A stretch of 64,000 bases of DNA. Origin: a virus. Its lineage: Duplodnaviria; Heunggongvirae; Uroviricota; Caudoviricetes. Under the pieces are notes generated by a model. The model was not told the origin of the DNA. It searched no databases and was given only the letters and a program-made list of their open reading frames with translations. The stretch lies in the IMG/VR virus record IMGVR_UViG_2667527592_000002; one strand, given 5' to 3'. A program made the position numbers and the translations under genes. Shown here piece by piece: positions 1 through 64,000 of this stretch. The number at the start of each line of letters is the position of its first letter. The first letter of the stretch is position 1.

Positions 1-2
1 GC

Positions 3-146
3 TTTGTCATGCTTCCTGAGCTGAAATACGCAATTTCAGACACTTTAAGCACTATCGTTACTTTTGTGTTTTATCTTTACTTTGATTACTTATTGAGCAC
101 TAAAATCAATGAATTATCCGAGGAAATGCAAGGTGGCTGTAAGTGA
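3..146 (+). CDS. 3' fragment of hypothetical membrane protein (start outside window)
   Basis: Frame open from window edge to TGA 144-146; hydrophobic translation; stop overlaps next ATG (TGATG). Confidence 0.25.
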   Translation, partial: FVMLPELKYAISDTLSTIVTFVFYLYFDYLLSTKINELSEEMQGGCK

Positions 147-274
147 TGGATTTTTGGGCGTTTGCCGATAAGAACCCTGGTTGGACATTTTTATTTTTGC
201 TGGTGGTTGCATATGGGGTCGAGCAAGCGGCTAAAGCCTTACGCGGTTCTGGCAAAAAGCGTAAGCGGAATTAA
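146..274 (+). CDS. small hypothetical protein, 42 aa
   Basis: ATG 146 to TAA 272-274; hydrophobic core and basic tail (GKKRKRN); below ORF-track size cutoff. Confidence 0.3.
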   Translation: MDFWAFADKNPGWTFLFLLVVAYGVEQAAKALRGSGKKRKRN

Positions 275-283
275 CAGTAATCT

Positions 284-359
284 GGCCCTTTAGCTCAGTG
301 GTTAGAGCAGGCGACTCATAATCGCACGGTCACCGGTTCAAATCCGGTAGGGGCCACCA
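284..359 (+). tRNA. tRNA with CAU anticodon (Met or Ile2/lysidine type)
   Basis: 76 nt cloverleaf read by hand: acceptor GGCCCTT/AGGGGCC, D-arm GCTC-AGTGGTTA-GAGC, anticodon loop CTCATAA, T-arm ACCGG-TTCAAAT-CCGGT, encoded CCA. Confidence 0.9.
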
Positions 360-813
360 TATTTGGTTGTAACACGGCGTATGGCACATGCGTCGTTAGC
401 GGTCTGGTGTAGCTGTTAGGTACCTTACTAACACTGCATGGGCACATCAGGTAGCCGGAATGTGCAAGTCACCGCTGGAGGGATAGCGGACTCAGGGACT
501 CACCATCCTGGCGATTCGGTGTGACAGCCGGAATAGCACGGCGCACAACAGGAAAAGGCGTTTAATTAACGCGAGCGCCGTTTCCGTTGTGGTAATTGCG
601 GCTATGCGCTCGTGACGAAGCCATTTTCATTCACTACGTTCTGATAAGTGACGTCGCCGGGAGTGGCTAACCTGGCAGGTGGAGGCACCACCGCCACAAC
701 TCCTTTCAATTCATCATATAGCCGCTCAGGCTGTACCCCTTAATTAATACGAAGTTACGACATCACTACCGGTACTTCCGGGGGATAGTCGCGCGTGTAA
801 AAAAGGAGACGTT

Positions 814-1389
814 ATGTTAATGGCGAACGATAACGCATATGCAGAAGAAGATCTCATTTTGAGTGACTTCATAGGGAAGCGGGAACGCTGGACCCAAAAG
901 CGAGAGGAACTTTACGCCTCATTAGTTCGCAAAGGCGTCAATATCGAAACCGCACAAAGCGGCGATATGACAGTGGTAAGCGTTGGATTGCACGGTGTAA
1001 GCGTGTCAGCAATCAATCATGAGCCATACGTTGCGTTATCCGAGTCAATGGTAAGGTTAGTTAAGTTCCTGAAGTACACAGAAGCGAATAATGTAATCAT
1101 TGGCAAAAAGAATATCCCTTTTTCCTCGGCTTTTTACTGGATGATGAAAGGGCTTGATGCCCGGCGGACATCATGGCCTAAAGGGAGCTATATATCGATG
1201 TTCCGTGGCAGCATTGGCAGCAAAGAAAAGCTCTTCGAATTCTTGCCGGAAGAGGCATTCGATATTGTGGAAGGGTGCGATGTGATGGTGATGCCTCGCC
1301 TGGTAATGATGAATGGGGATTTACAGGCGCAGACAGACTGGTTTGCAACTGGTGTGGATATTATCGCGACTGACTGGGAGGCTTTCTGA
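814..1389 (+). CDS. hypothetical protein (191 aa)
   Basis: ORF track; ATG preceded by AAGGAG; no recognisable motif. Confidence 0.55.
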   Translation: MLMANDNAYAEEDLILSDFIGKRERWTQKREELYASLVRKGVNIETAQSGDMTVVSVGLHGVSVSAINHEPYVALSESMVRLVKFLKYTEANNVIIGKKNIPFSSAFYWMMKGLDARRTSWPKGSYISMFRGSIGSKEKLFEFLPEEAFDIVEGCDVMVMPRLVMMNGDLQAQTDWFATGVDIIATDWEAF

Positions 1390-1781
1390 TGTACGGGACT
1401 ACCAAATTAAGCACTCAACAGGCCACCAATATGGAGTGGTCTATCGCTAACTGTAAGATTGTGTCATGCAATGCCACGCGTACTGATGTGGGCCATAAAA
1501 GCACTATAACAGGCTATCTAGTAATGACCACCAGGGGGATGAGGGTTAGATTTCGCTGGAAAGCAGAGCAAGTAACGCCATTCAGAGAGCCATCAATGCC
1601 GCTGCAGGTTGAGCAGGATTATCTATGTTTACCAGAAATAGATGGAGGAATGCTGGTGGAGTCTGATGGTAGTAAGGCTGATTTTGAAGCCAATTTGAAG
1701 CTGGCACAGGCCGTAATCAATAGTTATCGCGGAAAGTGGATCGCAAAAGTGAAACATGTTGTTCGTTTGTCTCGCTGGTAG
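1389..1781 (+). CDS. hypothetical protein (130 aa)
   Basis: ORF track; start overlaps upstream stop (TGATG), translational coupling. Confidence 0.5.
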   Translation: MYGTTKLSTQQATNMEWSIANCKIVSCNATRTDVGHKSTITGYLVMTTRGMRVRFRWKAEQVTPFREPSMPLQVEQDYLCLPEIDGGMLVESDGSKADFEANLKLAQAVINSYRGKWIAKVKHVVRLSRW

Positions 1782-1798
1782 CGTTAGGTATTTAATAT

Positions 1799-1814
1799 TA
1801 GTTTTCTAATATAA
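1799..1814 (+). promoter_or_regulatory. operator-like motif, variant copy (TAGTTTTCTAATATAA)
   Basis: Member of recurring asymmetric motif family; about 80 bp upstream of the 1890 operon. Confidence 0.35.
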
Positions 1815-1889
1815 TCATCTTTTTACCAGTCTATACAGTTTTAACATTCTCATTATCATCCCCTCGGTCATTTCCTGCCCGGGGGATTA

Positions 1890-2282
1890 ATGGAACAAAT
1901 CAGCAGCGCAGAAATTGCGGATATCATGATCAGGGCTGACTGCTATCTGACAGTCACTGAAATTACCACTCTCGCCAAAGAAAAATACCCTCATCTCCAT
2001 GTTTCACGAGTAAGTGTAACTAACATCATTCGTCATTTTGTTCGTTCAAGCAGGGCAATCTGTGAGCTGGATGATCGTGTGTATCCACGAAAATACTGGC
2101 TACATGGTCTGAACGGATATCAGTTCAAGGTGCGCGGGCGCACGCCTGAATACGGTAGCTTACTGGTTAAAAACTGTAGCAGGAAATCAGTCGAACAGGC
2201 GCGAAAAGAGCAACGAGAGCTGGTGGACATGGCGAATAAGCTGTGGAATGCCGCCGTTAAAAAGCGTGGTGTTGCTTTATGA
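1890..2282 (+). CDS. hypothetical protein (130 aa)
   Basis: ORF track; stop overlaps pacA-like start (ATGA). Confidence 0.5.
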   Translation: MEQISSAEIADIMIRADCYLTVTEITTLAKEKYPHLHVSRVSVTNIIRHFVRSSRAICELDDRVYPRKYWLHGLNGYQFKVRGRTPEYGSLLVKNCSRKSVEQARKEQRELVDMANKLWNAAVKKRGVAL

Positions 2283-3643
2283 GTCTGGTTAATTGGGAGG
2301 AGCACCGCGCCCGCTTTATAGCGTTGCGTGAAGAAAAAGGGATCACTGTAAAGGAATACTGTGAGGAGCATGGCCTTAGCTTCAATACAGCCAGAAAGCA
2401 TCTCAATATGAAAAAAAATGAGGTGCGGTCGCAGGTAAAGACAACAAAAAAAAGCACCAAATCACCTGAAAAAAAACGGGCGGGAAGAGCAACAAAAAAG
2501 CTGGAAGAGGGTGCAGAAAAAACAAAATTTACAGAAATTGACAATTCGCAGGGTGCAGGTTCTTTCCGAAGTATGCCAAGAAAGAAAACTTCGGATCATG
2601 AAAGTAATTCCAATAATAACAATGAGATAAAAGAATCTGTCAGGAGATCATTGCGCGAAAAAATGGCGAAAATGATCCCCGAAGAAGATAAAAGCGCCCC
2701 AAAAATTGAGGGATCTTCAGCAATGATCCCTGGCGGTGCTGTGCAACGTGCCACATTGCCCACTACGAATGTGGCTCGCGACATGATGAAGAACGGCGCA
2801 GAAGAACACCTGCGGTTAGCAATTCAAATGGCGCAAGAGCGCGCACTTCAGTATCAAAGCATTGTTGATCAGGAGGCCGAACGTCTACAGGCGGAAATAG
2901 ACGCCTTGGGCGATAAAGAGCCAGAAGGAATGCACCCTGGGCAGCGCCTTCTCGGTCTAATCAGTGACGCGGCCTACTACATGAATGATTTTATCAGTAG
3001 GTTGGCAGCTATATATCAGTCCGAACAAAAGCTGCGACAGGGGGATGAAAAGCTTCGTCAGAGCGCTCGCCAGCAAGCATTCAAAGAGGCTGAGGCCAGA
3101 GAAAAACTCGAATTAGCACGCCTACAGGCCGAACAGCGTGGCAAAGAGATTGAATATCGCATTGGCGCTGACGCACGCGCTGCCAGAGTTATCGCCGCCG
3201 CTATACGTATGCGTGAGCGCGAGGAACTGGATGATATCGGTGTTGCTGAATACATCGAGCGCCAGGGGGTCAGCGTCCCGGCTATCCTCGCGGCGCGCGC
3301 GGCGAAAGCTATCACTCTTCTCGAACCACCTGTTTCTGACGTCAATGATGTTGATGATGAACAGCTGGACAAAGAGGCAAGGGAGTTTGCAACGCTTCAG
3401 GCTAACCATCCGCAATGGCTGGCAGAGCGCCGGGCGGATGTGGCAACCATTGTTGAAGAATTGGGGTGCGGAGATTACGACCGCAATGGCGAGCGTAAAG
3501 CTGGAGAATTCGAGGCCAGCGACGAAGAGCTGGATATTGACCCTTCGGCAACGGCTGAAATTTACGGTGATTATGATGCATCTGATGCAGGGTATGACGC
3601 CGGAGATGATGATATCGCGATAGAACCGCCGGAGGATGATTAA
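2279..3643 (+). CDS. putative terminase small subunit (PacA-like), acidic C-terminus
   Basis: Immediately upstream of and overlapping the large terminase; N-terminal HTH-like segment; internal GATC cluster; assignment by position, not by recognised sequence. Confidence 0.45.
   Translation: MSLVNWEEHRARFIALREEKGITVKEYCEEHGLSFNTARKHLNMKKNEVRSQVKTTKKSTKSPEKKRAGRATKKLEEGAEKTKFTEIDNSQGAGSFRSMPRKKTSDHESNSNNNNEIKESVRRSLREKMAKMIPEEDKSAPKIEGSSAMIPGGAVQRATLPTTNVARDMMKNGAEEHLRLAIQMAQERALQYQSIVDQEAERLQAEIDALGDKEPEGMHPGQRLLGLISDAAYYMNDFISRLAAIYQSEQKLRQGDEKLRQSARQQAFKEAEAREKLELARLQAEQRGKEIEYRIGADARAARVIAAAIRMREREELDDIGVAEYIERQGVSVPAILAARAAKAITLLEPPVSDVNDVDDEQLDKEAREFATLQANHPQWLAERRADVATIVEELGCGDYDRNGERKAGEFEASDEELDIDPSATAEIYGDYDASDAGYDAGDDDIAIEPPEDD
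2594..2728. other. GATC cluster (5 sites in 135 bp), candidate pac-type packaging site
   Basis: GATC at 2594, 2646, 2674, 2712, 2725, mostly as TGATC[CT] hexamers; P1 pac lies within pacA and is built from Dam-methylated TGATC[AG] hexamers. Confidence 0.35.
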
Positions 3644-5151
3644 TGGCTGGCGGGCGCAAGATTAAATGCGTCACCAGCGATCCACGCTGGCGCGATATGG
3701 TAATCAAATACCGCTACAACTTTACCCAGGCTGTTGTCGATATTTTTGGGATGTTCCCCTCCCACCAGCAGCAGCAGATCATTCAGTCAGTGCAGGAAAC
3801 GGGGAGTAGGACGACCGTCACGTCCGGACACGGAACGGGGAAGTCGTCCCTTACCGCGATGTTGCTGTTGATTTTTATGATCCTGTTCCCCGATGCCCGT
3901 GTCATCATTGTTGCTAACAAGATAGGCCAGGTAAAAACAGGCGTATTCAAATACGTTAAACAGTATTGGGCGAATGCAGTTAAGCGTCATGGGTGGTTGC
4001 AGACCTATTTTGTCCTCTCTGACACCATGTTTTATGAGCGCTCCCGTAAGGGGATTTGGGAAGTTCTCTGCAAAGGTTATCGACTCGGCAACGAAGAAGC
4101 GCTGGCGGGGGAACACGCGGCACATTTGCTTCTAATTCTGGACGAAGCATCTGGTATATCTGATAAGGCGATCGGCGTAATGACCGGTGCTCTTACTGAA
4201 GAAGATAACCGGATGTTGATGCTATCCCAGCCAACAAGGCCAAGTGGTTATTTCTACGATTCGCACCATTCTCAAGCAAAAACCCCAGACAACCCGAAAG
4301 GGATCTGGACAGCAATTGTTCTTAACTCGGAAGAATCACCGTTCGTCACACCACAATTCATCAAGCAGAAGCTTCTGGAATATGGCGGGCGCGATTCTAT
4401 TGAGTACATGGTCAAGGTGCTTGGTCAGTTCCCACGAGAAATTAACGGCTATTTGCTTGGTCGTGATGAATGCGATCGCGCTGCTCGCCGCAAGGTGTTG
4501 TTGGAGAAAAACTGGGGATGGGTGGCAACGGCTGACGTTGGTAATGGGCGAGATAAGTCGGTCCTCAACATCTGCAAAGTATCTGGTCACAGGGATAAGC
4601 GGCGCGTTGTTAACTTTAAGGTAATGGAGATGCCTGGCACTATGGACCCATTGGCCTTTGCTGACTTCATATATAACGAATGTACGCCGGAAAAATACCC
4701 GAATATAACAATCGCGGTTGATGCTGATGGTTTTGGTTCTGATACGTGTGCGCAGTTGGTGCGTCGTGGTGCGAACCCGGTACGTATTCGGTGGGGAAAA
4801 CCCATGTTTGCGAACAAAGACAGGGAGCGATTTGTTAATCAGCGTGCCTACGCAAATATTATGGCGCGTGATGCCATAAAGTCAGGGCGTATGCGGATAG
4901 ACAGTGACCCTAAAACGGCAGAGCAAGCGTCAAAAATCCCCTTTTTACTGAATGAAGAAGGGAAAATGGCGATGATGCGCAAAGAGCACATGCGGCAAAA
5001 GCTAAACATCAAATCGCCTGACCGATGGGATACCTACTGCTTCACTATGCTGGTGGACTATGTGCCTGCTAATGAAGATATTGGTGCCGAAATGGCAACT
5101 TTCCGAGATCAGGTTCTGGCGGATATCGAAATGCCGGATCTGGATATATAA
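3643..5151 (+). CDS. terminase large subunit (PacB-like)
   Basis: 502 aa; Walker A SGHGTGKS, Walker B LLLILDEAS, C-terminal acidic nuclease-like region; start overlaps pacA stop. Confidence 0.7.
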   Translation: MAGGRKIKCVTSDPRWRDMVIKYRYNFTQAVVDIFGMFPSHQQQQIIQSVQETGSRTTVTSGHGTGKSSLTAMLLLIFMILFPDARVIIVANKIGQVKTGVFKYVKQYWANAVKRHGWLQTYFVLSDTMFYERSRKGIWEVLCKGYRLGNEEALAGEHAAHLLLILDEASGISDKAIGVMTGALTEEDNRMLMLSQPTRPSGYFYDSHHSQAKTPDNPKGIWTAIVLNSEESPFVTPQFIKQKLLEYGGRDSIEYMVKVLGQFPREINGYLLGRDECDRAARRKVLLEKNWGWVATADVGNGRDKSVLNICKVSGHRDKRRVVNFKVMEMPGTMDPLAFADFIYNECTPEKYPNITIAVDADGFGSDTCAQLVRRGANPVRIRWGKPMFANKDRERFVNQRAYANIMARDAIKSGRMRIDSDPKTAEQASKIPFLLNEEGKMAMMRKEHMRQKLNIKSPDRWDTYCFTMLVDYVPANEDIGAEMATFRDQVLADIEMPDLDI

Positions 5152-5170
5152 AGCCCCGCGATGCGGGGCC
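5152..5170. terminator. hairpin between convergent genes (GCCCCGC-GAT-GCGGGGC)
   Basis: 7-bp GC stem; T/A-rich run follows on the minus strand, so mainly terminates the 5179..6216 transcript. Confidence 0.5.
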
Positions 5171-5178
5171 GGTTGTGA

Positions 5179-6216
5179 TTACCAGAGCTTCGCGGCGTAC
5201 TGCGTTTGGGGGAATGTGTATCCGTAACGTTCTTCGATTGCTTTGCCGTATTTTTTACGAGCTTCATTCAGTTTAATGCCGGTCAGGTCGTCTCCAGAGG
5301 CCATCATTACCTCTAACAATTCCAGATCCATTTTATCCAGCCTTGCCATTGCTTCACGTGATGTACGTATCTTACGCTCAATGATATGGCGAATAGCCGG
5401 ATCGGCATCCTCCAGCATCTTAGCGGATTTCTGCTTAAGGCTTTCATTGCGAATATCGATGTTCCTTAAGATGTACGACTTCGCAACGTAGCTTGGCTGG
5501 TGTTTTTCCAGGTCACGAACACGATATAAGTTAAAATCGCCGAGAAGGCTGCAAGGTACCGATTCGACGCCAGAATAAATTGTAATGCTCCGGCGTTCAC
5601 CAACATTATTGACAACGGGGATCGTTGTCTTCGGTAGTCTTGCGAAAACCAATGCGCCATGTGCGCCAACTCTAAAGCGAGAAAGGGCATTGCTGCCTTC
5701 GATGTTTGTTGTCAGCACAACATCTGTATATGCCTCTTTACGCGCCCGGTAGATCTCGCCTTCAGGCTCAGCTTCAAAGAAGCGCTGTTCTTCTTCAAGA
5801 GCGCCTACGATTTGAGAAAAAACCCTATTTTTCAGGCTTTTCTTTATGATTTTGTCGTATTTTTTGAGCAATTGTTCACGTGTAAATGTACGTGTTGTTG
5901 TAGCGCTTTGCACAACAACATGCGTGCTTTGATTGGTGTCCTCAATGATGAATGGGATCGGAGAATATACAGACTCAACAATGTTCGACGCTTTGCCGTC
6001 GGCATCGCGGCACATGTCAACGAAGGCTTTCCATTCAGCAAGACATTTTTCAGCTTCTTCTAATATGTTTTGGTCATGCGTTAATGCAACATGGCGGAAT
6101 TCCTCGCCAGCATAACTGGTATCATGGAAAACAGAGTTTGCGACCACCAGCTCTTTCCACCGTTCAGCGGTTTGCAGGAACCGTTTGTACTCTTTCTCGA
6201 TCGACTTCTTACTCAT
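5179..6216 (-). CDS. hypothetical protein (345 aa); candidate lysogeny regulator by position
   Basis: ORF track; ATG with AGGA RBS; operator-like motif 16-33 bp upstream; sits between terminase and lox-cre. Confidence 0.55.
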   Translation of the reverse strand: MSKKSIEKEYKRFLQTAERWKELVVANSVFHDTSYAGEEFRHVALTHDQNILEEAEKCLAEWKAFVDMCRDADGKASNIVESVYSPIPFIIEDTNQSTHVVVQSATTTRTFTREQLLKKYDKIIKKSLKNRVFSQIVGALEEEQRFFEAEPEGEIYRARKEAYTDVVLTTNIEGSNALSRFRVGAHGALVFARLPKTTIPVVNNVGERRSITIYSGVESVPCSLLGDFNLYRVRDLEKHQPSYVAKSYILRNIDIRNESLKQKSAKMLEDADPAIRHIIERKIRTSREAMARLDKMDLELLEVMMASGDDLTGIKLNEARKKYGKAIEERYGYTFPQTQYAAKLW

Positions 6217-6231
6217 TATTCCTACTCGATT

Positions 6232-6249
6232 TAGTTTTCTAACATAAAA
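6232..6249 (+). promoter_or_regulatory. operator-like motif (TAGTTTTCTAACATAAAA)
   Basis: Recurring asymmetric motif; overlaps promoter region of 5179..6216. Confidence 0.45.
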
Positions 6250-6425
6250 TTACTATGACAAATTTATGTCGAATAACAGAGTGAGTAAAGGATCGAACTG
6301 TGATTTTTTGTCATCAATTTTAGAAAACCAACCGTAGAAACCACACTTCGCAAATTAAAGACCATGAAGGCAACGTGTTACTGGTCATCATCAATCTATG
6401 ATGGATTTAAAAAAATCGGCATTTT

Positions 6426-6459
6426 ATAACTTTAAATAATTGGCATTATTTAAAGTTAG
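6426..6459. other. lox-like recombination site (13-bp inverted arms, 8-bp spacer)
   Basis: ATAACTTTAAATA-ATTGGCAT-TATTTAAAGTTAG; arms 12/13 complementary and about 10/13 identical to loxP arms; 150 bp upstream of cre-like gene. Confidence 0.7.
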
Positions 6460-6610
6460 GCTATAATCATGTGTAGATGAACAGTGTTGACATCACTGAA
6501 AATACGTGCCTCGAATCAAAGGCTTGTATTTTGAAAATTAACTTATAGCTACCCTGTCATTTTTATATTTTTCGCGTAGCGTCATCTGTATATAGAGGTG
6601 TAATAGTTTC

Positions 6611-7639
6611 ATGGGTGAATTAATTATCTCTGGCAGTTCCGGTGGTTTTCTGCGCAACATTGGCAAAGAGTACCAGGAAGCCGCAGAAAACTTTATGCGG
6701 TTCATGAATGACCAGGGGGCTTATGCGCCGAATACTCTGCGCGACCTCCGGTTGGTGTTTCATTCCTGGGCGCGCTGGTGTCACGCTCGCCAGCTTGCCT
6801 GGTTTCCGATCTCACCAGAAATGGCCCGCGAGTATTTTCTTCAGCTGCATGATGCCGATCTGGCTTCGACCACCATTGATAAGCACTACGCCATGCTGAA
6901 CATGCTGCTTTCGCATTGTGGCCTTCCGCCACTTTCGGATGATAAAAGTGTTTCTCTGGCTATGCGGCGCATCCGGCGCGAAGCAGCAACTGAAAAAGGC
7001 GAACGAACAGGCCAGGCTATACCGCTGCGGTGGGACGATCTGAAACTGCTCGACGTCCTGTTGTCCAGGTCAGAACGGCTGGTGGACCTGCGCAACCGGG
7101 CTTTTCTCTTTGTTGCATACAATACGCTGATGCGTATGTCGGAAATCTCGCGTATTCGTGTAGGAGATCTGGACCAGACAGGTGACACTGTCACGCTACA
7201 TATTTCACACACGAAGACAATAACGACCGCCGCCGGGCTTGATAAGGTGCTTTCCCGTCGCACTACCGCTGTGCTGAATGACTGGCTGGATGTTTCCGGG
7301 CTTCGCGAACATCCTGACGCAGTGCTGTTCCCGCCGATACACCGTAGCAATAAGGCCAGGATCACGACAACGCCCCTTACTGCACCTGCAATGGAGAAAA
7401 TATTCAGCGACGCCTGGGTGTTGCTGAATAAAAGAGATGCTACGCCAAACAAAGGAAGATACCGGACGTGGACCGGGCATAGTGCACGCGTCGGGGCCGC
7501 TATTGATATGGCTGAAAAGCAGGTGTCTATGGTGGAGATCATGCAGGAAGGAACCTGGAAGAAACCGGAAACACTTATGCGGTATCTTCGCCGTGGCGGC
7601 GTGTCTGTGGGGGCTAATAGCCGCCTGATGGATTCGTAA
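6611..7639 (+). CDS. cre: Cre-type tyrosine recombinase
   Basis: 342 aa; long collinear similarity to P1 Cre including GHSARVGAA...W...Y active-site region and NTLMRMSEISRIRVGD block. Confidence 0.9.
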   Translation: MGELIISGSSGGFLRNIGKEYQEAAENFMRFMNDQGAYAPNTLRDLRLVFHSWARWCHARQLAWFPISPEMAREYFLQLHDADLASTTIDKHYAMLNMLLSHCGLPPLSDDKSVSLAMRRIRREAATEKGERTGQAIPLRWDDLKLLDVLLSRSERLVDLRNRAFLFVAYNTLMRMSEISRIRVGDLDQTGDTVTLHISHTKTITTAAGLDKVLSRRTTAVLNDWLDVSGLREHPDAVLFPPIHRSNKARITTTPLTAPAMEKIFSDAWVLLNKRDATPNKGRYRTWTGHSARVGAAIDMAEKQVSMVEIMQEGTWKKPETLMRYLRRGGVSVGANSRLMDS

Positions 7640-7642
7640 ATT

Positions 7643-7658
7643 AAATTTCTAACACATC
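7643..7658 (+). promoter_or_regulatory. operator-like motif (AAATTTCTAACACATC)
   Basis: Recurring motif; just downstream of cre stop, upstream of 7713 operon. Confidence 0.4.
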
Positions 7659-7712
7659 TTTTTAGATTAACGCCTTTGCTGTAAAGTACCCTCGCCTATT
7701 TAGGAGGGTGCT

Positions 7713-8057
7713 TTGCAGAGTCAAATCACGGAATCAAGACGCTTCAAGGTGGATGGTTACACCGTAACCTTCGCCGCTGGTGTTAAGAACAGTCATGCTG
7801 TCGTTGTGTTCGGCATCATGACCGGGCTTGAGGCCGTCCCTGTGTTTACCCTCGAAAAAAACTGGCGAAATCTGGAGGAAGCAGAAAGCTACGTCCGGAA
7901 AGTAACCATCATTGCCGCCGAAAAACTCCTGGCCCACTATCAGGAAAATTATCGCACTATGGTCGAGAAGATTAATCTCGCTTTCACTCGCCCCACTACC
8001 GGCTTTATTGCACCGGATACTAATGCAGGTCGATATCCTGCAAGGGGGCGTCGGTGA
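7713..8057 (+). CDS. hypothetical protein (114 aa)
   Basis: ORF track; TTG start 5 nt after AGGAGG. Confidence 0.45.
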   Translation: MQSQITESRRFKVDGYTVTFAAGVKNSHAVVVFGIMTGLEAVPVFTLEKNWRNLEEAESYVRKVTIIAAEKLLAHYQENYRTMVEKINLAFTRPTTGFIAPDTNAGRYPARGRR

Positions 8058-8530
8058 AAACTTATTACCCATCTCTGAATTGTTACCCGTCTTCCTATCC
8101 AGAATTATCCGGGAAGCTGTTAGCTCTATTAGCTAAAGCACCTACGGAATGGTTTAAGCCAGTCGTTATCAATCCACACTTCCTGGATTACGGATCTGTT
8201 CGCACTCGTAACGAACTCAAAAACCTACTGGCGCATGGATTCATTCGACACCGTGCCGGGAAAGGCTATCAGTTAGCGATTGCGCCAGAAGAGGCCATGC
8301 GGCTATTCGCATATCGTGACAGCCAGACAAAAGCTCGGGTAATAGCTCAAATACTTCATAACGGCAGCACCTATGCCCGCCAGTTTGGCGGCGACACGTC
8401 GCAGTTCTTGCGGGCGGTGCGATCGCTGGAGGAGCAAGGAGTTATTGAAAGTTCCTGTCTTCCTGTTCCTACCGTTCCACATATCAAACGTCGGGTTTAC
8501 ACCTTCACGCAGAGAGCTAAAAAACAATGA
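8054..8530 (+). CDS. hypothetical protein (158 aa)
   Basis: ORF track; GTG start overlapping upstream stop. Confidence 0.45.
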   Translation: MKTYYPSLNCYPSSYPELSGKLLALLAKAPTEWFKPVVINPHFLDYGSVRTRNELKNLLAHGFIRHRAGKGYQLAIAPEEAMRLFAYRDSQTKARVIAQILHNGSTYARQFGGDTSQFLRAVRSLEEQGVIESSCLPVPTVPHIKRRVYTFTQRAKKQ

Positions 8531-9021
8531 TTTACGTAAAAGTGAAACGCCTACATCCGGCAGCAAAACTTCCAGCTTATGCCACCTCCGGATCGGCGGC
8601 GATGGATTTTGAGGCTGTTGAAATAACACCATGCGTCGATAGCAATGGTGAAATTTCCTCAAGCTGGTGGGTGCATACCGGACTGGCTATGGAGATCCCG
8701 CCCGGCTGGTGTCTGAAACTCTATCCGCGATCCGGATTGGGCTGCAAAAAACATACTCGCCTGGCTAACTGCGTAGGAATTATCGACTCCGATTATCGCG
8801 GTGAAATCATGGCAAAACTGATTACTGATCCCGGCGGGGAAGGCGTTTGTCTCAAGCCTGGAATGGCTGTCATGCAAGGCATTTTTGAGCGTGTTGAACA
8901 AGTCTCACTAGTCGAGGTTGAGGAACTCAACGAAACGGAACGTGGTGCTGGTGGCTTTGGTAGCACATCGGAAGGCCACTTTGAAATTAAGCGTTCACCG
9001 CTTCAGTACGAAAAGTTATAA
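8527..9021 (+). CDS. dut: dUTP diphosphatase (dUTPase)
   Basis: 164 aa; motifs GIIDSDYRGE and RG(A)GGFGSTS typical of trimeric dUTPases; ATGA overlap with upstream gene. Confidence 0.85.
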   Translation: MIYVKVKRLHPAAKLPAYATSGSAAMDFEAVEITPCVDSNGEISSSWWVHTGLAMEIPPGWCLKLYPRSGLGCKKHTRLANCVGIIDSDYRGEIMAKLITDPGGEGVCLKPGMAVMQGIFERVEQVSLVEVEELNETERGAGGFGSTSEGHFEIKRSPLQYEKL

Positions 9022-9035
9022 GCAGAGAAAAGACT

Positions 9036-9713
9036 ATGAATAACATGACAACGAAAGAGCTTTTGACGGCACTTCCAAAATACAAAAGCCATAAAACAGT
9101 TCGTGCCTCAAAAATCAAAGATATCGAAATTATCGCCCTAATGGATGTGGTCCTTCTTTGCAACATCGAAGTCGTTGAGCCAGAAGGGGTAAAAGTCCAT
9201 GTTGATAAAATGTTTTTGCAAAAACACCGACCAGAAATTGGCGGATATCTGGTCGCTTATGAGGACGGATCTCTGTCCTATTCACCAGAAAAAACATTTG
9301 AAGAAGGCTTTAGTCGGACTAACGACTTCTTCGAAAATGGGGCATTGCTCAGCATTGAAGGTCACAATGGGGTGACATTCATTACAGCCAGGGACGTAAC
9401 TATTTCTGCTGGCGGTATCGCTACTCTACAAGAAGAAATCGACCTTGAAGCAGCCGACTTTTCTGACGCGCTGATGTGGCTGAAGGATGGCAAGAAAGTT
9501 GCTCGACGCGGGTGGAACGGCGAAAACCAATTCTGCTGGCTGGTTCCTGAAGGACAGTACCCGGCACGAATGGAAGCCATTAAGGGATATTTCCCCGGCG
9601 ACCTCGTTCCGTATGGTGCTTATTTCGCCTTAAAAAATGCACAAGGTGTAGTTGTTCCGTGGGTTCCTTCTGTAGGCGACTTACTGGCATGTGACTGGTT
9701 TGTAGTGGAGTAA
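9036..9713 (+). CDS. DUF2829-domain protein (Tad2-like C-terminal domain) with extra N-terminal domain
   Basis: C-terminal ALMWLKDGKKVARRGWNG ... DLLACDWFVVE matches the DUF2829 hallmark as I recall it; N-terminal 140 aa unassigned. Confidence 0.6.
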   Translation: MNNMTTKELLTALPKYKSHKTVRASKIKDIEIIALMDVVLLCNIEVVEPEGVKVHVDKMFLQKHRPEIGGYLVAYEDGSLSYSPEKTFEEGFSRTNDFFENGALLSIEGHNGVTFITARDVTISAGGIATLQEEIDLEAADFSDALMWLKDGKKVARRGWNGENQFCWLVPEGQYPARMEAIKGYFPGDLVPYGAYFALKNAQGVVVPWVPSVGDLLACDWFVVE

Positions 9714-9719
9714 TTTGAC

Positions 9720-10526
9720 ATGGAAAGCACCAAAACAATTCAATACCGCTTGCGTAATGGCCTGCTGGTGGCTGTTAACGCCGACATGTCACTGCCGTTT
9801 GACACGATTGAACGCACTATCATGACGTATCTCGGCTTTAATGAAGAACTGAATGAAGAGCATGGCGTAGCTATATGGAGTGATGCAGACAGCGGCGTTC
9901 GTCGTTACATCACCGCCAGGGGCAAAGACTACTCTCTGGAAGAACTGTTTGCCCTTGCGCAGTCTTTCGAATGTGTAGCATTAGACCTGTTTAATGATCC
10001 TGCTATAGCGCAACGACTTATACGCGAGCTTGGGCTATCCGTTACACCAATTATCTTTAAAAATGGCAGCCTGACTGGCACATGGCGCGTAGAACGCATC
10101 TCAAACTACCTTCCATATAACCGACAGTTAAATGGAGTAATCTCCGGCGTTAATCAGCCCGTAGCGTGTGAAAATGTAAATCTGGTTGTCGCTGTTTTGG
10201 CAACCGCATGTCGTGTTATCGGTTTGGCTAAACAGGCATTTATTCATTTCCCAAATGGTGCAGAAGGTAGCGCAGAGATTATCGCGTGTGATTTCGAATT
10301 TACCTGGATGCTACGCGAATATCTGGACCAAACAGTGTTCCGCGCCGAAGAACTGGATATGTATATCACGTCAACGATTCCTGATGATGTGCGTGCTGAA
10401 GCAATCGCCACAGCAAGGGCCAAATGCCGTGCGGCGATTGCAGAACAGGCCAAAGAAGAACAGTCCGATGAAGTCGCGGCAGATGTGGAGGCAGAGGTAG
10501 CGGAGGATGCTGATGCTGACGCCTAA
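9720..10526 (+). CDS. hypothetical protein, acidic C-terminus (268 aa)
   Basis: ORF track; GGAG RBS. Confidence 0.5.
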   Translation: MESTKTIQYRLRNGLLVAVNADMSLPFDTIERTIMTYLGFNEELNEEHGVAIWSDADSGVRRYITARGKDYSLEELFALAQSFECVALDLFNDPAIAQRLIRELGLSVTPIIFKNGSLTGTWRVERISNYLPYNRQLNGVISGVNQPVACENVNLVVAVLATACRVIGLAKQAFIHFPNGAEGSAEIIACDFEFTWMLREYLDQTVFRAEELDMYITSTIPDDVRAEAIATARAKCRAAIAEQAKEEQSDEVAADVEAEVAEDADADA

Positions 10527-11613
10527 AAACATCACCGAATTACCAGAGTGGAGAGAGCTGGTAAGCAAATATAGCCATGACTGGGCATTAGCAGCAGAAG
10601 AGTTGATGGGTGTTAAGTTAACCCACCAGCAAAAGCTAATTGTTGAGGCGATTCAACAAAAAGGTTCAGCAGTCAGCGTCACCACTCCTGAAGGGATAGG
10701 CCAAAAGACGGTTATCGCTATAATTAGTATTCTTTATACAATCCTGATGCCTGAGTCTAAAACGGTTATTGTTTCCCCAAAGTTCTATAATTGTCGCAGG
10801 CAAGTTATCCAATACATAAGTACGTATTGGGATAGAGTCAGTAACAGAATCCCATTGCTGGGAGAATATTTTAAAGTCGATGGAAACGGCATCAATCATC
10901 GTTACCGGGAATATTGGGGCTGCGAAATTAAGCCATATCACCGAAATTATGAGGAAGGTTTCGGTGGATATTATGCTGAACATCTTTTAATCATTGTTAC
11001 GGAGGCGGCTCTTGCTGGCGATCGGCTATTCAGCATGTTAAGAGCATCGTTAGTAAGTGACGATTCACGTATACTTTTAATGTCCGCTCCTTCAGAGGAG
11101 GAGCATGGACACTTTTACGATTCCCATCATGGTCGTGCTAAATCAGAAGAAAATCCATGTGGTATTTATACAGCCATCAAGCTGAACGCAGAAGATACCC
11201 CCATTATTTCTCAAGGTTATCTTGATAACATTGCAGAAATATATGGTGGTAAAAACAGCGATTACTACCGTCGTATGGTTCTTGGTGAGTTTCCTGGTAT
11301 TAGGGGGGCTGTTCTTGAATCAGATATGCCGAAGACAATGCGCTTTTCGATGCCTGATGGTAGTGAATGGATAATGCCATTACGAGTGATAGCCCGGCAT
11401 CATGCACAGCACCACGCCAAAAAACATGGCGTTACAACATTGGAGTGGTTGAAATCGCACACCATTCCACTCTTCACTGCAGATCACAATGCTATCGTTG
11501 AGTGGGCAAAAACAATTCCGTGGGAGAATGTTGCTGAATACGCCCACATGCTAAAACCGCCGAAAGACAGGCAAGAAATTAGCTGGCTGACAGCAGAAAA
11601 AATCATTGAGTGA
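10507..11613 (+). CDS. terminase-large-subunit-like ATPase-domain paralogue with degenerate Walker motifs, no nuclease domain
   Basis: 368 aa; collinear blocks shared with 3643..5151 (HLLII.TEA, RILLMS.P, GHFYDSHH, YGG, GEFP); Walker A GIGQKT, Walker B IVTE. Confidence 0.6.
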   Translation: MLMLTPKNITELPEWRELVSKYSHDWALAAEELMGVKLTHQQKLIVEAIQQKGSAVSVTTPEGIGQKTVIAIISILYTILMPESKTVIVSPKFYNCRRQVIQYISTYWDRVSNRIPLLGEYFKVDGNGINHRYREYWGCEIKPYHRNYEEGFGGYYAEHLLIIVTEAALAGDRLFSMLRASLVSDDSRILLMSAPSEEEHGHFYDSHHGRAKSEENPCGIYTAIKLNAEDTPIISQGYLDNIAEIYGGKNSDYYRRMVLGEFPGIRGAVLESDMPKTMRFSMPDGSEWIMPLRVIARHHAQHHAKKHGVTTLEWLKSHTIPLFTADHNAIVEWAKTIPWENVAEYAHMLKPPKDRQEISWLTAEKIIE

Positions 11614-11648
11614 TAGTAGGAAGCCCGCCTGGTTGAGCGGGCTTCTTT

Positions 11649-12029
11649 TCAAATATTGGAACCATATAGTTCACGTAGTTTTTCCGCTACTGAAGATACG
11701 GGGATTTCACCAGTTGCAGCCCCCACCGCAAGTTCCACCAGCACGGGAGAATCATATACCTGTATACCGTTACGGCGTAGAAATAGCAGCGCACTGTTTA
11801 GCGCGGTACGCTTATTGGCATCATTGAATATATGCCCTCTCGCAGTAGCCACCAGGTAGGTTGCGGAGACTTCGAAAAGGTCGGTGATCTCTTCGTAGGC
11901 AACTCTGGCCTGAACTCTCCCGATAATGGCCTCTGCCCTACCCGGATCTGACATTCCCGGCAGGCCGCCGTAGCGGCTTATATTCGCATCATGAAGCGCA
12001 ATAAGTTCTTCCGGTGATATATGCCTCAT
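11649..12029 (-). CDS. doc: Doc toxin (Fic-family kinase), phd-doc addiction module
   Basis: 126 aa, near-identical to P1 Doc as I recall it ([22 protein letters not shown]... [11 protein letters not shown]). Confidence 0.95.
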
Positions 12030-12250
12030 TATCGGTTAACCAGTTCCTTGTTGGTGGAGTCCAGGGTGTCAAACAGGGATGCAAATTCAGCATCCAGCGC
12101 CGCCTTTTTGTAGGCTTCGAAAGTAGCCTTGCTGACAATTACTGCTGGTTCACGGCCTCTGCGGGTGATTTCAACCTCTTCCCCGGCTTCAACATTGTTG
12201 AGCAATTCAGAAAGGTTGCCGCGCGCGGTACGGAAGTTAATGGACTGCAT
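12029..12250 (-). CDS. phd: Phd antitoxin
   Basis: 73 aa from ATG 12250 ([15 protein letters not shown]...), matches P1 Phd; the track's GTG at 12256 is a 2-codon extension; overlaps doc start. Confidence 0.9.
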
Positions 12251-12322
12251 AAACACCTCGTGTACTCGTTATGTGTACACAATCATAAACTTCACAGGCA
12301 TAAAGCACCAGCACTTTGCAGC

Positions 12323-12712
12323 TTAAATGACCGGACAATCATCAAACTCCCCACTTCGGGCATCATTGATGACATGAGTGATCACACCAAAAACAGCATT
12401 ACTACCCGTGTAACCATCGTCATCTACTGGTAACGCCTCTTTCTTCCCGGTGCTTAAATCCTCCAGGTGCTGGCGCGGATACTTTCGGTATCTCTTTATG
12501 CGATATTCACCCTCCATAGCGCACACAAGCAGCGAACCATCAACTGGAGTAAGCGAAGAATCAACCACCAGCAAAGCACCCTGCAATATTCCCTCACGGT
12601 GATGGCTGTCTGCCGCCCGCATGAAGTATGTCGCTGATGGATGCCTGATTAGTTGCTGATCAAGAGAAATTCTGCTTTCAACATAGTCCGCCGCAGGAGA
12701 AGGGAAGCCCAT
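12323..12712 (-). CDS. humD: UmuD'-like protein (HumD-like, peptidase S24 fold)
   Basis: FPSPAADYVESRISLDQQLIRHPSATYF resembles UmuD; directly upstream of phd-doc as in P1. Confidence 0.8.
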   Translation of the reverse strand: MGFPSPAADYVESRISLDQQLIRHPSATYFMRAADSHHREGILQGALLVVDSSLTPVDGSLLVCAMEGEYRIKRYRKYPRQHLEDLSTGKKEALPVDDDGYTGSNAVFGVITHVINDARSGEFDDCPVI

Positions 12713-12799
12713 AGCGTTTTCACCTCAATAATACTGTTCATTTATACAGTATACATTAAAGAGACACCTTTGGTGCAAACGCGTTATCGCCGGTCATCA

Positions 12800-13084
12800 T
12801 TAACTCCTACATTCAGGGCAAGAGTTCCCTTCCGCAAAATAGGGGAAACTGCTATCAAGCTCATCACACCATCTGCGATGGTCGTAGCACCAAAACGCCT
12901 CCCACGGTGCACGGAAATACTTCATCCACCAGGACACTCGATCAGGTATATCTGCTGGTGGCAGCTCTTCTGGCAATAATTTGCCTGATAATTCCCTTTC
13001 CGCCCGCGCCAGCATTCCTTTTAGACTCGCATTCTCTTTTTCAAGAATCTCTATGCGCGCCTGTAACTCAGCTTTCGTTGGCAT
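12800..13084 (-). CDS. hypothetical protein (about 94 aa, coiled-coil N-terminus)
   Basis: ORF track frame; start placed at ATG 13084 after GAGG RBS rather than the longer overlapping extension. Confidence 0.4.
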   Translation of the reverse strand: MPTKAELQARIEILEKENASLKGMLARAERELSGKLLPEELPPADIPDRVSWWMKYFRAPWEAFWCYDHRRWCDELDSSFPYFAEGNSCPECRS

Positions 13085-13835
13085 GGTCCGCCTCATGTTT
13101 ATCAGCCACCAGCGGCAATAAAGCCTTCGCCATTTCATGAACCAACATGGCATCAATGACGCCTAGCGTATGGCCCGGCTTAATCTTTAATGCGGCCTCA
13201 AGATAGCCTCTTTCCAGAGTGGTTTTTACGCTTTTCCTGGGCGCTTGTTGGGAACTATCCGGAAAATCCGGATGGTTCCCAGCCTCATAAGCTACCCGCA
13301 ACCAGTGCATGAATGTTTCCGCAGACACACAACCGCAGTCCACATCGATTTTCCCGCGTTGCTGTTCCAGCCATTGCTCAAAATCTAACTTGTAAGCCTT
13401 ACTTTCAGACTTAACTTTCTGAGACGCTATGCGAGCTGCTTCATACTGTTCACGAGTGACAACCGATGTAAACGCACTGCGATCAAGGTCACTGATATCG
13501 CAAATAATGCCATCAATGGAATAATTCTTTGATGATTGGTAATTTTTATGGCGCGTACCAAAAAGAACCGTAGCGCGACTACTACCTGGCATCGTAATGG
13601 ATAGATGGCAAAAATCTTTTCCATCAGGCCATCCACGCCCCTTAGATAATTCCTTCACTAACAAGTCAATCAGTGTCATAGCTTTACCATCCTTGCAAGG
13701 CGCTAAAGCTATTTTGGCAAGCTCCAATACTTCATCTGCTGTGTATCCAGCACCGTGACCATACATTTCGATACGGGAAATAATATCTGAAATACGCTCT
13801 TTAGTGATTCTTGTCATAGTTTTATTTCCTTGCAT
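13068..13835 (-). CDS. hypothetical protein (255 aa)
   Basis: ORF track. Confidence 0.5.
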   Translation of the reverse strand: MQGNKTMTRITKERISDIISRIEMYGHGAGYTADEVLELAKIALAPCKDGKAMTLIDLLVKELSKGRGWPDGKDFCHLSITMPGSSRATVLFGTRHKNYQSSKNYSIDGIICDISDLDRSAFTSVVTREQYEAARIASQKVKSESKAYKLDFEQWLEQQRGKIDVDCGCVSAETFMHWLRVAYEAGNHPDFPDSSQQAPRKSVKTTLERGYLEAALKIKPGHTLGVIDAMLVHEMAKALLPLVADKHEADHANES

Positions 13836-14023
13836 GGTTCGCCTTTACGGCAAACAGCTACACGGTCATTTCTTACATTAACCACAGTCACCGTTCCGTC
13901 ATCGCATTGAATAACGATGAAAGAGTGTTCATTCTCTTTTGTGCAATGTTGCTGTTCCCCTGCTGTAACAGTGAGGGGAATTAATAAAATAATAATTACT
14001 GCGAATTTACTAAATGTTGCCAT
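13814..14023 (-). CDS. small secreted protein with signal peptide and 4 Cys (69 aa)
   Basis: N-terminal hydrophobic signal-like segment; ORF track. Confidence 0.4.
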   Translation of the reverse strand: MATFSKFAVIIILLIPLTVTAGEQQHCTKENEHSFIVIQCDDGTVTVVNVRNDRVAVCRKGEPCKEIKL

Positions 14024-14047
14024 AGCAATCTTTCTTTCTGTTTTTCA

Positions 14048-14341
14048 TTATGGTTGAATCCAGTTATCTTCAATAGCAATGCTCAATCTTTGTAACCATT
14101 CTGCTAATTTCAGCATTGCTTCTCTTTCGCTTAAACCACGAGGAAAATCATCAAGCGATATTGTTGGCTTGAAGTTTCCCAAATTATCCATTTCAACGGT
14201 CAGATTTTGCTCCAGCACGGTATTCCTTACGCGGCTATTGTGCCGAAGCAAATATACTGAACGTGATTTATTGGTTTTGTGGTCGAACGTATATTCGGTA
14301 AGTATCATCTGGCTTCCGCCATGATTATTACCGCGCCACAT
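14048..14341 (-). CDS. hypothetical protein (97 aa)
   Basis: ORF track. Confidence 0.4.
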   Translation of the reverse strand: MWRGNNHGGSQMILTEYTFDHKTNKSRSVYLLRHNSRVRNTVLEQNLTVEMDNLGNFKPTISLDDFPRGLSEREAMLKLAEWLQRLSIAIEDNWIQP

Positions 14342-14648
14342 AATTACTCCGTGTTAATTTTACCTTTATCGCGAACACCTTTACCGGTTTATCGCCGAAG
14401 TGCGGGTGTGTGATTATCTTGATTTCATAGCCGTCATACGGAACATCAATTCTGCGGCTGGAATCGTCGCGCTTCGGATATCCCTTTGTGATAATCAGGC
14501 GGTCATACTTACGGTTAACGAGGCGCTTATTCCAGTAGTCATTACACAGGCGATACTCTTCCGTTTTCTCCCCGCGAATCATGGCATCGAAGTATTCACC
14601 TTTAACGGCAAGTTGCAGGTTAGCCATTACCTCACCTCCAGTCTCCAT
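14328..14648 (-). CDS. hypothetical protein, possible ASCH/PUA-like fold (106 aa)
   Basis: ORF track; weak resemblance only. Confidence 0.45.
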   Translation of the reverse strand: METGGEVMANLQLAVKGEYFDAMIRGEKTEEYRLCNDYWNKRLVNRKYDRLIITKGYPKRDDSSRRIDVPYDGYEIKIITHPHFGDKPVKVFAIKVKLTRSNYVAR

Positions 14649-14887
14649 ACCGCCTGACCAATCCGGCTGGCATGGGTATCTTTGGATACTGTTCCGTCTT
14701 TAGCCAGCTCCATAAGAATTTTGCGCAAATCTGCCGAACGCCATTCTTCATCAGGAAATTCCTTCTCCATTGCCAACCGCAGATTCCAGGTTGCCATCCT
14801 GAATGGATATTCCCCGCCGAGAGCTTTATCTTGCAGGGCAGCCCGGGAACGCATCACCTGCAAAACCTTCTCTTTTACATCCATCAT
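14627..14887 (-). CDS. hypothetical protein (86 aa)
   Basis: ORF track. Confidence 0.4.
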   Translation of the reverse strand: MMDVKEKVLQVMRSRAALQDKALGGEYPFRMATWNLRLAMEKEFPDEEWRSADLRKILMELAKDGTVSKDTHASRIGQAVWRLEVR

Positions 14888-15897
14888 TTCGCCTCCTGCG
14901 GCGGTTCTGGTAGCGGCATCCAGTGAGTTACTTTCGATGCCGGTTCTTCCCCATCGTCAGTAACTGCCCACCATTTGTTTCTCGACCAATCGTAATACCC
15001 TTCGAAGGTATTGCACTCAGTCCAGCCGTAAGACTTACCCCAACACCAAACATACTGTTTATCGTTCGGCATTCGCTCACTACAGCTTATCCAACTATCC
15101 GGAATGACCGGAGAGTTGCCAGTCAGTCTACGCAAAATAGCCTTAACAGCCTCAATACGGTCATCATCGCAACTTTCCAGCGTATCTATGCGATCGAGCA
15201 TGATGATGGCGTTATCAATATCAGGATTGCCGGTCCACTCATTACCGCGATTGGATTCGGCAGTCTGGTTGCCGCGTACTGGTTGATTCTCGGCTTTACC
15301 CTGTCTGTCGTTGCTGCATGAATGCCCTTCCAGCCAGGCCAATGCTTGTCGCATGAAATACGCAATATGTTTGCCGTGGTAATCGTCTTCATTGATGTGA
15401 AAAGCGATACTGCGGATGTATTCAATTGCGTTTTCAATGGCCTCCGGCGTTATCGGCGCTGACATATTTTGATTTTGGAGTGCCAAGACGCGGCTGGCAT
15501 CCTCAACACCTTTAACGGCATCTGCGCAGTAGTTATAGCGATTGCATTCCACTAACTTTTGCTTTAGGTTTTCAATTGCTTGCGCGACATCAGCCTGTAT
15601 TACCGGCGCTGGCGGTGCGGTATAAAACTTCGTCCCCAACGGCAACAACTTCATCGCTTTTTCTCCCTTAATGATGCGATAAGTTGATTTCCCGCCAAGG
15701 TCTACCGTTCCATCCATAACAAGGCCATATCGCTTCTCTGAAACTTCACCAATAGGCTCTGCTTCCAGCGATGCCAGTGCGATACGAAACACATTGGCAA
15801 GCAGGCTGTCTGAAGATTGGTTATCGTGCGCCGGGTCGCTCAGGAAACCAGTGATGAATGATTTAATCTCCGCGTTTTCTCTGGTAATAGTGATCAT
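14884..15897 (-). CDS. hypothetical protein with DUF551-like C-terminus (337 aa)
   Basis: C-terminal W-rich segment ending THWMPLPEPP typical of phage DUF551 proteins. Confidence 0.55.
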   Translation of the reverse strand: MITITRENAEIKSFITGFLSDPAHDNQSSDSLLANVFRIALASLEAEPIGEVSEKRYGLVMDGTVDLGGKSTYRIIKGEKAMKLLPLGTKFYTAPPAPVIQADVAQAIENLKQKLVECNRYNYCADAVKGVEDASRVLALQNQNMSAPITPEAIENAIEYIRSIAFHINEDDYHGKHIAYFMRQALAWLEGHSCSNDRQGKAENQPVRGNQTAESNRGNEWTGNPDIDNAIIMLDRIDTLESCDDDRIEAVKAILRRLTGNSPVIPDSWISCSERMPNDKQYVWCWGKSYGWTECNTFEGYYDWSRNKWWAVTDDGEEPASKVTHWMPLPEPPQEAK

Positions 15898-16103
15898 TTG
15901 TTAATCCTTAAAACTTTATGCCCTGGCGCAAAAGCACGTGTTTTGTCTTTGCTTATTCGCCACCCGTCTTTACGGGCCTCTTTTGCACAACCAGACCATG
16001 ACGTACCGATATACTCACCGAAGTCTGGCACTGGATATACACCTTCCGTACACTGGCGGCAGTCACAATAGAGATGCATGGTGTAACTTGCGGCAATAGC
16101 CAT
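15894..16103 (-). CDS. small Cys-rich hypothetical protein (69 aa)
   Basis: ORF track; ATGA overlap with upstream gene. Confidence 0.4.
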   Translation of the reverse strand: MAIAASYTMHLYCDCRQCTEGVYPVPDFGEYIGTSWSGCAKEARKDGWRISKDKTRAFAPGHKVLRINK

Positions 16104-16104
16104 A

Positions 16105-16296
16105 TCAGTCTCCTTTAGTGCGCAGGTGGTTTTTCCAGCGGTTTTGCGCCGCGCTGCGCTTATCTTTTACTCCCTCTCTGGCAATTCCAGAATATAAGTA
16201 CAACACCACACGGCGATTGCTAACTCTCAACCACTGGCTGGGATAGCAACGTCTGTATACACGGGAAATAAGCATCTTTGCTTTACGGTTTTTCAT
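16105..16296 (-). CDS. small basic protein, tandem paralogue 2 (63 aa)
   Basis: Starts MKNRKAK; about 20 nt at the 5' end identical to neighbouring paralogue. Confidence 0.4.
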   Translation of the reverse strand: MKNRKAKMLISRVYRRCYPSQWLRVSNRRVVLYLYSGIAREGVKDKRSAAQNRWKNHLRTKGD

Positions 16297-16469
16297 CTTA
16301 CTGCGTACCCTTTCTTCCGCCTGTTCTGTGACGCGCTAGGCTTACGCTTTGCGGCAAAAGCCACCTGACCAAATGGATGGAGTACCGCTATCTTATGGTT
16401 GCTGATAACCAGCTCCACCACACGCACAGGTCGCTGTAAAAAAAGTCGTTTTGCTTTACGGTTTTTCAT
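16293..16469 (-). CDS. small basic protein, tandem paralogue 1 (58 aa)
   Basis: Hand-translated: MKNRKAKRLFLQRPVRVVELV...; stop overlaps next ATG (ATGA); below track cutoff. Confidence 0.35.
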   Translation of the reverse strand: MKNRKAKRLFLQRPVRVVELVISNHKIAVLHPFGQVAFAAKRKPSASQNRRKKGYAVR

Positions 16470-16641
16470 CGTTTTGCTCTCCTGCGTTTCTTTGCTGCTC
16501 GTCGTGCCGCCGCAATACCTGTATGGCGGCGCTTTGGTGCCGGGATGATGTTGTCAGCCATCAGGACATGCGGCTTTGTAATTAGCGCAGAAGCCCAAAA
16601 ACGAGTCGGATACGGTAACAAGCCGATACATGCCACACGCA

Positions 16642-17121
16642 TTACTCACCTTCTTTGATGCGAATGCCTGCGGCGCGTGGCACATTAACTTCCACGATGC
16701 GCACTGTTGGTTTGTACATCTCAATCGCTGTCAGCCAGTCAGCGCCGGTCATACGCTTTTCTGCATCGCCATTAGTCCACTTAACCGGTACACCAATAGC
16801 CTTCATCGCAATTTCTATTTCCCCGGCAATGGCGCTTTTCCCGCAACCAGTAAAACCAGATACAACGACAAGAACTTCGCCTTTTGCTGGTTTTATTTCC
16901 CGCGCCTCCACCTCTGCAATTCGGCACATAGCATCGATATTTGTGTCTTCCTGGCGTTTAACTTCATCCAATAATGCCAACGCGATATCTGGCGAAAAGT
17001 GCTTCATAAAATCGTTAAGCGCATTAATTCGCTGATCGAAAGGCATTACAGGCGCTTCACCAGCAATTTTTGTTTTTTCAGCAATTTCACGAAGCTTTTG
17101 ATAGTCAATTTTGTTTGTCAT
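16642..17121 (-). CDS. P-loop NTPase-like protein (159 aa)
   Basis: Walker A-like VVVSGFTGCGKSA; start overlaps stop of PAPS-reductase-like gene. Confidence 0.5.
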   Translation of the reverse strand: MTNKIDYQKLREIAEKTKIAGEAPVMPFDQRINALNDFMKHFSPDIALALLDEVKRQEDTNIDAMCRIAEVEAREIKPAKGEVLVVVSGFTGCGKSAIAGEIEIAMKAIGVPVKWTNGDAEKRMTGADWLTAIEMYKPTVRIVEVNVPRAAGIRIKEGE

Positions 17122-17996
17122 GCCACTACCTCTTCGAATTTCAACTCCAATTGGTCACCCCAGATTTCACATGATTCGGAACACGAACCAGTATCAAACC
17201 GCTTGGCCTGCACCATCGCCTGATACAAATTTCTGTAGTCGCTGTCGGCATACATTCTGGCAATCCCGTCAAGCGTCAGGTGACCACGGTACATAACGTC
17301 TTTACCTGTTCTGCGATGACCATCCCTGACGTGTTTGCCTGTAACCAGTTCATTAAAAACCCGCATCAGACCTGGTTCGTCTTTACATGCAAGCCCCAGC
17401 TTTTGCGTTGACTTTTTGATGCAAAAAACACAGTTCCCGAGGTGCTCCGGGATTTGCAAATCAAAAGGTTGTTTTCGCCACCACCGGATAACATCCGACT
17501 TATCAAAATCTGACAGCTCGGCAAGATACCGGACGCCCGGTTTCGGTTTCAGCCTACGGGGTTCGTCCGCACGAATACCCAGCCATGTGATGTAATTCCC
17601 TCGCCCAAAATGGTCATCGCAATATTTCGTGAAAGGGGTGAGTTTTAGCCTGTCAGTACAGAACGCGCCGCCGATGTATGGCGTACCGTACTTTTTAACC
17701 ATGTCCATAAACGGTTTAAGCACCGGCATTCGCGTCTGAATATCCTTTGGTTCCCATTCCGTATAACCATTTGGCTGCCCAAGTTCTGGATTTATATCGA
17801 CCTGCAACACCGTTAGCGGTACATTCCAGAACTTCACAACCTCACGAATAAAGCGATACGTCAGAGGATGTTCACAGCCGGTATCCATAAAAATGAAATG
17901 GACGCTAGCGCCAGCTTTTCGCTGTGCTTCCATCAGATGAACGAGATAAGCCGATGTTCGTCCACCTGAAAAGCTGACGACTTGATGCATACTCAC
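17118..17996 (-). CDS. PAPS reductase-family protein (PP-loop ATP pyrophosphatase fold)
   Basis: VVSFSGGRTSAYL ... IFMDTGCEHPLTYRFI parallels the CysH N-terminal region. Confidence 0.8.
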   Translation of the reverse strand: MSMHQVVSFSGGRTSAYLVHLMEAQRKAGASVHFIFMDTGCEHPLTYRFIREVVKFWNVPLTVLQVDINPELGQPNGYTEWEPKDIQTRMPVLKPFMDMVKKYGTPYIGGAFCTDRLKLTPFTKYCDDHFGRGNYITWLGIRADEPRRLKPKPGVRYLAELSDFDKSDVIRWWRKQPFDLQIPEHLGNCVFCIKKSTQKLGLACKDEPGLMRVFNELVTGKHVRDGHRRTGKDVMYRGHLTLDGIARMYADSDYRNLYQAMVQAKRFDTGSCSESCEIWGDQLELKFEEVVA

Positions 17997-17999
17997 GGT

Positions 18000-18692
18000 T
18001 TATTCCTGAACGCGCTTAAACTCGATTACCCATACCCACGGGTTAGATAGCCAGTTATCCTGCCCGTAAATACTGCGCCAGATATCACCAAAACCAACGC
18101 GATAAACAGCTTCCGGCGGCGTAATTTTGTACATCGCCGGAGATGCGCCTTCTGCTTTAGCATCTGCCTCGCTCATATCACGCAGCCGTTCCACACGCAC
18201 GTCGGTAATTTCCAGCAAAATGCGCGATGCCCAGCGCGGCATGTGAATTGATGGACGCCACCCGCCATCAAATTTTTCATTCACAGTGTGAGGTTTCCAG
18301 TCGGCATCATCGGGTATCGACCACAAGCCGTAATCACCCGGCTTTTGCTCACAACTGGCCCGATAAATCCTTGCTGCGTTCTTCTCATCGCCACGACAAA
18401 GGTTGTCGTTCCAGTCCACACTGCAACCATCCTCATTGCCTAATATCGCCCACGCCTCACGGACCCATATGCGATCACCAACGTTACCGAACGGGCATAA
18501 ACCATGTTCAGGTGCATCCATAACGTGGGTATAGACACCATTGCGTTTCTTGGTCGGTTTACGGATAACCAGGCAGTTATCGGCCCTGACATTTTTTACA
18601 GGTCGGCGAGTCTGCGTCTTCCTTCCTTCGAGGATGGCCCTGACCATCTCATCGTTAAAAATCATCCCGCGTTCTTTCATTTTTTGATCCAC
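18000..18692 (-). CDS. hypothetical protein (230 aa)
   Basis: ORF track; N-terminal MIFNDEMVRAILEGRKTQTRR motif common in phage proteins. Confidence 0.5.
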   Translation of the reverse strand: MDQKMKERGMIFNDEMVRAILEGRKTQTRRPVKNVRADNCLVIRKPTKKRNGVYTHVMDAPEHGLCPFGNVGDRIWVREAWAILGNEDGCSVDWNDNLCRGDEKNAARIYRASCEQKPGDYGLWSIPDDADWKPHTVNEKFDGGWRPSIHMPRWASRILLEITDVRVERLRDMSEADAKAEGASPAMYKITPPEAVYRVGFGDIWRSIYGQDNWLSNPWVWVIEFKRVQE

Positions 18693-18696
18693 CTCA

Positions 18697-19692
18697 TCAG
18701 TTATTGAACGTGATCACTCCGCGCTCGATGGCGAAGTCGAAAAGCTGGTTAGCTGCTACGTAAAGGCGTATGCCATGTGCTTTTTCCCATGCCCGGACAT
18801 CGTTTTCTGCGCTTCTGGCGCAGTCATCGCAAAGAGGAACAGCCCAGCGGTCGTGTTCGTTTAACGAGCGGGCGCGGTACATGAATGGGTGATTAACCTT
18901 GCCGCCGCAGCCTACACACGGGCGAGACACCACAAACCGGAGATAAGCCGGGCTTTTTCCGAGTAAGGTTTTTGGACGGCGCATATATAGGAGGCCAGAA
19001 TCTTCATCGACGGACAGATTGACGATCTGCTCTGCGGAAATATCCACCAGCTCGCGGGTACTATGCTCCCAGGTAATATCCGACTCTTTCAGAGTGCCGG
19101 TAGGGATTTCAGTTTTTGGCTGACAAAATGCAATGCGACCAGCTTCATCAGGCAGTTCGTCTTTAAGATTCCGGCGAATGGCCCAAAAGGTGAGTTCAAC
19201 CATGCTCAGATCGCGATCTGGCGGAAGTTTTAACTCGCTGGCAGCCCAGTTCATAATCCAGTTGGCGCGATTCAGTGACAGTTGGTCTTCCAGCTTGCCG
19301 TATCCCTTCATCATGTATTCCGCATCATGCTTCCAGCACAGGCGAACGGCAGAACCGTTATAGAAATGGGTGGTTAACTGGTGGCTGCAATCGCGCTTAT
19401 CATGCGCCTGGCAATCGTGAATGTTGGTGCTAACCCAGTGAACGAGAGAATCCTCACCACCTAACGCGTTAAATACGCGCTCACTTTGAAAAAAGGGTGC
19501 CAGTGACTGGTTGGTAACCAGTGAATAATTCAGGTCAACGACACCATCAGGGGTGTTTTCAGCCTGTTCACGCGGCAATGGGGATATAAGAAAACGACGT
19601 CCTGCGCCGATGTAATTGCTGGTGGGCTTATCTACAGGAAAGACAGCCACACCAGTTTCATTTACGACATATGGGGTGATTATTGCACTCAT
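18697..19692 (-). CDS. hypothetical protein with C-terminal Cys-rich zinc-ribbon-like motif (331 aa)
   Basis: ORF track; CVGCGG ... CDDCA. Confidence 0.5.
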   Translation of the reverse strand: MSAIITPYVVNETGVAVFPVDKPTSNYIGAGRRFLISPLPREQAENTPDGVVDLNYSLVTNQSLAPFFQSERVFNALGGEDSLVHWVSTNIHDCQAHDKRDCSHQLTTHFYNGSAVRLCWKHDAEYMMKGYGKLEDQLSLNRANWIMNWAASELKLPPDRDLSMVELTFWAIRRNLKDELPDEAGRIAFCQPKTEIPTGTLKESDITWEHSTRELVDISAEQIVNLSVDEDSGLLYMRRPKTLLGKSPAYLRFVVSRPCVGCGGKVNHPFMYRARSLNEHDRWAVPLCDDCARSAENDVRAWEKAHGIRLYVAANQLFDFAIERGVITFNN

Positions 19693-19731
19693 AATGCATA
19701 CCGACTCTGTTTTGTTCCGAGTGGTAAAATA

Positions 19732-19750
19732 ATATGTTAGAAAACTAAAA
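19732..19750 (-). promoter_or_regulatory. operator-like motif (minus strand TTTTAGTTTTCTAACATAT)
   Basis: Recurring motif 40-58 bp upstream of 18697..19692 operon. Confidence 0.45.
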
Positions 19751-19789
19751 TCAATGTTCTAACGCATTTTGAGTGCGTAAATGATTTGA

Positions 19790-20482
19790 TCAGACTTTAA
19801 GCTGCCCTCCCTTCACATGCATTAGCGTCAGATTTCCGCAAAAAACCGCGCCCGTGTCTATGTAGTGCTGATTCCAGTATGCTTTTGGTCTTCGTACCGG
19901 TGTGTGCCCAAAGATAAAGCGATCTGCGCCTGTGATTTCTCCACCAATGCCATCTATCGAATCACCGACGCGACTGCGCGACCAGACAACATCAAAAAGC
20001 GACACATCCTTACCGAACTGGTACTCTCCACCTGGATAGTCGGCATGGGCTATAACGATAGTTTCATGCCCGGTGTTCAACTCAATGATATAGGGCAGAC
20101 GTCTTACCAGCTCCACCAGCGCCCTGGCTAATATTTCCCGATCAGCGTCCAGCATGAAGAACCATTGACCACCATTCATTAGCCAGTTATTCACGTTGCC
20201 TGCGGGACTTAACGCATCGATCATTAATCGCTCGTGGTTTCCCATAACCGACCGAAACCAGGGCATCTGCAATAGCTCCAGGCATTCAACATTTTCGGTG
20301 CCGCGATCGATAAGGTCGCCAACCGATATCAGTAAATCCTGCGCCGGGTCAAAATCCACACGATGGAGTTCGGACATCAGTCTGGTGTAGCAACCATGCA
20401 GATCACCAACAACCCATATGTTTCTGTAGCCAGAACCATCAATACGGCTATATAAATTCACTTCATGCATAGCCTGGATCAT
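19790..20482 (-). CDS. Ser/Thr protein phosphatase (lambda PPase family)
   Basis: [29 protein letters not shown] metallophosphatase motifs; start set at ATG overlapping upstream stop. Confidence 0.85.
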
Positions 20483-20790
20483 GCGGCAACCTTCTCCCGC
20501 AGCCAGATACAAACTGGACCATCTTCAGTGTCATGGATAGAGCCAACAAACCAGCCTTCACCCTCTGGTCGCTCCGGTTCCCAGGCGGCAATATCGGGTC
20601 CATCTGCGTCCAGATCAAAATCATCTTCATCCATACTGCGAATAGTCCACTGAAGATTATTTTCCTTCATCCAGGCGTCAAATTCCTCAGTGGAAATATA
20701 TTCACGACCTGCGCAAAACTTCTCATACTCCGGATGTGTCCAGCAGCCATATTCATCACGTTCTACCGGCATTTTTTTAATGATGCTCAC
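20479..20790 (-). CDS. hypothetical acidic protein (103 aa)
   Basis: ORF track. Confidence 0.45.
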
Positions 20791-21011
20791 TCTTCATCCT
20801 CCAAGTCGGCAACGGCCTCCATCACATCAGAACCGCGAATAACCTCAAAAGCACGGCAGGCCATTTCAAACACCTGTTGTTCTTGCGGATGCGGTGACTC
20901 CCAATACTTAAAACCAGGTCGATGCTCGTAACCCATCATGGAATAAAAATCGCCAGCAAGTTCAATCGCGGCATCAACAAGTTCGCGATTTGTCATCGTC
21001 TGTTCTGTCAT
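20787..21011 (-). CDS. hypothetical protein (74 aa)
   Basis: ORF track. Confidence 0.4.
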   Translation of the reverse strand: MTEQTMTNRELVDAAIELAGDFYSMMGYEHRPGFKYWESPHPQEQQVFEMACRAFEVIRGSDVMEAVADLEDEE

Positions 21012-21283
21012 TTGGTTTTCTCCTGTCTGAACATCACTATCATCAGGTCGCCTTTTGTCGCTATCCTGGCTGTTGTGCCTGGTTCAATGCGGCTAAGTTC
21101 AAATGCGTCATAGAACGCTTCTAATGCCTTCTGGCGTAGTTCCTGTTTGCGCCGTTTTTTCCACTCTTTTAGGAAAATGGAACCCAGCCATCGCCAGGTA
21201 CGGGACATGATGTAAAGCCAACCGAAAAGTGCCAGACCGGTATTTAGGGCCGTATCGATTGTTATCGTGGTGTCGATATTCAC
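21008..21283 (-). CDS. small membrane protein (91 aa)
   Basis: ORF track; hydrophobic segment LALFGWLYIM. Confidence 0.4.
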   Translation of the reverse strand: MNIDTTITIDTALNTGLALFGWLYIMSRTWRWLGSIFLKEWKKRRKQELRQKALEAFYDAFELSRIEPGTTARIATKGDLMIVMFRQEKTK

Positions 21284-21528
21284 TGTGGTGGCTCCTGCTT
21301 TTCTGCCTTCAATACCATGCGCGAACCATCATCCAGCTCCCAATTAATTTCACCGCCTTCAGCCATGACTAGATGCCAAACGAGTTGTGCGGCCTCGTTG
21401 GTTACATCACGACCGCGATCATTGCCGACACGACGTTTTGTTCCATCCCCTAAGTCACGCATTTTTGCCAACACGATGGTTTTTGATAGCGGTGAAAAAC
21501 CAAGCTGTAGTCGTGCGGTATTACTCAC
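21280..21528 (-). CDS. hypothetical protein (82 aa)
   Basis: ORF track. Confidence 0.4.
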   Translation of the reverse strand: MSNTARLQLGFSPLSKTIVLAKMRDLGDGTKRRVGNDRGRDVTNEAAQLVWHLVMAEGGEINWELDDGSRMVLKAEKQEPPQ

Positions 21529-22322
21529 TGTTTACCTCCTTTTCGAAGCTGTTCGGCGATATCTTCGAGAACGCCATCAGAGAATGAGCGGTCAAAATCG
21601 CCTTCCCGCGCATTAGCCATAAACTCAGTAGAGGTAAGAATCATCCGGGCAATATCCGCGGCGTTCTTCGCAGTATCATCAATAAAACCAGCTTCCCAAG
21701 CAGCCAGCATCCTGTTCGCCACAAAGTAAGCGCCCTCCTTGCGTGCTTCAGTCTTCACTTCATCCAGGAAAGTGTCGGTCGCAGGAGTGGTTTTTTGTGG
21801 TGATAGGGCGATACGAATTGTTTCAAGAGCTGGATCTATTTCCACTGTTGGCACCTTGATAAAACCAAGCTGCACGCCATTCATAATGAACGTGCGGCGA
21901 TCCTCACATATCGCCTTCAGTCTCGCATTCTCCGCAGCCAGCGCCGCGCGATTACCCTCCAGCTCTGCAATGCGCTGTTTTGCGGCATCAAGTTCAATCG
22001 ATAATTTTTCCAACTGCTCTTTATGCTTCTTGTATTCCTGATATGCGTGCCAAGACTGACCTTTGCGCACACTATCAGTAATATCAGTAATCTGTTCTGG
22101 TGTTAGCGTGGTCAGTGGCTGTGCTGGGAAAATCAGCACTTTCCCGGAATCCCAATCAAAACCAGCGTGAATTGACTGAACCTCAACTGAGGGTGTTGAA
22201 CCAATGCTGCCAGGCGAATGAACAACGATCGTTACATCCATATCGCGACGATGGCTGTGGTTATTGGACAAAATACGATTCACCAACTCAGAAAATTTGG
22301 AGAATTTCATGCGGAGCCTCAA
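21525..22322 (-). CDS. coiled-coil protein; C-terminal domain paralogous to 22726..23229
   Basis: Shared block AAENARLK / AAENALARK and similar C-terminal halves. Confidence 0.5.
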   Translation of the reverse strand: MRLRMKFSKFSELVNRILSNNHSHRRDMDVTIVVHSPGSIGSTPSVEVQSIHAGFDWDSGKVLIFPAQPLTTLTPEQITDITDSVRKGQSWHAYQEYKKHKEQLEKLSIELDAAKQRIAELEGNRAALAAENARLKAICEDRRTFIMNGVQLGFIKVPTVEIDPALETIRIALSPQKTTPATDTFLDEVKTEARKEGAYFVANRMLAAWEAGFIDDTAKNAADIARMILTSTEFMANAREGDFDRSFSDGVLEDIAEQLRKGGKQ

Positions 22323-22729
22323 TATGCAAAATAGACAGTTGCCACACCGTTATAGTGATCAAACGATACGGCGTTTACTTCATAGCTGGCAGGAAGCTTC
22401 GAGCCGAGAACGTATCCGGGCCACGTTTTCCATGGAATTTCTCTACTCTCACTATCCCCATATACCGTACATCCAAGCGAACCTACAGCCTCGTCAGAAC
22501 GTTTGCCGCATGTTATGAAACCTATATTTTTCTTGCTGGCCTTAATGGCGATTGGGTGAACACTGGCTGATGCATTGGCAGCACGCTGTGACTGTTGGTT
22601 TGCGATATTCGCAGAGTTCGCAGCAGCTACAGCAGCCGTGGTCGCGGCGGTAGATGCCACAATAACTGCTGAAGCCTGCGCCTGTTGGGTAATGGTCAGC
22701 AATGCCGCCACAAAAATCATCTTCTTCAC
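22319..22729 (-). CDS. secreted protein with signal peptide, C-terminal aromatic residues (136 aa)
   Basis: MKKMIFVAALLTITQQAQA signal-like N-terminus; ends VYFAY. Confidence 0.5.
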   Translation of the reverse strand: MKKMIFVAALLTITQQAQASAVIVASTAATTAAVAAANSANIANQQSQRAANASASVHPIAIKASKKNIGFITCGKRSDEAVGSLGCTVYGDSESREIPWKTWPGYVLGSKLPASYEVNAVSFDHYNGVATVYFAY

Positions 22730-23229
22730 TTGTCAGCTCCTTTGCGAATCTGTTCCGCCCATTCTTCAAGGGATTTCTCCGCATATTCACCGGACAGGCC
22801 ATCAATCGGGTGCGATTCATTAGCCAACTCTTCTTTCGCTGACAGAATCATGCGCGTAACGTCGAAAACTTCACGTAAAGACTTATTGATAAATCCGTGG
22901 TTGAAAGCAGCAGCAAGACGGCTTGCGGTATAGTTAATCCCCTCGTTGCGAGCCTCCGCACGAATTTCAGCCAGGAAAGCATCGGTGACTGGCATATTTC
23001 CTGTTGCCTTCATGGCCTCCAAAATAACCAGAACGCCATCTCTCCCTACCACCTCGCAGATAACCTCGGTGTTGTCGCCAACAACATCGCAGAATGCCTG
23101 AACTGCTTTACGAGCAAGTGCATTCTCCGCCGCTAGCGCAGCACACGCTTTCTCAAGTCGGGAAATTTCCGTTACATACTCAGCGTTACGCTCTGCCAGT
23201 TGCGCGGGCGTTAAACCTTCAGACTTCAT
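22726..23229 (-). CDS. coiled-coil protein, paralogue of 21525..22322 C-terminal domain (167 aa)
   Basis: ORF track; paralogy seen by eye. Confidence 0.5.
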   Translation of the reverse strand: MKSEGLTPAQLAERNAEYVTEISRLEKACAALAAENALARKAVQAFCDVVGDNTEVICEVVGRDGVLVILEAMKATGNMPVTDAFLAEIRAEARNEGINYTASRLAAAFNHGFINKSLREVFDVTRMILSAKEELANESHPIDGLSGEYAEKSLEEWAEQIRKGADK

Positions 23230-23536
23230 ACACTCTCCTTTCGAAATAAACGTACTGATTAATCATGCCCAGGGGCATTTCGAGTTTTTCCGCGATCTCA
23301 CGGCGGGGAACGCCACACTGATGAAGCTGCCGCGCCAGCTCTATATCGCTCTGCCGGTATTTGGCTGACTGGTGAAAGTCACCTTTCAGAATCATGCTGA
23401 TCCCAAGCTCTCGCGCTTTAGTCCTGACGGCATCACCGGTACGACCGATCAGCTTCCCAATACTCTCGACCGTCATAGTTCCGGCGCACTGGCGGAGTAT
23501 CATGACTTCTGCCCTTCCCCATCCCCGCCAGCTCAC
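23219..23536 (-). CDS. HTH DNA-binding protein (105 aa)
   Basis: Two HTH-like segments (IGKLIGRTGDAVRTKARELGI; REIAEKLEMPLG). Confidence 0.5.
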   Translation of the reverse strand: MSWRGWGRAEVMILRQCAGTMTVESIGKLIGRTGDAVRTKARELGISMILKGDFHQSAKYRQSDIELARQLHQCGVPRREIAEKLEMPLGMINQYVYFERRVYEV

Positions 23537-24144
23537 GCAGAACTCCTTCTAACCAAAAGAACGCCATCTTCAGAAACAACGTTGCAGGACTTCAGGTAAT
23601 TCATTGCCTCTTTCGGTAATGGATTCTTTGGATCGGCGTTTGCCAGGGATTTCGATAACCTCATGATAAATTTGATCATTACCTTCTGGCGGAGCTTGTG
23701 CTCATGAGATAAAGAAAGGTAATAGGAAATGGTATGGGCTAAACGCTCACGAAGCTGTTCTGTGCCGTGATATACAGCAGCGATATCACGCAGTGCATTG
23801 ACCAGTTCCCGGTAAATATGTGGAGCAACCTGGCATTCAATGTTGGTTGGTGACTCATAAATTACAGTCAGCCCCAGCTTTTCAGCCAGCGCGTGCTCTG
23901 CACGAGCACCAACCGATTCTTCCCATCGATTGAGCAAATAGATCGCATCAGCAGAACGCACCATTGCCAGGCAAATATCCATGTATTCACTCTGGCAAAG
24001 GCCACCAGGTAACACCGCTGGATTCAGAACGATATGCCCTTCAGCCATCAGCTCGCTCGCTTTCGCATTAAACGCCGCACGGTTGTAATCTGGATAACCA
24101 GTCATCGGCCCCGCGATGTAAATTTTCAAAACACGTTTCACCAT
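23533..24144 (-). CDS. DUF4406-like protein (nucleoside 2-deoxyribosyltransferase-like fold), C-terminal extension
   Basis: N-terminal KIYIAGPMTGYPDYN ... NPA ... WEES.GA motifs; start at ATG 24144, not the longer track extension. Confidence 0.55.
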   Translation of the reverse strand: MVKRVLKIYIAGPMTGYPDYNRAAFNAKASELMAEGHIVLNPAVLPGGLCQSEYMDICLAMVRSADAIYLLNRWEESVGARAEHALAEKLGLTVIYESPTNIECQVAPHIYRELVNALRDIAAVYHGTEQLRERLAHTISYYLSLSHEHKLRQKVMIKFIMRLSKSLANADPKNPLPKEAMNYLKSCNVVSEDGVLLVRRSSA

Positions 24145-24299
24145 CAAAATTTCCCCAAAATCGTGACGCAAAACATAAGCACTGCGAAAAGCTCAATACC
24201 AAGCTCAAGTAGCGCCAACGCCCCGAAAAACAACACATAGAACAGGCCAATCTCATTCACAGATGGCTGGTGGATCGCACTTAAAGCTATAAGCATCAT
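24144..24299 (-). CDS. small membrane protein (51 aa)
   Basis: Hand-translated MMLIALSAIHQ...IGLFYVLFFGALALLELGIELFAVLMFCVTILGKF; stop overlaps next start (ATGA); below track cutoff. Confidence 0.4.
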   Translation of the reverse strand: MMLIALSAIHQPSVNEIGLFYVLFFGALALLELGIELFAVLMFCVTILGKF

Positions 24300-24332
24300 G
24301 TCCTCCAAACAGTTATCAGGAATGATATTAAT

Positions 24333-24350
24333 GTTTTGTGTTAGAAAATC
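24333..24350 (-). promoter_or_regulatory. operator-like motif (minus strand GATTTTCTAACACAAAAC)
   Basis: In divergent promoter region between 24299 operon and ref-like gene. Confidence 0.45.
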
Positions 24351-24416
24351 AATTTTGAATATCTAACTATTTTGATCAATCATAGAAAAATCGCTGAAAA
24401 GTAAGAGGCAGCCATC

Positions 24417-24995
24417 ATGCAGAAACAGAGCTATTGGGAGAAACAGAGACAAAAAGCCATGCAAAAATTGGCTGACCCGGCCTGGCGAGAGGAACAAAGG
24501 GCAAAGCGCCTTCAACAAGCTCAACGCCAGCAGCAGCGAGCGAGAGAAAAAGCCGCATCGCCTGAATATCGGCAAAAAAAAATTGAAAAAGCAAAGCAAT
24601 ATGACCAGCGGAGAAAAGAGAAAGCTGTATCCGCTCCGTCCAAAAAAACACGCACGTCACGCGGCCTGAAGGGCAGATCACTCACAGCCGATGAGCGCCG
24701 GATACAGACCGCTATCGGTACTCTCCCCTGCATTGCCTGCCATATTCACGGGCAACATAGCCCAGTAGTATCCCTGCACCATATCTTCGGGAGAACGGCA
24801 GAGAACGCGCATAAATATGTCCTCCCTTTGTGTAAATGGCACCACCAGTACGCAGCGCCAGCCGAGGTCCGAGAACAATATCCCTGGCTGGTCCCTGTTC
24901 ATGCTGATGGAAAAATAGGCGGAAAAGCAGATTTCATACGGCACAATGCCGATGAAATGGCGTTGTATCAGATGGCAATTGAATTGATAAATTAG
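24417..24995 (+). CDS. Ref-like HNH-motif protein with basic disordered N-terminus
   Basis: 192 aa; K/R/Q-rich N-terminal half, C-terminal CIACHIHGQH ... HHIFG ... CKWHH; resembles P1 Ref architecture. Confidence 0.5.
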   Translation: MQKQSYWEKQRQKAMQKLADPAWREEQRAKRLQQAQRQQQRAREKAASPEYRQKKIEKAKQYDQRRKEKAVSAPSKKTRTSRGLKGRSLTADERRIQTAIGTLPCIACHIHGQHSPVVSLHHIFGRTAENAHKYVLPLCKWHHQYAAPAEVREQYPWLVPVHADGKIGGKADFIRHNADEMALYQMAIELIN

Positions 24996-25010
24996 TTTTC
25001 TAACATTTTA
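24993..25010 (+). promoter_or_regulatory. operator-like motif (TAGTTTTCTAACATTTTA)
   Basis: Overlaps stop codon of ref-like gene. Confidence 0.45.
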
Positions 25011-25326
25011 AGTTGAATTGAAAATTTCTCCGATGTACATTCACTACCGATTGGCACACCGGTCAACTTTTTGAGACAAACTATTTAGTTTTTCGTATTA
25101 TTGCCGCCGCCATACCTATGGCGGTGCAATATAGGTGGCTGAAAAGCCCCCGTTGACTCACGGTGTTCCAGCCTTTATTGCGCCGCCACCAGACCGTGGA
25201 ACAGTCGATGGCGGCTCCGAAAGCAAGGAGTCACTACACTATGAACAACTACAGTCTTTTCCCATCACTCGTCGTCCACCACTCACGCGATAATCTGCAT
25301 TCTTTACTCGCGCTGGGGGTGTCAAA

Positions 25327-25494
25327 ATGACTGTTCGCTACCTCAACTTTCAAATCAAGAACATTACTGGCGGTTGCTATGACTGGTTTGTCACTCTCGG
25401 AAAAGAAGTGATCACCGGGAAGCTGGATGAAGTGAAAGCTAAAGCAATGGCCTACGCCTGCAAGCAAGCCCGGAAAAAATCCGCCAAAGCATAA
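25327..25494 (+). CDS. small hypothetical protein (55 aa)
   Basis: Hand-translated MTVRYLNFQIKNITGGCYDWF...; followed by terminator; below track cutoff. Confidence 0.35.
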   Translation: MTVRYLNFQIKNITGGCYDWFVTLGKEVITGKLDEVKAKAMAYACKQARKKSAKA

Positions 25495-25597
25495 AATACT
25501 GACTGTTGCGCCCTGGCATTATCGTGGGGTATATTTCTACGGCACCTTAGAAAAACGGGTGCCGGGATTGGAACCCCGGATAATGCAAAAGGCGACA

Positions 25598-25622
25598 CAG
25601 ACGCCGAAAGCGTCTTTTTTTG
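25598..25622 (+). terminator. rho-independent terminator (GACGC-CGAAA-GCGTC then T7)
   Basis: 5-bp GC-rich stem, 5-nt loop, seven T. Confidence 0.6.
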
Positions 25623-25806
25623 TGTCATGCCATCGCACAGCCATACGTAGCGTTTAGCTCAGAGATCAATGGTAGTGCTGGCTGGGCTGCCGAAAGGCAG
25701 GCCGGTTCCCTTTTGCGCCGGTAGTTCCAACCCAGTCAGTGCTACCGCCATTGAGATTGGAACCTCACGCGGTAGCTCCTTAAATTAGCAAAAGGAGGCT
25801 GCCAAT
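25623..25806 (+). ncRNA. candidate structured regulatory RNA (immI/c4-like position)
   Basis: GAAA-tetraloop hairpin CTGCC-GAAA-GGCAG; repeats CGGTAGTTCC / CGGTAGCTCC; inverted GTTCCAA / TTGGAAC; immediately upstream of icd-like RBS. Confidence 0.25.
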
Positions 25807-26022
25807 ATGGCTACTATCCCTACCCCAACTCATTCTGAATTTATCTGGCGTTTCTATTCCTGCCAAAAACACCTGTATATCTGCGTAATGGCTGCTACCG
25901 AAGCAGAAGCTCGTTCATACCTTCCTGAAGAACCCTGCATTTTTGCCGCACGCTTCACTCTTGATGCGATGGAGATCCTCAATTACTGGAATCTGCCGAT
26001 GAACTGCGTGGAGGTGCACTGA
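25807..26022 (+). CDS. small protein overlapping antirepressor start (Icd-like position, 71 aa)
   Basis: Strong RBS AAGGAGG; stop overlaps next start (TGATG). Confidence 0.45.
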   Translation: MATIPTPTHSEFIWRFYSCQKHLYICVMAATEAEARSYLPEEPCIFAARFTLDAMEILNYWNLPMNCVEVH

Positions 26023-26963
26023 TGAATCTGCCCATCTCTCGCAAAGCGACAATGACCAGTATTGAGATCGCGAAACTGGTGGGAAGTCGTCACTCTGATG
26101 TTAAACGCAGCATCGAAAGACTTGTTGCTAAAGGTGTTATCCAACATACGCCATTGGCTACAGTTGAGAATAATCAATCACTTAGCCCTAATAAATACAC
26201 AAAAGCCTATGTCTTCGAAGGCGAACAAGGCAAACGAGACAGTATCATTGTCGTCGCACAGCTCTCTCCGGAATTCACCGCCCGGCTGGTGGACCGCTGG
26301 CGCGAACTGGAGAATGCCAGGGGACCGTTAAAATCAAAAGCCGAAATCCTGGCTGAAATGGCGCAAATGCATCTTGAGCATGAACGCCGGATCAACGCCG
26401 TAAATGCCCAGGTAGCCGAGGTATCAGCACAAGTATCGATGGTTGCTGAAACACTCGAGCAAATAAAGAAAGGCAATATTCCGGAAGGCTACATTGGCTA
26501 CCGCCAGCTGGCGGCGAAATGCGGCCTGACTGAAGCCAAATGCCGAAACCTGGTCAACGCTTACCGGATTCCCACCGATACGCATGAGTTTTTAACTCCA
26601 GATGGTTTGCTTGCGCGACGCTCCATTGTGGCCCTGGCCCCCTTCCGGAAAGCCTTTAAGCAGGTGATGTCGGAGGCAGAACCACGCAATAAACGCTGGT
26701 ATCATCCAAAGATGGGGATGTTTCAGGCAATCCACCATCCTGTGCCTGAAAGCCCAAAGGATAATCTGTCACTACATACCGCCAGAGAGAAGATCAGGAC
26801 TGGATACGCAACAGTGTGTCGTCGTTCTTCCTGGCCTGAAGGTGTATGGGTATGGCCCGAAGGTGGATCACGAAAGCACTGGCGCACCATCCGGGACGGA
26901 AAAATCCATGCTATTGATTTAGCTCCAAAGGATGTTATTGCTATGGACTGGATTGTTAGTTAA
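26022..26963 (+). CDS. Rha-family phage regulatory protein / antirepressor-like
   Basis: N-terminal TSIEIAKLVGSRHSDVKRSIERL matches Rha-domain pattern; 313 aa. Confidence 0.7.
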   Translation: MNLPISRKATMTSIEIAKLVGSRHSDVKRSIERLVAKGVIQHTPLATVENNQSLSPNKYTKAYVFEGEQGKRDSIIVVAQLSPEFTARLVDRWRELENARGPLKSKAEILAEMAQMHLEHERRINAVNAQVAEVSAQVSMVAETLEQIKKGNIPEGYIGYRQLAAKCGLTEAKCRNLVNAYRIPTDTHEFLTPDGLLARRSIVALAPFRKAFKQVMSEAEPRNKRWYHPKMGMFQAIHHPVPESPKDNLSLHTAREKIRTGYATVCRRSSWPEGVWVWPEGGSRKHWRTIRDGKIHAIDLAPKDVIAMDWIVS

Positions 26964-27022
26964 ATGCTGCATCCCCGGCGACTCCGGGGATTTAACTGCC
27001 AAATAATCGGATTATCCGCACG

Positions 27023-27334
27023 ATGAAAAAAATAGATTTCACTTATTCTGCCGCCACAATCCAGCGACGTTTCAGTCTCATAAGGGAAGTGGAACTATCA
27101 AAAAACTTGTATCAAATTCTACTGGATGAAGAGTTTTCACTGATGGTTATAGCAGAAAAATTAGCTATGCCGAACGACCGGCACAAGGTCATAGCCAGCC
27201 TCGATCTGGTGACAAACAGATACTGGGAGAAAGAGGAACTACATGAGGCGGGAGTAATTCGTGACCTGATGGAGAATTCCGTTCCCCGCCGCTATCGTGC
27301 AGGGAACGGCATCTCCGTGGTTAAAGGTGTTTAA
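27023..27334 (+). CDS. hypothetical protein (103 aa)
   Basis: ORF track. Confidence 0.4.
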   Translation: MKKIDFTYSAATIQRRFSLIREVELSKNLYQILLDEEFSLMVIAEKLAMPNDRHKVIASLDLVTNRYWEKEELHEAGVIRDLMENSVPRRYRAGNGISVVKGV

Positions 27335-27723
27335 AGCTCACCTGCGCGCTGTTTTTCAAGCACAGATTTAACATTTGGCGCTTTCCCTTTAAAAGAATGG
27401 AAAGTGCCACATTTTTCTGTTTTAACCTCGCGCAGAGCTTCGCCATCGGCGTTCTGCCATTGATGGGATAATGTCATATCACCGCGAGAAGGAACATCCA
27501 GCGAGTACAGCGTGTAAGTTCCCCCCATCTCCGCATACTCCTGGAACACATAGCTCATTACGTCAGATTCAGTTTTTCGGTGTGCGTTATCAACCTTATT
27601 CCCATTCAGAAATATGGCATCTGGATAGATTTTTATATCAAACCGACCGCACTTAACTTGTAAATTTCCGGCGCTCGCGATCAAAGGGAAAGACGCCAGT
27701 AAAGCAATAGCCAATCTTTTCAA
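27331..27723 (-). CDS. secreted protein with signal peptide (130 aa)
   Basis: MKRLAIALLASFPLIASA signal-like N-terminus. Confidence 0.5.
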   Translation of the reverse strand: MKRLAIALLASFPLIASAGNLQVKCGRFDIKIYPDAIFLNGNKVDNAHRKTESDVMSYVFQEYAEMGGTYTLYSLDVPSRGDMTLSHQWQNADGEALREVKTEKCGTFHSFKGKAPNVKSVLEKQRAGEL

Positions 27724-27743
27724 TTCTGCCTCCGCTGCGTAAC

Positions 27744-28367
27744 TTATTGCCCGTATTTTTTACACCATTGCTCTGCCATTTGTTTGGCTAAAGGCCCGGC
27801 TACTGCACTGTATTCTGCTGTTTTACTTTGCACACATGAAGCAGATGGTTTTTTATTTCGCTGCTCGGTTAGTTTGCGCTCATAAGCCATCATGCTATCG
27901 AACCCGGCAATATCACTTTGGCGAAGCATTCCCTTTTTAACCAAAAATTGCTGCCCCTCTGGCACCAACGCAAGCATAAAAAGTGGTTGCAATAACTCAC
28001 CTAATCCTTGCTGGCGATACACTTCGAATTGCTGCCATCCCTGACTTAATCTGGAAAGAGTATCTTTGGTTGAATAACCTGTTTTTGTTATAGCTTTGTC
28101 CGTCAGATATGCTGTATATGCAAAAACGCAAAAGTCAGTTTTACCAATAAACTGAGTTCCAACAGGCCGTAATGGAATGCCCTCCCTCTTGCAAAAGTCC
28201 ATAATTGCCGCTTGTGAATGATCCCCACCAGCGTTATTCATAACCTGCTGCCCTGCCCTGAATTGTGCAGGTAACGCAGTTGCATTGGCAGTATTAACAG
28301 ATACGCATCCCAACATAGCCGCGAGCGCGGCCCCTAAAACCCTTAACTTCACTACACCATCCTTCAT
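27744..28367 (-). CDS. secreted/periplasmic protein with signal peptide (207 aa)
   Basis: Hydrophobic N-terminus ending ANA; ORF track. Confidence 0.5.
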   Translation of the reverse strand: MKDGVVKLRVLGAALAAMLGCVSVNTANATALPAQFRAGQQVMNNAGGDHSQAAIMDFCKREGIPLRPVGTQFIGKTDFCVFAYTAYLTDKAITKTGYSTKDTLSRLSQGWQQFEVYRQQGLGELLQPLFMLALVPEGQQFLVKKGMLRQSDIAGFDSMMAYERKLTEQRNKKPSASCVQSKTAEYSAVAGPLAKQMAEQWCKKYGQ

Positions 28368-28582
28368 GTAAACAAAATGAAGTTTTATGTTATAAAAACA
28401 ATTAACTACATCAACATGATTTAGGCCAAATTTCGGTCAAAAAATAAAATCCACAAAAAGTGGTTGACACTATTTTGGAAATCACAAACTACACATAATC
28501 CATCGCGCTAACGGCTCCCGTTGAAGGTTCTTTTGACGATTAACTTTCAGCCGAAGCGCGGTAGGGAGTCATAACGCCAAAG

Positions 28583-28609
28583 CAGGCCGCCATGTGCGGC
28601 CTTTTTTTG
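28583..28609 (+). terminator. rho-independent terminator-like hairpin directly upstream of a gene
   Basis: GGCCGC-CATGT-GCGGCC followed by TTTTTTT; start codon of next gene 27 nt downstream. Confidence 0.55.
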
Positions 28610-28635
28610 TATCCGTCATCCGTGAAGGAAGGACA

Positions 28636-29289
28636 ATGGAAAAGATCGCAATATTCAGCCTGACCACCAGCAAGCCTCAAATGCTCACTGCAATACTGAA
28701 AGACGGTGCTCTCATTATTAACGAAGTAAAACCCCTTCCCGCGTCAGCATTGGAGCAAAAGCAAAAAATTCCTCCAGCTATAGCAGCCCTGCGGAAAAGC
28801 AAATTTAAGGTACTGGTAGACGAAATTACGCCAACGATCTCCGCTGGCACCGGAGCAAGCCAGGTGACTCTCAAGACCCGTCATGCCGATGGCAGAGCAG
28901 CAATCATCGTCGGGATGGAAAGATACAGAGAGTTAAAACTCCAGAAGCTATTATCCCTGCCGCAAAATAACAAAGGTGCTTTCGAAATCCCCGACTCTAT
29001 CGTTGATACCGAATACAACGGTAACGGAGAAGAAGTCTACAGGGTGAACTGGCAGGATATCAGGCCGGAGCATATTCTGATGATCCTGTGTTGCTACGCG
29101 ACCGTATACCAAAACGTTGCCAGTGCAGATTACGTAGAGCAGATGACCGGGACAGTCGAGAAAGAGCAAAAAACAAGCATACTCGCTTCGTTCCTTTCCA
29201 TTATTGGGCATGAAAAAGTTAAAGCAGGCACCTCCCAGCCAAAGTCACTGGCTGGGAAAGAAGTTGATGAAGATACCGTGATACTTTGA
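28636..29289 (+). CDS. hypothetical protein (217 aa)
   Basis: ATG 28636 after GAAGGAAGG RBS; the track's GTG 28594 start lies inside the terminator hairpin. Confidence 0.55.
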   Translation: MEKIAIFSLTTSKPQMLTAILKDGALIINEVKPLPASALEQKQKIPPAIAALRKSKFKVLVDEITPTISAGTGASQVTLKTRHADGRAAIIVGMERYRELKLQKLLSLPQNNKGAFEIPDSIVDTEYNGNGEEVYRVNWQDIRPEHILMILCCYATVYQNVASADYVEQMTGTVEKEQKTSILASFLSIIGHEKVKAGTSQPKSLAGKEVDEDTVIL

Positions 29290-29424
29290 TCACATTAGTA
29301 GCTTTGTTAACTCCCTCAATACCAGGTAGAAGAGTAACAAAAATATTGACGCGAGTATTTGAGTGGTCAATGAAGCGTTCATAAACAGATCAATTAGCAT
29401 TAATAATTCGAAGATAACATCCAT
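29290..29424 (-). CDS. small hydrophobic protein (44 aa), type-I-toxin-like
   Basis: Hand-translated MDVIFELLMLIDLFMNASLTTQILASIFLLLFYLVLRELTKLLM; GGAG 8 nt upstream; abuts stop of convergent gene. Confidence 0.35.
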   Translation of the reverse strand: MDVIFELLMLIDLFMNASLTTQILASIFLLLFYLVLRELTKLLM

Positions 29425-29617
29425 GTCATTCACTCCGTTTAATTTTTAATCTAATGCCAGCAAAGGAAGCTGGCCCCCGCATAAAGATTAATGAAAGTCA
29501 CTTGTCACCAGTGAGGGGATTTATGAACCACATCCCCCTGAACTGGTGGCCTGTCTGTTTCTCGCATTTCACACCCTGCATACAGTTTCCCCCAGGTTAT
29601 GACTGAGAGGCTTTGTT

Positions 29618-29947
29618 ATGGGCTATAGCAGACTCGACGATAGGTACATTGAAGACGATATTTTTCGTGCGCTGTTTCACCAGGAAATGATTAAGCGGGT
29701 ATCGGAGTATCACTCTGATAATTTCCAGTACACGATAAAGATTGATGAAGTATATCGTTCAGACCTTGCAGCCTACAGGGCGTATGGCAATGCAGATTTG
29801 CGCTGGGTATTCCGGGTGCTGGTGGGCCATGAGTCAGAAATGGAAGAAATGCCCGCCGGGACCACGTTAACTCTTCCTGATGTGGCATGGCTGAGGAACA
29901 AGATCCGTGATTACGCGAGCGCGGAACCGGAGATAGAAAATGCCTGA
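29618..29947 (+). CDS. hypothetical protein (109 aa)
   Basis: ORF track. Confidence 0.45.
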   Translation: MGYSRLDDRYIEDDIFRALFHQEMIKRVSEYHSDNFQYTIKIDEVYRSDLAAYRAYGNADLRWVFRVLVGHESEMEEMPAGTTLTLPDVAWLRNKIRDYASAEPEIENA

Positions 29948-31133
29948 TTTCCTGAAAAACCAGGACGGGCGCTATATCACTGACGGCCTGTCCTCTAAGG
30001 ACTTCACGCGTTTATTCGACCTTATCAGGAAAGAACAAACCCGTAAGCGCCGACAAGCTCACCGGACGCTGACGCCAGGCAGACTTAGGAACAAATCCGC
30101 CGAAGATATTCTCAAGTTAGGGAAGAAAAAAGGCGGCACGTTCTTCACGCGAGACGACCTGAAAGGTTTCGAAAAGCTACGGAGTAAAACGCGCGAAAAA
30201 TATGACAGCAAGACGGCTGGCATCACATACGCCCAGCTGGTGGCATCCAGCCAGGCAATCGATATTAAGCGTGCAAATAACGCCGTGGATGACGGATCTG
30301 GTATCAAAAGAGCTACACCCGTATCTCTTCGCCACAATGTGATTAATATCCGCGTAGAAGCATCGGATATATCCGTCCACCAGCACCATATCGTCCGGAT
30401 ACGCTTTGAAGAATGGGATCAGATGGTTGATGACATCGCAGAAGACGATAAATCAGCTCTCAAAATAACTAAATCACTGTGCGCCGGGCGAGTGTCTTTC
30501 GATTGTGACTGTGGTCGCCATCAATACTGGTATCGCTACATCGCCACTGCGGGTAACTTTGCCCTGGCACCGCCAAAAGAATACGCCTATCCAAAAGTTC
30601 GCAACCCTAAGCTGCAAGGTGTCGCCTGTAAACACGTGATTCACGCAATGACGCGGTTACAGTCCGCCAGTTGGCAAATGAGTATTGCTCGTGCGCTACA
30701 AAAGGCTGCAACGCAAATTGCATTTGGTGACGATCGCCGCCGTACAACCAAACACTTCTCAAAAGAAGACGAGAAGGAGTTTAATCGCAATCGTAGCAGT
30801 AAAACGAACGTTGAAGCCGCCAAACGCGAATGGAGGCTCTATCAGAAGCGCCAGGCAGCTTTAAGTACAAAACTGGCAAAGGACAACGGCAAGATCGACA
30901 AACTACGTGACCAATTGACCAAGGCCAGAAAGTTGTCAGACGCACAGAAAAAACGGGCGGCAGCAAAAGAAGCGGCCTTGCAACGTGAGAAACAGAAAAA
31001 CAAGGAGCTTCAGCAACGCCTTGCCGATCAGTTCGCACTGAAGAAGCAGGCGTTCATTGATGCGCTTGTCATGGCTGGAACACCACCAGCACAAGCTGAA
31101 AAAATGTTCATGGAGTATGTAAAAAAAGCATAA
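29940..31133 (+). CDS. hypothetical protein with SWIM-type zinc-finger-like motif and basic coiled-coil C-terminus
   Basis: FDCDCGRHQ ... ACKHVIHA (CxCx(n)CxH pattern); 397 aa. Confidence 0.5.
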   Translation: MPDFLKNQDGRYITDGLSSKDFTRLFDLIRKEQTRKRRQAHRTLTPGRLRNKSAEDILKLGKKKGGTFFTRDDLKGFEKLRSKTREKYDSKTAGITYAQLVASSQAIDIKRANNAVDDGSGIKRATPVSLRHNVINIRVEASDISVHQHHIVRIRFEEWDQMVDDIAEDDKSALKITKSLCAGRVSFDCDCGRHQYWYRYIATAGNFALAPPKEYAYPKVRNPKLQGVACKHVIHAMTRLQSASWQMSIARALQKAATQIAFGDDRRRTTKHFSKEDEKEFNRNRSSKTNVEAAKREWRLYQKRQAALSTKLAKDNGKIDKLRDQLTKARKLSDAQKKRAAAKEAALQREKQKNKELQQRLADQFALKKQAFIDALVMAGTPPAQAEKMFMEYVKKA

Positions 31134-31142
31134 ACCACACAT

Positions 31143-31176
31143 AGCCTAGCTGCCTAGGCTAGGCTTTCATCTTTTT
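31143..31176 (+). terminator. hairpin AGCCTAGC-TGCCTAG-GCTAGGCT followed by T-rich run
   Basis: 8-bp stem; T-tract overlaps stop codon of convergent AT-rich gene. Confidence 0.5.
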
Positions 31177-31895
31177 GAAAAATCAATTTCCGTTTTATCA
31201 AATAAATTTGAAATATCAGCAACCAATTTATTAAAATCATGATCGCCATTATAAAGCGAAGTCTTCTTTATTGCCATTACAAAATCATATAACTTTTCTG
31301 GGGAGTCAATACCAACCCCTCTACTTTTAAAAAGCTCAATGATAACTCCAACATCATCATATAATAACTTTATTGCCGCTATAATCTCTTTTTGCTGCCT
31401 AAGAAATCTCTCAAGTTCATTTTTATTTTCATCCATAATTCTTTTGTTGAATTGTGTATCATTAATACTTTTTATTATTTCAGTCTCTTTTATTTGCAAC
31501 GCCTTTCTTTTATTTTGATCCATGTCGGCATCCAAATACCTTATCTCTGTATATATTTTACTTGTTAGCTTTGATACGCAAAGAGTGACAATCGGAGCTG
31601 CAATTGATGCAATAATTCCAAAAATAAATGGCAAGCCAAAATGATAAAACCAAGGAGACAAAACGCCTTCATAAACTAGAGGAATCTTACCTCCAACAAA
31701 TGTTACAGATAAAGTATATAGGATATCATCCTTTGACTTCATCAATATTAGTATATCTTTCCAATTAATAATTAAAAAAGAAATGAATATATATGCAAAC
31801 ACTTTATTAAAAAGCTTGTCTTTTATGGCATCTCCAAAAGATACTTTGATTAGATCATTTTCAGTCAATTTTTCTGTTGATGAATCTGTATTCAT
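31167..31895 (-). CDS. AT-rich two-TM membrane protein with cytoplasmic coiled-coil domain (242 aa); candidate exclusion/abortive-infection protein
   Basis: Locus visibly far more AT-rich than flanks; TM segments VFAYIFISFLIINW and FGLPFIFGIIASIAAPIVTLCV; K/E/I/N-rich coiled-coil C-terminus. Confidence 0.6.
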   Translation of the reverse strand: MNTDSSTEKLTENDLIKVSFGDAIKDKLFNKVFAYIFISFLIINWKDILILMKSKDDILYTLSVTFVGGKIPLVYEGVLSPWFYHFGLPFIFGIIASIAAPIVTLCVSKLTSKIYTEIRYLDADMDQNKRKALQIKETEIIKSINDTQFNKRIMDENKNELERFLRQQKEIIAAIKLLYDDVGVIIELFKSRGVGIDSPEKLYDFVMAIKKTSLYNGDHDFNKLVADISNLFDKTEIDFSKR

Positions 31896-31957
31896 ATAAA
31901 CTACCGGGATTACTAATATCTATTTTATGAAAATAGCGGTCATCCAGACCGCCAAAC

Positions 31958-32317
31958 TCAAATACCAACCAAGCTTTCAAGAGGAATGCCAAACTGGGAA
32001 TGTAAACGGCGAATCATAGGTAACGTCAAATTTCGTGTCCCATTTAGCACTTCGTAAACACGATTTGACTTACCAATCGCCGGTTCCAGATCCTTCACGG
32101 TCAGCCCTTGCTGTTCCATACGGAATTTAATGGCCTCAATAGGTGATGGTGGCTCAATTGGGTAATGTTTTTTCTCGTACTCCTCAATGAGAAGACACAT
32201 GACCTCAAAGAAATCACCTTCCGGGGTGTTCATTTCCGGTTCGTTATCGAACATCGGTTCGACCGCACGCAGTGCGGCCTCATAATCTTGTTCTGTACGG
32301 ATAGGTTTAATGTTCAT
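31958..32317 (-). CDS. higA: HigA-family antitoxin (HTH)
   Basis: C-terminal GKSNRVYEVLNGTRNLTLPMIRRLHSQFGIP matches HigA HTH region; downstream of higB. Confidence 0.8.
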   Translation of the reverse strand: MNIKPIRTEQDYEAALRAVEPMFDNEPEMNTPEGDFFEVMCLLIEEYEKKHYPIEPPSPIEAIKFRMEQQGLTVKDLEPAIGKSNRVYEVLNGTRNLTLPMIRRLHSQFGIPLESLVGI

Positions 32318-32320
32318 GAT

Positions 32321-32623
32321 TTACTCCAGTTCTATTGTATCCGCGTCAATGGCATCGTATTCCTTGTGTGTTCCAATAAATTTAACGAACATCCATCCTC
32401 GCTGATAAGCAATTGCGACAATTAACCTGTAATCATTTCCCTTAATATTGAACACCACGCGCCTGTTTTTAAGGATGCTGGCTGTCCGGTACTGTTCTTT
32501 GATCTCAGCCGGATTTTTCCAGTCAGCCTTTGTTGCTTCATCAACCCATGCCTTTAATGGCTGTTCTGCATCGGGATTCTTCGCCCAGAAATCCCTTAGT
32601 GTCTTTACCGAAATTATTTTCAT
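32321..32623 (-). CDS. higB: HigB-family toxin (RelE/ParE fold)
   Basis: FNIKGNDYRLIV ... KFIGTHKEYD parallels E. coli HigB; ATG 32623 after GAAGGA RBS. Confidence 0.8.
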   Translation of the reverse strand: MKIISVKTLRDFWAKNPDAEQPLKAWVDEATKADWKNPAEIKEQYRTASILKNRRVVFNIKGNDYRLIVAIAYQRGWMFVKFIGTHKEYDAIDADTIELE

Positions 32624-32653
32624 CACAGATTCCTTCTTTCTGAAAGTATAGTA

Positions 32654-32699
32654 GTCCCAATATGGGACAATGTAAAGTACTTTAGTCCCATGCTGGGAT
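32654..32699. promoter_or_regulatory. two palindromic operator-like sites in higB promoter
   Basis: TAGTCCCA-ATA-TGGGACA (32654-32668) and TAGTCCCA-TGC-TGGGATA (32685-32699), 31 bp apart. Confidence 0.45.
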
Positions 32700-32726
32700 A
32701 TGAATTGAAATCACAATCTCCAGACA

Positions 32727-33560
32727 ATGCACCCTCGATACCTGATAAATCGACCTTTGAGGATGCTTATGGGCCGTTTTGACGAATGGTTTGCTGACGA
32801 TGCAAACCTGGCAAGTAAGGAGTCAGAACATGACAGCACGCAGAGAGAAACGCCAGCGGCGGTTGAAGCGGATGCAGGAAGCGCGCCGGAACATGGCAAT
32901 GCCGGACCGGATTCATTCAGCATTCTGGAAGAGCAATCCACCGCCGAAGCTGATAGCCATGATAATTTTGCTGATAGCAACGGTGGCCTTACTCCGGACG
33001 CTGGCGAATCAAATATAGCCATACTTCCACCTTCCCTGGCTGGCAGAGAACCGACTCCACAGCTAAAAGCACGCTATAACGGGCATAAAGCCTTTAACGA
33101 CCAAATCCGCGCAGACTGGATGCTGATTATTGAATCCAGCCCAGACGCGTTTCAGGCTCTCTTATATCGACCAGATGTTGGCACATATGGGGTAGTCAGC
33201 GACGAAACAGGAGAAGAGTCATTCACTGAACTGGATAACAACCAACGCGAACTGACTTACCAGGAACCTGAAATCGTTTATGTGCTGGATAACCCGGACG
33301 GGCGTGACTCTTTCCATGCGATTGACGCAGACGGTGAGCAGGATGGCTTAACCGATGATGTTCTGATTCTGCGTATTGCAGCAAATAACGTCCCCGTCGG
33401 ATCAATTCTTGAATGGAATGAAGAGATGGTAAACGGCGTAGCCCGCCGCTGGTTGTACGTGCACCGTATTTTTAGCTACGGCACACAGCATGTTGGTTCG
33501 CTTTACTACTGCATACCGGCCAGGAATTTTGATACGACTCAAAACGGAGTGATCGAATGA
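32727..33560 (+). CDS. hypothetical protein, acidic N-terminus (possible virion protein)
   Basis: ORF track; alternative start ATG 32769 has the better RBS. Confidence 0.45.
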   Translation: MHPRYLINRPLRMLMGRFDEWFADDANLASKESEHDSTQRETPAAVEADAGSAPEHGNAGPDSFSILEEQSTAEADSHDNFADSNGGLTPDAGESNIAILPPSLAGREPTPQLKARYNGHKAFNDQIRADWMLIIESSPDAFQALLYRPDVGTYGVVSDETGEESFTELDNNQRELTYQEPEIVYVLDNPDGRDSFHAIDADGEQDGLTDDVLILRIAANNVPVGSILEWNEEMVNGVARRWLYVHRIFSYGTQHVGSLYYCIPARNFDTTQNGVIE

Positions 33561-34324
33561 CTTCAAATAAAACCCTCCTGGCGCGAACAGGTGAATGGCA
33601 AACCTCACGCACAGGAAAATTCCAGACCACGGGCTTTGAAAGCGTGGATAACGCGTTTGCTACGCTAATCAGCAATATCTTTTCTGATATCTTACTGGTG
33701 GCCCCCGCGCCGGAAGAAAAACGCTTTGCGTCATTCCTGAATCGTCCACCAGCAGAGCGTGTCTATGTGGCCCGTTTCGACAATGCGATCGAGTTTCTTA
33801 AAGCAGTTCGTCGCGCAAATGCCGGGCAAGGGAGAAAACCTGAAAACCAGAACATTAACCGGGATGCTCTCCCCCTGGTCAATATCTCACGCACTATGGA
33901 TATCAATTATATCAACGATGATCAGCAGATTGACCGCAAAAAAGTAGCCAGTTTTTGCGAACCGGATACCGGAATGCCTTTAGCAGAACTGGAATACACC
34001 CAGGCCATTCTGACGTATGACGTTACGTTAATGGCAACTGATAAAGCGACCATGAGTCTGATGTGTAATTCGCTGGGCGCACGGCTTCGCCTGATGACAG
34101 GTACACAATTTGAAGCAACCACTCACCTTGTTCGTGTCCCGGTCCCGCTGATTTGCTCGATACAGGATGCCAAAGAAGTCGGCTTTACGGATGTTTCAGC
34201 ACCAATTGGAGAAGAGCGTATTTATGCCACACAAGCGCCGATAAGTGTGATTGCAGACGTGATCACAGCATGGGAGTTGGACGCAAAACGTATTATTACC
34301 GAAACCTCGATATCTATGGGGTGA
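33557..34324 (+). CDS. hypothetical protein (possible baseplate component)
   Basis: ORF track; ATGA overlap; upstream of spike gene. Confidence 0.45.
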   Translation: MTSNKTLLARTGEWQTSRTGKFQTTGFESVDNAFATLISNIFSDILLVAPAPEEKRFASFLNRPPAERVYVARFDNAIEFLKAVRRANAGQGRKPENQNINRDALPLVNISRTMDINYINDDQQIDRKKVASFCEPDTGMPLAELEYTQAILTYDVTLMATDKATMSLMCNSLGARLRLMTGTQFEATTHLVRVPVPLICSIQDAKEVGFTDVSAPIGEERIYATQAPISVIADVITAWELDAKRIITETSISMG

Positions 34325-34327
34325 TAA

Positions 34328-35308
34328 GTGGCCCAGGAGTTACAACAATATTTTCTACAGTCAGTGCTCATTAACGATAACAAAGTGCCACGAGACTGGA
34401 TTTTTACCGCAGTATATGTAGAAAAAACCAGCCTCAAAGCCCCTTTGCTAAAACTGGAAATTCATGACGCTACCGGCACCGTAATTGATGACTGGAAAGC
34501 CAAATACGGTGCATCGCTGGTGGCTGAAATGGGCGATCCAAACGGTAATGCAGGCACTTTTAAAACAGATTTCTTTGTTACGTCTGCAATGCTGGCTGGT
34601 GATGTTGTTACCGTTATTGCTGTCAGTGAAGACGTGCGCAGGTTTAAGATCCCCTCCCCGCGCACAAATTTACATACCAACAAAACACCAGACGCTATAT
34701 TCAAGGCATATTCCGGCAAGCTTAAAATTACCAGCAGCGTGCTAAAACGCGCAGTTACATATCATCTGAATGCTGGTGACAAACCGTCAAAAATGCTTTC
34801 GGAGATAGCGCGAGACAAAGGTGCATTGTGTTGGGTATGTCGGGGGGAATTTAACTTTTACACCCTGGCTGATCTGATGAAGCAAACGCCATCATTTACC
34901 TACGAGGGGAATAACCCTAAAGCAGAATACACTTTGTCAAAAATGCGCCTACTCCAACAGGAACATGCGTCAACAGCAAAGAATCAATATCGTTTTGTTG
35001 GGTATTCCATGACCGATGGCTACGTCGAATATGGCGATAGCTCACTCCCAGTGCGTTATATATCCGACTCTGATATGGAAACTCTTCGCAATATGCAGCT
35101 GTCTCTCGTCCCCAAAATGGATATAGAAGTCGCAGGCAATCCTGATATAAAACCGGGGATGGTAATAGAGATTATCGTATACCGCTATGACCAGGAAAAC
35201 CGCATTGATGAATCAATGCCCCGTAAGCTGATAGTAAAAAATGTTGCGCACTTTGAGGACCGCGTAGGCTACACAACACGAATGATATTGGGAGTGCCGA
35301 ACAAATGA
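34328..35308 (+). CDS. hypothetical protein (possible baseplate hub component)
   Basis: ORF track; immediately upstream of spike gene. Confidence 0.45.
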   Translation: MAQELQQYFLQSVLINDNKVPRDWIFTAVYVEKTSLKAPLLKLEIHDATGTVIDDWKAKYGASLVAEMGDPNGNAGTFKTDFFVTSAMLAGDVVTVIAVSEDVRRFKIPSPRTNLHTNKTPDAIFKAYSGKLKITSSVLKRAVTYHLNAGDKPSKMLSEIARDKGALCWVCRGEFNFYTLADLMKQTPSFTYEGNNPKAEYTLSKMRLLQQEHASTAKNQYRFVGYSMTDGYVEYGDSSLPVRYISDSDMETLRNMQLSLVPKMDIEVAGNPDIKPGMVIEIIVYRYDQENRIDESMPRKLIVKNVAHFEDRVGYTTRMILGVPNK

Positions 35309-35958
35309 AGCGTAGAGCGCAAATTGTTGGAACTGTGCACCCGGCAGGGCTTATGCGTGCTCAAGTCCGTGTTTTACCTGACTGGAATGGCGTTCCTGAT
35401 GACGATCTCCCATGGGCAGAATACCTGTTACCCATAGGTAACGCGTTTGTACCTACAGTAAAAGGCGACCTAGTATGGGTAGAGTTTCCTTATCTGGATG
35501 TTAATGGTCGAATTGATACCAGACGCCCAATGATAGTTGGCGCGGCTCAGGATGCGCCAGGCGGAATTCCAAACGTTGCACCAGAAGCATCTGGCAAAGG
35601 CAACGGCTGGACGCCGCCGGAAGTAGATGGAGCACCTCCCCGCCCCCAAATCTCAGCAACGAAAGACTTCGTTATTCACCGCAACAATATTCTTGAAGTA
35701 CGAACTGCTGGTGGCGGCTATGAAATTGCCAATACGGCAGCTGGCTCAAGGATTGGCATGAATGAGTCCGGGCAGATATATATCATTGGTCCGGCTGATG
35801 TAATCGTGAATGCAGGAGGGAGTGTTAACGTCAAATCAGCCAACAACATCAATGTTAATGGGGAAAATATAGCTGTCACCGCTAACGGGGACATAGCTTT
35901 CAAGGCAGGAGGAACCTTTCAGGCCACTGCTGGCAACTTCGATTTCAAGAAAGGATAG
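35305..35958 (+). CDS. baseplate spike protein (gpV-like OB domain plus beta-helix repeats)
   Basis: N-terminal VGTVHP ... DLPWAEYLLPIG ... GDLVWVEFPYLD; Gly/Asn/Val-rich C-terminal repeats. Confidence 0.55.
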   Translation: MKRRAQIVGTVHPAGLMRAQVRVLPDWNGVPDDDLPWAEYLLPIGNAFVPTVKGDLVWVEFPYLDVNGRIDTRRPMIVGAAQDAPGGIPNVAPEASGKGNGWTPPEVDGAPPRPQISATKDFVIHRNNILEVRTAGGGYEIANTAAGSRIGMNESGQIYIIGPADVIVNAGGSVNVKSANNINVNGENIAVTANGDIAFKAGGTFQATAGNFDFKKG

Positions 35959-35968
35959 AAAACGCACC

Positions 35969-36010
35969 CATTTGTGTTAGATAATTAACATGCATTTTCT
36001 AACACAAATG
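35969..36010. promoter_or_regulatory. inverted pair of operator-like motifs (13-bp perfect arms CATTTGTGTTAGA / TCTAACACAAATG)
   Basis: Arms 16 bp apart; right arm ends 8 bp before rdgC start. Confidence 0.5.
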
Positions 36011-36017
36011 GTGAGAC

Positions 36018-36923
36018 ATGAGATCAGTCGCTTTCAAAAATATCTTCATCTATCGTCTTTCACGCGAAGTTAACTGGGATACCGCAGAAGTAAATGCTGC
36101 CCTTAGCAAGTTTGTGTTTACCCCATGCGGTTCTCAGGATATTGCTAAAGCTGGTTGGACCCCCGTCCTTGGCGACAACCTCACCCATGAATACAAGGGT
36201 TTTCTTCTGATACAGCATAAACGAGAGGAAAAAATCCTACCTTCTCAAGTGCTCAAAGAAGAGCTACAGAAAAAAATCCTGAAACTTGAAGAAGAACAAG
36301 ACAGAAAGCTGAAGAAGACCGAAAAAGATTCGCTGAAGGATGAAGTGCTTCACTCTCTTCTTCCTCGTGCTTTCACGAGAAAATCAGTCGCTAAAATCCT
36401 GATAGACCGAAGCAATCATCTGGTTTTTGTCGAGGCGAGCAGTGCTAAAAAAGCAGAGGATCAGCTGGCTTTGTTACGGAAATCTCTTGGCAGCTTGCCC
36501 GTTGTCCCCTTCTCTCCGAAAGACCCATTAGAACTGACCATCACTGGCTGGATTAAAAATGGCTTCCCGAACGGTTTCCGTGCCGGTGAGGAAGCGACCT
36601 TAAAAGCATTGCTTGATGATGGCGGCGCGGTCCGCTGCAAAAAAGTGGACCTGCTATCCGACGAGATCATGAGTCATATAGAAGCTGGTAAGGTTGCAAC
36701 CACAGTTGCGGTTAACTGGCAAGACCGTGCATTTTTCAGACTGAATGACGATATGAGTATCAAGGCTTTGTCGTTCAGCGACGAATTGTACGACCAGAAC
36801 GACGATATTGATCGAGAGGATGTTGCTCAACGATTTGACGCTGACTTTATCCTGTTTACTGCTGAATTATCAGCGATGTTCACTTCGCTGGTGGAGGCCG
36901 TTGGTGGTGAAGCAGAACGTTAA
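36018..36923 (+). CDS. rdgC: recombination-associated protein RdgC
   Basis: Collinear with E. coli RdgC as I recall it: [45 protein letters not shown]. Confidence 0.85.
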
Positions 36924-36936
36924 CAATAGACCTCTT

Positions 36937-37587
36937 ATGGTGAGTCTTTGTGATTTCACGGGGAAAATGGTCGCCCCCTGGCTGGAGCATGGTATAGATG
37001 CTGTTATCGTCGATCCACAACACGCAAAGACCACAGATGAGCTGATGCAATCAGGCGCAGTTCTGACACGTATCAGTGCGATTATCGATAGTGATGAAGT
37101 TTATGCTTTTCTCCGAAATAATTTACAACGTATTGTGTTTTTAGCTGGTTTTCCGCCGTGCACGGACCTTGCTGTTTCCGGTGCGCGCTGGTTTGCACAT
37201 AAGGCTGACAAAGATCCGGTTTTCCAGTTCAAAGCGATGCAAGTCGTCTGGCAGTGTTACGACATTGCAAAGATGATTGGTTGCCCGTACATGATTGAAA
37301 ACCCGGTCAGCCAAATATCGACATTCTGGCGTAAACCTGATCACATCTTCCATCCTTACCACTTCACTGCATATTGCAAGGAAGACAATTACACCAAAAA
37401 AACATGCCTCTGGAGCGGGCAGGGCTTTGTCATGCCTGATGCCCTAATGGACGAATCATTAGGCAAGCCAGATAACAGAATCCATACCGCGCCACCTGGG
37501 CCTGAAAGGGCTAATTTTCGAAGTGCTACTCCGAATGGATTCGCAAAAGCAGTTTTCGAAGCAAATAAGGGGGTGCTCTATGAGTAA
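36937..37587 (+). CDS. short DNA (cytosine-5) methyltransferase-like protein
   Basis: GFPPC (PC catalytic motif), MIENPV (ENV motif); only 217 aa, no obvious target-recognition domain. Confidence 0.45.
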   Translation: MVSLCDFTGKMVAPWLEHGIDAVIVDPQHAKTTDELMQSGAVLTRISAIIDSDEVYAFLRNNLQRIVFLAGFPPCTDLAVSGARWFAHKADKDPVFQFKAMQVVWQCYDIAKMIGCPYMIENPVSQISTFWRKPDHIFHPYHFTAYCKEDNYTKKTCLWSGQGFVMPDALMDESLGKPDNRIHTAPPGPERANFRSATPNGFAKAVFEANKGVLYE

Positions 37588-38485
37588 ATCTCTAGTAAGC
37601 ACAGCCATAGAAAGACATGATTCGATGGCGGAAATTAGCTATATGCGCACCATTCGGACTCCGGATGAATACGAGCGTCCGATCTTCAAATGGGTAGGCG
37701 GTAAATTTTCAGAGTTGCCTATAGTGCTTGAGCATCTACCACACGGTAAGCGGTTAATAGAACCATTCGTTGGTGGCGGTTCCGTATTTACGAATGCAGG
37801 ATTTCGCCACAACCTGCTTAATGATATTAACGGTGACTTGATTAACTTCTATCAGACATTGCAGCGAGAAAGACATTCTCTAGTCACGCTGTCATATAGT
37901 TTTTTCCAAAATTACAACAACGCTGACGCTTACCTCGAAGTGCGTGAGGCATTTAACAGAGGAAAGTATGACCAACTACATCATGCTGCTGCCTTTTTGT
38001 ACCTTAATCGGCACTGTTTTAATGGCGTAACACGGTACAACCAAAATGGCGAGTTCAACGTAGGGTATGGTAAATACAAAGCGCCCTACTTCCCACATGC
38101 AGAGATGGAGGCATTTTTGGCTGATGACGTACTCAAAAACACTTCCTTTGTATCAGGTGACTTTGCTGGCGTCATCGAGGCGGCTGGTGAAGGCGATGTG
38201 ATTTTTTGCGATCCGCCGTATGAACCGCTGCCGGATACAGAAGGGTTTACCAGTTATTCAGGAAATAGCTTCCGTTTCGACGAACAGAAACGGCTGGTAT
38301 CTCTATTGGTGGAAGCCCACCAGCGCGGCGCTAAGGTAGTGATTACAAATAGTGGTGCTCCAAACATCCGTGAACTATATGAAGGAAACGGGTTTAAAGT
38401 ACATCATATGGCAGCCAGACGGTCGGTTTCCTGCAAGGCGTCAACACGTGTAGTTGCTAACGATATAATTGCAATAATGAAGTAA
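37580..38485 (+). CDS. Dam-family DNA adenine methyltransferase
   Basis: KWVGGK, EPFVGGGSVF and DPPY motifs; start overlaps upstream stop. Confidence 0.85.
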   Translation: MSKSLVSTAIERHDSMAEISYMRTIRTPDEYERPIFKWVGGKFSELPIVLEHLPHGKRLIEPFVGGGSVFTNAGFRHNLLNDINGDLINFYQTLQRERHSLVTLSYSFFQNYNNADAYLEVREAFNRGKYDQLHHAAAFLYLNRHCFNGVTRYNQNGEFNVGYGKYKAPYFPHAEMEAFLADDVLKNTSFVSGDFAGVIEAAGEGDVIFCDPPYEPLPDTEGFTSYSGNSFRFDEQKRLVSLLVEAHQRGAKVVITNSGAPNIRELYEGNGFKVHHMAARRSVSCKASTRVVANDIIAIMK

Positions 38486-38486
38486 A

Positions 38487-38516
38487 AAACGCCGCAGTAG
38501 CGGCGTTTACTTTTTC
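38487..38516. terminator. bidirectional rho-independent terminator between dam-like and glnS
   Basis: AAACGCCGC-AGTA-GCGGCGTTT with T-runs on both strands. Confidence 0.6.
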
Positions 38517-38533
38517 ATGTGGCGAAATACCTA

Positions 38534-40195
38534 TTAACCTAACTTCGCCCAGGTATCACGCAGCCCAACGGTGCGGTTAAATACCGGTTTTTCCGCCGTA
38601 GAATGGCGGCTGTCGAGGCAGAAATAACCTTCACGCTCAAACTGGAATGCTTTACCCGCTACCGCTTCTTTCAGCGACGGTTCAGCAAAGCCTTGTTTGA
38701 TCACCAGCGATTCCGGGTTAATCACCGACAGGAAATCATCCGCAGCACCTGGGTTCGGTACACTGAACAGACGGTCGTACAGGCGAATTTCAACCGGCAG
38801 CGCATGTGCCGCGCTCACCCAGTGAATAACGCCTTTCACTTTACGACCATCTGCCGGATCTTTGCTTAAGGTGTCGGCGTCATAAGTACAGAAGATGGTG
38901 GTGATATTGCCTTCGGCATCTTTCTCCACGCGTTCAGCCTTAATGACGTAAGCATTACGCAGACGCACTTCTTTACCCAGCACCAGACGTTTGTACTGCT
39001 TGTTAGCTTCTTCGCGGAAATCGGCGCGGTCGATCCAAATCTCACCGCTAAACGGCACCTGACGGCTACCCATTTCCGGTTTGTTTGGATGGTTCGGCAT
39101 GGTGACCATTTCGCCTTCGCCCTGGTAGTTTTCGATAACCAGTTTCACCGGATCGATAACCGCCATTGCGCGCGGGGCATTTTCGTTGAGATCTTCACGG
39201 ATGCAGGATTCCAGCGACGCCATCTCAATGGTGTTGTCCTGCTTGGTCACGCCGATGCGTTTGCAGAACTCACGAATAGAAGCCGCAGTGTAACCACGAC
39301 GACGCAGACCGGAAATGGTCGGCATACGCGGGTCATCCCAGCCTTCAACGTGCTTGTCGGTCACCAGCAGGTTCAGCTTACGCTTGGACATCACGGTGTA
39401 TTCCAGATTCAGGCGCGAGAATTCGTACTGGCGCGGGTGAACAGGAATGGTGATGTTGTCCAGTACCCAGTCATACAGACGACGGTTGTCCTGGAACTCA
39501 AGCGTACACAGAGAGTGCGTAATACCTTCCAGCGCATCGCTGATGCAGTGGGTGAAGTCGTACATCGGGTAGATGCACCACTTGTTGCCAGTCTGGTGGT
39601 GTTCAGCAAACTTAATACGGTACAGCACCGGGTCGCGCATCACGATAAACGGCGAAGCCATGTCGATTTTCGCACGCAGGCAGGCTTTACCTTCTTCAAA
39701 ACCACCGGCACGCATTTTTTCGAACAGCGCCAGGTTCTCTTCAACGCTGCGGTCGCGGTACGGGCTGTTTTTACCCGGCTGCGTCAGGGTGCCGCGGTAT
39801 TCGCGGATCTGTTCCGGCGTCAGTTCGTCAACATACGCCAGGCCTTTGTTGATCAGTTCAACAGCATAGGCATGGAGTTTGTCAAAATAATCGGAGGAGT
39901 AACGGATGTTGCCAGACCAGTGAAAACCTAACCATTCAACGTCGTTTTTAATCGACTCAACGTACTCGATATCTTCTTTTACCGGGTTAGTGTCGTCGAA
40001 ACGCAGGTTGCACTGGCCTTTATAGTCCTGGGCGATCCCGAAGTTCAGGCAGATAGATTTCGCATGACCAATATGCAGATAGCCATTCGGTTCCGGCGGG
40101 AAACGGGTATGTACTGTGGTGTGCTTACCACTGGCCAGATCTTCATCGATGATCTGACGAATAAAGTTAGTCGGGCGGGCTTCTGCCTCACTCAT
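38534..40195 (-). CDS. glnS: glutaminyl-tRNA synthetase
   Basis: 553 aa; near-identical to E. coli GlnRS from memory ([17 protein letters not shown]...; HIGH in YLHIGHAKS; MSK in VMSKRKL). Confidence 0.95.
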
Positions 40196-40369
40196 TGTGG
40201 ATTCCTCAAAGCGTAAACAACGTATAACAGCGTATGATCTTATAAGCCGAATAGGCTGACAACCACTAGTTGATTAGAAATTGCTTTCTATCGTTATTTC
40301 AATAATGAGCTTTTTCATGAAGCCCACTTTTGCGCATAAGTAAATTAATGATAAATGGTACACAATCGG

Positions 40370-40428
40370 AACCAAAAAGGATGTAAAGGTGCACCAAATT
40401 AGTGGTGTATTGGTACACCTTTGGTTCA
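40370..40428. promoter_or_regulatory. long imperfect palindrome (GGTGCACC / GGTGTA..TACACC), candidate centromere or terminator
   Basis: AAAGGTGCACC ... GGTACACCTTT inverted arms with outer GAACCAAA / TTTGGTTC. Confidence 0.3.
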
Positions 40429-40463
40429 AGACTTTTTAAGTTCTAAAACCAACCTGAAAGACT

Positions 40464-40751
40464 TTATTTTGCTTCCTCAGACTCCGCTAACATGAGGATA
40501 GCATGGCGGATCATATTCAATTTGCTGCGATTATGCTTTTTACTTAACGCATCAAGTACTTGGTACTCGTATTCATTGAAACCAACACGAATAGATTTAA
40601 AATCACGTGGAGCGTCCTTATCGAGCACTTTGTTGTCTTCTGGTTGCTCACCCGGCACCAAATCAGCCTTACTGGCAAAATCCTCAATTCGGCGTTCAAG
40701 ATCGGGGTCTTTTACTTCGGGGGCTTTTACCGATTTACGAGGCTTAATCAC
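40464..40751 (-). CDS. ribbon-helix-helix centromere-binding protein (ParG-like)
   Basis: 95 aa; C-terminal RHH-like RVGFNEYEYQVLDALSKKHNRSKLNMIRHAIL; overlaps parA stop. Confidence 0.6.
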   Translation of the reverse strand: MIKPRKSVKAPEVKDPDLERRIEDFASKADLVPGEQPEDNKVLDKDAPRDFKSIRVGFNEYEYQVLDALSKKHNRSKLNMIRHAILMLAESEEAK

Positions 40752-41385
40752 TTAATAACTCCTTAACCAACATCTGGATTTCACCTTTAGCTTTCCCGTT
40801 GTCCATCTCAACAACGCCCTTCCCTTCAGCCATGCAATCGCGGTAAACCTTACGATCACGAATGATGGTTTTCAGCAACTTCAGTTGCGGATATTCAGCC
40901 AGGTACTCTTTGGCCTCATTAGTTTCATTCACAACCGGATTGGATGGGGCCATTGTTAAGACTGCGAACGCCTTAATGCTAGGATTAGGCATCAGGTCCA
41001 AAGCCTCTTCAAACACTTCAACAAAGTGTGCCAGCGTGTCTAAATCTGGTTGAGATGGTCTGAATGGGACCAACACAATATCTGCAGCGGTTATGCCTGT
41101 ACGCATCTCTTTGCTATCGCGCCCGGCTGTATCAACAACTACAAATTCATAACGCTTATCCAGATCGAGAAGTGTTTCTCGAATATTACCAAACTTCTGG
41201 ACACAATGAATTACAGGAGAAACCTCTGCCGTGTTACGGTCAGCTGCCCAGCGGGCAGCTGTTCCTTGCTTGTCTGCATCTAGTAACACTACATCCTTAT
41301 TTGCGCGGGCAAGCTCCGCACAGATGTTTACGCTTGTGGTTGATTTTCCACAGCCACCTTTTTGGCTGACTACCAATATAATCAT
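40744..41385 (-). CDS. parA: ParA-family partition ATPase (small type Ib, ParF-like)
   Basis: Deviant Walker A SQKGGCGKST, VVVDTAG Walker B; ATG 41385 after GAGGAA RBS. Confidence 0.85.
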   Translation of the reverse strand: MIILVVSQKGGCGKSTTSVNICAELARANKDVVLLDADKQGTAARWAADRNTAEVSPVIHCVQKFGNIRETLLDLDKRYEFVVVDTAGRDSKEMRTGITAADIVLVPFRPSQPDLDTLAHFVEVFEEALDLMPNPSIKAFAVLTMAPSNPVVNETNEAKEYLAEYPQLKLLKTIIRDRKVYRDCMAEGKGVVEMDNGKAKGEIQMLVKELLSD

Positions 41386-41625
41386 ATCCGTTCCTCGGTG
41401 TGATTTTGGTATCAAAACGGTTCCAGATAAGAGCCTTTTTGATGCGGGACAGGCTCTATAATGGAGTCATGAATGTTTGGCAAAGTATAACATCAATCAG
41501 ACCAAATACACCTTATATTGCATCCTATTTAACACGAAATCAGCCCTAAATTGGAACCAGATACAAAATTGCACCATAACAGCACCTAACTGGTGCCAGA
41601 TTAACACTAATTAGACACCATTAAG

Positions 41626-41654
41626 GCATAAAAAAGGCTGCAATTTGCAGCCTT
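41626..41654 (-). terminator. rho-independent terminator downstream of parR
   Basis: AAGGCTGCA-ATT-TGCAGCCTT perfect 9-bp stem; T5 follows on minus strand. Confidence 0.6.
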
Positions 41655-41672
41655 ACACCAGCACATCTTCTG

Positions 41673-42017
41673 TCAATCAGGTAGAGAGTCAGCCAGATTG
41701 CGCGCCGACGCGCTTTTGGCAACAACTTGCTCCTTCACTGGCTCAATGGAGGCAGGGCGCTCCTCAACCGCAGCTGGTAGTTCCAGGAAGGATGCCAGCA
41801 TTTTTCGGATCAGCTCCGGGTTGTTGTCTTCGGTCAGCAGGGAAGCCAGTAATCCTGGAAGCCTGCTATCGACTTCTCCCAGCGCAAGCCCTGCCAACAA
41901 TGCGGTTCTTGCCATATCGCTATGTTTTTTTATCTTCTCGCTCGCCGCCTTTTCATTGGCATAAGCCTCTGGGCGAAGATAAATCATCACTTTCTTACGT
42001 TCCTGAGACATGGACAT
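41673..42017 (-). CDS. parR: ParR-like adaptor (type II partition)
   Basis: 114 aa directly downstream of parM; ARTALLAGLALG resembles ParR N-terminal region. Confidence 0.6.
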   Translation of the reverse strand: MSMSQERKKVMIYLRPEAYANEKAASEKIKKHSDMARTALLAGLALGEVDSRLPGLLASLLTEDNNPELIRKMLASFLELPAAVEERPASIEPVKEQVVAKSASARNLADSLPD

Positions 42018-42024
42018 TACCTCG

Positions 42025-42981
42025 TTAACCGATTGCTTTCAGGCCATGAACAAGAGCAAGTTGCGGGTCATCCGCCACGAAGAAACGGTCATCACGAATA
42101 TTAACTTGCTCGCGAATTGCATCTGCCACCAGCGGTGCGCCACCACCGATCACCATGACATGCGTATATCCTTTAAAGTCGCCAATCACATCAAGAACTC
42201 GGGTACGCAGACGGTCAATGCTTGCGGCAATGGCCTTTTTCACATCACCAATCGCTGATGGGTCATTGATATTGTCGTTCAGATAATCTTCATCGTGGCG
42301 GTTAATAATGAGCTGATCAACATTGTAATTTGACGTTTCGGTATTGGCCCTTGCAAGTGCTTGCCTTACTTCCCTGGTGACCAGTGATACACCAAGATTC
42401 GAATCGCCAAAAACACGGGAAACTGCCGTCATTTGCCCGGCGACCATTGAAACATCAAGGGTAGTTCCACCCAAATCGACGATAAGAACAGAATGGGCAG
42501 GGTTCAGATTGTCGCACAGGCCAATTCCTGCCGGAATAGACTCCGGTCGTACCGTAACTTTCTTAATCGTGAACACATTGCCTTTATTCAGCGTGACGGG
42601 GCGCATAAGGCTGGCTTTCTTGCGCTCGATGTTATCGAGATTGTATTGCGCGTCGTCGTCGTAAAACTCCGCCAGAGGCAGCGTGACCACAATTTCTACT
42701 TCCTGCGGCTCAATACCGCTTGTCAGCAGGGCATGGTGAACAGCCAGGACGTTAAGCGGGCTGTATTGCCATTCCACGTTATTCGTCGGCAGAACATCTG
42801 GCGAGATCAAATCATACGAATACTTCTCGTCGTCAATGACATAGTTAAACGGCTTGCCAGCACCAAATGTTGCTGACCATCCGCGCTTAAAGCTGTTAGG
42901 ACTGATGTGAGTGCGAGTTTCCCCGTCGTGCTCCCACAGCATTTTGATATTGGTTGAACCATCATCGATAAAAATGCGCAT
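42025..42981 (-). CDS. parM: ParM/StbA actin-like segregation ATPase
   Basis: MRIFIDDGSTNIK ... HISPNSFKRGW ... VLAVHHALLTSG collinear with R1 ParM; ATG 42981 after GGAG. Confidence 0.85.
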   Translation of the reverse strand: MRIFIDDGSTNIKMLWEHDGETRTHISPNSFKRGWSATFGAGKPFNYVIDDEKYSYDLISPDVLPTNNVEWQYSPLNVLAVHHALLTSGIEPQEVEIVVTLPLAEFYDDDAQYNLDNIERKKASLMRPVTLNKGNVFTIKKVTVRPESIPAGIGLCDNLNPAHSVLIVDLGGTTLDVSMVAGQMTAVSRVFGDSNLGVSLVTREVRQALARANTETSNYNVDQLIINRHDEDYLNDNINDPSAIGDVKKAIAASIDRLRTRVLDVIGDFKGYTHVMVIGGGAPLVADAIREQVNIRDDRFFVADDPQLALVHGLKAIG

Positions 42982-43007
42982 CTTCTTGCTCCACTTCTGA
43001 GACACAT

Positions 43008-43162
43008 TTGAGAATCAAAATGTAATTTTAAAAGAGAAGCACCCAAAAATCCACACCAAACGAGACAAAAAAGAGCGCTTGTTGAGTTTATTTTGAGAAT
43101 ATCTTAATCACCCACTGAATGATGGCCTGATAGTGAGATTTATTTGAGAATGAATTGAGAAT
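43008..43162. repeat. parC-like centromere repeats (TTGAGAAT x4 plus degenerate copies)
   Basis: TTGAGAAT at 43008, 43093, 43144, 43155; variants TTGAGTTT (43082), GTGAGATT (43132); upstream of parM. Confidence 0.45.
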
Positions 43163-43248
43163 ACAAAAAATATTCCGAAATTTAACTCTCCGTTTGAATG
43201 ACGAAATAACAAAGTGATGACAATAGGAGGATAACCAGGAGGTGAAGA

Positions 43249-43533
43249 ATGAGCGCAATAGCCACCAGCGACACCCTTTGTTCTGGTCACGGAGGATTTC
43301 CGCCGCGACTGGTAGCTGAAACCGTTCCCTGGTTCACCGTTAACGGTAAGCCAGTTGTTGTAGATGGTGCCATGTTTCCCAGTCACACTGACGGTAACAG
43401 TGCACACCCAGGGGCAGCTGTATCGACGCGAGTATGGTTTTCGATAGGTGGAAAGGGAGTTGTCTGTGTAGGCGATCCGCTTTCTTGTGGTTCTGTTATC
43501 GCCAACGGCGAGGATATTTTTCAGGTTGCATAA
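43249..43533 (+). CDS. PAAR-motif spike-tip protein
   Basis: 94 aa; CSGHGGFPP ... PSHT ... GSVIANG pattern; AGGAGG RBS. Confidence 0.6.
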   Translation: MSAIATSDTLCSGHGGFPPRLVAETVPWFTVNGKPVVVDGAMFPSHTDGNSAHPGAAVSTRVWFSIGGKGVVCVGDPLSCGSVIANGEDIFQVA

Positions 43534-44339
43534 TGCTTGATTCAATAGGTGAAGTTAAAGCCTTCAAAATTCTGTCAGATGCCGGTATCTCTACACCAGA
43601 ATCTATAACCATAAGCCGGGCAGCTTCTGTAAAAGCCTCATCGCTCGCCAGCGCCATACAGGGAATAGTTCACGCCGATAAAACCTATCCTGATTCTGTT
43701 TCGGCCTGGGCTACTCAATTGCTTGGCTTTTCTGAACAGCTCAATGAGGCCAGCAAAGCGTCTTCATTACTGGCTGATTCTCTTTCCCCATACACCAAGC
43801 CATCAGAGCTGTTACAGATGAAGATTGGCTGGGAATGCTACGCAAAAGGTAACGAGCTGCCCCTCATACCTGCTTTCGCCCTTGTTGAGGGAATGGGTAA
43901 TGTTTCCATTCCGCAATCTCTAACGGACGCATTGACGGCGCTAAAACTTGATGCTCTGAAAACCGCCATGAACGCCATTAACGCAAAAATTGAAGCTGCC
44001 GGAAGTGCTGGTGGTGGTGATAGCAATGGTGGACAGGGTGGTGCTGGGGGCGCTCAGGCTCCAGTCATTACTCAGGATGAAATTGATGCTTTACGGGAAG
44101 CAGTGACAGCCGCCGAAGCTTTACTCTCCGAAATTAACTCAGCAAGTGAGAGTGTCGTAGCCCTTACAGGTCGCATTAAAACGTCAACCACTCAGGCAAC
44201 CAAAGGTTTAGAGAACGCTGTCGCCATCACGTTAACTGGTTCTCTACTGGATGATGCAGTAATGAGTCCGGCAATCAGTTTAATCATGCCACAAGGCGTT
44301 ATCGATGCACTCCAAAAGAACACCAAAAAGGAACCATAG
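43533..44339 (+). CDS. hypothetical protein, Gly-rich central linker (268 aa)
   Basis: ATG overlaps PAAR stop (TAATG); track's longer 43434 start is an out-of-context extension. Confidence 0.45.
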   Translation: MLDSIGEVKAFKILSDAGISTPESITISRAASVKASSLASAIQGIVHADKTYPDSVSAWATQLLGFSEQLNEASKASSLLADSLSPYTKPSELLQMKIGWECYAKGNELPLIPAFALVEGMGNVSIPQSLTDALTALKLDALKTAMNAINAKIEAAGSAGGGDSNGGQGGAGGAQAPVITQDEIDALREAVTAAEALLSEINSASESVVALTGRIKTSTTQATKGLENAVAITLTGSLLDDAVMSPAISLIMPQGVIDALQKNTKKEP

Positions 44340-44394
44340 CAACACCACTTAGGAACACAAAAGGATGTGAATTGGTACATGTTTAACACCAAAA

Positions 44395-44868
44395 ATGAAC
44401 CTGAAGAGGATGGTTTTGAAAAAGATAATTTTGATTGTAATTGCGCTTTTAGCCATTTCTGGAATTTACCGAACAACGACGGCAGTTATCGAACACATCA
44501 GGTATGTCCGATCGCTTGAAGACTCAAAATCACAACTGGAAAGCACGAACAACACGCTTTCTACCGCATTACAGTTAAGTGAGAACGCTCGCTCAGCCAT
44601 GCTGACCGAAAACGAAAGAATTAAAGCACTGGAAAAGGAGTACCAGCGCAAAACAGCAGAACTGAATGCCAACCTAATCAAACAACGGGAGGAAAGCCAG
44701 AATGAAATCACTCGCCTTGAAAATGCGTTACGCCGTGCTGGGATTAACGATGTGCGTGTGCCTGATGACGTTATCAGGATGCAGCGGGAACGGGCAAAAG
44801 CCATCAACCAGCGTGCCAGTGAAAATTACCGTAGAAGCCACCAGCAAGCCGCAGGCAAATCTGATTGA
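44395..44868 (+). CDS. Rz-like inner-membrane spanin (i-spanin)
   Basis: N-terminal TM (IILIVIALLAISGIY) then coiled coil; alternative start ATG 44410 has better RBS. Confidence 0.55.
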   Translation: MNLKRMVLKKIILIVIALLAISGIYRTTTAVIEHIRYVRSLEDSKSQLESTNNTLSTALQLSENARSAMLTENERIKALEKEYQRKTAELNANLIKQREESQNEITRLENALRRAGINDVRVPDDVIRMQRERAKAINQRASENYRRSHQQAAGKSD

Positions 44869-45034
44869 TTACTCCCCTTGTTTAGTGCCAGAAGACACGC
44901 CAGTGCTGTTAAACAAGTATCCGACATACGCTGAACAGTTATTCAGCACGATCGACGAATGCAACCAACGAAACGCACTGAATAACCAAAGAAACAGGGA
45001 GATTTGGGAAGGGAAGGGGGATCAAGGCTCCTGA
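44702..45034 (+). CDS. Rz1-like outer-membrane lipoprotein spanin (o-spanin), overlapping Rz in +1 frame
   Basis: Lipobox LMTLSGC after short signal; Pro-rich; starts inside Rz and extends past its stop. Confidence 0.5.
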   Translation: MKSLALKMRYAVLGLTMCVCLMTLSGCSGNGQKPSTSVPVKITVEATSKPQANLIDYSPCLVPEDTPVLLNKYPTYAEQLFSTIDECNQRNALNNQRNREIWEGKGDQGS

Positions 45035-45480
45035 AGCCAGATGTCCTGGCTGTCAGCTTCTTCGAAACCGTGACAGACGTTAAAGTCACTCAAACGATAC
45101 TGACGCTGACGGCCCCTATTTCGCTCATGCCAATGCATATATCCACCAGCAAATGCCAGCGGACAATCGCTATAGTCTATGTAACCAATACCATTCCCCA
45201 AACGTGCTTCGCGCGCACCAGCTTTCCAGGACAGTAGAAAAGAGTCACGATCCGCCAGCATAACAACAAAATCGTCCGGATCTCCGATACAGTGAAGAAT
45301 ACCTGCCTTACATAACTGCTTGAGCGCTTTTGACTGGCTCAGGATGTCTTCTCCGTAATACTGAAAACAATCATCAACAACAGCGGGATAGCCTGCCGGG
45401 GGATTCAGGCTGGTTGGTATAGCTGACGCGATCGCCAGCATTAAGCGATATTGTGTTTTTGATGGGTTAACGTGACTCAT
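45022..45480 (-). CDS. hypothetical protein (152 aa)
   Basis: ORF track. Confidence 0.45.
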   Translation of the reverse strand: MSHVNPSKTQYRLMLAIASAIPTSLNPPAGYPAVVDDCFQYYGEDILSQSKALKQLCKAGILHCIGDPDDFVVMLADRDSFLLSWKAGAREARLGNGIGYIDYSDCPLAFAGGYMHWHERNRGRQRQYRLSDFNVCHGFEEADSQDIWLQEP

Positions 45481-45496
45481 TTTGTCCCTTGTTTAC

Positions 45497-45889
45497 TCAT
45501 TGTCGCCATGCATTTTTTAACTCAGGAATATCTGCCATTTCAATTAACTTGCGAAGTCCAGCACTGACTTTCCCATTGCCAACCATAGCAAGCCAATCTC
45601 TTACAGCTTTCGGCATGTAGAGCGTTGCAGTTACCGGCTCTTCAACCCTGGCAGGACATCCGCATACAGGCCATTTAATTGATTCCATAACTTCGGATGC
45701 CGGGGTGAGGGCGGGGACATTGAGTATATCTCTACCAGAAAACTGGATAACGATCCGTTCAGCGAGCGAGAGTATCTCACTTTCGGCAAGAATTGATGCC
45801 AACTGCGCCTCAACAAGAAAGCGACTTGTTGTGTTCAGAGAGTGGCTCTTAGCGCCATTTTTATACGAAACAAAGATTCGATACGCCAT
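45497..45889 (-). CDS. hypothetical protein (130 aa)
   Basis: ORF track; operator-like motif 12-31 bp upstream. Confidence 0.45.
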   Translation of the reverse strand: MAYRIFVSYKNGAKSHSLNTTSRFLVEAQLASILAESEILSLAERIVIQFSGRDILNVPALTPASEVMESIKWPVCGCPARVEEPVTATLYMPKAVRDWLAMVGNGKVSAGLRKLIEMADIPELKNAWRQ

Positions 45890-45900
45890 AACTCTAATGA

Positions 45901-45920
45901 TTTGTGTTAGAAAACTAAAA
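45901..45920 (-). promoter_or_regulatory. operator-like motif (minus strand TTTTAGTTTTCTAACACAAA)
   Basis: Recurring motif between divergent 45889 and 46048 genes. Confidence 0.45.
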
Positions 45921-46047
45921 TTAAATCACATAACAACATGCGTGTTAATAGATTTTATTTTACTAAACCTATTGACTAAATCACAAAGTAGGTATTGTTA
46001 GCCCGTCAAAAGAACCTTCACGCCGCGCCCGAATTTAGGGCTTAACC

Positions 46048-47745
46048 GTGAATAAAAACATTCAGCCAGCTCGTGATCGCGAGCGCGAGATTATGAATCG
46101 GGCGGCAAGCGTCATGGCTATGACCGTCGATCCGACCACCGATGCAGCAGGCAACATGATTGCTGACCAGGCAGTAATGATGGAAAACCTGGATAAAGCA
46201 ATCCAGAAAGTGCCTATGTTTGAAGGCGTAAATCCAGAGGTCGCTCGTCAGATCACTGGTGGGTGGGCTATGTCTCTGCATGAGTATAAACGTCAACATG
46301 GTCATTACCCGGCAAGTGACATCCTGGCGAACGCACACATGGCTCTTGAACGCCTGATGACTGAATGTGCCAGTGATACCCATGAAGGCACGGGTAAGGC
46401 AATGTTTGAGTCTGTCGCGCAATCAATGCGTAGCTCTGACGGCGTAATGAAAGTTGCTCAATATGCTGCTCTAATTCTGCCTGCCTCTCTGGGCGCTGCT
46501 ACCAGTGATGCCTGTACTTTTGTTCCTTGTGATCGTGACGAGTCAAATATTTATGAACTGGTCAACGTAGCAGGCACAAAATTCGGCACCTTCAAACAAG
46601 GTGACGAACTGAATATGCAGTCAGCTGGTGTTTATTCTCAAATGAAGCGCCTGTATACCCTTTCCACTAAAGGGGATGGCAGCACCAAAACCTTCCAGTT
46701 CGACATCCAAAATTTTGAGGGACAATCCTGCCCGCTTCGCGCTGGTTATAACAAACTGCTGATCAACCGCAAACCGTCCAAAGTTGACGACGGCGATGGC
46801 AACCTTTATTTCAATGCTAAAGACAGCAAAGGCAATGCTTTCTCAGCGACTGCCAAAGTTGCCTATGACACTGGTGTCATTGACATTACATTTACCCAGG
46901 CTCCGCCAGAAGGTACTGAAATTGCTGTTCAGGTCGAAATTAACATCGAGCGCAATCCAAGCCTGATTCCTGTGATCAACCAGGCTATGCGTAAGTACGA
47001 AGTTCGTCCGTCCCAGTACGTAATTGCTTCCGAACACACGGTAATGTCCGCATCCGATTTAAGCCGTGAGCACGGCCTTGAATTAGCGGCACTTCAGTTC
47101 TCCGCGATGCGTAACTGGATCTCCCATGAAACCGACATCATGCGTCTGCGCACCCTGGTATTCCATACCGTTTATGGTCGTGAATTTGATGTGGCTCTGC
47201 CGGAAGCTCAAAACTATGAGTCCTGGGTCGGCCTCCTGCGTCACGTAGTAAACGCTCTGTCTCAAGAAATGGCAAATCGTACCCTGACAACGGGTATTCG
47301 TGGCGGCTTTGCTGGTGGTGACGCCGCGAACTTCCTGCGCTCTCTGCCTCCACAGCACTTCCAGATCGCACCAGGTTACGTTCAGTCGCCGTATGTACAG
47401 TACATCGGCACCCTGTTTGGCACGATTCGTATTTACGAAGTGCCGCAACCTGTCTGTGAGCAATTCCAGGCACAGGGATATGACTTCGGGCTGGATGACA
47501 TCTTCTTCTATGGGCGTGGCGAAGGCATCGGTAAAGCCGGTCTGATTGCTGGTGATGCAGTCCCTGCAATCCCTTACGTGCATGAAACCAATCCGTCTCT
47601 CGTTAACCGTACCACTCTCTGGGGCAGTGCCATCAACGAAGTACATCCTCGCAACGGTGAAAACTACTTCACCCGCCTGCGTCTGACTCGTGCCAAAGAA
47701 GGCGCTATCGACATGCTGTCAGGCAAGGTTAACGAAAAAAAGTGA
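46048..47745 (+). CDS. putative major head (capsid) protein
   Basis: 565 aa; first large ORF of virion block, followed by Ig-like ORF; by size and position only; GTG start uncertain. Confidence 0.4.
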   Translation: MNKNIQPARDREREIMNRAASVMAMTVDPTTDAAGNMIADQAVMMENLDKAIQKVPMFEGVNPEVARQITGGWAMSLHEYKRQHGHYPASDILANAHMALERLMTECASDTHEGTGKAMFESVAQSMRSSDGVMKVAQYAALILPASLGAATSDACTFVPCDRDESNIYELVNVAGTKFGTFKQGDELNMQSAGVYSQMKRLYTLSTKGDGSTKTFQFDIQNFEGQSCPLRAGYNKLLINRKPSKVDDGDGNLYFNAKDSKGNAFSATAKVAYDTGVIDITFTQAPPEGTEIAVQVEINIERNPSLIPVINQAMRKYEVRPSQYVIASEHTVMSASDLSREHGLELAALQFSAMRNWISHETDIMRLRTLVFHTVYGREFDVALPEAQNYESWVGLLRHVVNALSQEMANRTLTTGIRGGFAGGDAANFLRSLPPQHFQIAPGYVQSPYVQYIGTLFGTIRIYEVPQPVCEQFQAQGYDFGLDDIFFYGRGEGIGKAGLIAGDAVPAIPYVHETNPSLVNRTTLWGSAINEVHPRNGENYFTRLRLTRAKEGAIDMLSGKVNEKK

Positions 47746-47892
47746 TGGTGGCGAACGTGTCGGTATCACCAACGTCACTTGACGTAGATGAAGGTGAAAC
47801 TATCGCCGCGAACACTTCAAAGGCACAGAAAAAAACAAAGCAGAAGTAAGGCAAAAACACGCCCCTGAATAAGGGGCGTTCAGGAGAAAAGA

Positions 47893-48171
47893 ATGGCAAA
47901 CATTCAAGTAACTATCTCGCCATCTGACGCAACAGACAAATCTTTCACTGTTGAGTCCGATCACCCTGAAATTGTCCAGGTTGATGGCACTACATGTACC
48001 GCTCTTAAGGCCGGGCAGGCAGTGCTGACAATCAAAACCAATGACGGCAATAAAACCGCACAGTGCACAGTCACTGTTAGGGAGGCACCTAAAAGCGTAA
48101 GCGCCGTCAGTGTTGAACCAACTACGAAAGAAGTAACCGTAGGCGACAACTTCACGGTAAGCGAATCCTGA
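47893..48171 (+). CDS. bacterial Ig-like (Big_2-type) domain protein
   Basis: 92 aa; TISPSDAT ... VTVREAPKSVSAVSV pattern. Confidence 0.5.
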   Translation: MANIQVTISPSDATDKSFTVESDHPEIVQVDGTTCTALKAGQAVLTIKTNDGNKTAQCTVTVREAPKSVSAVSVEPTTKEVTVGDNFTVSES

Positions 48172-48238
48172 TCAGAGGCTGCCCATTAACCGTGGGTAGC
48201 CTTGCCTCGTTCTCTCGCTTTAGAGGATAAGAACCAGC

Positions 48239-49897
48239 ATGAATAAGATTAGTTTTTCGGTAGGGCAGGCAGCTGGCGTTGCTGTAATGTCAGTAAATGC
48301 TGACGCTACCCTCACCAATACCAGCGGTGGCGCTTCCGTCTTTGCTGGGCTTGTAATATCGCGTCGTGGCGCACCGGGTAAGGTACTGAAAGTTGACGAT
48401 ACGACTTATCAAAGCGTATTAGGTTCACCGATTCACCCTCGCCTGGGCGCGGCATTTGAACCATACCGCCACGTGGAGCGTGCAGTAAAAGGCGGTTCTG
48501 GATATGTCGTTCGAGTTTGCGCTAAAGACATGAAGGTACCGGGTATTTCTGTTTCCGTTGTGGGCAGAGCAAAAGCGGCAAAGGCGAGTAAAGAACTTTC
48601 CGTTGAACCAACTGAAACCACAGTAAATCCAGGTGACACATTAAGCGTTGGTGTTGCTTCAACAGCAACGACTCAATCAGTGGTCTTCACACCAAAAGAG
48701 ACGCCTCAGATAAAAGGTGATGAGAAAGCATTATTCTTCATCAAAGATGGTGATGCATCTCAAAATCGCACGTTATCACTAACCCGCGATAATGAAGAAA
48801 GCGAACTCTTTACGCTGACGCTGAAAGAAAAACAAACTGATGGGTCCATTGAGGTACTGGAAAGCCACCAGGTGTCCTTCAATCCAGAAGGCACTAACGA
48901 CATGGGCCAACCTGCATGGATTCCGACACTGCTTGAAAGCCAGTCCACTCGCATTGGTGCCGTGCTGGCAGATGATGCAGAAGCATCTGCTGCTCAACTC
49001 ATTTTTGAGGATGTAGCTTTTGAAGGTGGTACTGATGGCGATCTGTCCACAATTAACACTGAAGACTATCTGGAAGCATTAAAGGTTCTCGAAGCTTCAG
49101 AGGTTAATTACACCGCATTGCTGTCACTGGGTTGTTATGACGCATCCGCCTTAGCCGCAATCAAAAAGCTGGCTGAAGATGTTCGCGTAGACATGTTCTA
49201 TGACCTGAAGGGTAACCAGACACCTGAAAACGCTATTTCAGAAGCGAAAAGCCATAGTTTTGGCGGCTCACATCAACCAAGCCGTTACTACTTCCCGCTT
49301 TCCTGCCGAGATACCTTCACTGGGATGAATGTCGTCTATGGCATTAGTTGCGACGCATTCGTAGCGAAAGCAAAAGGAGTTGCGCTGGTACCGGATGTTG
49401 GTGGTTGGCATTACGCACCCGCAGGTATATCACGCGCGATTATTGATCGACAGAACATTGCCCGAATTCCAAATATCGGTGCGGTTGATCGTGAAGCGTT
49501 CGTTCTTGCGCGCATTAATCCAGTTTCAGTTGCTGCTGACGGGTCCGTTTACATTGACGACTCTTTAACAACTTACAGCAAAAACAACTATCTGCGATTC
49601 CAGCATGTGTCTTCCTTGATGAACGCCATCGCCAGAAATTTCTATGACGTAGCTCAGGCGATTAAGCACGAACCGGATGGCATTACCAAAGAAACGCTCA
49701 TGAAAGCAATGACTGAATTGCTTGACCGTTACGTTGCAGCCGGTGCGCTGGTTACTCCACGTGACAAATCCCAGGGCGAAGATCCATATGTTGTTCAGGT
49801 TGTCCAAAAGGACATCGATCTGTGGGAAGTGTCCTGGTCTGTTTGTCCGACCGGTACAGCTCGCCGAATCGTCGGTAAGCCAATTCTGATGCGCTGA
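48239..49897 (+). CDS. putative tail sheath protein
   Basis: 552 aa; AGAGG RBS; by size and position in a contractile-tail gene set only. Confidence 0.4.
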   Translation: MNKISFSVGQAAGVAVMSVNADATLTNTSGGASVFAGLVISRRGAPGKVLKVDDTTYQSVLGSPIHPRLGAAFEPYRHVERAVKGGSGYVVRVCAKDMKVPGISVSVVGRAKAAKASKELSVEPTETTVNPGDTLSVGVASTATTQSVVFTPKETPQIKGDEKALFFIKDGDASQNRTLSLTRDNEESELFTLTLKEKQTDGSIEVLESHQVSFNPEGTNDMGQPAWIPTLLESQSTRIGAVLADDAEASAAQLIFEDVAFEGGTDGDLSTINTEDYLEALKVLEASEVNYTALLSLGCYDASALAAIKKLAEDVRVDMFYDLKGNQTPENAISEAKSHSFGGSHQPSRYYFPLSCRDTFTGMNVVYGISCDAFVAKAKGVALVPDVGGWHYAPAGISRAIIDRQNIARIPNIGAVDREAFVLARINPVSVAADGSVYIDDSLTTYSKNNYLRFQHVSSLMNAIARNFYDVAQAIKHEPDGITKETLMKAMTELLDRYVAAGALVTPRDKSQGEDPYVVQVVQKDIDLWEVSWSVCPTGTARRIVGKPILMR

Positions 49898-49941
49898 TTT
49901 ATAACCCCCCGCTAAATGATGCGGGGGAAAGAGGTTTGAAT

Positions 49942-50676
49942 ATGAAAAATTATACTGCTGATCCTTTTATGCGTGCGATTTTCGGTTCTGGCTGCTTTGA
50001 AAGCGGTGATAAATCCACGCAGGACAATAATGATAACGCCATGCTGGAAAGCGCAGGACAGAAAGGGAAGGACACTCAACCAAAGCCCAAAGACGACATT
50101 GAAACCGCAATGATGGAAGCGGTTGAATCCCGTGCACAAGGTGATATGCGCAGCCTGGCAGCTTCCATGCTTGCTGGTTGGGTTGAAGATGGTGATCCGG
50201 AGGCTGACTCATTTGATGCATTAGCAATCACTATGGCTGGTCTGGCTGATATCGATGAAGACACCGATTTCACCGATGAGCAAATCGATGCTTATAACGA
50301 TGCTCTCGCAGCTCTTGCTGATGCAGCTGTTGCGCTTGGCGCTGATCAGGACGATGTAACCGAAATGATCGACGATGAAGATGACTCAGCTGCCGAACGT
50401 GTTTATGACGCTCTTTCCGAAAGCGACACCGACATGATGGAAACAGCTATTGCCATTTACACCGTTGCTGGTGGTGATAGCGCAATGCTGGAAGCGGTAC
50501 GTAAAAAAGTGGTTCGTGATGGCAAGGTTACCATCATCCGTAAACGCCCGCGTCCTCGCCGCATGACGTCATTGCAAAAACAGGCGCTGAAAAAAGCACG
50601 CCGCAAAGCACATACATCCGTAGCGAATATCAACCGCAAAAAATCAATGCGCATTCGCAAAAAACGCGGTTTGTAA
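49942..50676 (+). CDS. highly acidic protein with strongly basic C-terminal tail
   Basis: ATG 49942 after GAGG; long D/E-rich segment then RKRPRPRR...RKKSMRIRKKRGL. Confidence 0.5.
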   Translation: MKNYTADPFMRAIFGSGCFESGDKSTQDNNDNAMLESAGQKGKDTQPKPKDDIETAMMEAVESRAQGDMRSLAASMLAGWVEDGDPEADSFDALAITMAGLADIDEDTDFTDEQIDAYNDALAALADAAVALGADQDDVTEMIDDEDDSAAERVYDALSESDTDMMETAIAIYTVAGGDSAMLEAVRKKVVRDGKVTIIRKRPRPRRMTSLQKQALKKARRKAHTSVANINRKKSMRIRKKRGL

Positions 50677-50725
50677 GTGACATAGGCCGCCTGCAAAGGT
50701 GGCCTCTACCTGGGAGAAATAGCGT

Positions 50726-51316
50726 TTGATTTGCGGCGCGATAATGCCTGACGGAATAAGTCCGTTAATGAAGGTTTATATCCTCTCTTCAGAGGATATG
50801 GTCGTCGGTTATATCGGTGAAGGATCTACCGCAGAACTGTCATCAATGTGGCAATCACCATTTGAAAACCAGTCAGTAGGAGGTTTGCTTGGCGGTATTA
50901 GCGCTGCGGCTGGCTCTCTTGCAGATACGCTTCAGACCGCAACCGGCGTAACAACAAAAACCCTCTTCAACTCAATGCTTGTTTGGGAAGGTCAGCAACC
51001 GCCTGAATTTAATCTGGTAATTGATTTCATGGCGACAACGAACGCGCAACTTGAAGTGAACGCAGCCATTACAGCATTGCTGAAGATGGAATCGCCGGAA
51101 CTGAACAATGTAGCGCCATTCGGTCGTCGCCCTGAGACAGTAACGTTAAACATAGGTAGGAACATAGCCCTTACCGACGTTGTTATCAAAAGCGTGAGTT
51201 ACCAACTGGACGCCCCACGCACACCGGAAGGCTATTTCACTCATAACACGGTAACCCTGCAATGCAGCGGAAACACCTCGATTAACCGTAGCAACATATC
51301 ATCTGTTTTTGTGTAG
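50726..51316 (+). CDS. hypothetical virion protein (196 aa)
   Basis: ORF track; start uncertain. Confidence 0.4.
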   Translation: MICGAIMPDGISPLMKVYILSSEDMVVGYIGEGSTAELSSMWQSPFENQSVGGLLGGISAAAGSLADTLQTATGVTTKTLFNSMLVWEGQQPPEFNLVIDFMATTNAQLEVNAAITALLKMESPELNNVAPFGRRPETVTLNIGRNIALTDVVIKSVSYQLDAPRTPEGYFTHNTVTLQCSGNTSINRSNISSVFV

Positions 51317-51324
51317 GAGTATTT

Positions 51325-51816
51325 ATGTCCGGTTTTGCAAATACAAAAGCCGATATCGCTTTTCTGAAATCCCGGTTGAACAAAAACCTGGCAGCGGGCG
51401 AAAAACTTATTGGTTCAGAATTCTGGATGACTATTAAAGGTTACGAAAAACTATCTGTACTTGTTCGTACCACTCAGTTGCCGGAAATGACACGCGAAGA
51501 CGTGGAAGACTATGGTCCTGGCGGCATGAAGATCAACCAGCACGGGCCATTGCGTAACTCAGGTGAATTCCAGGTCACCTGCTCTGAAACCATCGAAGGG
51601 GATGTTCTGGCAGCCGTAAAACAAATGGTATATGGCAAAGAATATCTGGAAATTACCTTACAGGCAGCGGCTGAATCCAATAGCGGTAACCATAAAGGTC
51701 TGATCCGCACATATTATCACTGCAAAGTGTATTCCGACGCAGTGGACTTCTCCACCGAAGACGTAACAGCAGTCGTTAAGCCTTCCCTGCGTATTGTTTA
51801 CAACTGGGTAGAGTGA
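51325..51816 (+). CDS. putative tail tube protein
   Basis: 163 aa; size and position only. Confidence 0.4.
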   Translation: MSGFANTKADIAFLKSRLNKNLAAGEKLIGSEFWMTIKGYEKLSVLVRTTQLPEMTREDVEDYGPGGMKINQHGPLRNSGEFQVTCSETIEGDVLAAVKQMVYGKEYLEITLQAAAESNSGNHKGLIRTYYHCKVYSDAVDFSTEDVTAVVKPSLRIVYNWVE

Positions 51817-51868
51817 TCTCTTTCCCGCCCTTGTGGCGGGAACTCCTTGTATTTGAGTTGTAGGTACG

Positions 51869-52420
51869 ATGACACCAACCGAATTATTAGAAAGCGTTAA
51901 AGCACGATTTAATCCACTGCTTGTGCGTGAAGAAGAAACGCTGAAAGCCTTCTTGATCAAAGCTCTGACCACGTATCAAGACAGGGCAGGGGTAGTGAAA
52001 ACGTTAAAACTTGAAAGAGCTGGTGGTACTGCAATCCCGTTGCCAGAAGATTATCTCTCTCTGGTTCATGTTACCGACAACAACGGCCTGTTGGTCTATT
52101 CGGATGAATTATCCGGCTTTATTGAATTAGAGCTAACAGGTTCAGAACGCTGGCCTTTTCGAATGCTGTATCTGGTTAATCTACGCGACAGAAAGCTGGA
52201 TGAATGGCAAGTGCCTCCTGCAATCATTGGAATGCTGGAGGAATATCTGGAGGCGCTTATCAATGTAAGAAATGTCGCCCGGCAGCGTAGAGCGTCCATC
52301 GACGGGAAATTTGACTACTCCGATCTTCCCGATGAAGCCACGCTATATGCCCGCGTGCAGGAGATTGAGGAAAAAATGTCCTCAAACCGGGCCATTATTC
52401 CGGGGGCTACCATTTTTTAA
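51869..52420 (+). CDS. hypothetical tail protein (183 aa)
   Basis: ORF track. Confidence 0.45.
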   Translation: MTPTELLESVKARFNPLLVREEETLKAFLIKALTTYQDRAGVVKTLKLERAGGTAIPLPEDYLSLVHVTDNNGLLVYSDELSGFIELELTGSERWPFRMLYLVNLRDRKLDEWQVPPAIIGMLEEYLEALINVRNVARQRRASIDGKFDYSDLPDEATLYARVQEIEEKMSSNRAIIPGATIF

Positions 52421-52435
52421 CGCTGGAGGCGCAGA

Positions 52436-53143
52436 GTGAGTATTTTCAGCAGCGTTGGTAGAACGTTGACCACCGCATTGTCATTCAACACGAAATCATT
52501 CACCAGCAACCTCATTAGCGACATTCTTGATAAAGCCATATCAGGCGGCGGGGTAAGCGGGAATTACAGTAGCGATATTGTCTACGGAAAAAATATTGTT
52601 GCTGCCGCTATGCGTATCCGTTACGCCCAGGGGTGGCAGTGGACCGTTGAAGTGGATGGTCTGAACGGCTTCGATATGTTCGTGAAGGATATCACCTACA
52701 GCAGTGGGAACATCGAGACAGAAAGCAAGGTGATCGGCAGCGTAGAATTCAGCAAGCCAACCTATGTTAGCGCCGGACCGGTCACTATGACCGTGAGGGA
52801 TACCGAAGATGGCAAGATCATGGACTGGTTCAAAGAGCGTCGTTCTCGTGTAACAAATCCTGATGGAACAATAAACCTTCCTCCGGAATATCTGATGAAA
52901 ATCCGTGTCTACCGGGTAACTCAGGACGGCGGAAAAGAACTGGAAGAAGAAATGCGCGTATTTCCTACACAACTTGGGGAAATCACTCGCTCACGTGATC
53001 AGGTGTCAGAGTTCTTGTCATACCCAATCACTTTCCAGAAATACACATCCGCAGGCTCAGGTGTTTCTGCTTTGGTCAACGGTGCCGCTGGAATGGCTAC
53101 AAGTGCGTTAAAGGGGGCTGTGAGTGGAGTGATCAAATTCTGA
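52436..53143 (+). CDS. hypothetical tail protein (235 aa)
   Basis: ORF track. Confidence 0.45.
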   Translation: MSIFSSVGRTLTTALSFNTKSFTSNLISDILDKAISGGGVSGNYSSDIVYGKNIVAAAMRIRYAQGWQWTVEVDGLNGFDMFVKDITYSSGNIETESKVIGSVEFSKPTYVSAGPVTMTVRDTEDGKIMDWFKERRSRVTNPDGTINLPPEYLMKIRVYRVTQDGGKELEEEMRVFPTQLGEITRSRDQVSEFLSYPITFQKYTSAGSGVSALVNGAAGMATSALKGAVSGVIKF

Positions 53144-53233
53144 ATAGCTTTAATTATGTGTGCTGGAGGGTTGCTCATTTCCCGTCAGCACCCACGCCCT
53201 CAACGATAGCGGGTAGGGAAGGAAGCGCAATTT

Positions 53234-53528
53234 TGAGGGCATTTTTTACATCATCAATCCATCTGTAATGAAGGCATTCTTTACACATTTCAATAATATC
53301 AATCAGTTAACACCGTGAATGATAATGAAAAAGCACAATAAGAATGCCAGAAACACACGATATTGGTTGAGGGCAATTTTTACATAAACCTTAAATATCA
53401 ATAGGTTATATAAAAACACAACTTGCTAATAACAAGATACATGCAATTAAGATGTAAAAATTGCCCTCAATTGCCGATCGTTAAGGGCAAATTCTACACC
53501 TTGAGAGGGGTGTAAAAATTGCCCTTAA
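53234..53528. repeat. incA-like iteron array downstream of repA (about 6 copies, both orientations)
   Basis: 19-bp units TGAGGGCA(A/T)TTTTTACA(T/C)C at about 53234, 53270, 53367, 53451(rev), 53482, 53509(rev); last overlaps repA stop. Confidence 0.6.
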
Positions 53529-54280
53529 GACTGCTGATAGGTAAATTTTATCCTGGTAACTTTGCCGCCTTCCGTCACCTCTGAGAAGACTATTTTCATT
53601 TTTGTATTTTTTTCAATCTCTGCTACAGCCTTCGTTAAAAAACTTCTCTTAAATTCGGCATACCGCTGATAGCTTTTTGGTAACCCATAACGCTCCCGCA
53701 TCCATTCGACGCCAAGTATGGCAAAGCCGCTTCCATCATCCTTCCTGTACTGGCATAAGGACTCATAAAGCCGCATAGAATAAGGATTTGTAAGGCGAGA
53801 CACTTCGGTAAAATTCAGCCTTGTGAATCTCTTATCAAGCAGAGTAAAAAACGGCATGAGATATGGATTAAGATGAATAATGTAAGTCCCGCGCCGTGGT
53901 GAATAGGCATCCTTAATCATCCAAGGATAAGACTCATAACTATCTTCTGATTCGGTCGATTCATCAGGGTTATATATCGTAACTTTCTTCTCGCTAAGCC
54001 CTGAAATGGCCTTACGAATATCCTTGCTGGCTTCAGCAGAGGGCAAATTATACATCTCTGCATATTCGTTGACCGTCAACTCACAGGCACCTGAACCAAG
54101 AACGCCATCCTTAGAAGCATAGCGAAGTCTTCCCACCACAATAAACAACAGTCGCTTTTGGTCGCGAGTCAGGTGATAAGCAGCCTCCGTGATCTCATTG
54201 GCTTGTGCCAAACTACGACTAATAGGTGTCGCTGACTCAATCAGGCTGACGGCTTTTGCTGTTAATTCCGCTCTGTTCAT
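53525..54280 (-). CDS. repA: iteron-binding replication initiator RepA (Rep_3 family)
   Basis: C-terminal MRERYGLPKSYQRYAEFKRSFLTKAVAEIEKNT ... KVTRIKF typical of Rep_3 initiators; flanked by iterons; ATG 54280. Confidence 0.85.
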   Translation of the reverse strand: MNRAELTAKAVSLIESATPISRSLAQANEITEAAYHLTRDQKRLLFIVVGRLRYASKDGVLGSGACELTVNEYAEMYNLPSAEASKDIRKAISGLSEKKVTIYNPDESTESEDSYESYPWMIKDAYSPRRGTYIIHLNPYLMPFFTLLDKRFTRLNFTEVSRLTNPYSMRLYESLCQYRKDDGSGFAILGVEWMRERYGLPKSYQRYAEFKRSFLTKAVAEIEKNTKMKIVFSEVTEGGKVTRIKFTYQQS

Positions 54281-54304
54281 AACCCTGTGTGATCCTTCAA
54301 ATGG

Positions 54305-54421
54305 TGAGGGCAATTTTTACATCACTTTGAGGGCAATTACTACACCTTTTGAGGGCAAATCTTACACCTTTTGAGGGCAAATCTTACACCGATCGTATTT
54401 AATTGAGGGCAAATCTTACAC
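54305..54421. repeat. oriR-like iteron array: five direct 19-bp iterons
   Basis: TGAGGGCAA(T/A)T(T/A)(T/C)TACA(T/C)C at 54305, 54327, 54349, 54371 (22-bp register), 54403; inverted copy at 54545-54564. Confidence 0.7.
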
Positions 54422-54517
54422 CAGTCTCCTCTACAGCCCGCGCCACTACTGGCTCCAGCGACGCCTAAAAAGGATCTAAAAAGGATTAAAAATGGAAAAA
54501 GGTTTATAAAAATACTC

Positions 54518-54526
54518 TGTGGATAT
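54518..54526 (-). promoter_or_regulatory. DnaA-box-like 9-mer (ATATCCACA)
   Basis: 8/9 match to TTATCCACA in AT-rich stretch between iterons. Confidence 0.35.
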
Positions 54527-54668
54527 GTGAGTAGCGTCACTTAAGGTGTAAAAATCACCCTCAATAATCGCTTCACGACCGGCAAAGATCTTCATTCAAT
54601 CCCCATCGCAAATCACACACTCCCTATCCTCTGGAAAATGAACAGATACCTGCTTTTCGGAGGAATAA

Positions 54669-55490
54669 TTGAACATTCCAAAATTCCCATTGCCTTCCCG
54701 TCCTGAGACAGAAATTCAGTTCCACGCCCCTACCGTGAAGGATGCGCTGAAATATTCTGACCTGAACCCGGCAGAAGATGAGGCAACTACTACAGAGTAC
54801 CTTAACTCTATGCAGGATGGTGAAATTAACGACAGTGCTAACTGGACAGTTCAGGATCGCAGAACTGCTCTTTGGTGGATATTTGTTAATTCGCGCCCCG
54901 ATGCAGTAATGACTTACTCCTATGAGTGCAGTCACTGCGGTAATACGCATCACGCCGATATAAACCTGGGCGATCTGGCTCAAACAGTAGAGATACTCAC
55001 TGTACCGCCTTACGTAAAAACCAACGTACCGGTAAACGGTGTACCAACTGACTGGATACTTAAACCATTAACCGGGAAAGGCGCGGAACTCCTTGAACGT
55101 ATGCGTGCGTCACTTCCTGATATGAAAAGCCCTGAATACAGTGCAGGCGTGGCCCGTATGCGCATTGCAGAACTCGCTTTATGCACGGCACTGGACGACG
55201 ATCCGGAAGACTTCACTCAAGCAGCTAACCGACGCTTCGACATCATTGAAAGCATGGCGCTTGAAACCGAGTTTACACCGCTTGTGGCTCGCATACAGCT
55301 TATGCAAAAAGACCTACGCCACGGCCTGAAAATGTCTATTGAGAGAGGCACAAGCCGACTGATCCTGCCTCCGCAACATTGCAAAAACGCTAAGGAGGGT
55401 GCAGATGTGACAACCACACTGTACGTCCCCTTTCTCAATAGAGAGTTTATCCCATCAATTAGATCTGAATGGATGGCTAACCATTATTAA
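54669..55490 (+). CDS. hypothetical protein (273 aa)
   Basis: ORF track. Confidence 0.5.
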   Translation: MNIPKFPLPSRPETEIQFHAPTVKDALKYSDLNPAEDEATTTEYLNSMQDGEINDSANWTVQDRRTALWWIFVNSRPDAVMTYSYECSHCGNTHHADINLGDLAQTVEILTVPPYVKTNVPVNGVPTDWILKPLTGKGAELLERMRASLPDMKSPEYSAGVARMRIAELALCTALDDDPEDFTQAANRRFDIIESMALETEFTPLVARIQLMQKDLRHGLKMSIERGTSRLILPPQHCKNAKEGADVTTTLYVPFLNREFIPSIRSEWMANHY

Positions 55491-55504
55491 CAACCTGACT
55501 CTAT

Positions 55505-58500
55505 ATGGATATCAGCCCGTTAGCGACGTTGAACAATTACCGCAATGGCGAGCACTCCATATGTCAAAAGCCCTGGAAGAAAAATACAAAGCTCAAGCCG
55601 GGAAACGTTGATCGCGCTGGTAAAAGAGAGGTTATTTTGAAAGAAAATAAAGACCGTATCGCAATAATTGACGCTATTCAGGAAGCGAGCACAAACGAAC
55701 TTAAAGCTCTTGCTGAGGTAAAAGACGCCATTCTTTCTGGGGCAAGCACCATAACTCAACAGGACGAAAGGCAAGGCAGAGTTAGCAACAGACTATCACG
55801 CAGGCGTAAAGACTACGAGCAAAGTACATCTGATAGCGTTAGAGATGTCCAAACTAACCCATATAAAAAACGTCTCCCTGCTAAAAAGGAGAGGGCACCG
55901 ATAAACCAAACCGTGGACCGCTCTATCGTTGCAACGAACACACCAGAAAGTGTTCGTTCTGTGCAATCACGTCAGAACATCCGAAAATCGGACGGTTCTA
56001 TACCGGTAGCTGCTAATTCAACTCCTCTTGAACCACAATCCCCCCAAAGTCTAAAAGGCCCGCTGCGGGATAGTAATGGACGTTTTGTATCCCAGAAAAG
56101 CAATGAGGATGTAGCCAGAAAAAAAGAACTGCAGAACGCACGTAAAGCCGACGCAAAATTACAAGCTGGCTTTCTCAGAAAGCTGGGTTCCATTATGGGG
56201 GTAGATGGCAATCAGTCTTCCAGTGAAGAGTCTTTAACAAATGCAGCTGGTGTCGGTGCTGGTGGGCCGTTATGGATGGCAGCTCGTGGCATGTACGACA
56301 TAACTAAAGAGATCACAGGTAAAGCAGAATCTCTTAAAGAATGGGTAGAAAAGGGGAAAAAAGAAACATCAACCTCGAAAGCGATATCACCAGTAATTAC
56401 TTATCCGGCGGCGGTGAATTCTCAAAAAGCAACATCTGCAAAAGCGTTCAATAACGCTGTTGAGACAAAATCCGCACAAGCAGTAGAAGAGCAAACCAAA
56501 ATCCTTCAGACCAATGACAACAAAATAATTGATGGTCTGGAAAATGTTTCTGACGAGATAGTTAAGCTTCGGAAATCAGTGTCTTCTGGAAATAAGTTCG
56601 GCTTAAGTGATCTCTGGAAAAATCGAGCAAGCAGAAGAAATAAAATCAATATTGGTGATCAGACGGGAAAAAATAAACGGAACAAATCGAAAAGGAAAGG
56701 CCGCAATCTTGGGAAAAAAGCACTCTCCGCTGGCGAAAAAGTTGCTGCCGGTAGCGCTGCGGCTGGCACTGGTGTCGGAGCAGCAAAAGTAGTTAAAAAT
56801 AAGATCAGCAAACCCAAAGATGTAAGCACTATCAGCGATACATCAAAGGGGATTGCAAAGGAAACAAAAAATACTGCTAAGGCCGTGAAGTCAGCTGGTG
56901 TTGTGGCTGAAGATGCCACCATTAAAACCGGCGAAGCCATTGCAAAGAAAAAAACTGAATCTGTAGCCCTCAAAAGTGCAGCAAAAATAGGTGTTAAATC
57001 AGCAGCATCCACAGCGGCAAGAGCGGTCCCTATCATCGGTTCGCTGGCAATGGCTGGATATGACGCCATAGATGGTTACACAGATACAGAGGCGCAAAAG
57101 GCAGCCTTTGGTTTAAGTGACGATGATGCTGTATCCGAACAGAAAAAAACGGCTTACGCAACAGCTAATGTGCTCGATATGGGGGGCTTGGTGTCGGGCG
57201 CAACGAACTTGATAGGAAAAGGAATTTCTGCGCTAGGATTTGAAAGAGCAGGTGAAAAACTTCAGAATTTTGATACCGGAGATATTGCTCGTGGTGTTAA
57301 CGGCGCGGTAGATATCACCAAATCTGTTTTTGGTAGCCTTAAGGATACATTTTTATCCACTGACGAAAACACGAAACAAGTAAAAAAAGCTGTTGAAGAC
57401 GGCACCAAAAAAACTGTCGATGCGATTCATTCTCTAGGTGAACAATTACAAGGTGGGCGTAATGGCGAGGATGGAGTTGGTGAGCACGGATATACTTCTC
57501 CAACTGAATTTAGTGCACCTGCCAACAACACCATTGCAGCGGATCTGAATATTGGCGGCAGCAACGCTAAAAACCGCAATTACCGAAATAATAATCTCGG
57601 CAATCTTGTTTTTGCCAACCAGGAAGGGGCGACGCTGGAATCGCCAAATGCAAAAGGGGAACAACGTTTTGCGCGATTTAACACACCTGAAGAAGGGATC
57701 AGGGCACTGGCAAACCAGGTTTCCAGCTATTACAACGGCACCAGTGCCGCAGCGGGATATCAGAAGTTACAGACGGTATCCAGCATCATTTCAAAATGGG
57801 CACCGCCAAATGAGAACAATACTAACCAATATATTGATAACGTCAGTAAATATCTTGGTGTATCGCCTAATGAAAAAATAGATGTCAGCAACCCAGAGGT
57901 TATGACGCAATTAGTTCGTGCAATTGCGACGAAAGAAGGCGGAAATCCGGCAGTTAATAATGAGTTCATTAAGAATGCACTTGGAGCATTTAACACAAAC
58001 ACTGGTCGATGGGAGGGACAATTCTCTGACGAAACATTGGCGCGGATTAATAAAATTCAGAAAGAAAATGGTGGTCAGCTAATTGCCCGCGATTCGCAAT
58101 ATAGTGTTGGTCGCAAGGTAAAATATGCTAATGGAAAATCTCCAGCTCAACCAGTTTTGAATGCCGTTCCGACAGCAACACAACAGCCAATTGAGGTTGC
58201 ACAACATGCCCAGGCAGTCAAAAAGCCACAAAAAACAGGCAATCAATCGCAACCGATTAATCCAGAGAATGTTGATGTTAATACTGGCTCGCCATCAAGT
58301 CTGCTTGAGAGATTAATCGCTATAAATGACAGCGGGGTAGGTAATTTATTTGGAGGTGCGGCTACCAGCCTTGCTGGTACAAGCCTTGGCCTGATTAAGG
58401 ATTTTGCGTCGGCGACTTCGTTTGGTTCTATATCTTCGCTTTCCGAAAAAGCGAAAGGAATGGATCAGGCTCTTACTGAAAAGATATCCAGCTTAACCGG

Positions 58501-59287
58501 TAAATCTTTTGGATTTCAAAAAGCAAGCCAGGTAACTGATATAAGAGACGCTTTACAAAAAAGACCAAAAGCTGAACGCGATATGCCTTCAGTGGATCTT
58601 CTTTCCGGTGTTTCTTCGGCAAGTGAGAGTGAAAAAATCTCTGTAAACTCAAGGGGGATTCCAGTTTATGACAATGGATACAAGGTAATTGATGGTGAAG
58701 ATAAGGGGGTACTTGGCTCTTTGTTTGACTCGTCATTAACAGGTCTGAAACGTATTAGCTCTGCTGTGTTACCTGCAATTGGCGATAACGTTTCACGACT
58801 TATTGGTGGGGTAGATGGCACTGGCATTGTTAATGATTTGGTTTATCAGGCTACTGGGCAGAACTCAACAATTGCCAGGGCTATTAGCCCGCTTACCAGG
58901 AGCGCCGGTAGTTGGCTGAATAATGGTATTCAACAAACCGCAGATAGCATTAGAGGTATATCAAACGAAGCCAATAATGCCATATTTGGCTCTGCGTCAG
59001 CCGTGCAAGAACCTTTTCTTGCTATGCCACCACAGCTTCCTACTGTAACAGATCTCGCACGAAGCGGAATAAGACAACCATTAACTACTGACACTATAAA
59101 TAACGATCCTGCTATGTTGAAGGCGCTGGATAACATCTGCTCTATCCTGAACGACCTTCTGAATGTGAACAAGAACAATACAAAAGGCGATCCGGATAAG
59201 GTTGTCAAAACATCGCAGCCGCAACCGCGACCACGTGCTAGCACAACTATTAATGACCCGTCGCTGGATGCTCTGCTTGAGGATTAA
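55505..59287 (+). CDS. tail tape-measure-like protein (Sit-like), possible cell-wall hydrolase region
   Basis: 1260 aa, largest ORF, just upstream of baseplate genes; Ala/Gly/Lys-rich repeats; central NRNYRNNNLGNLVF... block. Confidence 0.55.
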   Translation: MDISPLATLNNYRNGEHSICQKPWKKNTKLKPGNVDRAGKREVILKENKDRIAIIDAIQEASTNELKALAEVKDAILSGASTITQQDERQGRVSNRLSRRRKDYEQSTSDSVRDVQTNPYKKRLPAKKERAPINQTVDRSIVATNTPESVRSVQSRQNIRKSDGSIPVAANSTPLEPQSPQSLKGPLRDSNGRFVSQKSNEDVARKKELQNARKADAKLQAGFLRKLGSIMGVDGNQSSSEESLTNAAGVGAGGPLWMAARGMYDITKEITGKAESLKEWVEKGKKETSTSKAISPVITYPAAVNSQKATSAKAFNNAVETKSAQAVEEQTKILQTNDNKIIDGLENVSDEIVKLRKSVSSGNKFGLSDLWKNRASRRNKINIGDQTGKNKRNKSKRKGRNLGKKALSAGEKVAAGSAAAGTGVGAAKVVKNKISKPKDVSTISDTSKGIAKETKNTAKAVKSAGVVAEDATIKTGEAIAKKKTESVALKSAAKIGVKSAASTAARAVPIIGSLAMAGYDAIDGYTDTEAQKAAFGLSDDDAVSEQKKTAYATANVLDMGGLVSGATNLIGKGISALGFERAGEKLQNFDTGDIARGVNGAVDITKSVFGSLKDTFLSTDENTKQVKKAVEDGTKKTVDAIHSLGEQLQGGRNGEDGVGEHGYTSPTEFSAPANNTIAADLNIGGSNAKNRNYRNNNLGNLVFANQEGATLESPNAKGEQRFARFNTPEEGIRALANQVSSYYNGTSAAAGYQKLQTVSSIISKWAPPNENNTNQYIDNVSKYLGVSPNEKIDVSNPEVMTQLVRAIATKEGGNPAVNNEFIKNALGAFNTNTGRWEGQFSDETLARINKIQKENGGQLIARDSQYSVGRKVKYANGKSPAQPVLNAVPTATQQPIEVAQHAQAVKKPQKTGNQSQPINPENVDVNTGSPSSLLERLIAINDSGVGNLFGGAATSLAGTSLGLIKDFASATSFGSISSLSEKAKGMDQALTEKISSLTGKSFGFQKASQVTDIRDALQKRPKAERDMPSVDLLSGVSSASESEKISVNSRGIPVYDNGYKVIDGEDKGVLGSLFDSSLTGLKRISSAVLPAIGDNVSRLIGGVDGTGIVNDLVYQATGQNSTIARAISPLTRSAGSWLNNGIQQTADSIRGISNEANNAIFGSASAVQEPFLAMPPQLPTVTDLARSGIRQPLTTDTINNDPAMLKALDNICSILNDLLNVNKNNTKGDPDKVVKTSQPQPRPRASTTINDPSLDALLED

Positions 59288-59292
59288 TACAG

Positions 59293-59667
59293 ATGCTTTA
59301 TGAAATAGACGCAAGACTTCAAACGAATGAGAGCGGTGTCATTATTGCAGAAGGAAGTACCGCAGCATGGATGGCCCGACTTGACGAGTGGCTACGAACC
59401 CCTGAAGGGAGTGTTTATGGTTTACCCTCTTGGGGGAATCCAATGGAAGAATTTAAGCATGAACCATTCGGCTCTGAAACTTCGCACATAGTTGAAGTGG
59501 CTATTGAAGGGAGAATGATGAAAAAACTACGACAAGACTTGCCAGGTTTGGATGTGCAGGGGATTCGTTGCACATCAATTTCTGAAGATTCTTTATTAAT
59601 TAGTTTTTATGCGAAAGGTGGGAGCATGGATATTGTTATGCAGAAATCAAGTGGGGTGGGCGCGTGA
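59293..59667 (+). CDS. putative baseplate wedge protein (gpW/gp25-like by size and position)
   Basis: 124 aa; ORF track. Confidence 0.4.
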   Translation: MLYEIDARLQTNESGVIIAEGSTAAWMARLDEWLRTPEGSVYGLPSWGNPMEEFKHEPFGSETSHIVEVAIEGRMMKKLRQDLPGLDVQGIRCTSISEDSLLISFYAKGGSMDIVMQKSSGVGA

Positions 59668-61094
59668 CGATTACAGAATTACTGGACAAATTTAACGCCA
59701 AGTTAAATGAAAACACATGGTGGTCACGATTTGTAAATAGTCAGTTTGTGCAGATGCACGCGATATTCGGATCACAGCTTATTTATATTGCCCGTACATT
59801 TGCAAGCCGCGGCCTCACTGAGGGACTTATTTCAACGGCTACGCGCCGCTCAAGTATTTTAGCGGTTGCTGAAGACCGTAGCTACGTAGGGCGATTTGTT
59901 AGTGCTTCATACGGAACAACGTCTATAACCAATAAAACTGATCGGGATATTACGTTACCAGCCGGGGCTGAATTGCTTGCCAATGACCAAACACCTTTGG
60001 CAATTATTAACAGTGTTGTAATTCCTGCTGGAGGAACTGTTTCTGGCGTAGAAACTAAACAGCATGAAGCTGTTAGCGTTACATTTGATATTGAGAAGGA
60101 AACTTTATTTCTGACATTGTTGCTTTCCAGAGAGTTAACAAAAGAAGTCTCTAGCCTGGATGTTTATGTTATTACAGATGGCGTAGAAGAAAAATGGACA
60201 TATAACCCATTATTTAGAATGTCCAGAGACAAGAGTAAGCACTATTCATTGGCATATAAACCTACAGAACAACTTGGAGTCAAGTTTGGTGATGGTTCTA
60301 TGGGTATGATGCCTCCAGCAGGCTGTCAGGTTCGAATCGATGTTATGGCTAGCCTTGGCGACTATACTTTGGCTGAAGGACAAAAGTTAGAACCGGCTGG
60401 AAATATCGCTCAATATGTGGAGTCACTAGAGTTTAAAACTGATTCGATCATTACCGGTGGTAGTGGTATGGAAACTACAGAAGAAACTCGAAATCGTGCT
60501 CAGTATTATGTTGCATACGATGAACAAGTGGTATGGGGCGGTGATTATCGCCAATTCATTCAGAATGTTGTTCATGGAACTTCATGGTTGAACGTTTGGG
60601 GCGAAGCGTTACAAGAGAAAATAACTGGGTTTGACGTTCGAAACATCAACAAGATTTTCTTTTGCGGACATAAGCCAGGTGTAAGCCAGGCTCAGCTAAA
60701 ATCAGAAATACTGAAAGCTCTAGAGAATGTTCCAAATGAGTTGAACAAGCGGTTTGAGTATGTAGATACAAATGAACAACCATTTACTATAAAATTTACA
60801 GGTATTGCACGTAAAAATGTTCTGATAGACGACGCTCAAAATGCTATTAAAGCAGCGTTGGAAGATAATTTTGGTCGTGATTCGTCATCATTCAGTTTAT
60901 TACTACAGAGTGATGATGATTCTCAGCAATGTTATGCACAGGTAAAAGTTAAAGATATTTGGCGAGTAATAGAGTCGCTGGATATGTTTCTCTCTTATGA
61001 CATAACAATACAAAATATGAAAGATGCAGTTTACTTTAATGACTTCATTTATCTTGACGTGAAATCTTCAACGTTCAGTATTTCTTACCCGTAA
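59664..61094 (+). CDS. putative baseplate protein (gpJ-like by position)
   Basis: 476 aa; ATGA overlap. Confidence 0.45.
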   Translation: MTITELLDKFNAKLNENTWWSRFVNSQFVQMHAIFGSQLIYIARTFASRGLTEGLISTATRRSSILAVAEDRSYVGRFVSASYGTTSITNKTDRDITLPAGAELLANDQTPLAIINSVVIPAGGTVSGVETKQHEAVSVTFDIEKETLFLTLLLSRELTKEVSSLDVYVITDGVEEKWTYNPLFRMSRDKSKHYSLAYKPTEQLGVKFGDGSMGMMPPAGCQVRIDVMASLGDYTLAEGQKLEPAGNIAQYVESLEFKTDSIITGGSGMETTEETRNRAQYYVAYDEQVVWGGDYRQFIQNVVHGTSWLNVWGEALQEKITGFDVRNINKIFFCGHKPGVSQAQLKSEILKALENVPNELNKRFEYVDTNEQPFTIKFTGIARKNVLIDDAQNAIKAALEDNFGRDSSSFSLLLQSDDDSQQCYAQVKVKDIWRVIESLDMFLSYDITIQNMKDAVYFNDFIYLDVKSSTFSISYP

Positions 61095-61104
61095 TGAGGT
61101 TAGC

Positions 61105-61950
61105 ATGAAAGATAATTGGCTTAAGGAACGATTAACTAAAGTAAAACAGGATTCACATCTCTGGAGTGCATTTATAGACGCTTTACAGGATGTCTGGAAT
61201 GAGGCAGTAGAACCAATATTAACAAGAATAAGTAACAGAAAATCCTTCTTCACTATGGACAGTGAGGATATGGATGCCCGCATTGCTGAATACGGGCGTT
61301 TTTTCGTTATCACTGAAAAAGATAAGGCTCGTAGGCCAATGCTGCTGGCACAACGTTTAGATGAAGTGCACTTTAAAGGCACTATCTTGCCAATTGAGCA
61401 GACATTCTGGCGTGAATTCGGTTGTATTCCTGTTAGTTGGGAACCGCTGTATGCACCTGTAAATATAGAAAAACACCCCTATGGTTCATATTTTGCGACC
61501 GAAATAGAAATACCTACGGCACAGGCTCAATTCGGTGAGTTCTTCCTGACATCAAGGGGGCTGGTCGTTGTTGATCAGAACAAGCTATATCGCTCATATG
61601 GAGAGCAGGATAAAGAAGCCGCTGTACAGAAATTGTTATCTGACTTCGAAACAGTAATAGCCCCTTTATTGCCATTGCATATTGTTTTTGATGGCGTCTC
61701 GTTTCGGCTTAGTGCTGTATTCCCTGAAGTGGCAGAAATACTAAATTGCTTGTCTACGGATGTTTCGGTAATTGAAGGTGTTTATGTTACTGAGAGTATG
61801 GCTGATATGCTATCCCGTAGTGATACCTCCTGCCAGGTAGACAATATTTCTCTTAACGCCATACCGAACCGAACGGCAGAAAAGCAATTACATCTTGATG
61901 TAACCCCACTCGATGCGTGGCCTTTGGATTACCACCTTCAACCTGTTTAA
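61105..61950 (+). CDS. putative baseplate/tail protein
   Basis: 281 aa; ORF track. Confidence 0.45.
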   Translation: MKDNWLKERLTKVKQDSHLWSAFIDALQDVWNEAVEPILTRISNRKSFFTMDSEDMDARIAEYGRFFVITEKDKARRPMLLAQRLDEVHFKGTILPIEQTFWREFGCIPVSWEPLYAPVNIEKHPYGSYFATEIEIPTAQAQFGEFFLTSRGLVVVDQNKLYRSYGEQDKEAAVQKLLSDFETVIAPLLPLHIVFDGVSFRLSAVFPEVAEILNCLSTDVSVIEGVYVTESMADMLSRSDTSCQVDNISLNAIPNRTAEKQLHLDVTPLDAWPLDYHLQPV

Positions 61951-62044
61951 TAATTCTTCCCCCGCATTTGGGGGAAGAACAACGGAAATCACAAACTGAG
62001 CATACTCTCCTTTGGTTCATTGCTTATGAAGGAGCTATGTTCGT

Positions 62045-62491
62045 ATGGCTGAAAATTTAAAGGCAAGAGATGGTAACCGCCTGTATAAGGCGCAATTGCT
62101 TTCCTACTATTATTCACGCCGCGCAGAGTCGGCGATCGGCAAAGGTGCGCGTTTTGTTATCTCTAAGGCGTATTGGTGCAAATCTAGTCTGGTAACTGCT
62201 AATGGTGCAGGAGGCTGGAATATAGCGGACATTCCACTCGATTTTAAATTGAGTGACGCTCAACAGTTTGCCGTGTCCGATCTGATATTATCCAGCGTGG
62301 ATGGGATTATCACTATCAATGCAGCCTTCCCTCAAGAAAGAATGCCGGATAACACGCCTTACGACTTTAACACGCTTGTGCTTGTTGATGCTGAGGAACA
62401 GGCTTTTGGTGTGCTTTGCACCCAGCAAGATACCCTCTATAAAGGTAAACGTTACAGTATTCTCATGACAATCGAGCAAGTTGAGGGTTGA
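62045..62491 (+). CDS. hypothetical tail protein (148 aa)
   Basis: ORF track; directly upstream of tail fibre. Confidence 0.45.
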   Translation: MAENLKARDGNRLYKAQLLSYYYSRRAESAIGKGARFVISKAYWCKSSLVTANGAGGWNIADIPLDFKLSDAQQFAVSDLILSSVDGIITINAAFPQERMPDNTPYDFNTLVLVDAEEQAFGVLCTQQDTLYKGKRYSILMTIEQVEG

Positions 62492-62493
62492 TT

Positions 62494-64000
62494 ATGGGGG
62501 CTGATAAAACGAACAACATAATGACACTATCCTCTGGTGTCTCACAGCCTTTGCTTGCTGATGTTCAATATTTCGAACTCTATAGTAGTTCGGCTCTTAA
62601 CAGAAAACTAAAAAATATTGTTTTGCCTGGCTTTTACTGTGGATTTGAACCAGTTCCCGGCACAGGGTTGAGCGTCCGTATAACTTCTGAAAATTCAGAA
62701 GGTAAAGGGGCTGCTTCAGTAGATGTAAATAATGTTCAGATATCCGTTCAGCAAATAGAAGATGTGACTGTCTCGGTAAAGGCAGGGGCTACCAACATTA
62801 TTGTGCTGGAAGCCAATTTTGAACATGGTGTAAAAACGACACAGGTAGATAGCACATCTTCTGTCAGTGCTGCAAGAATTTACGCGCGTACGGACAATAC
62901 TATTGGGCAGAATCAAATTGAATTATGTCGAGTTATCGTGCCTAGCGGCGCAACGGCTGTGACTAAAGAAATGATTGTGCTTAAATACCGGGTTAACCGT
63001 GCTGTTGGTGTCGAATTCTCTAATGAAATAAGCAGTACAGAAGAAAGAAAAGCGGCTACACCTCTGGCTGTCAAAACTCTCCATGATTTGGTTGATACAA
63101 AAGCTCCGCTCGATAGTCCGCATCTGTCAGGTACGCCGACTTCGCCAACACCTGAACCCGGTACAAAAAACACACAGATCGCAAATGCGGCCTTTGTCTA
63201 TGCAGCTATAAATGCGCTTATCAATGGTGCTCCGGGAACGATGGACACGCTGAAAGAAATTGCAGCAGCCATCAATAACGACCCAAAATTCAGCGAAACT
63301 ATCAATAACGCACTGGCTCTTAAAGCTCCTTTGGCAAGCCCTGCATTAACGGGTGTCCCTACTGCGCCGACCGCCGCACAGGGCACAAATAATACGCAGA
63401 TTGCTACGACCGCTTATGTAAGAGCTGCCATTTCCGCATTGGTTGGTTCATCACCAGAAGCTCTTGATACCCTGAATGAGCTTGCCGCAGCACTTGGCAA
63501 TGACCCGAACTTTGCGACAACAATGACAAATGCGCTGGCAGGCAAACAGCCTCTGGATGCAACTTTAACCGCGCTTGCTGCCCTTGCGACTGGTGCAAAC
63601 AAACTGCCTTATTTCACCGGTAAGGATACGGTAGCGCAGACTGATTTAACGTCAGTCGGTCGCGATATTCTGGCTAAAACAAGCACACTGGCCGTTATCC
63701 AATACCTTGGTTTAAGAGAACTCGGTACCAGCGGTGAAAAGATCCCCCTGTTGAGCACGGCTAACACATGGAGTGCGCGCCAGACTTTCAACGGCGGGAT
63801 CACCGGGGCGCTGACAGGGAACGCCGATACCGCGACGAAATTGAAAACAGCCAGAAACATTAATGGCGTCAGGTTCGATGGTTCGGCTGACATTAATATC
63901 AATACTCTGGTATCACGCGGTCGAGTAACTGCTCTGGCGTCGAATGCGCAGGGGACATCCGGGATTCAGCTGTATGAGGCATACAACAATGGCTACCCTT
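62494..64000 (+). CDS. tail fibre protein, 3' end beyond window
   Basis: Open from ATG 62494 to window end; repeated NTQIA..A(F/Y)V...AP(L)xSPxLTG.PTAPT motifs typical of P1/Mu/P2 tail fibres. Confidence 0.7.
   Translation, partial: MGADKTNNIMTLSSGVSQPLLADVQYFELYSSSALNRKLKNIVLPGFYCGFEPVPGTGLSVRITSENSEGKGAASVDVNNVQISVQQIEDVTVSVKAGATNIIVLEANFEHGVKTTQVDSTSSVSAARIYARTDNTIGQNQIELCRVIVPSGATAVTKEMIVLKYRVNRAVGVEFSNEISSTEERKAATPLAVKTLHDLVDTKAPLDSPHLSGTPTSPTPEPGTKNTQIANAAFVYAAINALINGAPGTMDTLKEIAAAINNDPKFSETINNALALKAPLASPALTGVPTAPTAAQGTNNTQIATTAYVRAAISALVGSSPEALDTLNELAAALGNDPNFATTMTNALAGKQPLDATLTALAALATGANKLPYFTGKDTVAQTDLTSVGRDILAKTSTLAVIQYLGLRELGTSGEKIPLLSTANTWSARQTFNGGITGALTGNADTATKLKTARNINGVRFDGSADININTLVSRGRVTALASNAQGTSGIQLYEAYNNGYP

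Follow-up and report, generated by a model that had tools for sequence, protein, structure and literature searches.

The fusion gene at 9036..9713 of the window, the 64,000-nucleotide stretch of phage DNA analyzed here (IMG/VR record IMGVR_UViG_2667527592_000002), encodes a 225-aa protein in which a Dec-like OB-fold is joined by a linker to a Tad2 sponge domain, and this protein is probably an intracellular anti-signaling protein, a Tad2 sponge with an OB-fold partner. The window element is a D6-like phage-plasmid of Escherichia coli, and the features described below between 6426 and 11652 lie on its + strand. The occurrence of Tad2 in D6/P1-like phage-plasmids is already on record, with survey frequencies of 93% among D6-like and 56% among P1-like elements. 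The sponge part of the protein is ordinary; the novelty lies in the N-terminal domain, the identity of which is reported here.

The Tad2 domain and its predicted ligand

Sequence, fold, and pocket residues all place the C-terminal domain (9447..9710, aa ~138–225) in the Tad2 sponge family. Both motifs from which a DUF2829 domain had been predicted, ALMWLKDGKKVARRGWNG and DLLACDWFVVE, are found in the ORF, and Pfam confirms the domain in the C-terminal part as PF11195, "Tad2-like" (formerly DUF2829), at aa 141–224 (80.3 bits, cut-off 25; E 1.6e-22), with model positions 2–73 of 73 covered. A sequence search of the PDB matched ModTad2 (9eib/8v3e) at E 6e-20, HgmTad2/AcrIIA7 at E 4e-10, and SPO1 Tad2 at E 7e-9. 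The AlphaFold comparison with Tad2 structures that had been proposed gave the same answer: the core of the AF2 model has a pLDDT of about 90 and shows the Tad2 fold, in which an N-terminal helix precedes an antiparallel sheet and an insertion follows beta2.

The window protein shares its Pfam family and fold with SPO1 Tad2 (Gp34.65; PDB 8SME/8SMF) and HgmTad2/AcrIIA7 (8KBI–8KBM), and all three share the residues with which the ADP-ribose core is bound. W160, N161, W209, S212, and D215 align with W25, N26, W73, S76, and D79 of SPO1 Tad2, the one exception in the pocket being SPO1 T78, which is G214 here; W160, W209, and D215 do not vary across 40 homologues. The HgmTad2 pocket residues W21, N22, S90, and D93 also align with those of the window protein, and mutation of the aligned residues in HgmTad2 abolishes gcADPR binding (Li et al.). 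An insertion between beta2 and beta3 (9534..9620, aa ~167–195) proved hypervariable when alleles were aligned, being ~50% identical between alleles whose Tad2 core is 97–100% identical. In HgmTad2 and ModTad2, this region forms a second ligand pocket; the window protein has a shorter insertion than HgmTad2, in which 41 residues make up the dinucleotide-binding insertion. ModTad2 (also MoTad2; Myroides odoratus prophage; PDB 8V3E apo, 9EIB with His-ADPR) is a single domain of ~89 aa, unlike the window protein with its 137-aa N-terminal extension. Such extensions fit the Tad2 fold, since a 158-aa AcrIIA7 entry (9kzr) matches over its own residues 43–150 only. TadIV-1 (Nat Commun 2026), also considered as a relative, belongs to an unrelated sponge family.

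Membership in the Tad2 sponge family thus stands as originally predicted, but gcADPR as the predicted ligand is too narrow, because the nearest characterized relative is ModTad2 (45–46% identity, E 6e-21) and not SPO1 Tad2 (33–35%); this comparison covered ModTad2 and the SPO1, Hgm, and Spt Tad2 proteins (the last three at 30–41% identity, E 1e-9 to 1e-11), with TmoTad2, CcaTad2, and Tad2_70/71 outside the set. SPO1 Tad2, a tetramer, sequesters gcADPR; another Tad2 binds N7-cADPR; and ModTad2 binds His-ADPR of type II Thoeris as well as cUMP and cCMP of Pycsar. Based on the proximity to ModTad2 and the retention of the ADP-ribose pocket residues, we infer that the likeliest ligand would be a TIR product derived from ADPR, above all His-ADPR of type II Thoeris and possibly 3'cADPR or N7-cADPR; an identity of 46% to ModTad2 is insufficient to fix the ligand, as Tad2 specificities vary widely. 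The Tad2 module would be expected to form a Tad2-type homotetramer, the inter-protomer pockets of which would sequester a nucleotide-derived alarm signal of a host defense system, so that the signal is soaked up and the effector stays off. The second pocket, built from the variable beta2–beta3 insertion, may hold cyclic mononucleotides or dinucleotides. E. coli hosts Thoeris of types I and II and so offers suitable targets. In published tests of 84 sponge homologues from three families, 19 blocked none of seven systems.

The N-terminal OB-fold domain and its family

The original prediction recognized a fusion with a 140-aa N-terminal domain that it left unassigned. The fusion is real, and the domain can be assigned: aa ~12–95 (9069..9320) form a Dec-like OB-fold, recognized by the conserved motifs LPxYKxHKxVRAxKI and P..GGYLV.YEDG.LSYSP..F..G(Y/F), and are followed by a linker (9321..9446, aa ~96–137). 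The OB domain matches the decoration protein Dec of phage L (PDB 6E3C) in both profile (E 3.2e-5) and Foldseek (E 4e-4) comparisons at 26% identity, and the homologous folds share a GGYL...F(E)..Y motif; the window domain has conserved H-K and Y.DG..S.SP motifs, which are absent from Dec. Among 142 diverse members, the near-invariant polar residues correspond to H19, K20, Y71, Y75, D77, S81, S83, and E89 of the window protein. Pfam returned nothing meaningful for 22 N-domains, and the OB family is absent from that database.

The linker is modeled with low confidence in the AF2 monomer (pLDDT <50 for residues 98–137) and is closed by a near-invariant EIDLEAAD. It occurs in two alleles, and many relatives do without it. 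Profile positions 61–125 align with Dec residues 58–121 (E 6e-5), which includes a weak alignment of the linker to Dec residues 100–121 in the C-terminal beta-helix segment of Dec; the corresponding segment here has a pLDDT <50 and is missing in many relatives.

A second homologue of the domain is found in RyR Tad (gp68 of Pectobacterium phage vB_PatP_CB1; bioRxiv 10.64898/2026.06.04.730250), which like the window protein consists of a small N-terminal beta domain and a C-terminal sponge. The sponge of RyR Tad is a helical domain resembling Repeat12 of the ryanodine receptor, in contrast to the Tad2 domain here. hhalign relates the two N-domains with 94.6% probability (E 7.2e-8), aligning OB columns 13–93 with gp68 residues 2–70; the gp68 domain is a shortened version of ~70 aa, and a gp68 homologue with a full-length OB domain (P0209) links the two groups. 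In RyR Tad's crystal structure, the N-domain is a domain-swapped dimer; it is dispensable for Thoeris inhibition, and on its own (residues 1–86) it is inactive against type I Thoeris (bioRxiv 10.64898/2026.06.04.730250).

A profile search places the OB family at ~3,500–5,500 clusters. The count of 5,473 is an upper bound, because the four top-scoring giant proteins (2,182–4,559 aa) are false hits, in which cadherin/VCBS-type repeats ("GGTIVIAADGSYSYTP") mimic the GGYLV.YEDGYLSYSP motif. Fusion partners and family distribution were observed directly. The recurrent partners among 142 representatives are sponge families only: Sequestin (21), Tad2 (12), and Acb4 (4); an Acb2/Tad1 hairpin and an RyR domain occur once each. 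Across 147 domain hits, the OB domain is N-terminal in a multidomain protein in 83 and forms a standalone protein of 83–125 aa in 43. One protein (P0091) has the reverse order, Tad2 then OB, and in relatives of the window protein such as P0062, P0073, and P0106, Sequestin (PF21825) follows the Tad2 domain.

Multidomain anti-signaling fusions of this kind are known. In Acb4-Tad2 (Pasteurella phage Pm86), Tad2-Sequestin, and Acb4-Sequestin, both modules are proven sponges, whereas the partner in the window protein is an OB-fold, at most a candidate sponge. Acb4 and PF21825 (Sequestin) set a precedent, being domains fused to Tad2 that turned out to be sponges themselves. The screen of Hadary et al. 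deliberately left out Tad2 homologues with a 6E3C-like or PF21825 domain.

In D6-like, P1-like, Lastavirus, lambdoid, and Pseudomonas phages, the gene is found in an accessory or early setting. Of the Lastavirus phages, three related ones of Klebsiella carry OB-Tad2, OB-Sequestin, or OB-x-Sequestin at one early locus, where the gene is among the first after repressor/cro-type regulators. The fusion gene of SJ46 comes after ssb, and in Dolphis and Bas106 the gene sits among small accessory genes. The time of expression is, like any role of the OB domain, something we infer.

The gene string and its variation among relatives

A dUTPase gene, three ORFs lacking assignment, and the fusion gene lie between a recombinase and a TerL paralogue, an order observed directly and as originally described, and chance does not account for any of these matches. 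The recombinase had been taken for cre; a recombinase it is, but the gene (6611..7639; PF00589, E 5e-17) is dre, 97% identical in DNA to that of Escherichia phage D6, where it is annotated as "similar to P1 gene cre". Dre is the Cre analogue of D6. Upstream of dre is the rox recombination site (6426–6457), of which a half-site is annotated in D6. A promoter scan found a putative promoter overlapping rox (TTGGCA-16-TATAAT, 11/12 matches), the two together occupying 6426..6467 with the sequence taactttaaataattggcattatttaaagtta, and hence a possible start of the transcription unit if the promoter-like site functions as its sequence suggests. The C1-operator consensus of P1, ATTGCTCTAATAAATTT, is absent from the window at up to three mismatches.

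Downstream of dre are a 114-aa ORF (7713..8057), homologous to D6 orf117 (phrog_1968, E 4e-48) and preceded by AGGAGG at its TTG start, and a 158-aa ORF (8054..8530), homologous to D6 orf116 (phrog_6669, E 7e-98) and overlapping each neighboring ORF by 4 bases. They are followed by dut, encoding dUTP diphosphatase (8527..9021; PF00692, E 2e-14; NCBIfam equivalog NF001862, 122.6 bits, cut-off 103), by the fusion gene, and by an IsaA-like ORF of 268 aa (9720..10526), a conserved neighbor downstream of the fusion gene in both D6-like and P1-like elements. Based on strong PHROG matches for all three, the ORFs at 7713..8057, 8054..8530, and 9720..10526 are real genes. The last gene of the string (10507..11613) is paralogous to the PacB-like large terminase but truncated, retaining the ATPase-like N-domain alone. 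It is 34% identical over 269 aa (E 1e-52) to the PacB-like TerL of the window (3643..5151), and both match phrog_5902; its Walker A lysine is replaced by glutamine and its Walker B aspartate by threonine. D6 lacks this paralogue and has pdcA in its position. A hairpin and T-run (11627..11652) after the gene resembles a terminator by consensus match only.

The string does not bear out the description as an anti-defense islet: the Tad2 domain alone among the products of its ORFs can be assigned to anti-defense, and the other ORFs have no defense-related match in Pfam, NCBIfam, PADLOC, or the PDB. dut was the sole assignment when NCBIfam and PADLOC were run on all ORFs of the string. The ORFs at 7713..8057 and 8054..8530 have no match in Pfam, NCBIfam, or PADLOC, and a PDB sequence search gave no match for the IsaA-like ORF or the TerL paralogue.

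The region around the fusion gene varies between relatives. Most D6-like elements retain the gene, and the window protein is 98% identical to a cluster of 453 member sequences annotated "DUF2829 domain-containing protein [E. coli]". In D6 itself (orf114), the OB domain is deleted in-frame and the Tad2 part kept; the RCS47 copy is broken at about aa 152, beside an annotated inverted repeat; and another allele is a dut-Tad2 deletion fusion. Judging by these three alleles, some relatives can do without the fusion gene or carry it in damaged form. No P1 record is among the matches in which an interruption by the IS1 of P1 could be sought, and an interrupted gene was seen in RCS47 only. A 281-aa protein of SJ46 that appeared to have a different architecture is this 225-aa protein again, its start having been annotated too far upstream.

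Possible roles of the OB-fold domain and their significance

The OB module would most likely add self-association and probably serves a separate function as well. A narrower possibility, which we regard as rather doubtful, is that it is an oligomerization, solubility, or stability aid for the attached sponge, with neither ligand nor target of its own. The dispensable, domain-swapped N-domain of RyR Tad is consistent with such a role, as are the prevalence of the N-terminal position in multidomain proteins and the exchange of the sponge module behind a constant OB domain in the Lastavirus phages. However, Tad2, Sequestin, and Acb4 self-oligomerize without an OB domain, the frequent standalone OB genes are hard to reconcile with a mere aid, and the strong conservation of surface-type polar residues suggests a functional site.

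An alternative that we also regard as doubtful is that the OB-fold is itself a sponge for a different and possibly undescribed signal, such that one polypeptide blocks two defense pathways. Five sponge families, and nothing else recurrently, are fused to the OB domain; it often stands alone, and unrelated phages carry it in regions that are early or accessory; its polar residues are near-invariant; and its alleles diverge (54–69% identity) beside an identical Tad2 core. Moreover, Sequestin was found by a similar fusion logic, and Acb4-Tad2 and Tad2-Sequestin each block two pathways. Against this, the only homologue tested, RyR Tad 1–86, is inactive against type I Thoeris and provides a domain-swapped dimer interface, and D6 has lost the OB domain in-frame yet retains Tad2.

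It is highly improbable that the fusion protein is structural, a Dec-like capsid decoration protein displaying a Tad2-like domain on the virion surface, even though the homology to Dec takes in the OB-fold and reaches weakly into what corresponds to the trimeric beta-helix of Dec, and the labels "capsid decoration protein" or "head-tail adaptor" have been given to some homologues. Dec is a structural, capsid-binding trimer, whereas the window gene is packed tightly with dre and dut in an accessory string outside any head module, and its relatives in SJ46, Lastavirus, Dolphis, and Bas106 are in accessory or early settings. The linker is missing from many relatives. The partners of the OB domain are intracellular sponges, RyR Tad acts inside the cell, and a sponge on the capsid exterior would not come into contact with its ligand.

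E. coli and Salmonella carry CRISPR systems of type I and are not known to carry type II. That the DUF2829 domain works like AcrIIA7 against type II CRISPR-Cas, as might be read from the survey tool label for the gene ("Tad2 AcrIIA7") and from the first report of HgmTad2 as AcrIIA7, a name retained in the PDB, can be set aside almost entirely, as the inhibition of Cas9 could not be reproduced by Li et al. for HgmTad2 or for homologues of it, whether in vitro or in vivo.

The preferred reading of the fusion protein as an intracellular anti-signaling protein leaves room for a wider proposal, which we put forward as speculative: the OB-fold may be a new, very widespread anti-defense module, either a sponge for a signal yet to be identified or a general partner that every major sponge family requires against a host counter-measure, and the P1/D6 protein a two-target inhibitor. 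If the two-target reading is correct, the fast-evolving OB alleles and the insertion cassettes of Tad2 would track variation in host defense. The domain is a partner common to five sponge families, is found in thousands of protein clusters, was filtered from one large functional screen, and was left unexplained in the RyR Tad study. Sponges have repeatedly led to new immune signals, gcADPR via Tad1 and His-ADPR via ModTad2, and sponge fusion partners such as Sequestin have themselves proved to be sponges; study of the OB domain could expose a new anti-defense function or a new signal. Among the D6/P1-like phage-plasmids that pathogenic E. coli, Shigella, and Salmonella carry, the fusion protein is common, and it may aid the establishment of these elements in Thoeris-positive hosts.

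Gene string in a D6-like phage-plasmid

The recombinase encoded at 6611..7639 is Dre, a 32-bp rox site lies at 6426-6457, and region 6500-11700 matches Escherichia phage D6 with 97% identity over 71% of its length. Segment 6500-13000 has matches in 1,341 PLSDB plasmids, most of which come from E. coli; 73 of the plasmids cover 80% or more of the segment. Together these sequence matches identify the window as part of a D6-like, P1-family phage-plasmid. All of the ORFs named in the original prediction, including the neighboring dUTPase (8527..9021), are present, and their strong PHROG matches mark each as a real gene. Between 7713 and 11613, neighboring ORFs either overlap or lie no more than 15 bases apart, and a terminator-like hairpin at 11627 follows the last of them. 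Based on consensus matches only, the genes from dre to this hairpin probably form one transcription unit. The region's best sigma-70-like match (6426..6467; TTGGCA-16-TATAAT, 11/12) overlaps rox upstream of dre; its -35 hexamer falls within the rox spacer, so Dre bound at rox could hinder the transcription of dre and of the genes downstream. Positions 11649..12256 (-) and 12323..12712 (-) hold a toxin-antitoxin pair of the Doc/Phd type and a UmuD-like gene (HumD), in the arrangement seen in D6 and P1, which is ordinary for such elements.

The string had been proposed to be an anti-defense islet, but only the Tad2 domain of the fusion protein ties it to anti-defense, and the islet is hypothetical. 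The region varies between relatives, consistent with an accessory hot spot. An IsaA-like gene (9720..10526) is kept as the downstream partner of the fusion gene in D6-like and P1-like phages; its family comprises only 14 clusters, of which those with a named source are all from Enterobacteriaceae, and a structural search gave no informative match. The presumed TerL paralog (10507..11613 (+)) is indeed one, 34% identical over 269 aa (E 1e-52) to the PacB-like protein (3643..5151 (+)). Its truncated product matches the ATPase half of the PacB-like protein, without the C-terminal half, and is probably ATPase-dead because Q stands in place of the Walker A lysine (GTGKS to GIGQK) and T in place of the Walker B aspartate (ILDEA to IVTEA). 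D6 lacks this gene and has pdcA instead. That the paralog acts as a decoy for TerL-sensing defenses or as a packaging regulator is pure speculation.

The Tad2 domain and its candidate ligands

The fusion protein (9036..9713 (+), 225 aa) carries, as predicted, a C-terminal DUF2829 domain: PF11195, now named Tad2-like, matches residues 141-224 (E 1.6e-22). In SPO1 Tad2, the ADP-ribose core is held by W25, N26, W73, S76, and D79; the HgmTad2 equivalents are W21/N22 and S90/T92/D93, mutation of which abolishes binding. W160, N161, W209, S212, and D215 of the fusion protein align with these pocket residues, and W160, W209, and D215 are invariant in an alignment of 40 sequences, whereas SPO1 T78 is replaced by G214. 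The domain is thus a Tad2 family member by sequence, fold, and pocket residues.

gcADPR is not the only ligand of the Tad2 family; its members bind other signals as well. ModTad2 has no blocking effect on type I Thoeris. What it sequesters is the type II Thoeris signal His-ADPR and, in its second pocket, located at the A-C interface, the cUMP/cCMP of Pycsar. Another Tad2 homolog binds N7-cADPR and 3'cADPR, and HgmTad2 binds cyclic dinucleotides through a long beta2-beta5 insertion. Because the insertion of the fusion protein has the same length as that of ModTad2 and shares much of its sequence, we tentatively rank His-ADPR first among candidate ligands. E. coli carries Thoeris of type I as well as of type II.

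A divergent Tad2-like protein (191 aa) is encoded at 814..1389 (+), upstream of lpa- and pacA-like genes. PF11195 matches its residues 103-190 (E 1.1e-9; 39 bits, cut-off 25), which follow an N-terminal extension of ~100 aa that is unrelated; SWPKG replaces the GWNG motif, and the pocket asparagine is not conserved. The protein also matches phrog_7362. By its PF11195 match, this gene is the second DUF2829 gene of the element.

The OB domain and its sponge partners

The N-terminal domain was rightly recognized as a fusion partner but is not unassigned. In the structure model, residues ~14-95 form a five-stranded barrel with one helix (pLDDT 86-93), followed by a low-confidence linker (residues 98-137). 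When a profile of 22 N-domains was compared with all PDB sequences, the sole match was Dec, the phage L decoration protein (PDB 6E3C), spanning the entire OB-fold (E 3.2e-5). With a linker-including profile the alignment weakly reaches Dec residue 121, and the Dec segment gained in this way forms the trimeric beta-helix of the Dec structure.

In a search of 1.84 billion representative proteins with the N-domain profile, the number of clusters recovered was 5,473 with a threshold of E<=1e-3 and 3,464 with one of E<=1e-10. The four top scorers (P0135, P0136, P0138, and P0273; 2,182-4,559 aa) are false positives that inflate the family count; they owe their rank only to cadherin/VCBS-like repeats (GGTIVIAADGSYSYTP) similar to the GGYLV.YEDGYLSYSP motif. 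The usual length of members is 83-300 aa. Of 147 domain hits, 43 stand alone, 83 lie at the N-terminus of a protein that continues in a C-terminal extension, 15 are C-terminal, and 4 internal.

A Pfam scan of 142 OB representatives found Sequestin (PF21825) in 21, Tad2 (PF11195) in 12, Acb4 (PF13876) in four, the Acb2/Tad1 hairpin (PF24729) in one, and RyR in one (P0209), as well as three unrelated domains with one hit each. P0209 is a homolog (E 1e-39) of gp68 of Pectobacterium phage CB1, which was recently reported as RyR Tad, and hhalign aligns the N-domain profile with gp68 residues 2-70 (probability 94.6%, E 7e-8). These partner counts and the RyR Tad homology indicate that the OB domain is the partner shared by five families of sponges, proteins that sequester bacterial immune signals.

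Quite probably, the fusion protein is an intracellular sponge, which would capture an ADPR-derived or cyclic-nucleotide immune signal and be carried on an OB-fold partner. The OB domain itself might be a ligand-binding module in its own right or, with similar likelihood, a self-association scaffold. On its own, the N-domain of RyR Tad was inactive toward type I Thoeris; the crystal shows it as a domain-swapped dimer. An anti-CRISPR role, for which AcrIIA7 activity was reported, is unlikely because that activity was not reproducible. Capsid decoration, the role of the homologous Dec, is very improbable, since five unrelated phage groups have the gene in an accessory or early part of the genome, the OB partner domains act intracellularly, and a sponge outside the capsid could not meet its ligand.

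Domain exchange, natural alleles, and earlier reports

The fusions are rearranged in several ways. Domain order is reversed in P0091 (Tad2 before OB), and other homologs add Sequestin behind Tad2 or a second OB-like repeat mid-protein. At one early locus of Klebsiella Lastavirus phages, just downstream of repressor/cro-type regulators, three related phages keep the OB domain and exchange the sponge module: OB-Tad2 in SopranoGao (L004:3986-4582), OB-x-Sequestin in LASTA (L007:1486-2361), and OB-Sequestin in ZX1 (L008:1486-2010). A dUTPase-Tad2 fusion, P0056 (241 aa; 15 member sequences on 4 E. coli contigs), derives from a deletion that starts at the end of dut and runs into the linker, and in P0023 (306 aa, E. 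coli contig) a tail-fiber repeat (PF03406) is joined to the OB domain at its middle. The two proteins seem to have arisen through rearrangement, not as designed architectures.

Within P1/D6-like elements the fusion gene is a mosaic of alleles. Where the Tad2 core is 97-100% identical, the OB domain (9069..9320) is ~54-65% identical and the beta2-beta3 insertion (9534..9620, aa 167-195) ~50%, a pattern that hints at recombination or diversifying selection in each of these two stretches; the aligned homologs carry at least four insertion cassettes, differing in length. SJ46 and Ro157c2YLVW encode the same 225-aa protein (~98% identity) after ssb; the 281-aa SJ46 version was rejected as a distinct protein, its annotated start being over-extended. 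The RCS47 copy ends abruptly at ~aa 152, beside an annotated inverted repeat. In D6 orf114 (L001:2594-3034), an in-frame deletion has removed the whole OB-fold, joining the first 20 residues straight to the linker of a 146-aa linker-Tad2 protein. This natural domain-deletion allele is usable experimentally.

The Tad2 assignment was already known, as NCBI and UniRef name these proteins DUF2829 or Tad2 family, and a phage-plasmid survey lists "Tad2 AcrIIA7 (anti-Thoeris)" for 93% of the D6-like sequences and for 56% of the P1-like ones. The OB-Tad2 architecture had also been noticed: Hadary et al. left Tad2 homologs bearing a 6E3C-like or a PF21825 domain out of the 84-protein screen, giving no reason. 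Yirmiya et al. showed that Acb4 and PF21825, domains fused to Tad2, act as sponges; they looked for fusions through Pfam, where the OB domain has no model. In the literature searched and read, we found no statement of an OB association with many sponge families. The sponge is an ordinary one. Its OB partner offers a lead that is well defined and testable.

Follow-up and report, generated by a model that had tools for sequence, protein, structure and literature searches.

Why does a phage-plasmid of the P1/D6 type, already equipped with a functional packaging terminase, carry a second terminase-like gene whose product appears to be catalytically dead? This question is raised by a 64,000-nucleotide stretch of the tailed phage record IMGVR_UViG_2667527592_000002, which we analyzed at its full length and refer to as the window. 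Its packaging genes are pacA (2279..3643, plus strand), which encodes the small terminase or pac-recognition subunit (phrog_1711 "terminase," 5.7e-183; "DNA pacase A subunit" in relatives), and pacB (3643..5151, plus strand), which encodes the functional large terminase and represents the parent family of the second gene. We found no description of this paralog in the literature.

Genomic context and expression signals

The ORF on which a sequence-only reading of the window had based its description of the paralog (10507..11613, plus strand, ATG start, 368 amino acids) is present, but the likelier start is the ATG at 10513, since a Shine-Dalgarno-like GGAGG read from the sequence (10502..10506, plus strand) lies 6 nucleotides upstream and database models start with MLTPKN. 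By the ORF list and translation, the gene then spans 10513..11613 on the plus strand and encodes 366 amino acids (MLTPKN...), with its stop codon at 11611-11613. Its start overlaps the end of the upstream isaA gene by 14 nucleotides (10513..10526, plus strand; the isaA TAA is at 10524-10526), and the same overlap is annotated in 4 related elements. Judged from its sequence, this arrangement suggests that translation of the paralog is coupled to that of isaA. A terminator-like hairpin with a T-run, found by a scan and visible in the sequence (11627..11650, plus strand), separates the paralog from its convergent downstream neighbor, a doc homolog (11649..12029), at a site where D6 carries a pdcA-like gene as well.

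The paralog is the last of a tightly packed series of plus-strand genes encoding, in order, a Dre recombinase, 2 further ORFs, a dUTPase, a Tad2-like protein, and IsaA. The Tad2-like (DUF2829) gene (9036..9713, plus strand; Pfam PF11195, 1.6e-22) belongs to the same operon. The isaA homolog (9720..10526, plus strand; 268 amino acids) was assigned by 48% identity to P1 IsaA, by its match to phrog_2326, and by synteny; IsaA homologs carry neither names nor domains. In all P1- and D6-type copies examined isaA is directly upstream of the paralog, and in P1-type elements the paralog comes after ssb-isaA. We considered whether IsaA might be a paralog of PacA, but BLASTP found nothing, so there is no second pair of small and large terminase. 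A scan of the window with the consensus of P1-type C1 operators gave no site. Searches of Pfam and NCBIfam returned nothing useful for the paralog, its C-terminal domain, or IsaA, and neither did PADLOC, in which none of the 3 had a match at E<=1.

The sequence-only reading had placed the paralog about 5 kb from the functional terminase, and the distance to pacB is indeed 5.4 kb. The gene is not part of the packaging module; it does not adjoin pacA, and it follows the Tad2-like gene and isaA.

A terminase ATPase fold retained from PacB

BLASTP aligned the paralog with the PacB of the window over 269 amino acids with 34% identity, 59% positives, and 3 gaps (E=1e-52), which as a sequence match is far beyond chance, and all 6 motif pairs that had been matched by eye across the ATPase core are found as written. 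The similarity ends at about residue 271, and the last ~100 amino acids show none to PacB. The PacB proteins of P1 and D6 share ancestry with the paralog (34-36% identity in the ATPase domain, E about 1e-47 to 1e-52) and have the same TerL ATPase fold, with N-terminal helices and lid-type motifs present in both. Both proteins also match phrog_5902, an unannotated phage family, the paralog doing so at E=1.2e-132 over profile positions 3-358 of 359.

The paralog thus contains a noncatalytic TerL/PacB-type ATPase-fold domain (10507..11310, plus strand; residues 1-268). The predicted structure is confident, and the terminase-type ASCE P-loop ATPase fold is fully preserved in it. Membership in an unrelated P-loop family, an outcome that the sequence-only reading had left to a profile search, is ruled out by these fold and profile results, which give a TerL-type fold and profile match instead. 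The best-conserved portion of the domain is a lid-type subdomain delimited by a conservation map and alignment (11107..11310, plus strand; residues 201-268), which shares with PacB the motifs FYDSHH (11113-11130), NPxGxxxAIxLNxExxP, YGG, and GxFP. FYDSHH is invariant across all aligned paralogs.

Loss of catalytic residues and of the nuclease

Alignments show that the Walker A motif of the paralog has decayed to TTPEGIGQKT (10684..10710, plus strand; residues 60-68), reading T60-T-P-E-G-I-G-Q-K-T68 where PacB has S-G-H-G-T-G-K-S, with glutamine in register with the lysine of PacB. Walker B has become LLIIVTE (10984..11004, plus strand; residues 160-166), with threonine in place of aspartate: L-L-I-I-V-T165-E166 versus L-L-I-L-D-E in PacB. 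While SGHGTGKS and DEASG are invariant in 9 of 9 aligned PacB orthologs, 6 diverged alleles of the paralog have Q, H, R, T, or E at the Walker A lysine position, with the other alleles reading GIGHKS, GIGRPQ, GVGTTT, GTGTTT, and GIGETS, and their Walker B DE is replaced by TE, AE, MD, VD, LN, or IN. Proper alignment therefore uncovers no intact catalytic residues, as the sequence-only reading had expected, and the positions are not conserved within the family. Its claim that nuclease motifs are absent also holds, as there is no counterpart of the DV..GNGRDKS, D.DG.G, and SPDxWDT motifs of PacB orthologs. The paralog accordingly lacks the Walker A Gly-Lys-Ser/Thr, the Walker B Asp-Glu, and the RNase-H-like nuclease of a large terminase.

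It is very unlikely that the protein is still an enzyme in which the shifted Lys67-Thr68 and Glu166 form a noncanonical but working nucleotide site. A lysine 1 position downstream does occur in the window allele and its 2 closest relatives (GIGQKT, GIGHKS), the window allele keeps the Walker B glutamate, and a glutamine upstream of the P-loop is conserved. However, neither the shifted lysine nor the glutamate is conserved across the family (GIGRPQ, GVGTTT, and GIGETS; VD, LN, and IN), the window allele has no Walker B aspartate, and constraint on the protein is weakest in the core. The paralog is a folded and selectively maintained pseudo-enzyme with decayed residues for nucleotide binding and hydrolysis.

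The C-terminal domain

In place of the nuclease domain, the paralog has a C-terminal alpha/beta domain of ~95 amino acids (11320..11610, plus strand) with the pattern MPDGSxW..VIAxxHA..W..W. Both its predicted fold and its sequence agree with a family whose pattern is MPDGSxWxVP...IAxxRA...W...W, for which we found 192 clusters of relatives at E<=1e-3, with near-invariant W/P/A/T/F columns. This family corresponds to the C-terminus of phrog_17928, is matched by the C-terminal part of the phrog_5902 profile, and also occurs as widespread stand-alone phage proteins of ~100 amino acids. It has no Pfam family and no solved-structure match, its predicted fold fitting no DNA-binding or other solved fold; matches in BFVD were all to members of the family itself, and a sequence search of solved structures gave nothing meaningful.

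In Xanthomonas phage CP2 the domain is found alone or as a C-terminus, beside Erf, an exonuclease, and SSB; in Bordetella phage PHB04 it adjoins RecE; and in Cronobacter phage JK004 it comes right after a DnaB-type helicase, the same slot that is occupied by a fused paralog in the related element L008. A permuted fusion with the domain ahead of the dead ATPase is present in L018, and 1 of 48 longer relatives has the domain fused to a Lar restriction-alleviation domain. The domain is thus common in early, replication, and recombination regions of phages. The sequence-only reading had missed both this domain and the optional, mosaic character of the gene that carries it.

Distribution, allelic exchange, and selection

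The paralog is optional cargo of P1/D6-type phage-plasmids. It was found in about 163 of 790 P1-family plasmid records and in 92 of 5426 complete E. coli genomes, plasmid-borne in every case. It is absent from D6 and from the Klebsiella and Enterobacter relatives, and in E. albertii it is interrupted by IS911. Reference P1 has IS1-isaB in its place; isaB was considered as a possible remnant of the paralog but shows no similarity to it, and IS1 and isaB jointly form an allelic replacement. P1-like elements are known to vary at this slot (PMC9603915, PMC6906374).

Variation within the paralog is concentrated in a "core" cassette (10687..11106, plus strand; residues 61-200), defined from segment identities and from sliding identity against 3 related elements. 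It is the segment least conserved among alleles, with dS of 0.43-2.1 versus 0.05-0.10 in the flanks. One plasmid matches the window at 98-100% identity along its backbone and has diverged only in the ATPase-like part of the paralog and in the Tad2-like gene, which is the other local hot spot of variation by sliding identity and dN/dS (0.46). This same plasmid has a PacB 100% and a PacA 98.8% identical to those of the window, so variation in the paralog does not track the terminase. Recombination has exchanged the ex-catalytic core between nearly identical backbones, and has done so independently of PacA and PacB.

The sequence-only reading had allowed for a frameshifted pseudogene, but alleles at 88, 81, 65, 49, and 38% identity all keep an intact ORF and dN/dS is below 1, as expected for a living gene. 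Overall dN/dS is 0.2-0.5, with every segment at 0.08-0.51 and the C-terminal domain as the most constrained part (0.08-0.34). For a single pair of elements, values were 0.45 for the paralog, 0.46 for the Tad2-like gene, 0.043 for PacB, 0.045 for Dre, and 0.11 for IsaA, so that constraint on the paralog is about 10 times weaker than on PacB and similar to that on its Tad2-like neighbor. Since overall dN/dS is below 1, these values do not demonstrate positive selection. A nonfunctional relic left by duplication of pacB and on course to be lost would agree with a dispensable gene that many relatives have lost or replaced and that an insertion sequence disrupts in one. Such a remnant is highly improbable: it is contradicted by the selection analysis, by intact ORFs across this range of divergence, by the precise signals for translational coupling and the terminator, and by the confident structure model.

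Possible functions of the paralog

We infer that the paralog can neither translocate nor cut DNA and must therefore act by binding; binding, and not DNA packaging, is probably its mode of action. The sequence-only reading had offered modulation of packaging, a decoy against terminase-targeting defense, and a co-opted remnant as functions, and the evidence leans toward a conflict or decoy type. No proteins of tailed phages are more conserved than the terminases, whose ATPase domain is recognized directly by several bacterial immune sensors. Our preferred but tentative reading, with a probability of about 0.3, is that the paralog may be a terminase mimic that blunts terminase-sensing immunity. 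It would mimic the terminase ATPase domain and in this way take part in genetic conflict. Made most likely ahead of the late-expressed PacB, it would occupy host sensors of the TerL ATPase domain (Avs1-3 and Upx) while supplying no bound ATP, which these sensors use, and abortive-infection immunity would thereby be blunted; the fused C-terminal domain might add a binding or blocking surface. The more specific version, that the ATP-less paralog plugs the pockets of Avs1-3 and Upx without licensing oligomerization, with the variable core tracking sensor diversity, is doubtful.

A conflict-gene signature, namely a dN/dS like that of the Tad2-like gene and exchange on a near-identical backbone, supports the mimic, as does the fusion of the C-terminal domain to Lar in one relative. 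So do the fold and ancestry of the protein, the varied replacements of its catalytic residues, and its status as a living but optional gene in a variable slot. [quoted passage not shown] The same paper suggests that TerL-ATPase-like phage proteins (T4 vs.8, Ksap1/2) may be anti-defense proteins, but these trigger Avs2 and do not inhibit it (PMC13601566). A protein that no longer binds ATP might just as well escape the sensors without serving as a decoy. The conserved lid subdomain would equally fit a partner that the paralog and PacB share, for example the portal, PacA, or PacB itself, and the position of the C-terminal domain beside DnaB, Erf, RecE, and SSB points to DNA metabolism as much as to immunity. 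Also to be counted against the mimic are the lack of a P1-type C1 operator in the window, the lack of a PADLOC match, and an overall dN/dS below 1.

The main rival is a modulator of packaging, in which the dead ATPase would join or cap PacA-PacB or the portal and tune or delay pac cleavage and packaging, through contact surfaces kept from PacB (the N-terminal helices and the lid-type subdomain). This is possible but questionable. In its favor, the paralog keeps the complete fold, catalytically dead subunits are known to regulate or poison ring ATPases, and the lid-type motifs are the most conserved, both between PacB and the paralog and within the paralog family. Yet some 80% of the records of related phage-plasmids lack the paralog and still package DNA, its gene is separate from the packaging module and has accessory genes as neighbors, constraint on it is 10-fold weaker than on PacB, and its core varies freely where PacB and PacA are 100% and 98.8% identical. 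An unlikely role is that of a weapon between elements, with the resident's paralog blocking the packaging of P1-family phages or satellites that superinfect the cell or already reside in it. The scattered occurrence of the gene, the exchange of its core as a cassette, and its location in a hot spot for cargo would speak for this. The protein would co-assemble with a rival terminase or titrate its partners, and core alleles would set the target range. [quoted passage not shown]

It is quite unlikely, too, that the paralog is an accessory of replication or recombination, its C-terminal domain binding such a protein or a DNA intermediate while the dead ATPase serves as a scaffold. The neighbors of the domain in CP2, PHB04, and JK004, the fused paralog in the helicase-downstream slot of L008, the P1-type order ssb-isaA-paralog, the permuted fusion in L018, and the strong constraint on the domain are all consistent with this. 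However, small early genes by recombination modules are also typical of host takeover and anti-defense, to which the single Lar fusion adds, the fold of the domain resembles no DNA-binding or other solved structure, and selection for a terminase ATPase fold is left unexplained.

Comparison with known systems

The paralog has its closest precedent in T4 vs.8, which by its description is likewise an accessory phage homolog of the TerL ATPase that lacks a nuclease and occurs in a single phage lineage (PMC13601566). The 2 differ in that vs.8 keeps Walker A and B and activates EcAvs2 (PMC13601566), while the paralog has degenerate motifs and an extra C-terminal domain. The paralog is thus not a stand-alone homolog with intact Walker motifs of the vs.8 type, and no T4-like records are among the matches listed in a tblastn search of a phage collection. 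Ksap1 and Ksap2 are comparable, again by description, as small accessory phage proteins with a TerL-ATPase-like core that engage a terminase sensor (PMC13601566). Both are triggers and not inhibitors, and they belong to other phage groups (Dhillonvirus and Stephanstirmvirinae).

Clamp-loader delta/delta' and the Rad51 paralogs resemble the paralog in having kept a P-loop fold for a binding or regulatory role after catalysis was lost, but they are core and universally retained where the paralog is optional, mosaic cargo. SaPI Ppi is a small satellite protein that acts on terminase by binding alone; it is not a TerL homolog, and it is encoded by a parasite, unlike the phage's own paralog. To our knowledge, a decoy of the kind that we favor would be the first to be built from the very protein that the sensors recognize.

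Being maintained, dead, optional, allelically diverse, and adjacent to an anti-defense gene, the paralog would be a ready-made probe, carried by widespread phage-plasmids of E. coli, Salmonella, and Shigella. If it binds sensors, it would show how a phage counters pattern recognition of a protein that it cannot mutate; if its partner is instead PacA, PacB, or the portal, the protein would provide a natural dominant-negative handle on the P1/D6-type packaging motor, of which we know of no solved structure. In either case it exposes a widespread phage domain of ~95 amino acids that lacks both a family annotation and a solved-structure match. Current annotations call the paralog "hypothetical protein" or, wrongly, "terminase large subunit," and the latter label can mislead terminase-based phage typing.

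A terminase ATPase fold without its chemistry

The gene that follows isaA in the window encodes a paralogue of PacB, the working large terminase, with which it aligns by BLASTP over 269 aa (34% identical, 59% positive, three gaps; E=1e-52). The ORF described in the sequence-only reading, and every PacB/paralogue motif pair quoted there, were found in the sequence. Of the interval proposed, 10507-11613 (+), the stop side is unchanged, while the start is probably ATG 10513 rather than ATG 10507, since GGAGG lies 6 nt upstream at 10502-10506 and database models begin MLTPKN. The gene shares its first 14 nt with the end of isaA, stop codon included, and a hairpin with a T-run is found on its 3' side at 11627-11650.

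We aligned nine PacB orthologues with nine copies of the paralogue, which represent six distinct alleles and include one truncated by an IS and one permuted fragment. All nine PacB orthologues retain the three acidic nuclease motifs together with SGHGTGKS and (I/L/V)DEASG. At Walker A the paralogues instead have GIGQKT, GIGHKS, GIGRPQ, GVGTTT, GTGTTT, or GIGETS, at Walker B they have TE, AE, MD, VD, LN, or IN, and none of the nuclease motifs was found in the nine. Substitutions that differ between alleles are the pattern expected once catalysis has been lost. In the window allele the Walker A Lys is shifted one position downstream and the Walker B Glu is retained, but neither residue is conserved across the paralogue family. 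The alignment supports the earlier structural interpretation of a crippled, nuclease-less ATPase resembling the large terminase (TerL): this is a terminase ATPase fold whose chemistry is gone, without the catalytic means to hydrolyse ATP or cut DNA. That fold also rules out an unrelated P-loop family.

The paralogue is a member of phrog_5902, which PacB matches as well, and phrog_2 ("terminase large subunit") is a further match for both, weaker for the paralogue. By membership it is not a terminase, having only the fold among five defining features tested and lacking the other four. It is an accessory, non-catalytic terminase-ATPase paralogue with an orphan domain attached. Conceptually, T4 vs.8 comes closest to it, but unlike vs.8 the paralogue has no Walker motifs left and carries a second domain. 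We found no description of it in the literature, and databases label it "hypothetical protein" or, in MH422554, "terminase large subunit". In MH422554.1 the Walker-less, nuclease-less paralogue at 16006-17100 (L002 5971-7065) carries the latter label, which gives the phage record an apparent second large terminase and can mislead typing schemes that rely on terminases.

The orphan C-terminal domain

Similarity to PacB stops at ~aa 271 (BLASTP). Residues ~272-368 alone match 192 representative protein clusters (E<=1e-3, among 1.8 billion representatives), the majority of which are ~100-aa proteins standing alone. This region is the counterpart of the phrog_17928 C-terminus and is predicted to fold confidently in isolation (pLDDT 91.7); no Pfam or NCBIfam model was found for the family. 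The C-terminus of the paralogue is a domain, not a leftover.

In Xanthomonas phage CP2 this domain forms the C-terminus of ORF36, beside Erf, exonuclease, and SSB, and in Bordetella phage PHB04 it adjoins RecE. The P1-like Cronobacter phage JK004 has a stand-alone copy directly 3' of a DnaB-type helicase, and the related phage-plasmid contig L008 has a fused paralogue, 38% identical, in the corresponding slot after DnaB. The order is permuted in a GCA_024867085.4 contig (L018 6001-6741), with the C-terminal domain first and then an in-frame dead ATPase N-terminus (Walker A GSGTGTTT) that ends after ~147 aa, cut by insertion of GC-rich foreign DNA. Genes for an AbiH-family protein and a RecA-dependent nuclease lie near this permuted fusion. 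Recognizable fusion partners in 48 longer relatives were DUF1351 (2), Phage_gp49_66 (1), and the restriction-alleviation domain Lar (1).

Selection and allele exchange

The ORF is intact in alleles of 88, 81, 65, 49, and 38% identity, and dN/dS (Nei-Gojobori) is 0.08-0.51, below 1 in every segment. The protein is folded and under selection, and the gene is not a pseudogene remnant. In a gene-by-gene comparison of the window with one E. marmotae plasmid, dN/dS was 0.043 for PacB, 0.045 for the Dre recombinase, 0.11 for IsaA, 0.12 for PacA, 0.45 for the paralogue, and 0.46 for the Tad2-like gene; the last two share an operon and evolve alike. Among paralogue alleles, conservation is lowest in the ex-catalytic core (aa 61-200) and highest in the C-terminal domain and the lid-type subdomain (aa 201-268), where FYDSHH is invariant.

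Across ~6 kb, plasmid CP076307 matches the window at 98-100% identity outside two diverged stretches, one being the Tad2-like gene and the other beginning in the IsaA tail and reaching ~aa 265 of the paralogue. The PacB and PacA of this plasmid are 100% and 98.8% identical to those of the window. Between the two paralogue alleles the core has a dS of 2.1 against 0.10 for the C-terminal domain, which indicates import of a divergent allele rather than drift in place. The acidic IsaA tail (…EEQSDEVAADVEAEVAEDADAD; window 10401-10526) diverges jointly with the paralogue N-terminal domain while the remaining IsaA is 99% identical, placing a recombination boundary inside isaA; the joint divergence might reflect physical contact between IsaA and the paralogue. 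Comparison with the E. marmotae plasmid reveals a second, independent core swap, and P1-type alleles show a weaker one among themselves. The paralogue is an accessory gene with allelic diversity independent of PacAB.

Distribution and the isaA-isaB slot

Near full-length paralogues occur in 163 of the 790 PLSDB records matching via PacB or the paralogue. DNA of the paralogue was matched in 92/5426 complete E. coli genomes, always on plasmids and in one copy each. Phage D6 lacks the paralogue, with pdcA directly after isaA, and in Klebsiella and Enterobacter D6-like elements the recombinase operon ends with the conserved pair of Tad2-like gene and isaA. In reference P1 (NC_005856 22533-24243), IS1 and the unrelated isaB sit exactly in the slot that the paralogue occupies in IS1-free P1 relatives (L005 3971-5098), homology breaking at the isaA end and returning at hxr. 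Many natural relatives therefore have a gene that is missing from the laboratory P1 genome. In E. albertii pEA36_1 (L007 3971-6305) an IS911-family element splits the paralogue near its 3' end, and the final ~32 codons are still detectable beyond the insertion. The isaA-IS1-isaB slot is a recognized variable region in P1-like elements (PMC9603915, PMC6906374), and CRISPRi found P1 isaA and isaB both non-essential (PMC10695390).

Possible modes of action

We infer that the paralogue acts by binding. Population-level allele exchange limited to two adjacent genes, ten-fold relaxed constraint, and patchy presence together form a pattern typical of conflict genes rather than housekeeping genes. The ATPase domain of the terminase is by itself enough to activate two E. 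coli sensors, Avs2 and Upx, and EcAvs2 senses terminase-bound ATP via bridging ATP (PMC13601566, 2026). The same authors note that T4 encodes an accessory terminase-ATPase-like protein, vs.8, and propose a possible anti-defence role for proteins of this kind. This work supplies the rationale for a specific mechanism, in which a terminase-shaped protein unable to hold ATP could occupy such sensors without activating them. We tentatively consider this the single most likely mechanism, at a probability of about 0.3. Against it, known mimics trigger Avs2 and do not block it, and the absence of ATP binding may be no more than a way to evade sensors.

Two further observations weaken the case for sensor blocking. 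The best-conserved motifs are common to PacB, which fits a shared partner and makes modulation of packaging the main, if doubtful, alternative. The domain's neighbours in other phages are replication and recombination genes, as would suit an accessory role in those processes, although we think this rather improbable. A weapon against rival elements seems unlikely too, if slightly less so. With its catalytic motifs gone, the protein is very unlikely to be a residual enzyme, and intact ORFs under constraint leave a dead remnant scarcely credible.

Gene neighbourhood

The window region shares ~95% identity with Escherichia phage D6, which is a phage-plasmid of the P1 family. On the plus strand lie pacA (2279..3643), pacB (3643..5151), a Cre/Dre-type recombinase gene (6611..7639), two small ORFs, a dUTPase gene (8527..9021), the Tad2-like/DUF2829 gene (9036..9713), the isaA homologue (9720..10526), and the paralogue; a C1-type repressor gene (5179..6216) is on the minus strand, and pdcA/doc/phd-type genes downstream of the paralogue are convergent. 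No homology of IsaA to PacA or to anything annotated was detected. The Tad2-like product has 225 aa with the Tad2 domain at aa 141-224, and the N-terminal half of its gene is missing in D6. This gene is another hot spot of local variation, with only 54-87% DNA identity within a backbone otherwise 98-100% identical.

An inverted repeat, TAACTTTAAATAAT-TGGCATT-ATTTAAAGTTA, at 6420-6470, 5' of the recombinase gene, resembles rox, the site used by the Dre recombinase of D6, and "rox" is marked at the corresponding spot in the D6 record. The sole strong sigma-70-like promoter match of the region, TTGGCA-16-TATAAT (6440-6467), overlaps it. Near the corresponding slots in L008 (3869-4261 and 16407-17098) and four other related phage-plasmid contigs (L014-L017) are a Sequestin-domain gene, Tad2-like genes, and HigB/HicAB toxin-antitoxin pairs, cargo of counter-defence or defence type.

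What the first reader, a model, noticed from the sequence alone, without database searches (positions are those of the whole stretch)
16642..17996. PAPS-reductase-like PP-loop enzyme translationally coupled to a small P-loop protein
The 292-aa protein carries the CysH-like N-terminal block (SFSGGRTS, FMDTGCEHPLTYRFI) but sits in a phage early operon with no sulfate-assimilation context. The next gene overlaps its stop and encodes a 159-aa Walker A protein (GFTGCGKSA). PP-loop enzymes of this family in phages and defence islands are linked to nucleic-acid modification (DndC/SspD-like chemistry) or anti-defence functions. No partner cysteine desulfurase or nuclease is evident, so this may be a minimal or novel modification module.
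Basis: partly seen in the sequence, partly recalled or inferred. Interest (0 to 1): 0.52.

Follow-up and report, generated by a model that had tools for sequence, protein, structure and literature searches.

The report
Lambda NinC homologue beside unrelated mini-P-loop gene
The 292-aa gene is a close relative of phage lambda's long-known but mechanistically unsolved NinC protein, a relative of which has been tied to escape from a sulfur-based DNA defence, and its overlap with the small Walker-A gene next door is a local accident of phage mosaicism, not a two-gene module.

Summary
Both ORFs, the quoted motifs and the ATGA overlap are real. The 292-aa protein is 80% identical to phage lambda NinC (Orf290). 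An identical protein is already in public databases. It is not a metabolic CysH: only residues 4-70 align, and the catalytic ECGLH motif is absent. The family keeps an SGGxxS PP-loop and five invariant cysteines. Its nearest characterised relatives by sequence are SspD and BrxP, the phosphorothioation PP-loop enzymes. A homologue 55% identical, fused to a Dam methylase in Vibrio phage 44E38.1, was part of a two-gene transfer that gave a phage escape from a host Dnd system.

The 159-aa protein is a mosaic Ea22-like early protein. Its C-terminus is a roughly 68-aa, almost invariant Walker-A mini-domain with weak fold similarity to P-loop NTPases.

The two genes are not a module:
- Of 80 loci with a close NinC, 3 have the mini-domain gene directly downstream.
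- Of 73 loci with the mini-domain, 2 have NinC upstream.
- Overlapping stop and start codons recur at the next junction too.

Verdict: a known family in an ordinary arrangement. The anti-defence or nucleic-acid-modification reading is plausible; the "minimal novel module" reading is not supported.

The parts
17118..17996 (-). NinC-family PAPS-reductase-like PP-loop protein (292 aa from the GTG, 290 aa from the ATG at 17990)
   Evidence: ORF. It is 80% identical to lambda NinC over 285 aa. It matches phrog_424 and phrog_33262 at E about 1e-92 and Pfam PF01507 over residues 6-72. The AF2 model has pLDDT 86.9.
17952..17975 (-). PP-loop motif SFSGGRTS (residues 8-15)
   Evidence: SxSGGR[TS]S is present in 33 of 33 family members. 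S10, G11, G12 and S15 stay invariant down to 28% identity.
17658..17660 (-). Invariant Cys113 (GAFCTDR), at the start of helix 112-130
   Evidence: Invariant. Helix position.
17421..17432 (-). Invariant C189-x-x-C192, within GNCxFCxKK
   Evidence: GNCxFCxKK is present in 33 of 33 members. The two cysteines are invariant in distant members.
17169..17183 (-). Invariant C272-x-E-S-C276 on a low-confidence C-terminal tail
   Evidence: C[ST]ESC[ED] is present in 32 of 33 members. C272 and C276 are invariant in distant members. The tail 267-292 has pLDDT below 50.
17118..17121 (-). ATGA overlap of the NinC stop codon and the start codon of the next gene
   Evidence: Sequence.
17129..17132 (-). GAGG Shine-Dalgarno, 7 nt before the downstream ATG, inside the NinC coding sequence
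   Evidence: Sequence.
16642..17121 (-). 159-aa Ea22-like mosaic early protein
   Evidence: ORF. Pfam Ead_Ea22 over residues 4-65, 28.0 bits against a cut-off of 27. phrog_250. The N-terminus is 28% identical to lambda Ea22.
16903..17121 (-). N-terminal Ea22-like helical / coiled-coil part (residues 1-73)
   Evidence: AF2 helices 7-18, 28-40 and 44-73. Ea22 domain architecture from PMC10834534.
16678..16881 (-). Conserved roughly 68-aa mini P-loop-like module (residues 81-148)
16834..16857 (-). Walker-A-like GFTGCGKS (residues 89-96)
   Evidence: G89, T91, G92, K95 and S96 are invariant in the 35-sequence alignment and in about 149 of 150.

Best explanation
The 292-aa gene is the orthologue of phage lambda NinC. 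NinC is a stand-alone accessory protein of the PAPS-reductase / PP-loop ATP-pyrophosphatase superfamily, and it moves between phages as a single-gene cassette. Here it sits in the accessory early operon of a D6/P1-like phage-plasmid.

The most likely role is counter-defence acting on nucleic acid, in three steps:
1. The SGGxxS PP-loop binds ATP and adenylates a substrate phosphate or carbonyl.
2. A cysteine set (C113, C189xxC192) holds a metal or Fe-S centre.
3. The flexible C-terminal CxESC tail delivers or accepts sulfur, as the tail cysteine does in APS and PAPS reductases.

The outcome would protect phage DNA from phosphorothioate-based restriction of the Dnd or Ssp type, or would interfere with that restriction.

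Shown here: the identity of the gene, the fold class, the conserved motifs, the absence of CysH hallmarks, the SspD/BrxP affinity, the lack of any fixed partner gene, and the recurrent linkage or fusion to DNA methylases in other lineages. Taken from the literature: an anti-Dnd phenotype for a 55%-identical homologue. Inferred only: the chemistry, the substrate and the metal centre.

The downstream 159-aa gene is an independent Ea22-like mosaic early protein that happens to carry a truncated P-loop-like C-terminal module. Its overlap with NinC reflects the tight packing of the operon.
For: Identity:
- 80% identity to lambda NinC.
- An identical protein is already in NCBI, in a cluster of 1130 member sequences.
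- The same block is found at 97.7% identity on plasmid pE2863-2.

Fold and motifs:
- AF2 pLDDT 86.9. The best PDB neighbours are APS reductase 2goy (E 9.5e-5) and CysH 6vpu/1sur.
- Invariant down to 28% identity: SGGxxS, xTGxEH, C113, C189, C192, C272, C276 and a set of basic residues (K118, R142, R148, K194, K195, K199, R237).

Family affinity:
- 33 of 33 family members hit PADLOC SspD (best E 4e-20), 30 of 33 hit BrxP and 7 hit DndC.

Stand-alone cassette:
- In nin regions the gene sits between ninB and ninE with no partner.
- No window neighbour recurs with it.
- It is absent from otherwise syntenic plasmids (rows H33-H35).
- It occurs in 561 of 50,697 phage records, including virulent Chi-like phages.

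Link to DNA modification:
- Fusions to Dam PF05869.
- A DNA methylase lies within 5 kb in 25 of 61 diverse loci, against 1 of 78 control loci.

Experiment on a homologue:
- Vibrio phage 44E38.1 p0018 is a PAPS-domain-Dam fusion. Moved together with p0019, it let a phage grow on a Dnd-carrying host (cited as anti-Dnd in PMC13551039).
- Its PAPS domain is 55% identical to the window protein over residues 3-282.

Independence of the downstream gene.
Against: - No activity has been measured for NinC itself. Lambda ninC is dispensable and gave no yeast two-hybrid partners.
- In the Vibrio experiment two genes were moved together and the PAPS domain was fused to Dam, so the contribution of the PAPS domain alone is unproven.
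- All four established phosphorothioation systems need a P-loop NTPase partner. NinC has no conserved one.
- The SspD match covers only the N-terminal half (profile positions 2-121 of 277).
- The methylase linkage is weak in the window's own clade (6 of 79 loci), and my methylase queries came from the diverse loci, which biases the comparison.
- The PP-loop has Thr or Ser where the canonical SGGxDS has Asp (my knowledge of the motif).
- I could not obtain model coordinates, so the clustering of the cysteines is untested.
Confidence: 0.5

Rival explanations
1. One reading: NinC and the downstream Walker-A protein form a minimal two-component nucleic-acid modification module, with a PP-loop enzyme plus a P-loop NTPase as in DndC/DndD or SspD/SspC.
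For: All known phosphorothioation systems pair a PAPS-reductase-domain protein with a P-loop NTPase. The two genes overlap by ATGA with an internal Shine-Dalgarno. The Walker-A motif is under strong constraint, and the model resembles P-loop NTPase cores.
Against: - Of 80 IMG/VR loci with NinC at >=93% identity, only 3 have the module gene directly downstream and 2 more have it within about 1.4 kb.
- Of 73 loci carrying the module at 96-100% identity, only 2 have NinC within 2.5 kb upstream.
- Lambda and other nin-region NinC genes are followed by ninD or ninE.
- No P-loop gene recurs in 45 diverse loci.
- The module is about 68 aa with 3 predicted strands, far smaller than DndD or SspC.
- The next gene junction also overlaps.
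Confidence: 0.05
2. NinC is an auxiliary metabolic gene: a working PAPS or APS reductase (cysH) that boosts host sulfate assimilation, as many virome papers assume.
For: Database names (phrog_424 is filed under 'moron, auxiliary metabolic gene'; RefSeq calls it 'PAPS reductase family'). The fold is closest to APS and PAPS reductases. Virome literature treats it as an AMG.
Against: - hhalign against E. coli CysH aligns only residues 4-70.
- The catalytic ECG[LI]H motif is absent in 33 of 33 members.
- NCBIfam CysH scores 21.9 bits against a cut-off of 154.
- CysH has one cysteine; NinC has five invariant ones.
- There are no sulfur-assimilation neighbours in any context examined.
- The family scores better against SspD and BrxP than against CysH.
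- A homologue is tied to an anti-Dnd phenotype.
Confidence: 0.05
3. NinC is an RNA (tRNA) thiolation or other PP-loop RNA-modifying enzyme of the TtcA/TtuA/TilS type. It would reprogram or protect host tRNAs, for example against anticodon nucleases.
For: PP-loop plus conserved cysteines is the signature of Fe-S-dependent tRNA thiolases. Foldseek lists TilS, TtuA and [4Fe-4S]-LarE at E 2-4e-3. NCBIfam gives a weak TilS hit. No DNA-recognition partner is present.
Against: These structural hits are weaker than APS/PAPS reductase and have low TM scores (0.33-0.38). Sequence affinity is to SspD and BrxP. Recurrent fusion or adjacency is to DNA methylases, not to RNA enzymes. The homologue phenotype concerns a DNA-based defence.
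Confidence: 0.12
4. NinC counters Dnd/Ssp-type defence without catalysis. It would act as a DndC/SspD mimic that titrates or poisons host modification or restriction complexes.
For: It is homologous to SspD, BrxP and DndC over the N-terminal half. It has no partner genes. A homologue has an anti-Dnd phenotype.
Against: The nucleotide-binding motifs, five cysteines and many basic residues are invariant from enterobacterial phages to an archaeal MAG at 28-33% identity. That pattern fits an enzyme better than a decoy.
Confidence: 0.12

Closest known systems
Bacteriophage lambda NinC (Orf290, lambdap64)
   Same: 80% identity over 285 aa with no gaps, the same length, and every family motif. Both are dispensable accessory genes of temperate enterobacterial phages.
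   Different: Lambda's copy lies in the nin region of the rightward early operon, between ninB and ninD. This copy lies in an accessory operon of a D6/P1-like phage-plasmid, between an ASCH-like gene and an Ea22-like gene. The function of lambda NinC is itself unknown.
Vibrio phage 44E38.1 p0018 (PAPS-reductase domain fused to Dam; the anti-Dnd determinant of Piel et al.)
   Same: The PAPS-like domain is 55% identical over residues 3-282, with all motifs. It is in the same PHROG, phrog_33262.
   Different: The Vibrio protein carries a C-terminal Dam methylase domain and was tested together with a second gene, p0019, that has no relative near the window's NinC-like gene. The window protein has neither.
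SspD / BrxP / DndC (PP-loop sulfur-transfer subunits of DNA phosphorothioation systems)
   Same: These are the best sequence matches among characterised families (SspD E 1.8e-13 for this protein, down to 4e-20 in the family). They share the PAPS-reductase-like fold. SspD is of similar size (profile of 277 positions).
   Different: Only the N-terminal half matches. DndC TIGR03183 scores 17.8 bits against a cut-off of 290. No SspABC, DndADE or BrxCZL partners are present.
Assimilatory APS reductase (PDB 2goy) and PAPS reductase CysH (1sur, 6vpu)
   Same: These are the closest solved folds (E 1e-4, TM 0.4-0.5). The shared DTG motif region aligns. Like them, NinC carries cysteine on a flexible C-terminal tail (that these reductases have a flexible tail cysteine is my knowledge of their structures).
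   Different: About 20% identity. There is no ECGLH. The C-terminal two thirds do not align. NinC has an SGGxxS PP-loop where CysH has SSSFG.
Lambda Ea22 and the Ea22 variants of Stx phages (exo-xis region, pro-lysogenic)
   Same: The 159-aa protein shares the N-terminal module (28% identity, E 8e-4) and the last residues, GIRIK(E)GE. It passes the Pfam Ead_Ea22 cut-off. The architecture of an N-domain, a coiled coil and a variable C-terminal domain matches the literature.
   Different: The C-terminal domain is the Walker-A mini-module, not the lambda CTD. That module is not detected in the genes directly downstream of NinC in the Stx-phage-type loci, and the Ea22 papers consulted do not mention a P-loop or Walker motif.

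Membership tests
NinC family (lambda Orf290; phrog_424 / phrog_33262) | Full-length similarity to lambda NinC | tested here: met
   80% identity over 285 of 292 aa with no gaps. PHROG E-values 5e-93 and 7e-92.
NinC family (lambda Orf290; phrog_424 / phrog_33262) | Family motifs SxSGGR[TS]S, DTGxEH, GNCxFCxKK and C[ST]ESC[ED] | tested here: met
   All are present in the window protein and in 32-33 of 33 aligned members.
CysH, PAPS reductase (EC 1.8.4.8) | C-terminal catalytic ECG[LI]H motif | tested here: not met
   Present in E. coli CysH at residue 238. Absent from the window protein and from 33 of 33 family members.
CysH, PAPS reductase (EC 1.8.4.8) | Full-length profile match above the curated cut-off | tested here: not met
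   NCBIfam PRK02090 scores 21.9 bits against a cut-off of 154. hhalign aligns only residues 4-70.
CysH, PAPS reductase (EC 1.8.4.8) | Sulfate-assimilation gene context (cysIJ, cysDNC) | tested here: not met
   None in the window operon or in any related locus examined. Contrast E. coli cysHIJ.
Fe-S APS reductase | Cys-Cys ... CxxC cluster ligands plus an ECGLH tail (features from my knowledge of the enzyme) | tested here: inconclusive
   A CxxC (189-192) and a single upstream Cys113 are invariant, but there is no Cys-Cys pair and no ECGLH. Metal binding cannot be tested here.
DndC | Equivalog profile TIGR03183 above its cut-off | tested here: not met
   17.8 bits against a cut-off of 290.4.
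DndC / SspD / BrxP modification systems | Adjacent P-loop NTPase and DNA-binding partners (DndD/E, SspB/C, BrxC) | tested here: not met
   No conserved partner in 80 close and 45-61 diverse loci. The neighbouring Walker-A module is not co-inherited.
SspD | Full-length similarity to the SspD profile | tested here: inconclusive
   E 1.8e-13, but only profile positions 2-121 of 277 are matched. All 33 family members hit it. PADLOC profiles carry no curated cut-off.
Phage anti-Dnd PAPS-Dam protein (Vibrio phage 44E38.1 p0018) | Homologous PAPS-like domain | tested here: met
   55% identity, E 1e-110, over residues 3-282.
Phage anti-Dnd PAPS-Dam protein (Vibrio phage 44E38.1 p0018) | C-terminal Dam methylase fusion and the p0019 companion gene | tested here: not met
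   The window protein ends 15 residues after the CxESC motif. The p0019 homologue is unrelated to the window neighbours.
Phage anti-Dnd PAPS-Dam protein (Vibrio phage 44E38.1 p0018) | Confers escape from Dnd restriction | not testable with these tools
   Needs plating assays. The only evidence is the literature on the Vibrio homologue.
P-loop NTPase (for the 159-aa protein) | Walker A GxxxxGK[ST] between a beta-strand and a helix | tested here: met
   GFTGCGKS at residues 89-96, with strand 82-89 before it and helix 95-108 after it. Invariant in homologues.
P-loop NTPase (for the 159-aa protein) | Complete alpha/beta core of five or more strands (my knowledge of the fold) | tested here: not met
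P-loop NTPase (for the 159-aa protein) | Walker B acidic residue after a hydrophobic strand | tested here: inconclusive
   VRIVE144 has an invariant Glu, but that part of the model has pLDDT 41-59.
Ead/Ea22-like family (PF13935) | Pfam match above the gathering score | tested here: met
   28.0 bits against 27, over residues 4-65. This is marginal. It is supported by an N-terminal BLASTP match to lambda Ea22.

The most novel reading that the evidence does not exclude
NinC-family proteins are self-sufficient, single-polypeptide DNA sulfur-modification (or phosphorothioate-mimicking) enzymes. They would use only host sulfur donors and work without the ATPase and nickase partners that every known phosphorothioation system needs. 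They would be a widespread phage countermeasure to Dnd/Ssp/BREX-4 defences, present even in lambda. A side possibility: the roughly 68-aa Walker-A module is a natural minimal nucleotide-binding P-loop that works only when oligomerised by the Ea22 coiled coil.
Probability: 0.15. Interest if true: 0.75.

Novelty: already known. Interest (0 to 1): 0.3.

Why it matters
For this locus, the result is mainly a correction of annotation and interpretation: it is lambda's NinC in a phage-plasmid, and the attractive 'PP-loop plus P-loop' pairing is an accident of mosaicism.

For the family, the analysis sharpens an old open question. NinC has been sequenced for decades, sits in 561 of 50,697 phage records, and is routinely counted as a cysH sulfur-metabolism gene in virome studies. 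Yet it lacks the CysH catalytic motif and looks like an SspD/BrxP-type enzyme with five invariant cysteines. One homologue is linked to escape from Dnd.

If the anti-phosphorothioation role holds for the solitary form, virome 'AMG' counts for PAPS reductase would need reinterpreting, and lambda itself would offer a simple genetic test system.

Tried and rejected
- I replaced it with a database homologue.
- **afdb50 unavailable.** The fold library was not on the machine, so no AlphaFold-database neighbours were obtained.
- **Neighbour clustering.** A clustering restricted to +-3 crudely called genes found no partner in more than 10 of 45 loci, and it missed the methylase link. A targeted tblastn then showed methylases in 25 of 61 loci.
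- **Window neighbours as partners.** I tested DUF968, the 230-aa ASCH-like protein, the NinI-like phosphatase, DUF551 and the small ORFs. Each recurs in 12 or fewer of 79 close loci, so all were rejected.
- **The Vibrio p0019 companion gene.** No relative near the window's NinC-like gene.
- **Domain fusions of the mini P-loop module.** Pfam found nothing informative in ten long fusion proteins.
- **Solved structures.** A PDB sequence search for the 159-aa protein gave only sub-threshold hits, including some P-loop proteins.
- **Literature.** Searches for a NinC function found nothing direct until a citation trail led to the Piel et al. preprint. The journal version could not be read.
- **Cysteine geometry.** Distances between cysteines could not be measured because model coordinates are not exposed.
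Full report
**Observation.** The window carries a 292-aa ORF at 17118..17996 and a 159-aa ORF at 16642..17121, both on the minus strand. The downstream ATG overlaps the upstream TGA as ATGA, and a GAGG Shine-Dalgarno sits 7 nt upstream. The next junction is also an overlap (TAATG), and the whole minus-strand block from about 22.3 kb to 13 kb is tightly packed. Both genes have thousands of homologues.

**Setting.** The region matches E. coli plasmid pE2863-2 (93 kb) end to end at 97.7% identity, and other 89-98-kb plasmids closely. It matches phage D6, a P1 relative, over 49% of its length. The window is therefore a D6/P1-like phage-plasmid. The two genes lie in an accessory operon that also encodes:
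- a NinI-like phosphatase;
- a DUF968 protein that matches the PHROG family labelled HNH endonuclease;
- an ASCH-like protein, a DUF551 protein and a second ASCH protein;
- further along in the related plasmid, an S24 peptidase and Phd/Doc.

Some otherwise syntenic plasmids lack the PAPS-reductase gene (rows H33-H35). It behaves as a variable cassette.

**What the 292-aa protein is.** It is 80% identical, without gaps, to lambda NinC (Orf290). An identical protein is already in NCBI, in a cluster of 1130 member sequences. NinC is dispensable in lambda and had no two-hybrid partners. I found no paper that assigns it a function.

- *Sequence families.* Pfam sees a PAPS_reduct domain only over residues 6-72.
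- *Fold.* The AlphaFold model is confident (pLDDT 86.9, pTM 0.84) except for the last 26 residues. Its best solved neighbours are the Fe-S APS reductase 2goy and the CysH structures. The similarity is modest: E about 1e-4, TM 0.4-0.5, 20% identity.
- *Conserved residues.* Across 33 family members, and again across members down to 28% identity (Chi-like virulent phages, a Pseudomonas phage, a Zixibacteria MAG, an archaeal MAG), these stay invariant: an SGGxxS PP-loop, xTGxEH, C113, C189xxC192, C272xxSC276E, and basic residues K118, R142, R148, K194, K195, K199 and R237. C126 is not conserved in distant members.

**It is not CysH.** hhalign against E. coli CysH aligns only residues 4-70. The NCBIfam CysH model gives 21.9 bits against a cut-off of 154. 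The catalytic ECG[LI]H motif is absent from all 33 members. No locus examined has sulfate-assimilation neighbours.

**Nearest characterised relatives.** Against PADLOC profiles all 33 members hit SspD (best E 4e-20; 1.8e-13 for this protein), 30 hit BrxP and 7 hit DndC. The SspD match covers only the N-terminal half. DndC's curated equivalog model is missed by a wide margin, 17.8 bits against 290. NinC is a separate family that sits next to the phosphorothioation PP-loop enzymes, not inside any of them.

**Is there a partner?** No.
- Among 80 IMG/VR loci with NinC at 93% identity or more, 3 have the Walker-A module gene directly downstream and 2 more have it within about 1.4 kb.
- Conversely, among 73 IMG/VR loci that carry the module at 96-100% identity with enough upstream DNA, 2 have NinC within 2.5 kb and 1 is directly adjacent. 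The module-bearing ORFs range from 141 to 303 aa.
- In nin regions NinC sits between ninB and ninE, and in lambda between ninB and ninD.
- None of the window's other neighbours recurs with NinC in more than 12 of 79 close loci.

NinC travels alone.

**Links to DNA modification and defence.** Some homologues are fused to a Dam methylase (P0094, P0106, P0117, P0119). DNA methylases also lie next to or near NinC in several unrelated phages:
- a Gilliamella P2-like prophage, where D12 and C5 methylases sit directly upstream and the C5 gene overlaps NinC;
- a Chi-like Salmonella phage;
- Vibrio phage vB_VchM-138;
- many Xenorhabdus, Photorhabdus, Providencia, Sodalis and Erwiniaceae prophages.

In total 25 of 61 diverse loci have a methylase within 5 kb. 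The figures are 6 of 79 in the window's own clade and 1 of 78 in control loci. The methylase queries came from the diverse set, so the contrast is somewhat inflated. A DUF3268 zinc-finger gene is a second recurrent neighbour, in 13 of 61 loci.

The most direct evidence is experimental and comes from the literature. In Vibrio phage 44E38.1 the 479-aa PAPS-domain-Dam protein p0018 was moved, together with p0019, into a sensitive phage. The recombinants then grew on a host carrying Dnd. The authors concluded that this is an anti-Dnd system 'related at least in part' to the PAPS domain (cited in the same sense). That PAPS domain is 55% identical to the window protein over residues 3-282. The p0019 companion has no relative near the window's NinC-like gene.

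**Mechanism proposed.**
- *Shown:* the fold class, the motifs and the stand-alone inheritance.
- *Inferred:* the PP-loop binds ATP and adenylates a substrate. C113 and C189xxC192 contribute to a metal or Fe-S site. The flexible CxESC tail carries the reactive sulfur, by analogy with the tail cysteine of APS and PAPS reductases. The target is DNA, and the effect is protection from, or interference with, phosphorothioate-based restriction.
- *Weak points:* every established phosphorothioation system needs a P-loop NTPase partner and NinC has none. The homologue experiment did not isolate the PAPS domain. I could not measure cysteine geometry.

**What the 159-aa protein is.**
- *N-terminal part.* Residues 4-65 just pass the Pfam Ead_Ea22 cut-off and align weakly with lambda Ea22. 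The two proteins also share their last residues, GIRIK(E)GE. Published work describes Ea22 proteins as an N-domain, a tetramerising coiled coil and a variable C-terminal domain. Their effect is pro-lysogenic and their composition highly mosaic.
- *C-terminal module.* Here the C-terminal domain is a module of about 68 aa (residues 81-148). It has 447 representatives at 50% clustering. It is almost invariant, including G89, T91, G92, K95, S96 and E144, and it is attached to unrelated N-termini, usually at the C-terminal end.

It is a truncated P-loop-like module. Nucleotide or phosphate binding is plausible. A complete NTPase is not. Pfam, PADLOC and PHROGs give it no function.

**Verdict.** The central proposal of a minimal novel two-gene module is not supported, and the enzyme is the well-known lambda NinC family. 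Interest is low to moderate. It comes from the unsolved mechanism of the family rather than from anything special at this locus.

Noticed in passing
window 16678-16881 (-); representatives P0241-P0389: A module of about 68 aa, GEVLVxVSGFTGxGKSAIAGEIEI...EK..T.ADW...YKP.VRIVE.N, is almost invariant across 447 cluster representatives. It is joined to completely unrelated N-terminal (rarely C-terminal) sequences in proteins of 110-623 aa. It has no Pfam family and no annotation. It looks like a natural truncated P-loop.
   Followed up: partly
L092-L102 (genome-contig hits): NinC matches at exactly lambda's level of identity (80%) turn up in assemblies of Kitasatospora, Bradyrhizobium, Oceanobacillus, Shewanella, Segatella and others, several on contigs of about 48.4 kb. 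These are almost certainly phage lambda DNA contaminating the assemblies.
   Followed up: no
L104-L120, L148, L171: A DUF3268 zinc-finger protein lies next to NinC in 13 of 61 diverse loci: Xenorhabdus and Photorhabdus prophages (often in the order NinC - DUF3268 - Dam) and Chi-like Salmonella phage 37. It is absent from the window.
   Followed up: partly
window 16105-16296 and 16293-16469 (-): Two adjacent, overlapping small ORFs (63 and 58 aa) both begin MKNRKAK and end in similar basic tails (...SAAQNRWKNH... and ...SASQNRRKKG...). This looks like a tandem duplication of a small basic protein just downstream of the Ea22-like gene.
   Followed up: no
window 16645-16668 (-) and lambda ea22 3' end (L083:2348-2896): The 159-aa protein and lambda Ea22 have unrelated C-terminal domains but end in nearly the same residues (AAGIRIKEGE and DAGIRIKGE). 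This suggests a conserved recombination joint at the 3' end of ea22-like genes.
   Followed up: no
window 17990-17996 (-): The start codon is ambiguous. The GTG at 17996 has an AGGA 7 nt upstream and gives 292 aa. RefSeq annotates the ATG two codons later (290 aa), which matches lambda NinC's start.
   Followed up: partly
window 23533-24171 (-) and L171:4373-4834: The same operon encodes a DUF4406 protein. In Salmonella phage 37 the gene right after the NinC homologue is annotated as a nucleoside 2-deoxyribosyltransferase (Pfam DUF7768). This may be a second nucleotide- or DNA-modification-related neighbour theme.
   Followed up: no
window 37523-38485 (+): A D12-class N6-adenine DNA methylase homologue (40% identical to the Gilliamella prophage methylase that sits next to NinC there) lies about 20 kb from NinC in the window.
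   Followed up: no
L088 (Photobacterium): A 312-aa NinC homologue sits in what looks like a conjugative element, next to a TraN-family gene and a UvrD-type helicase. The family is therefore not confined to phages.
   Followed up: no
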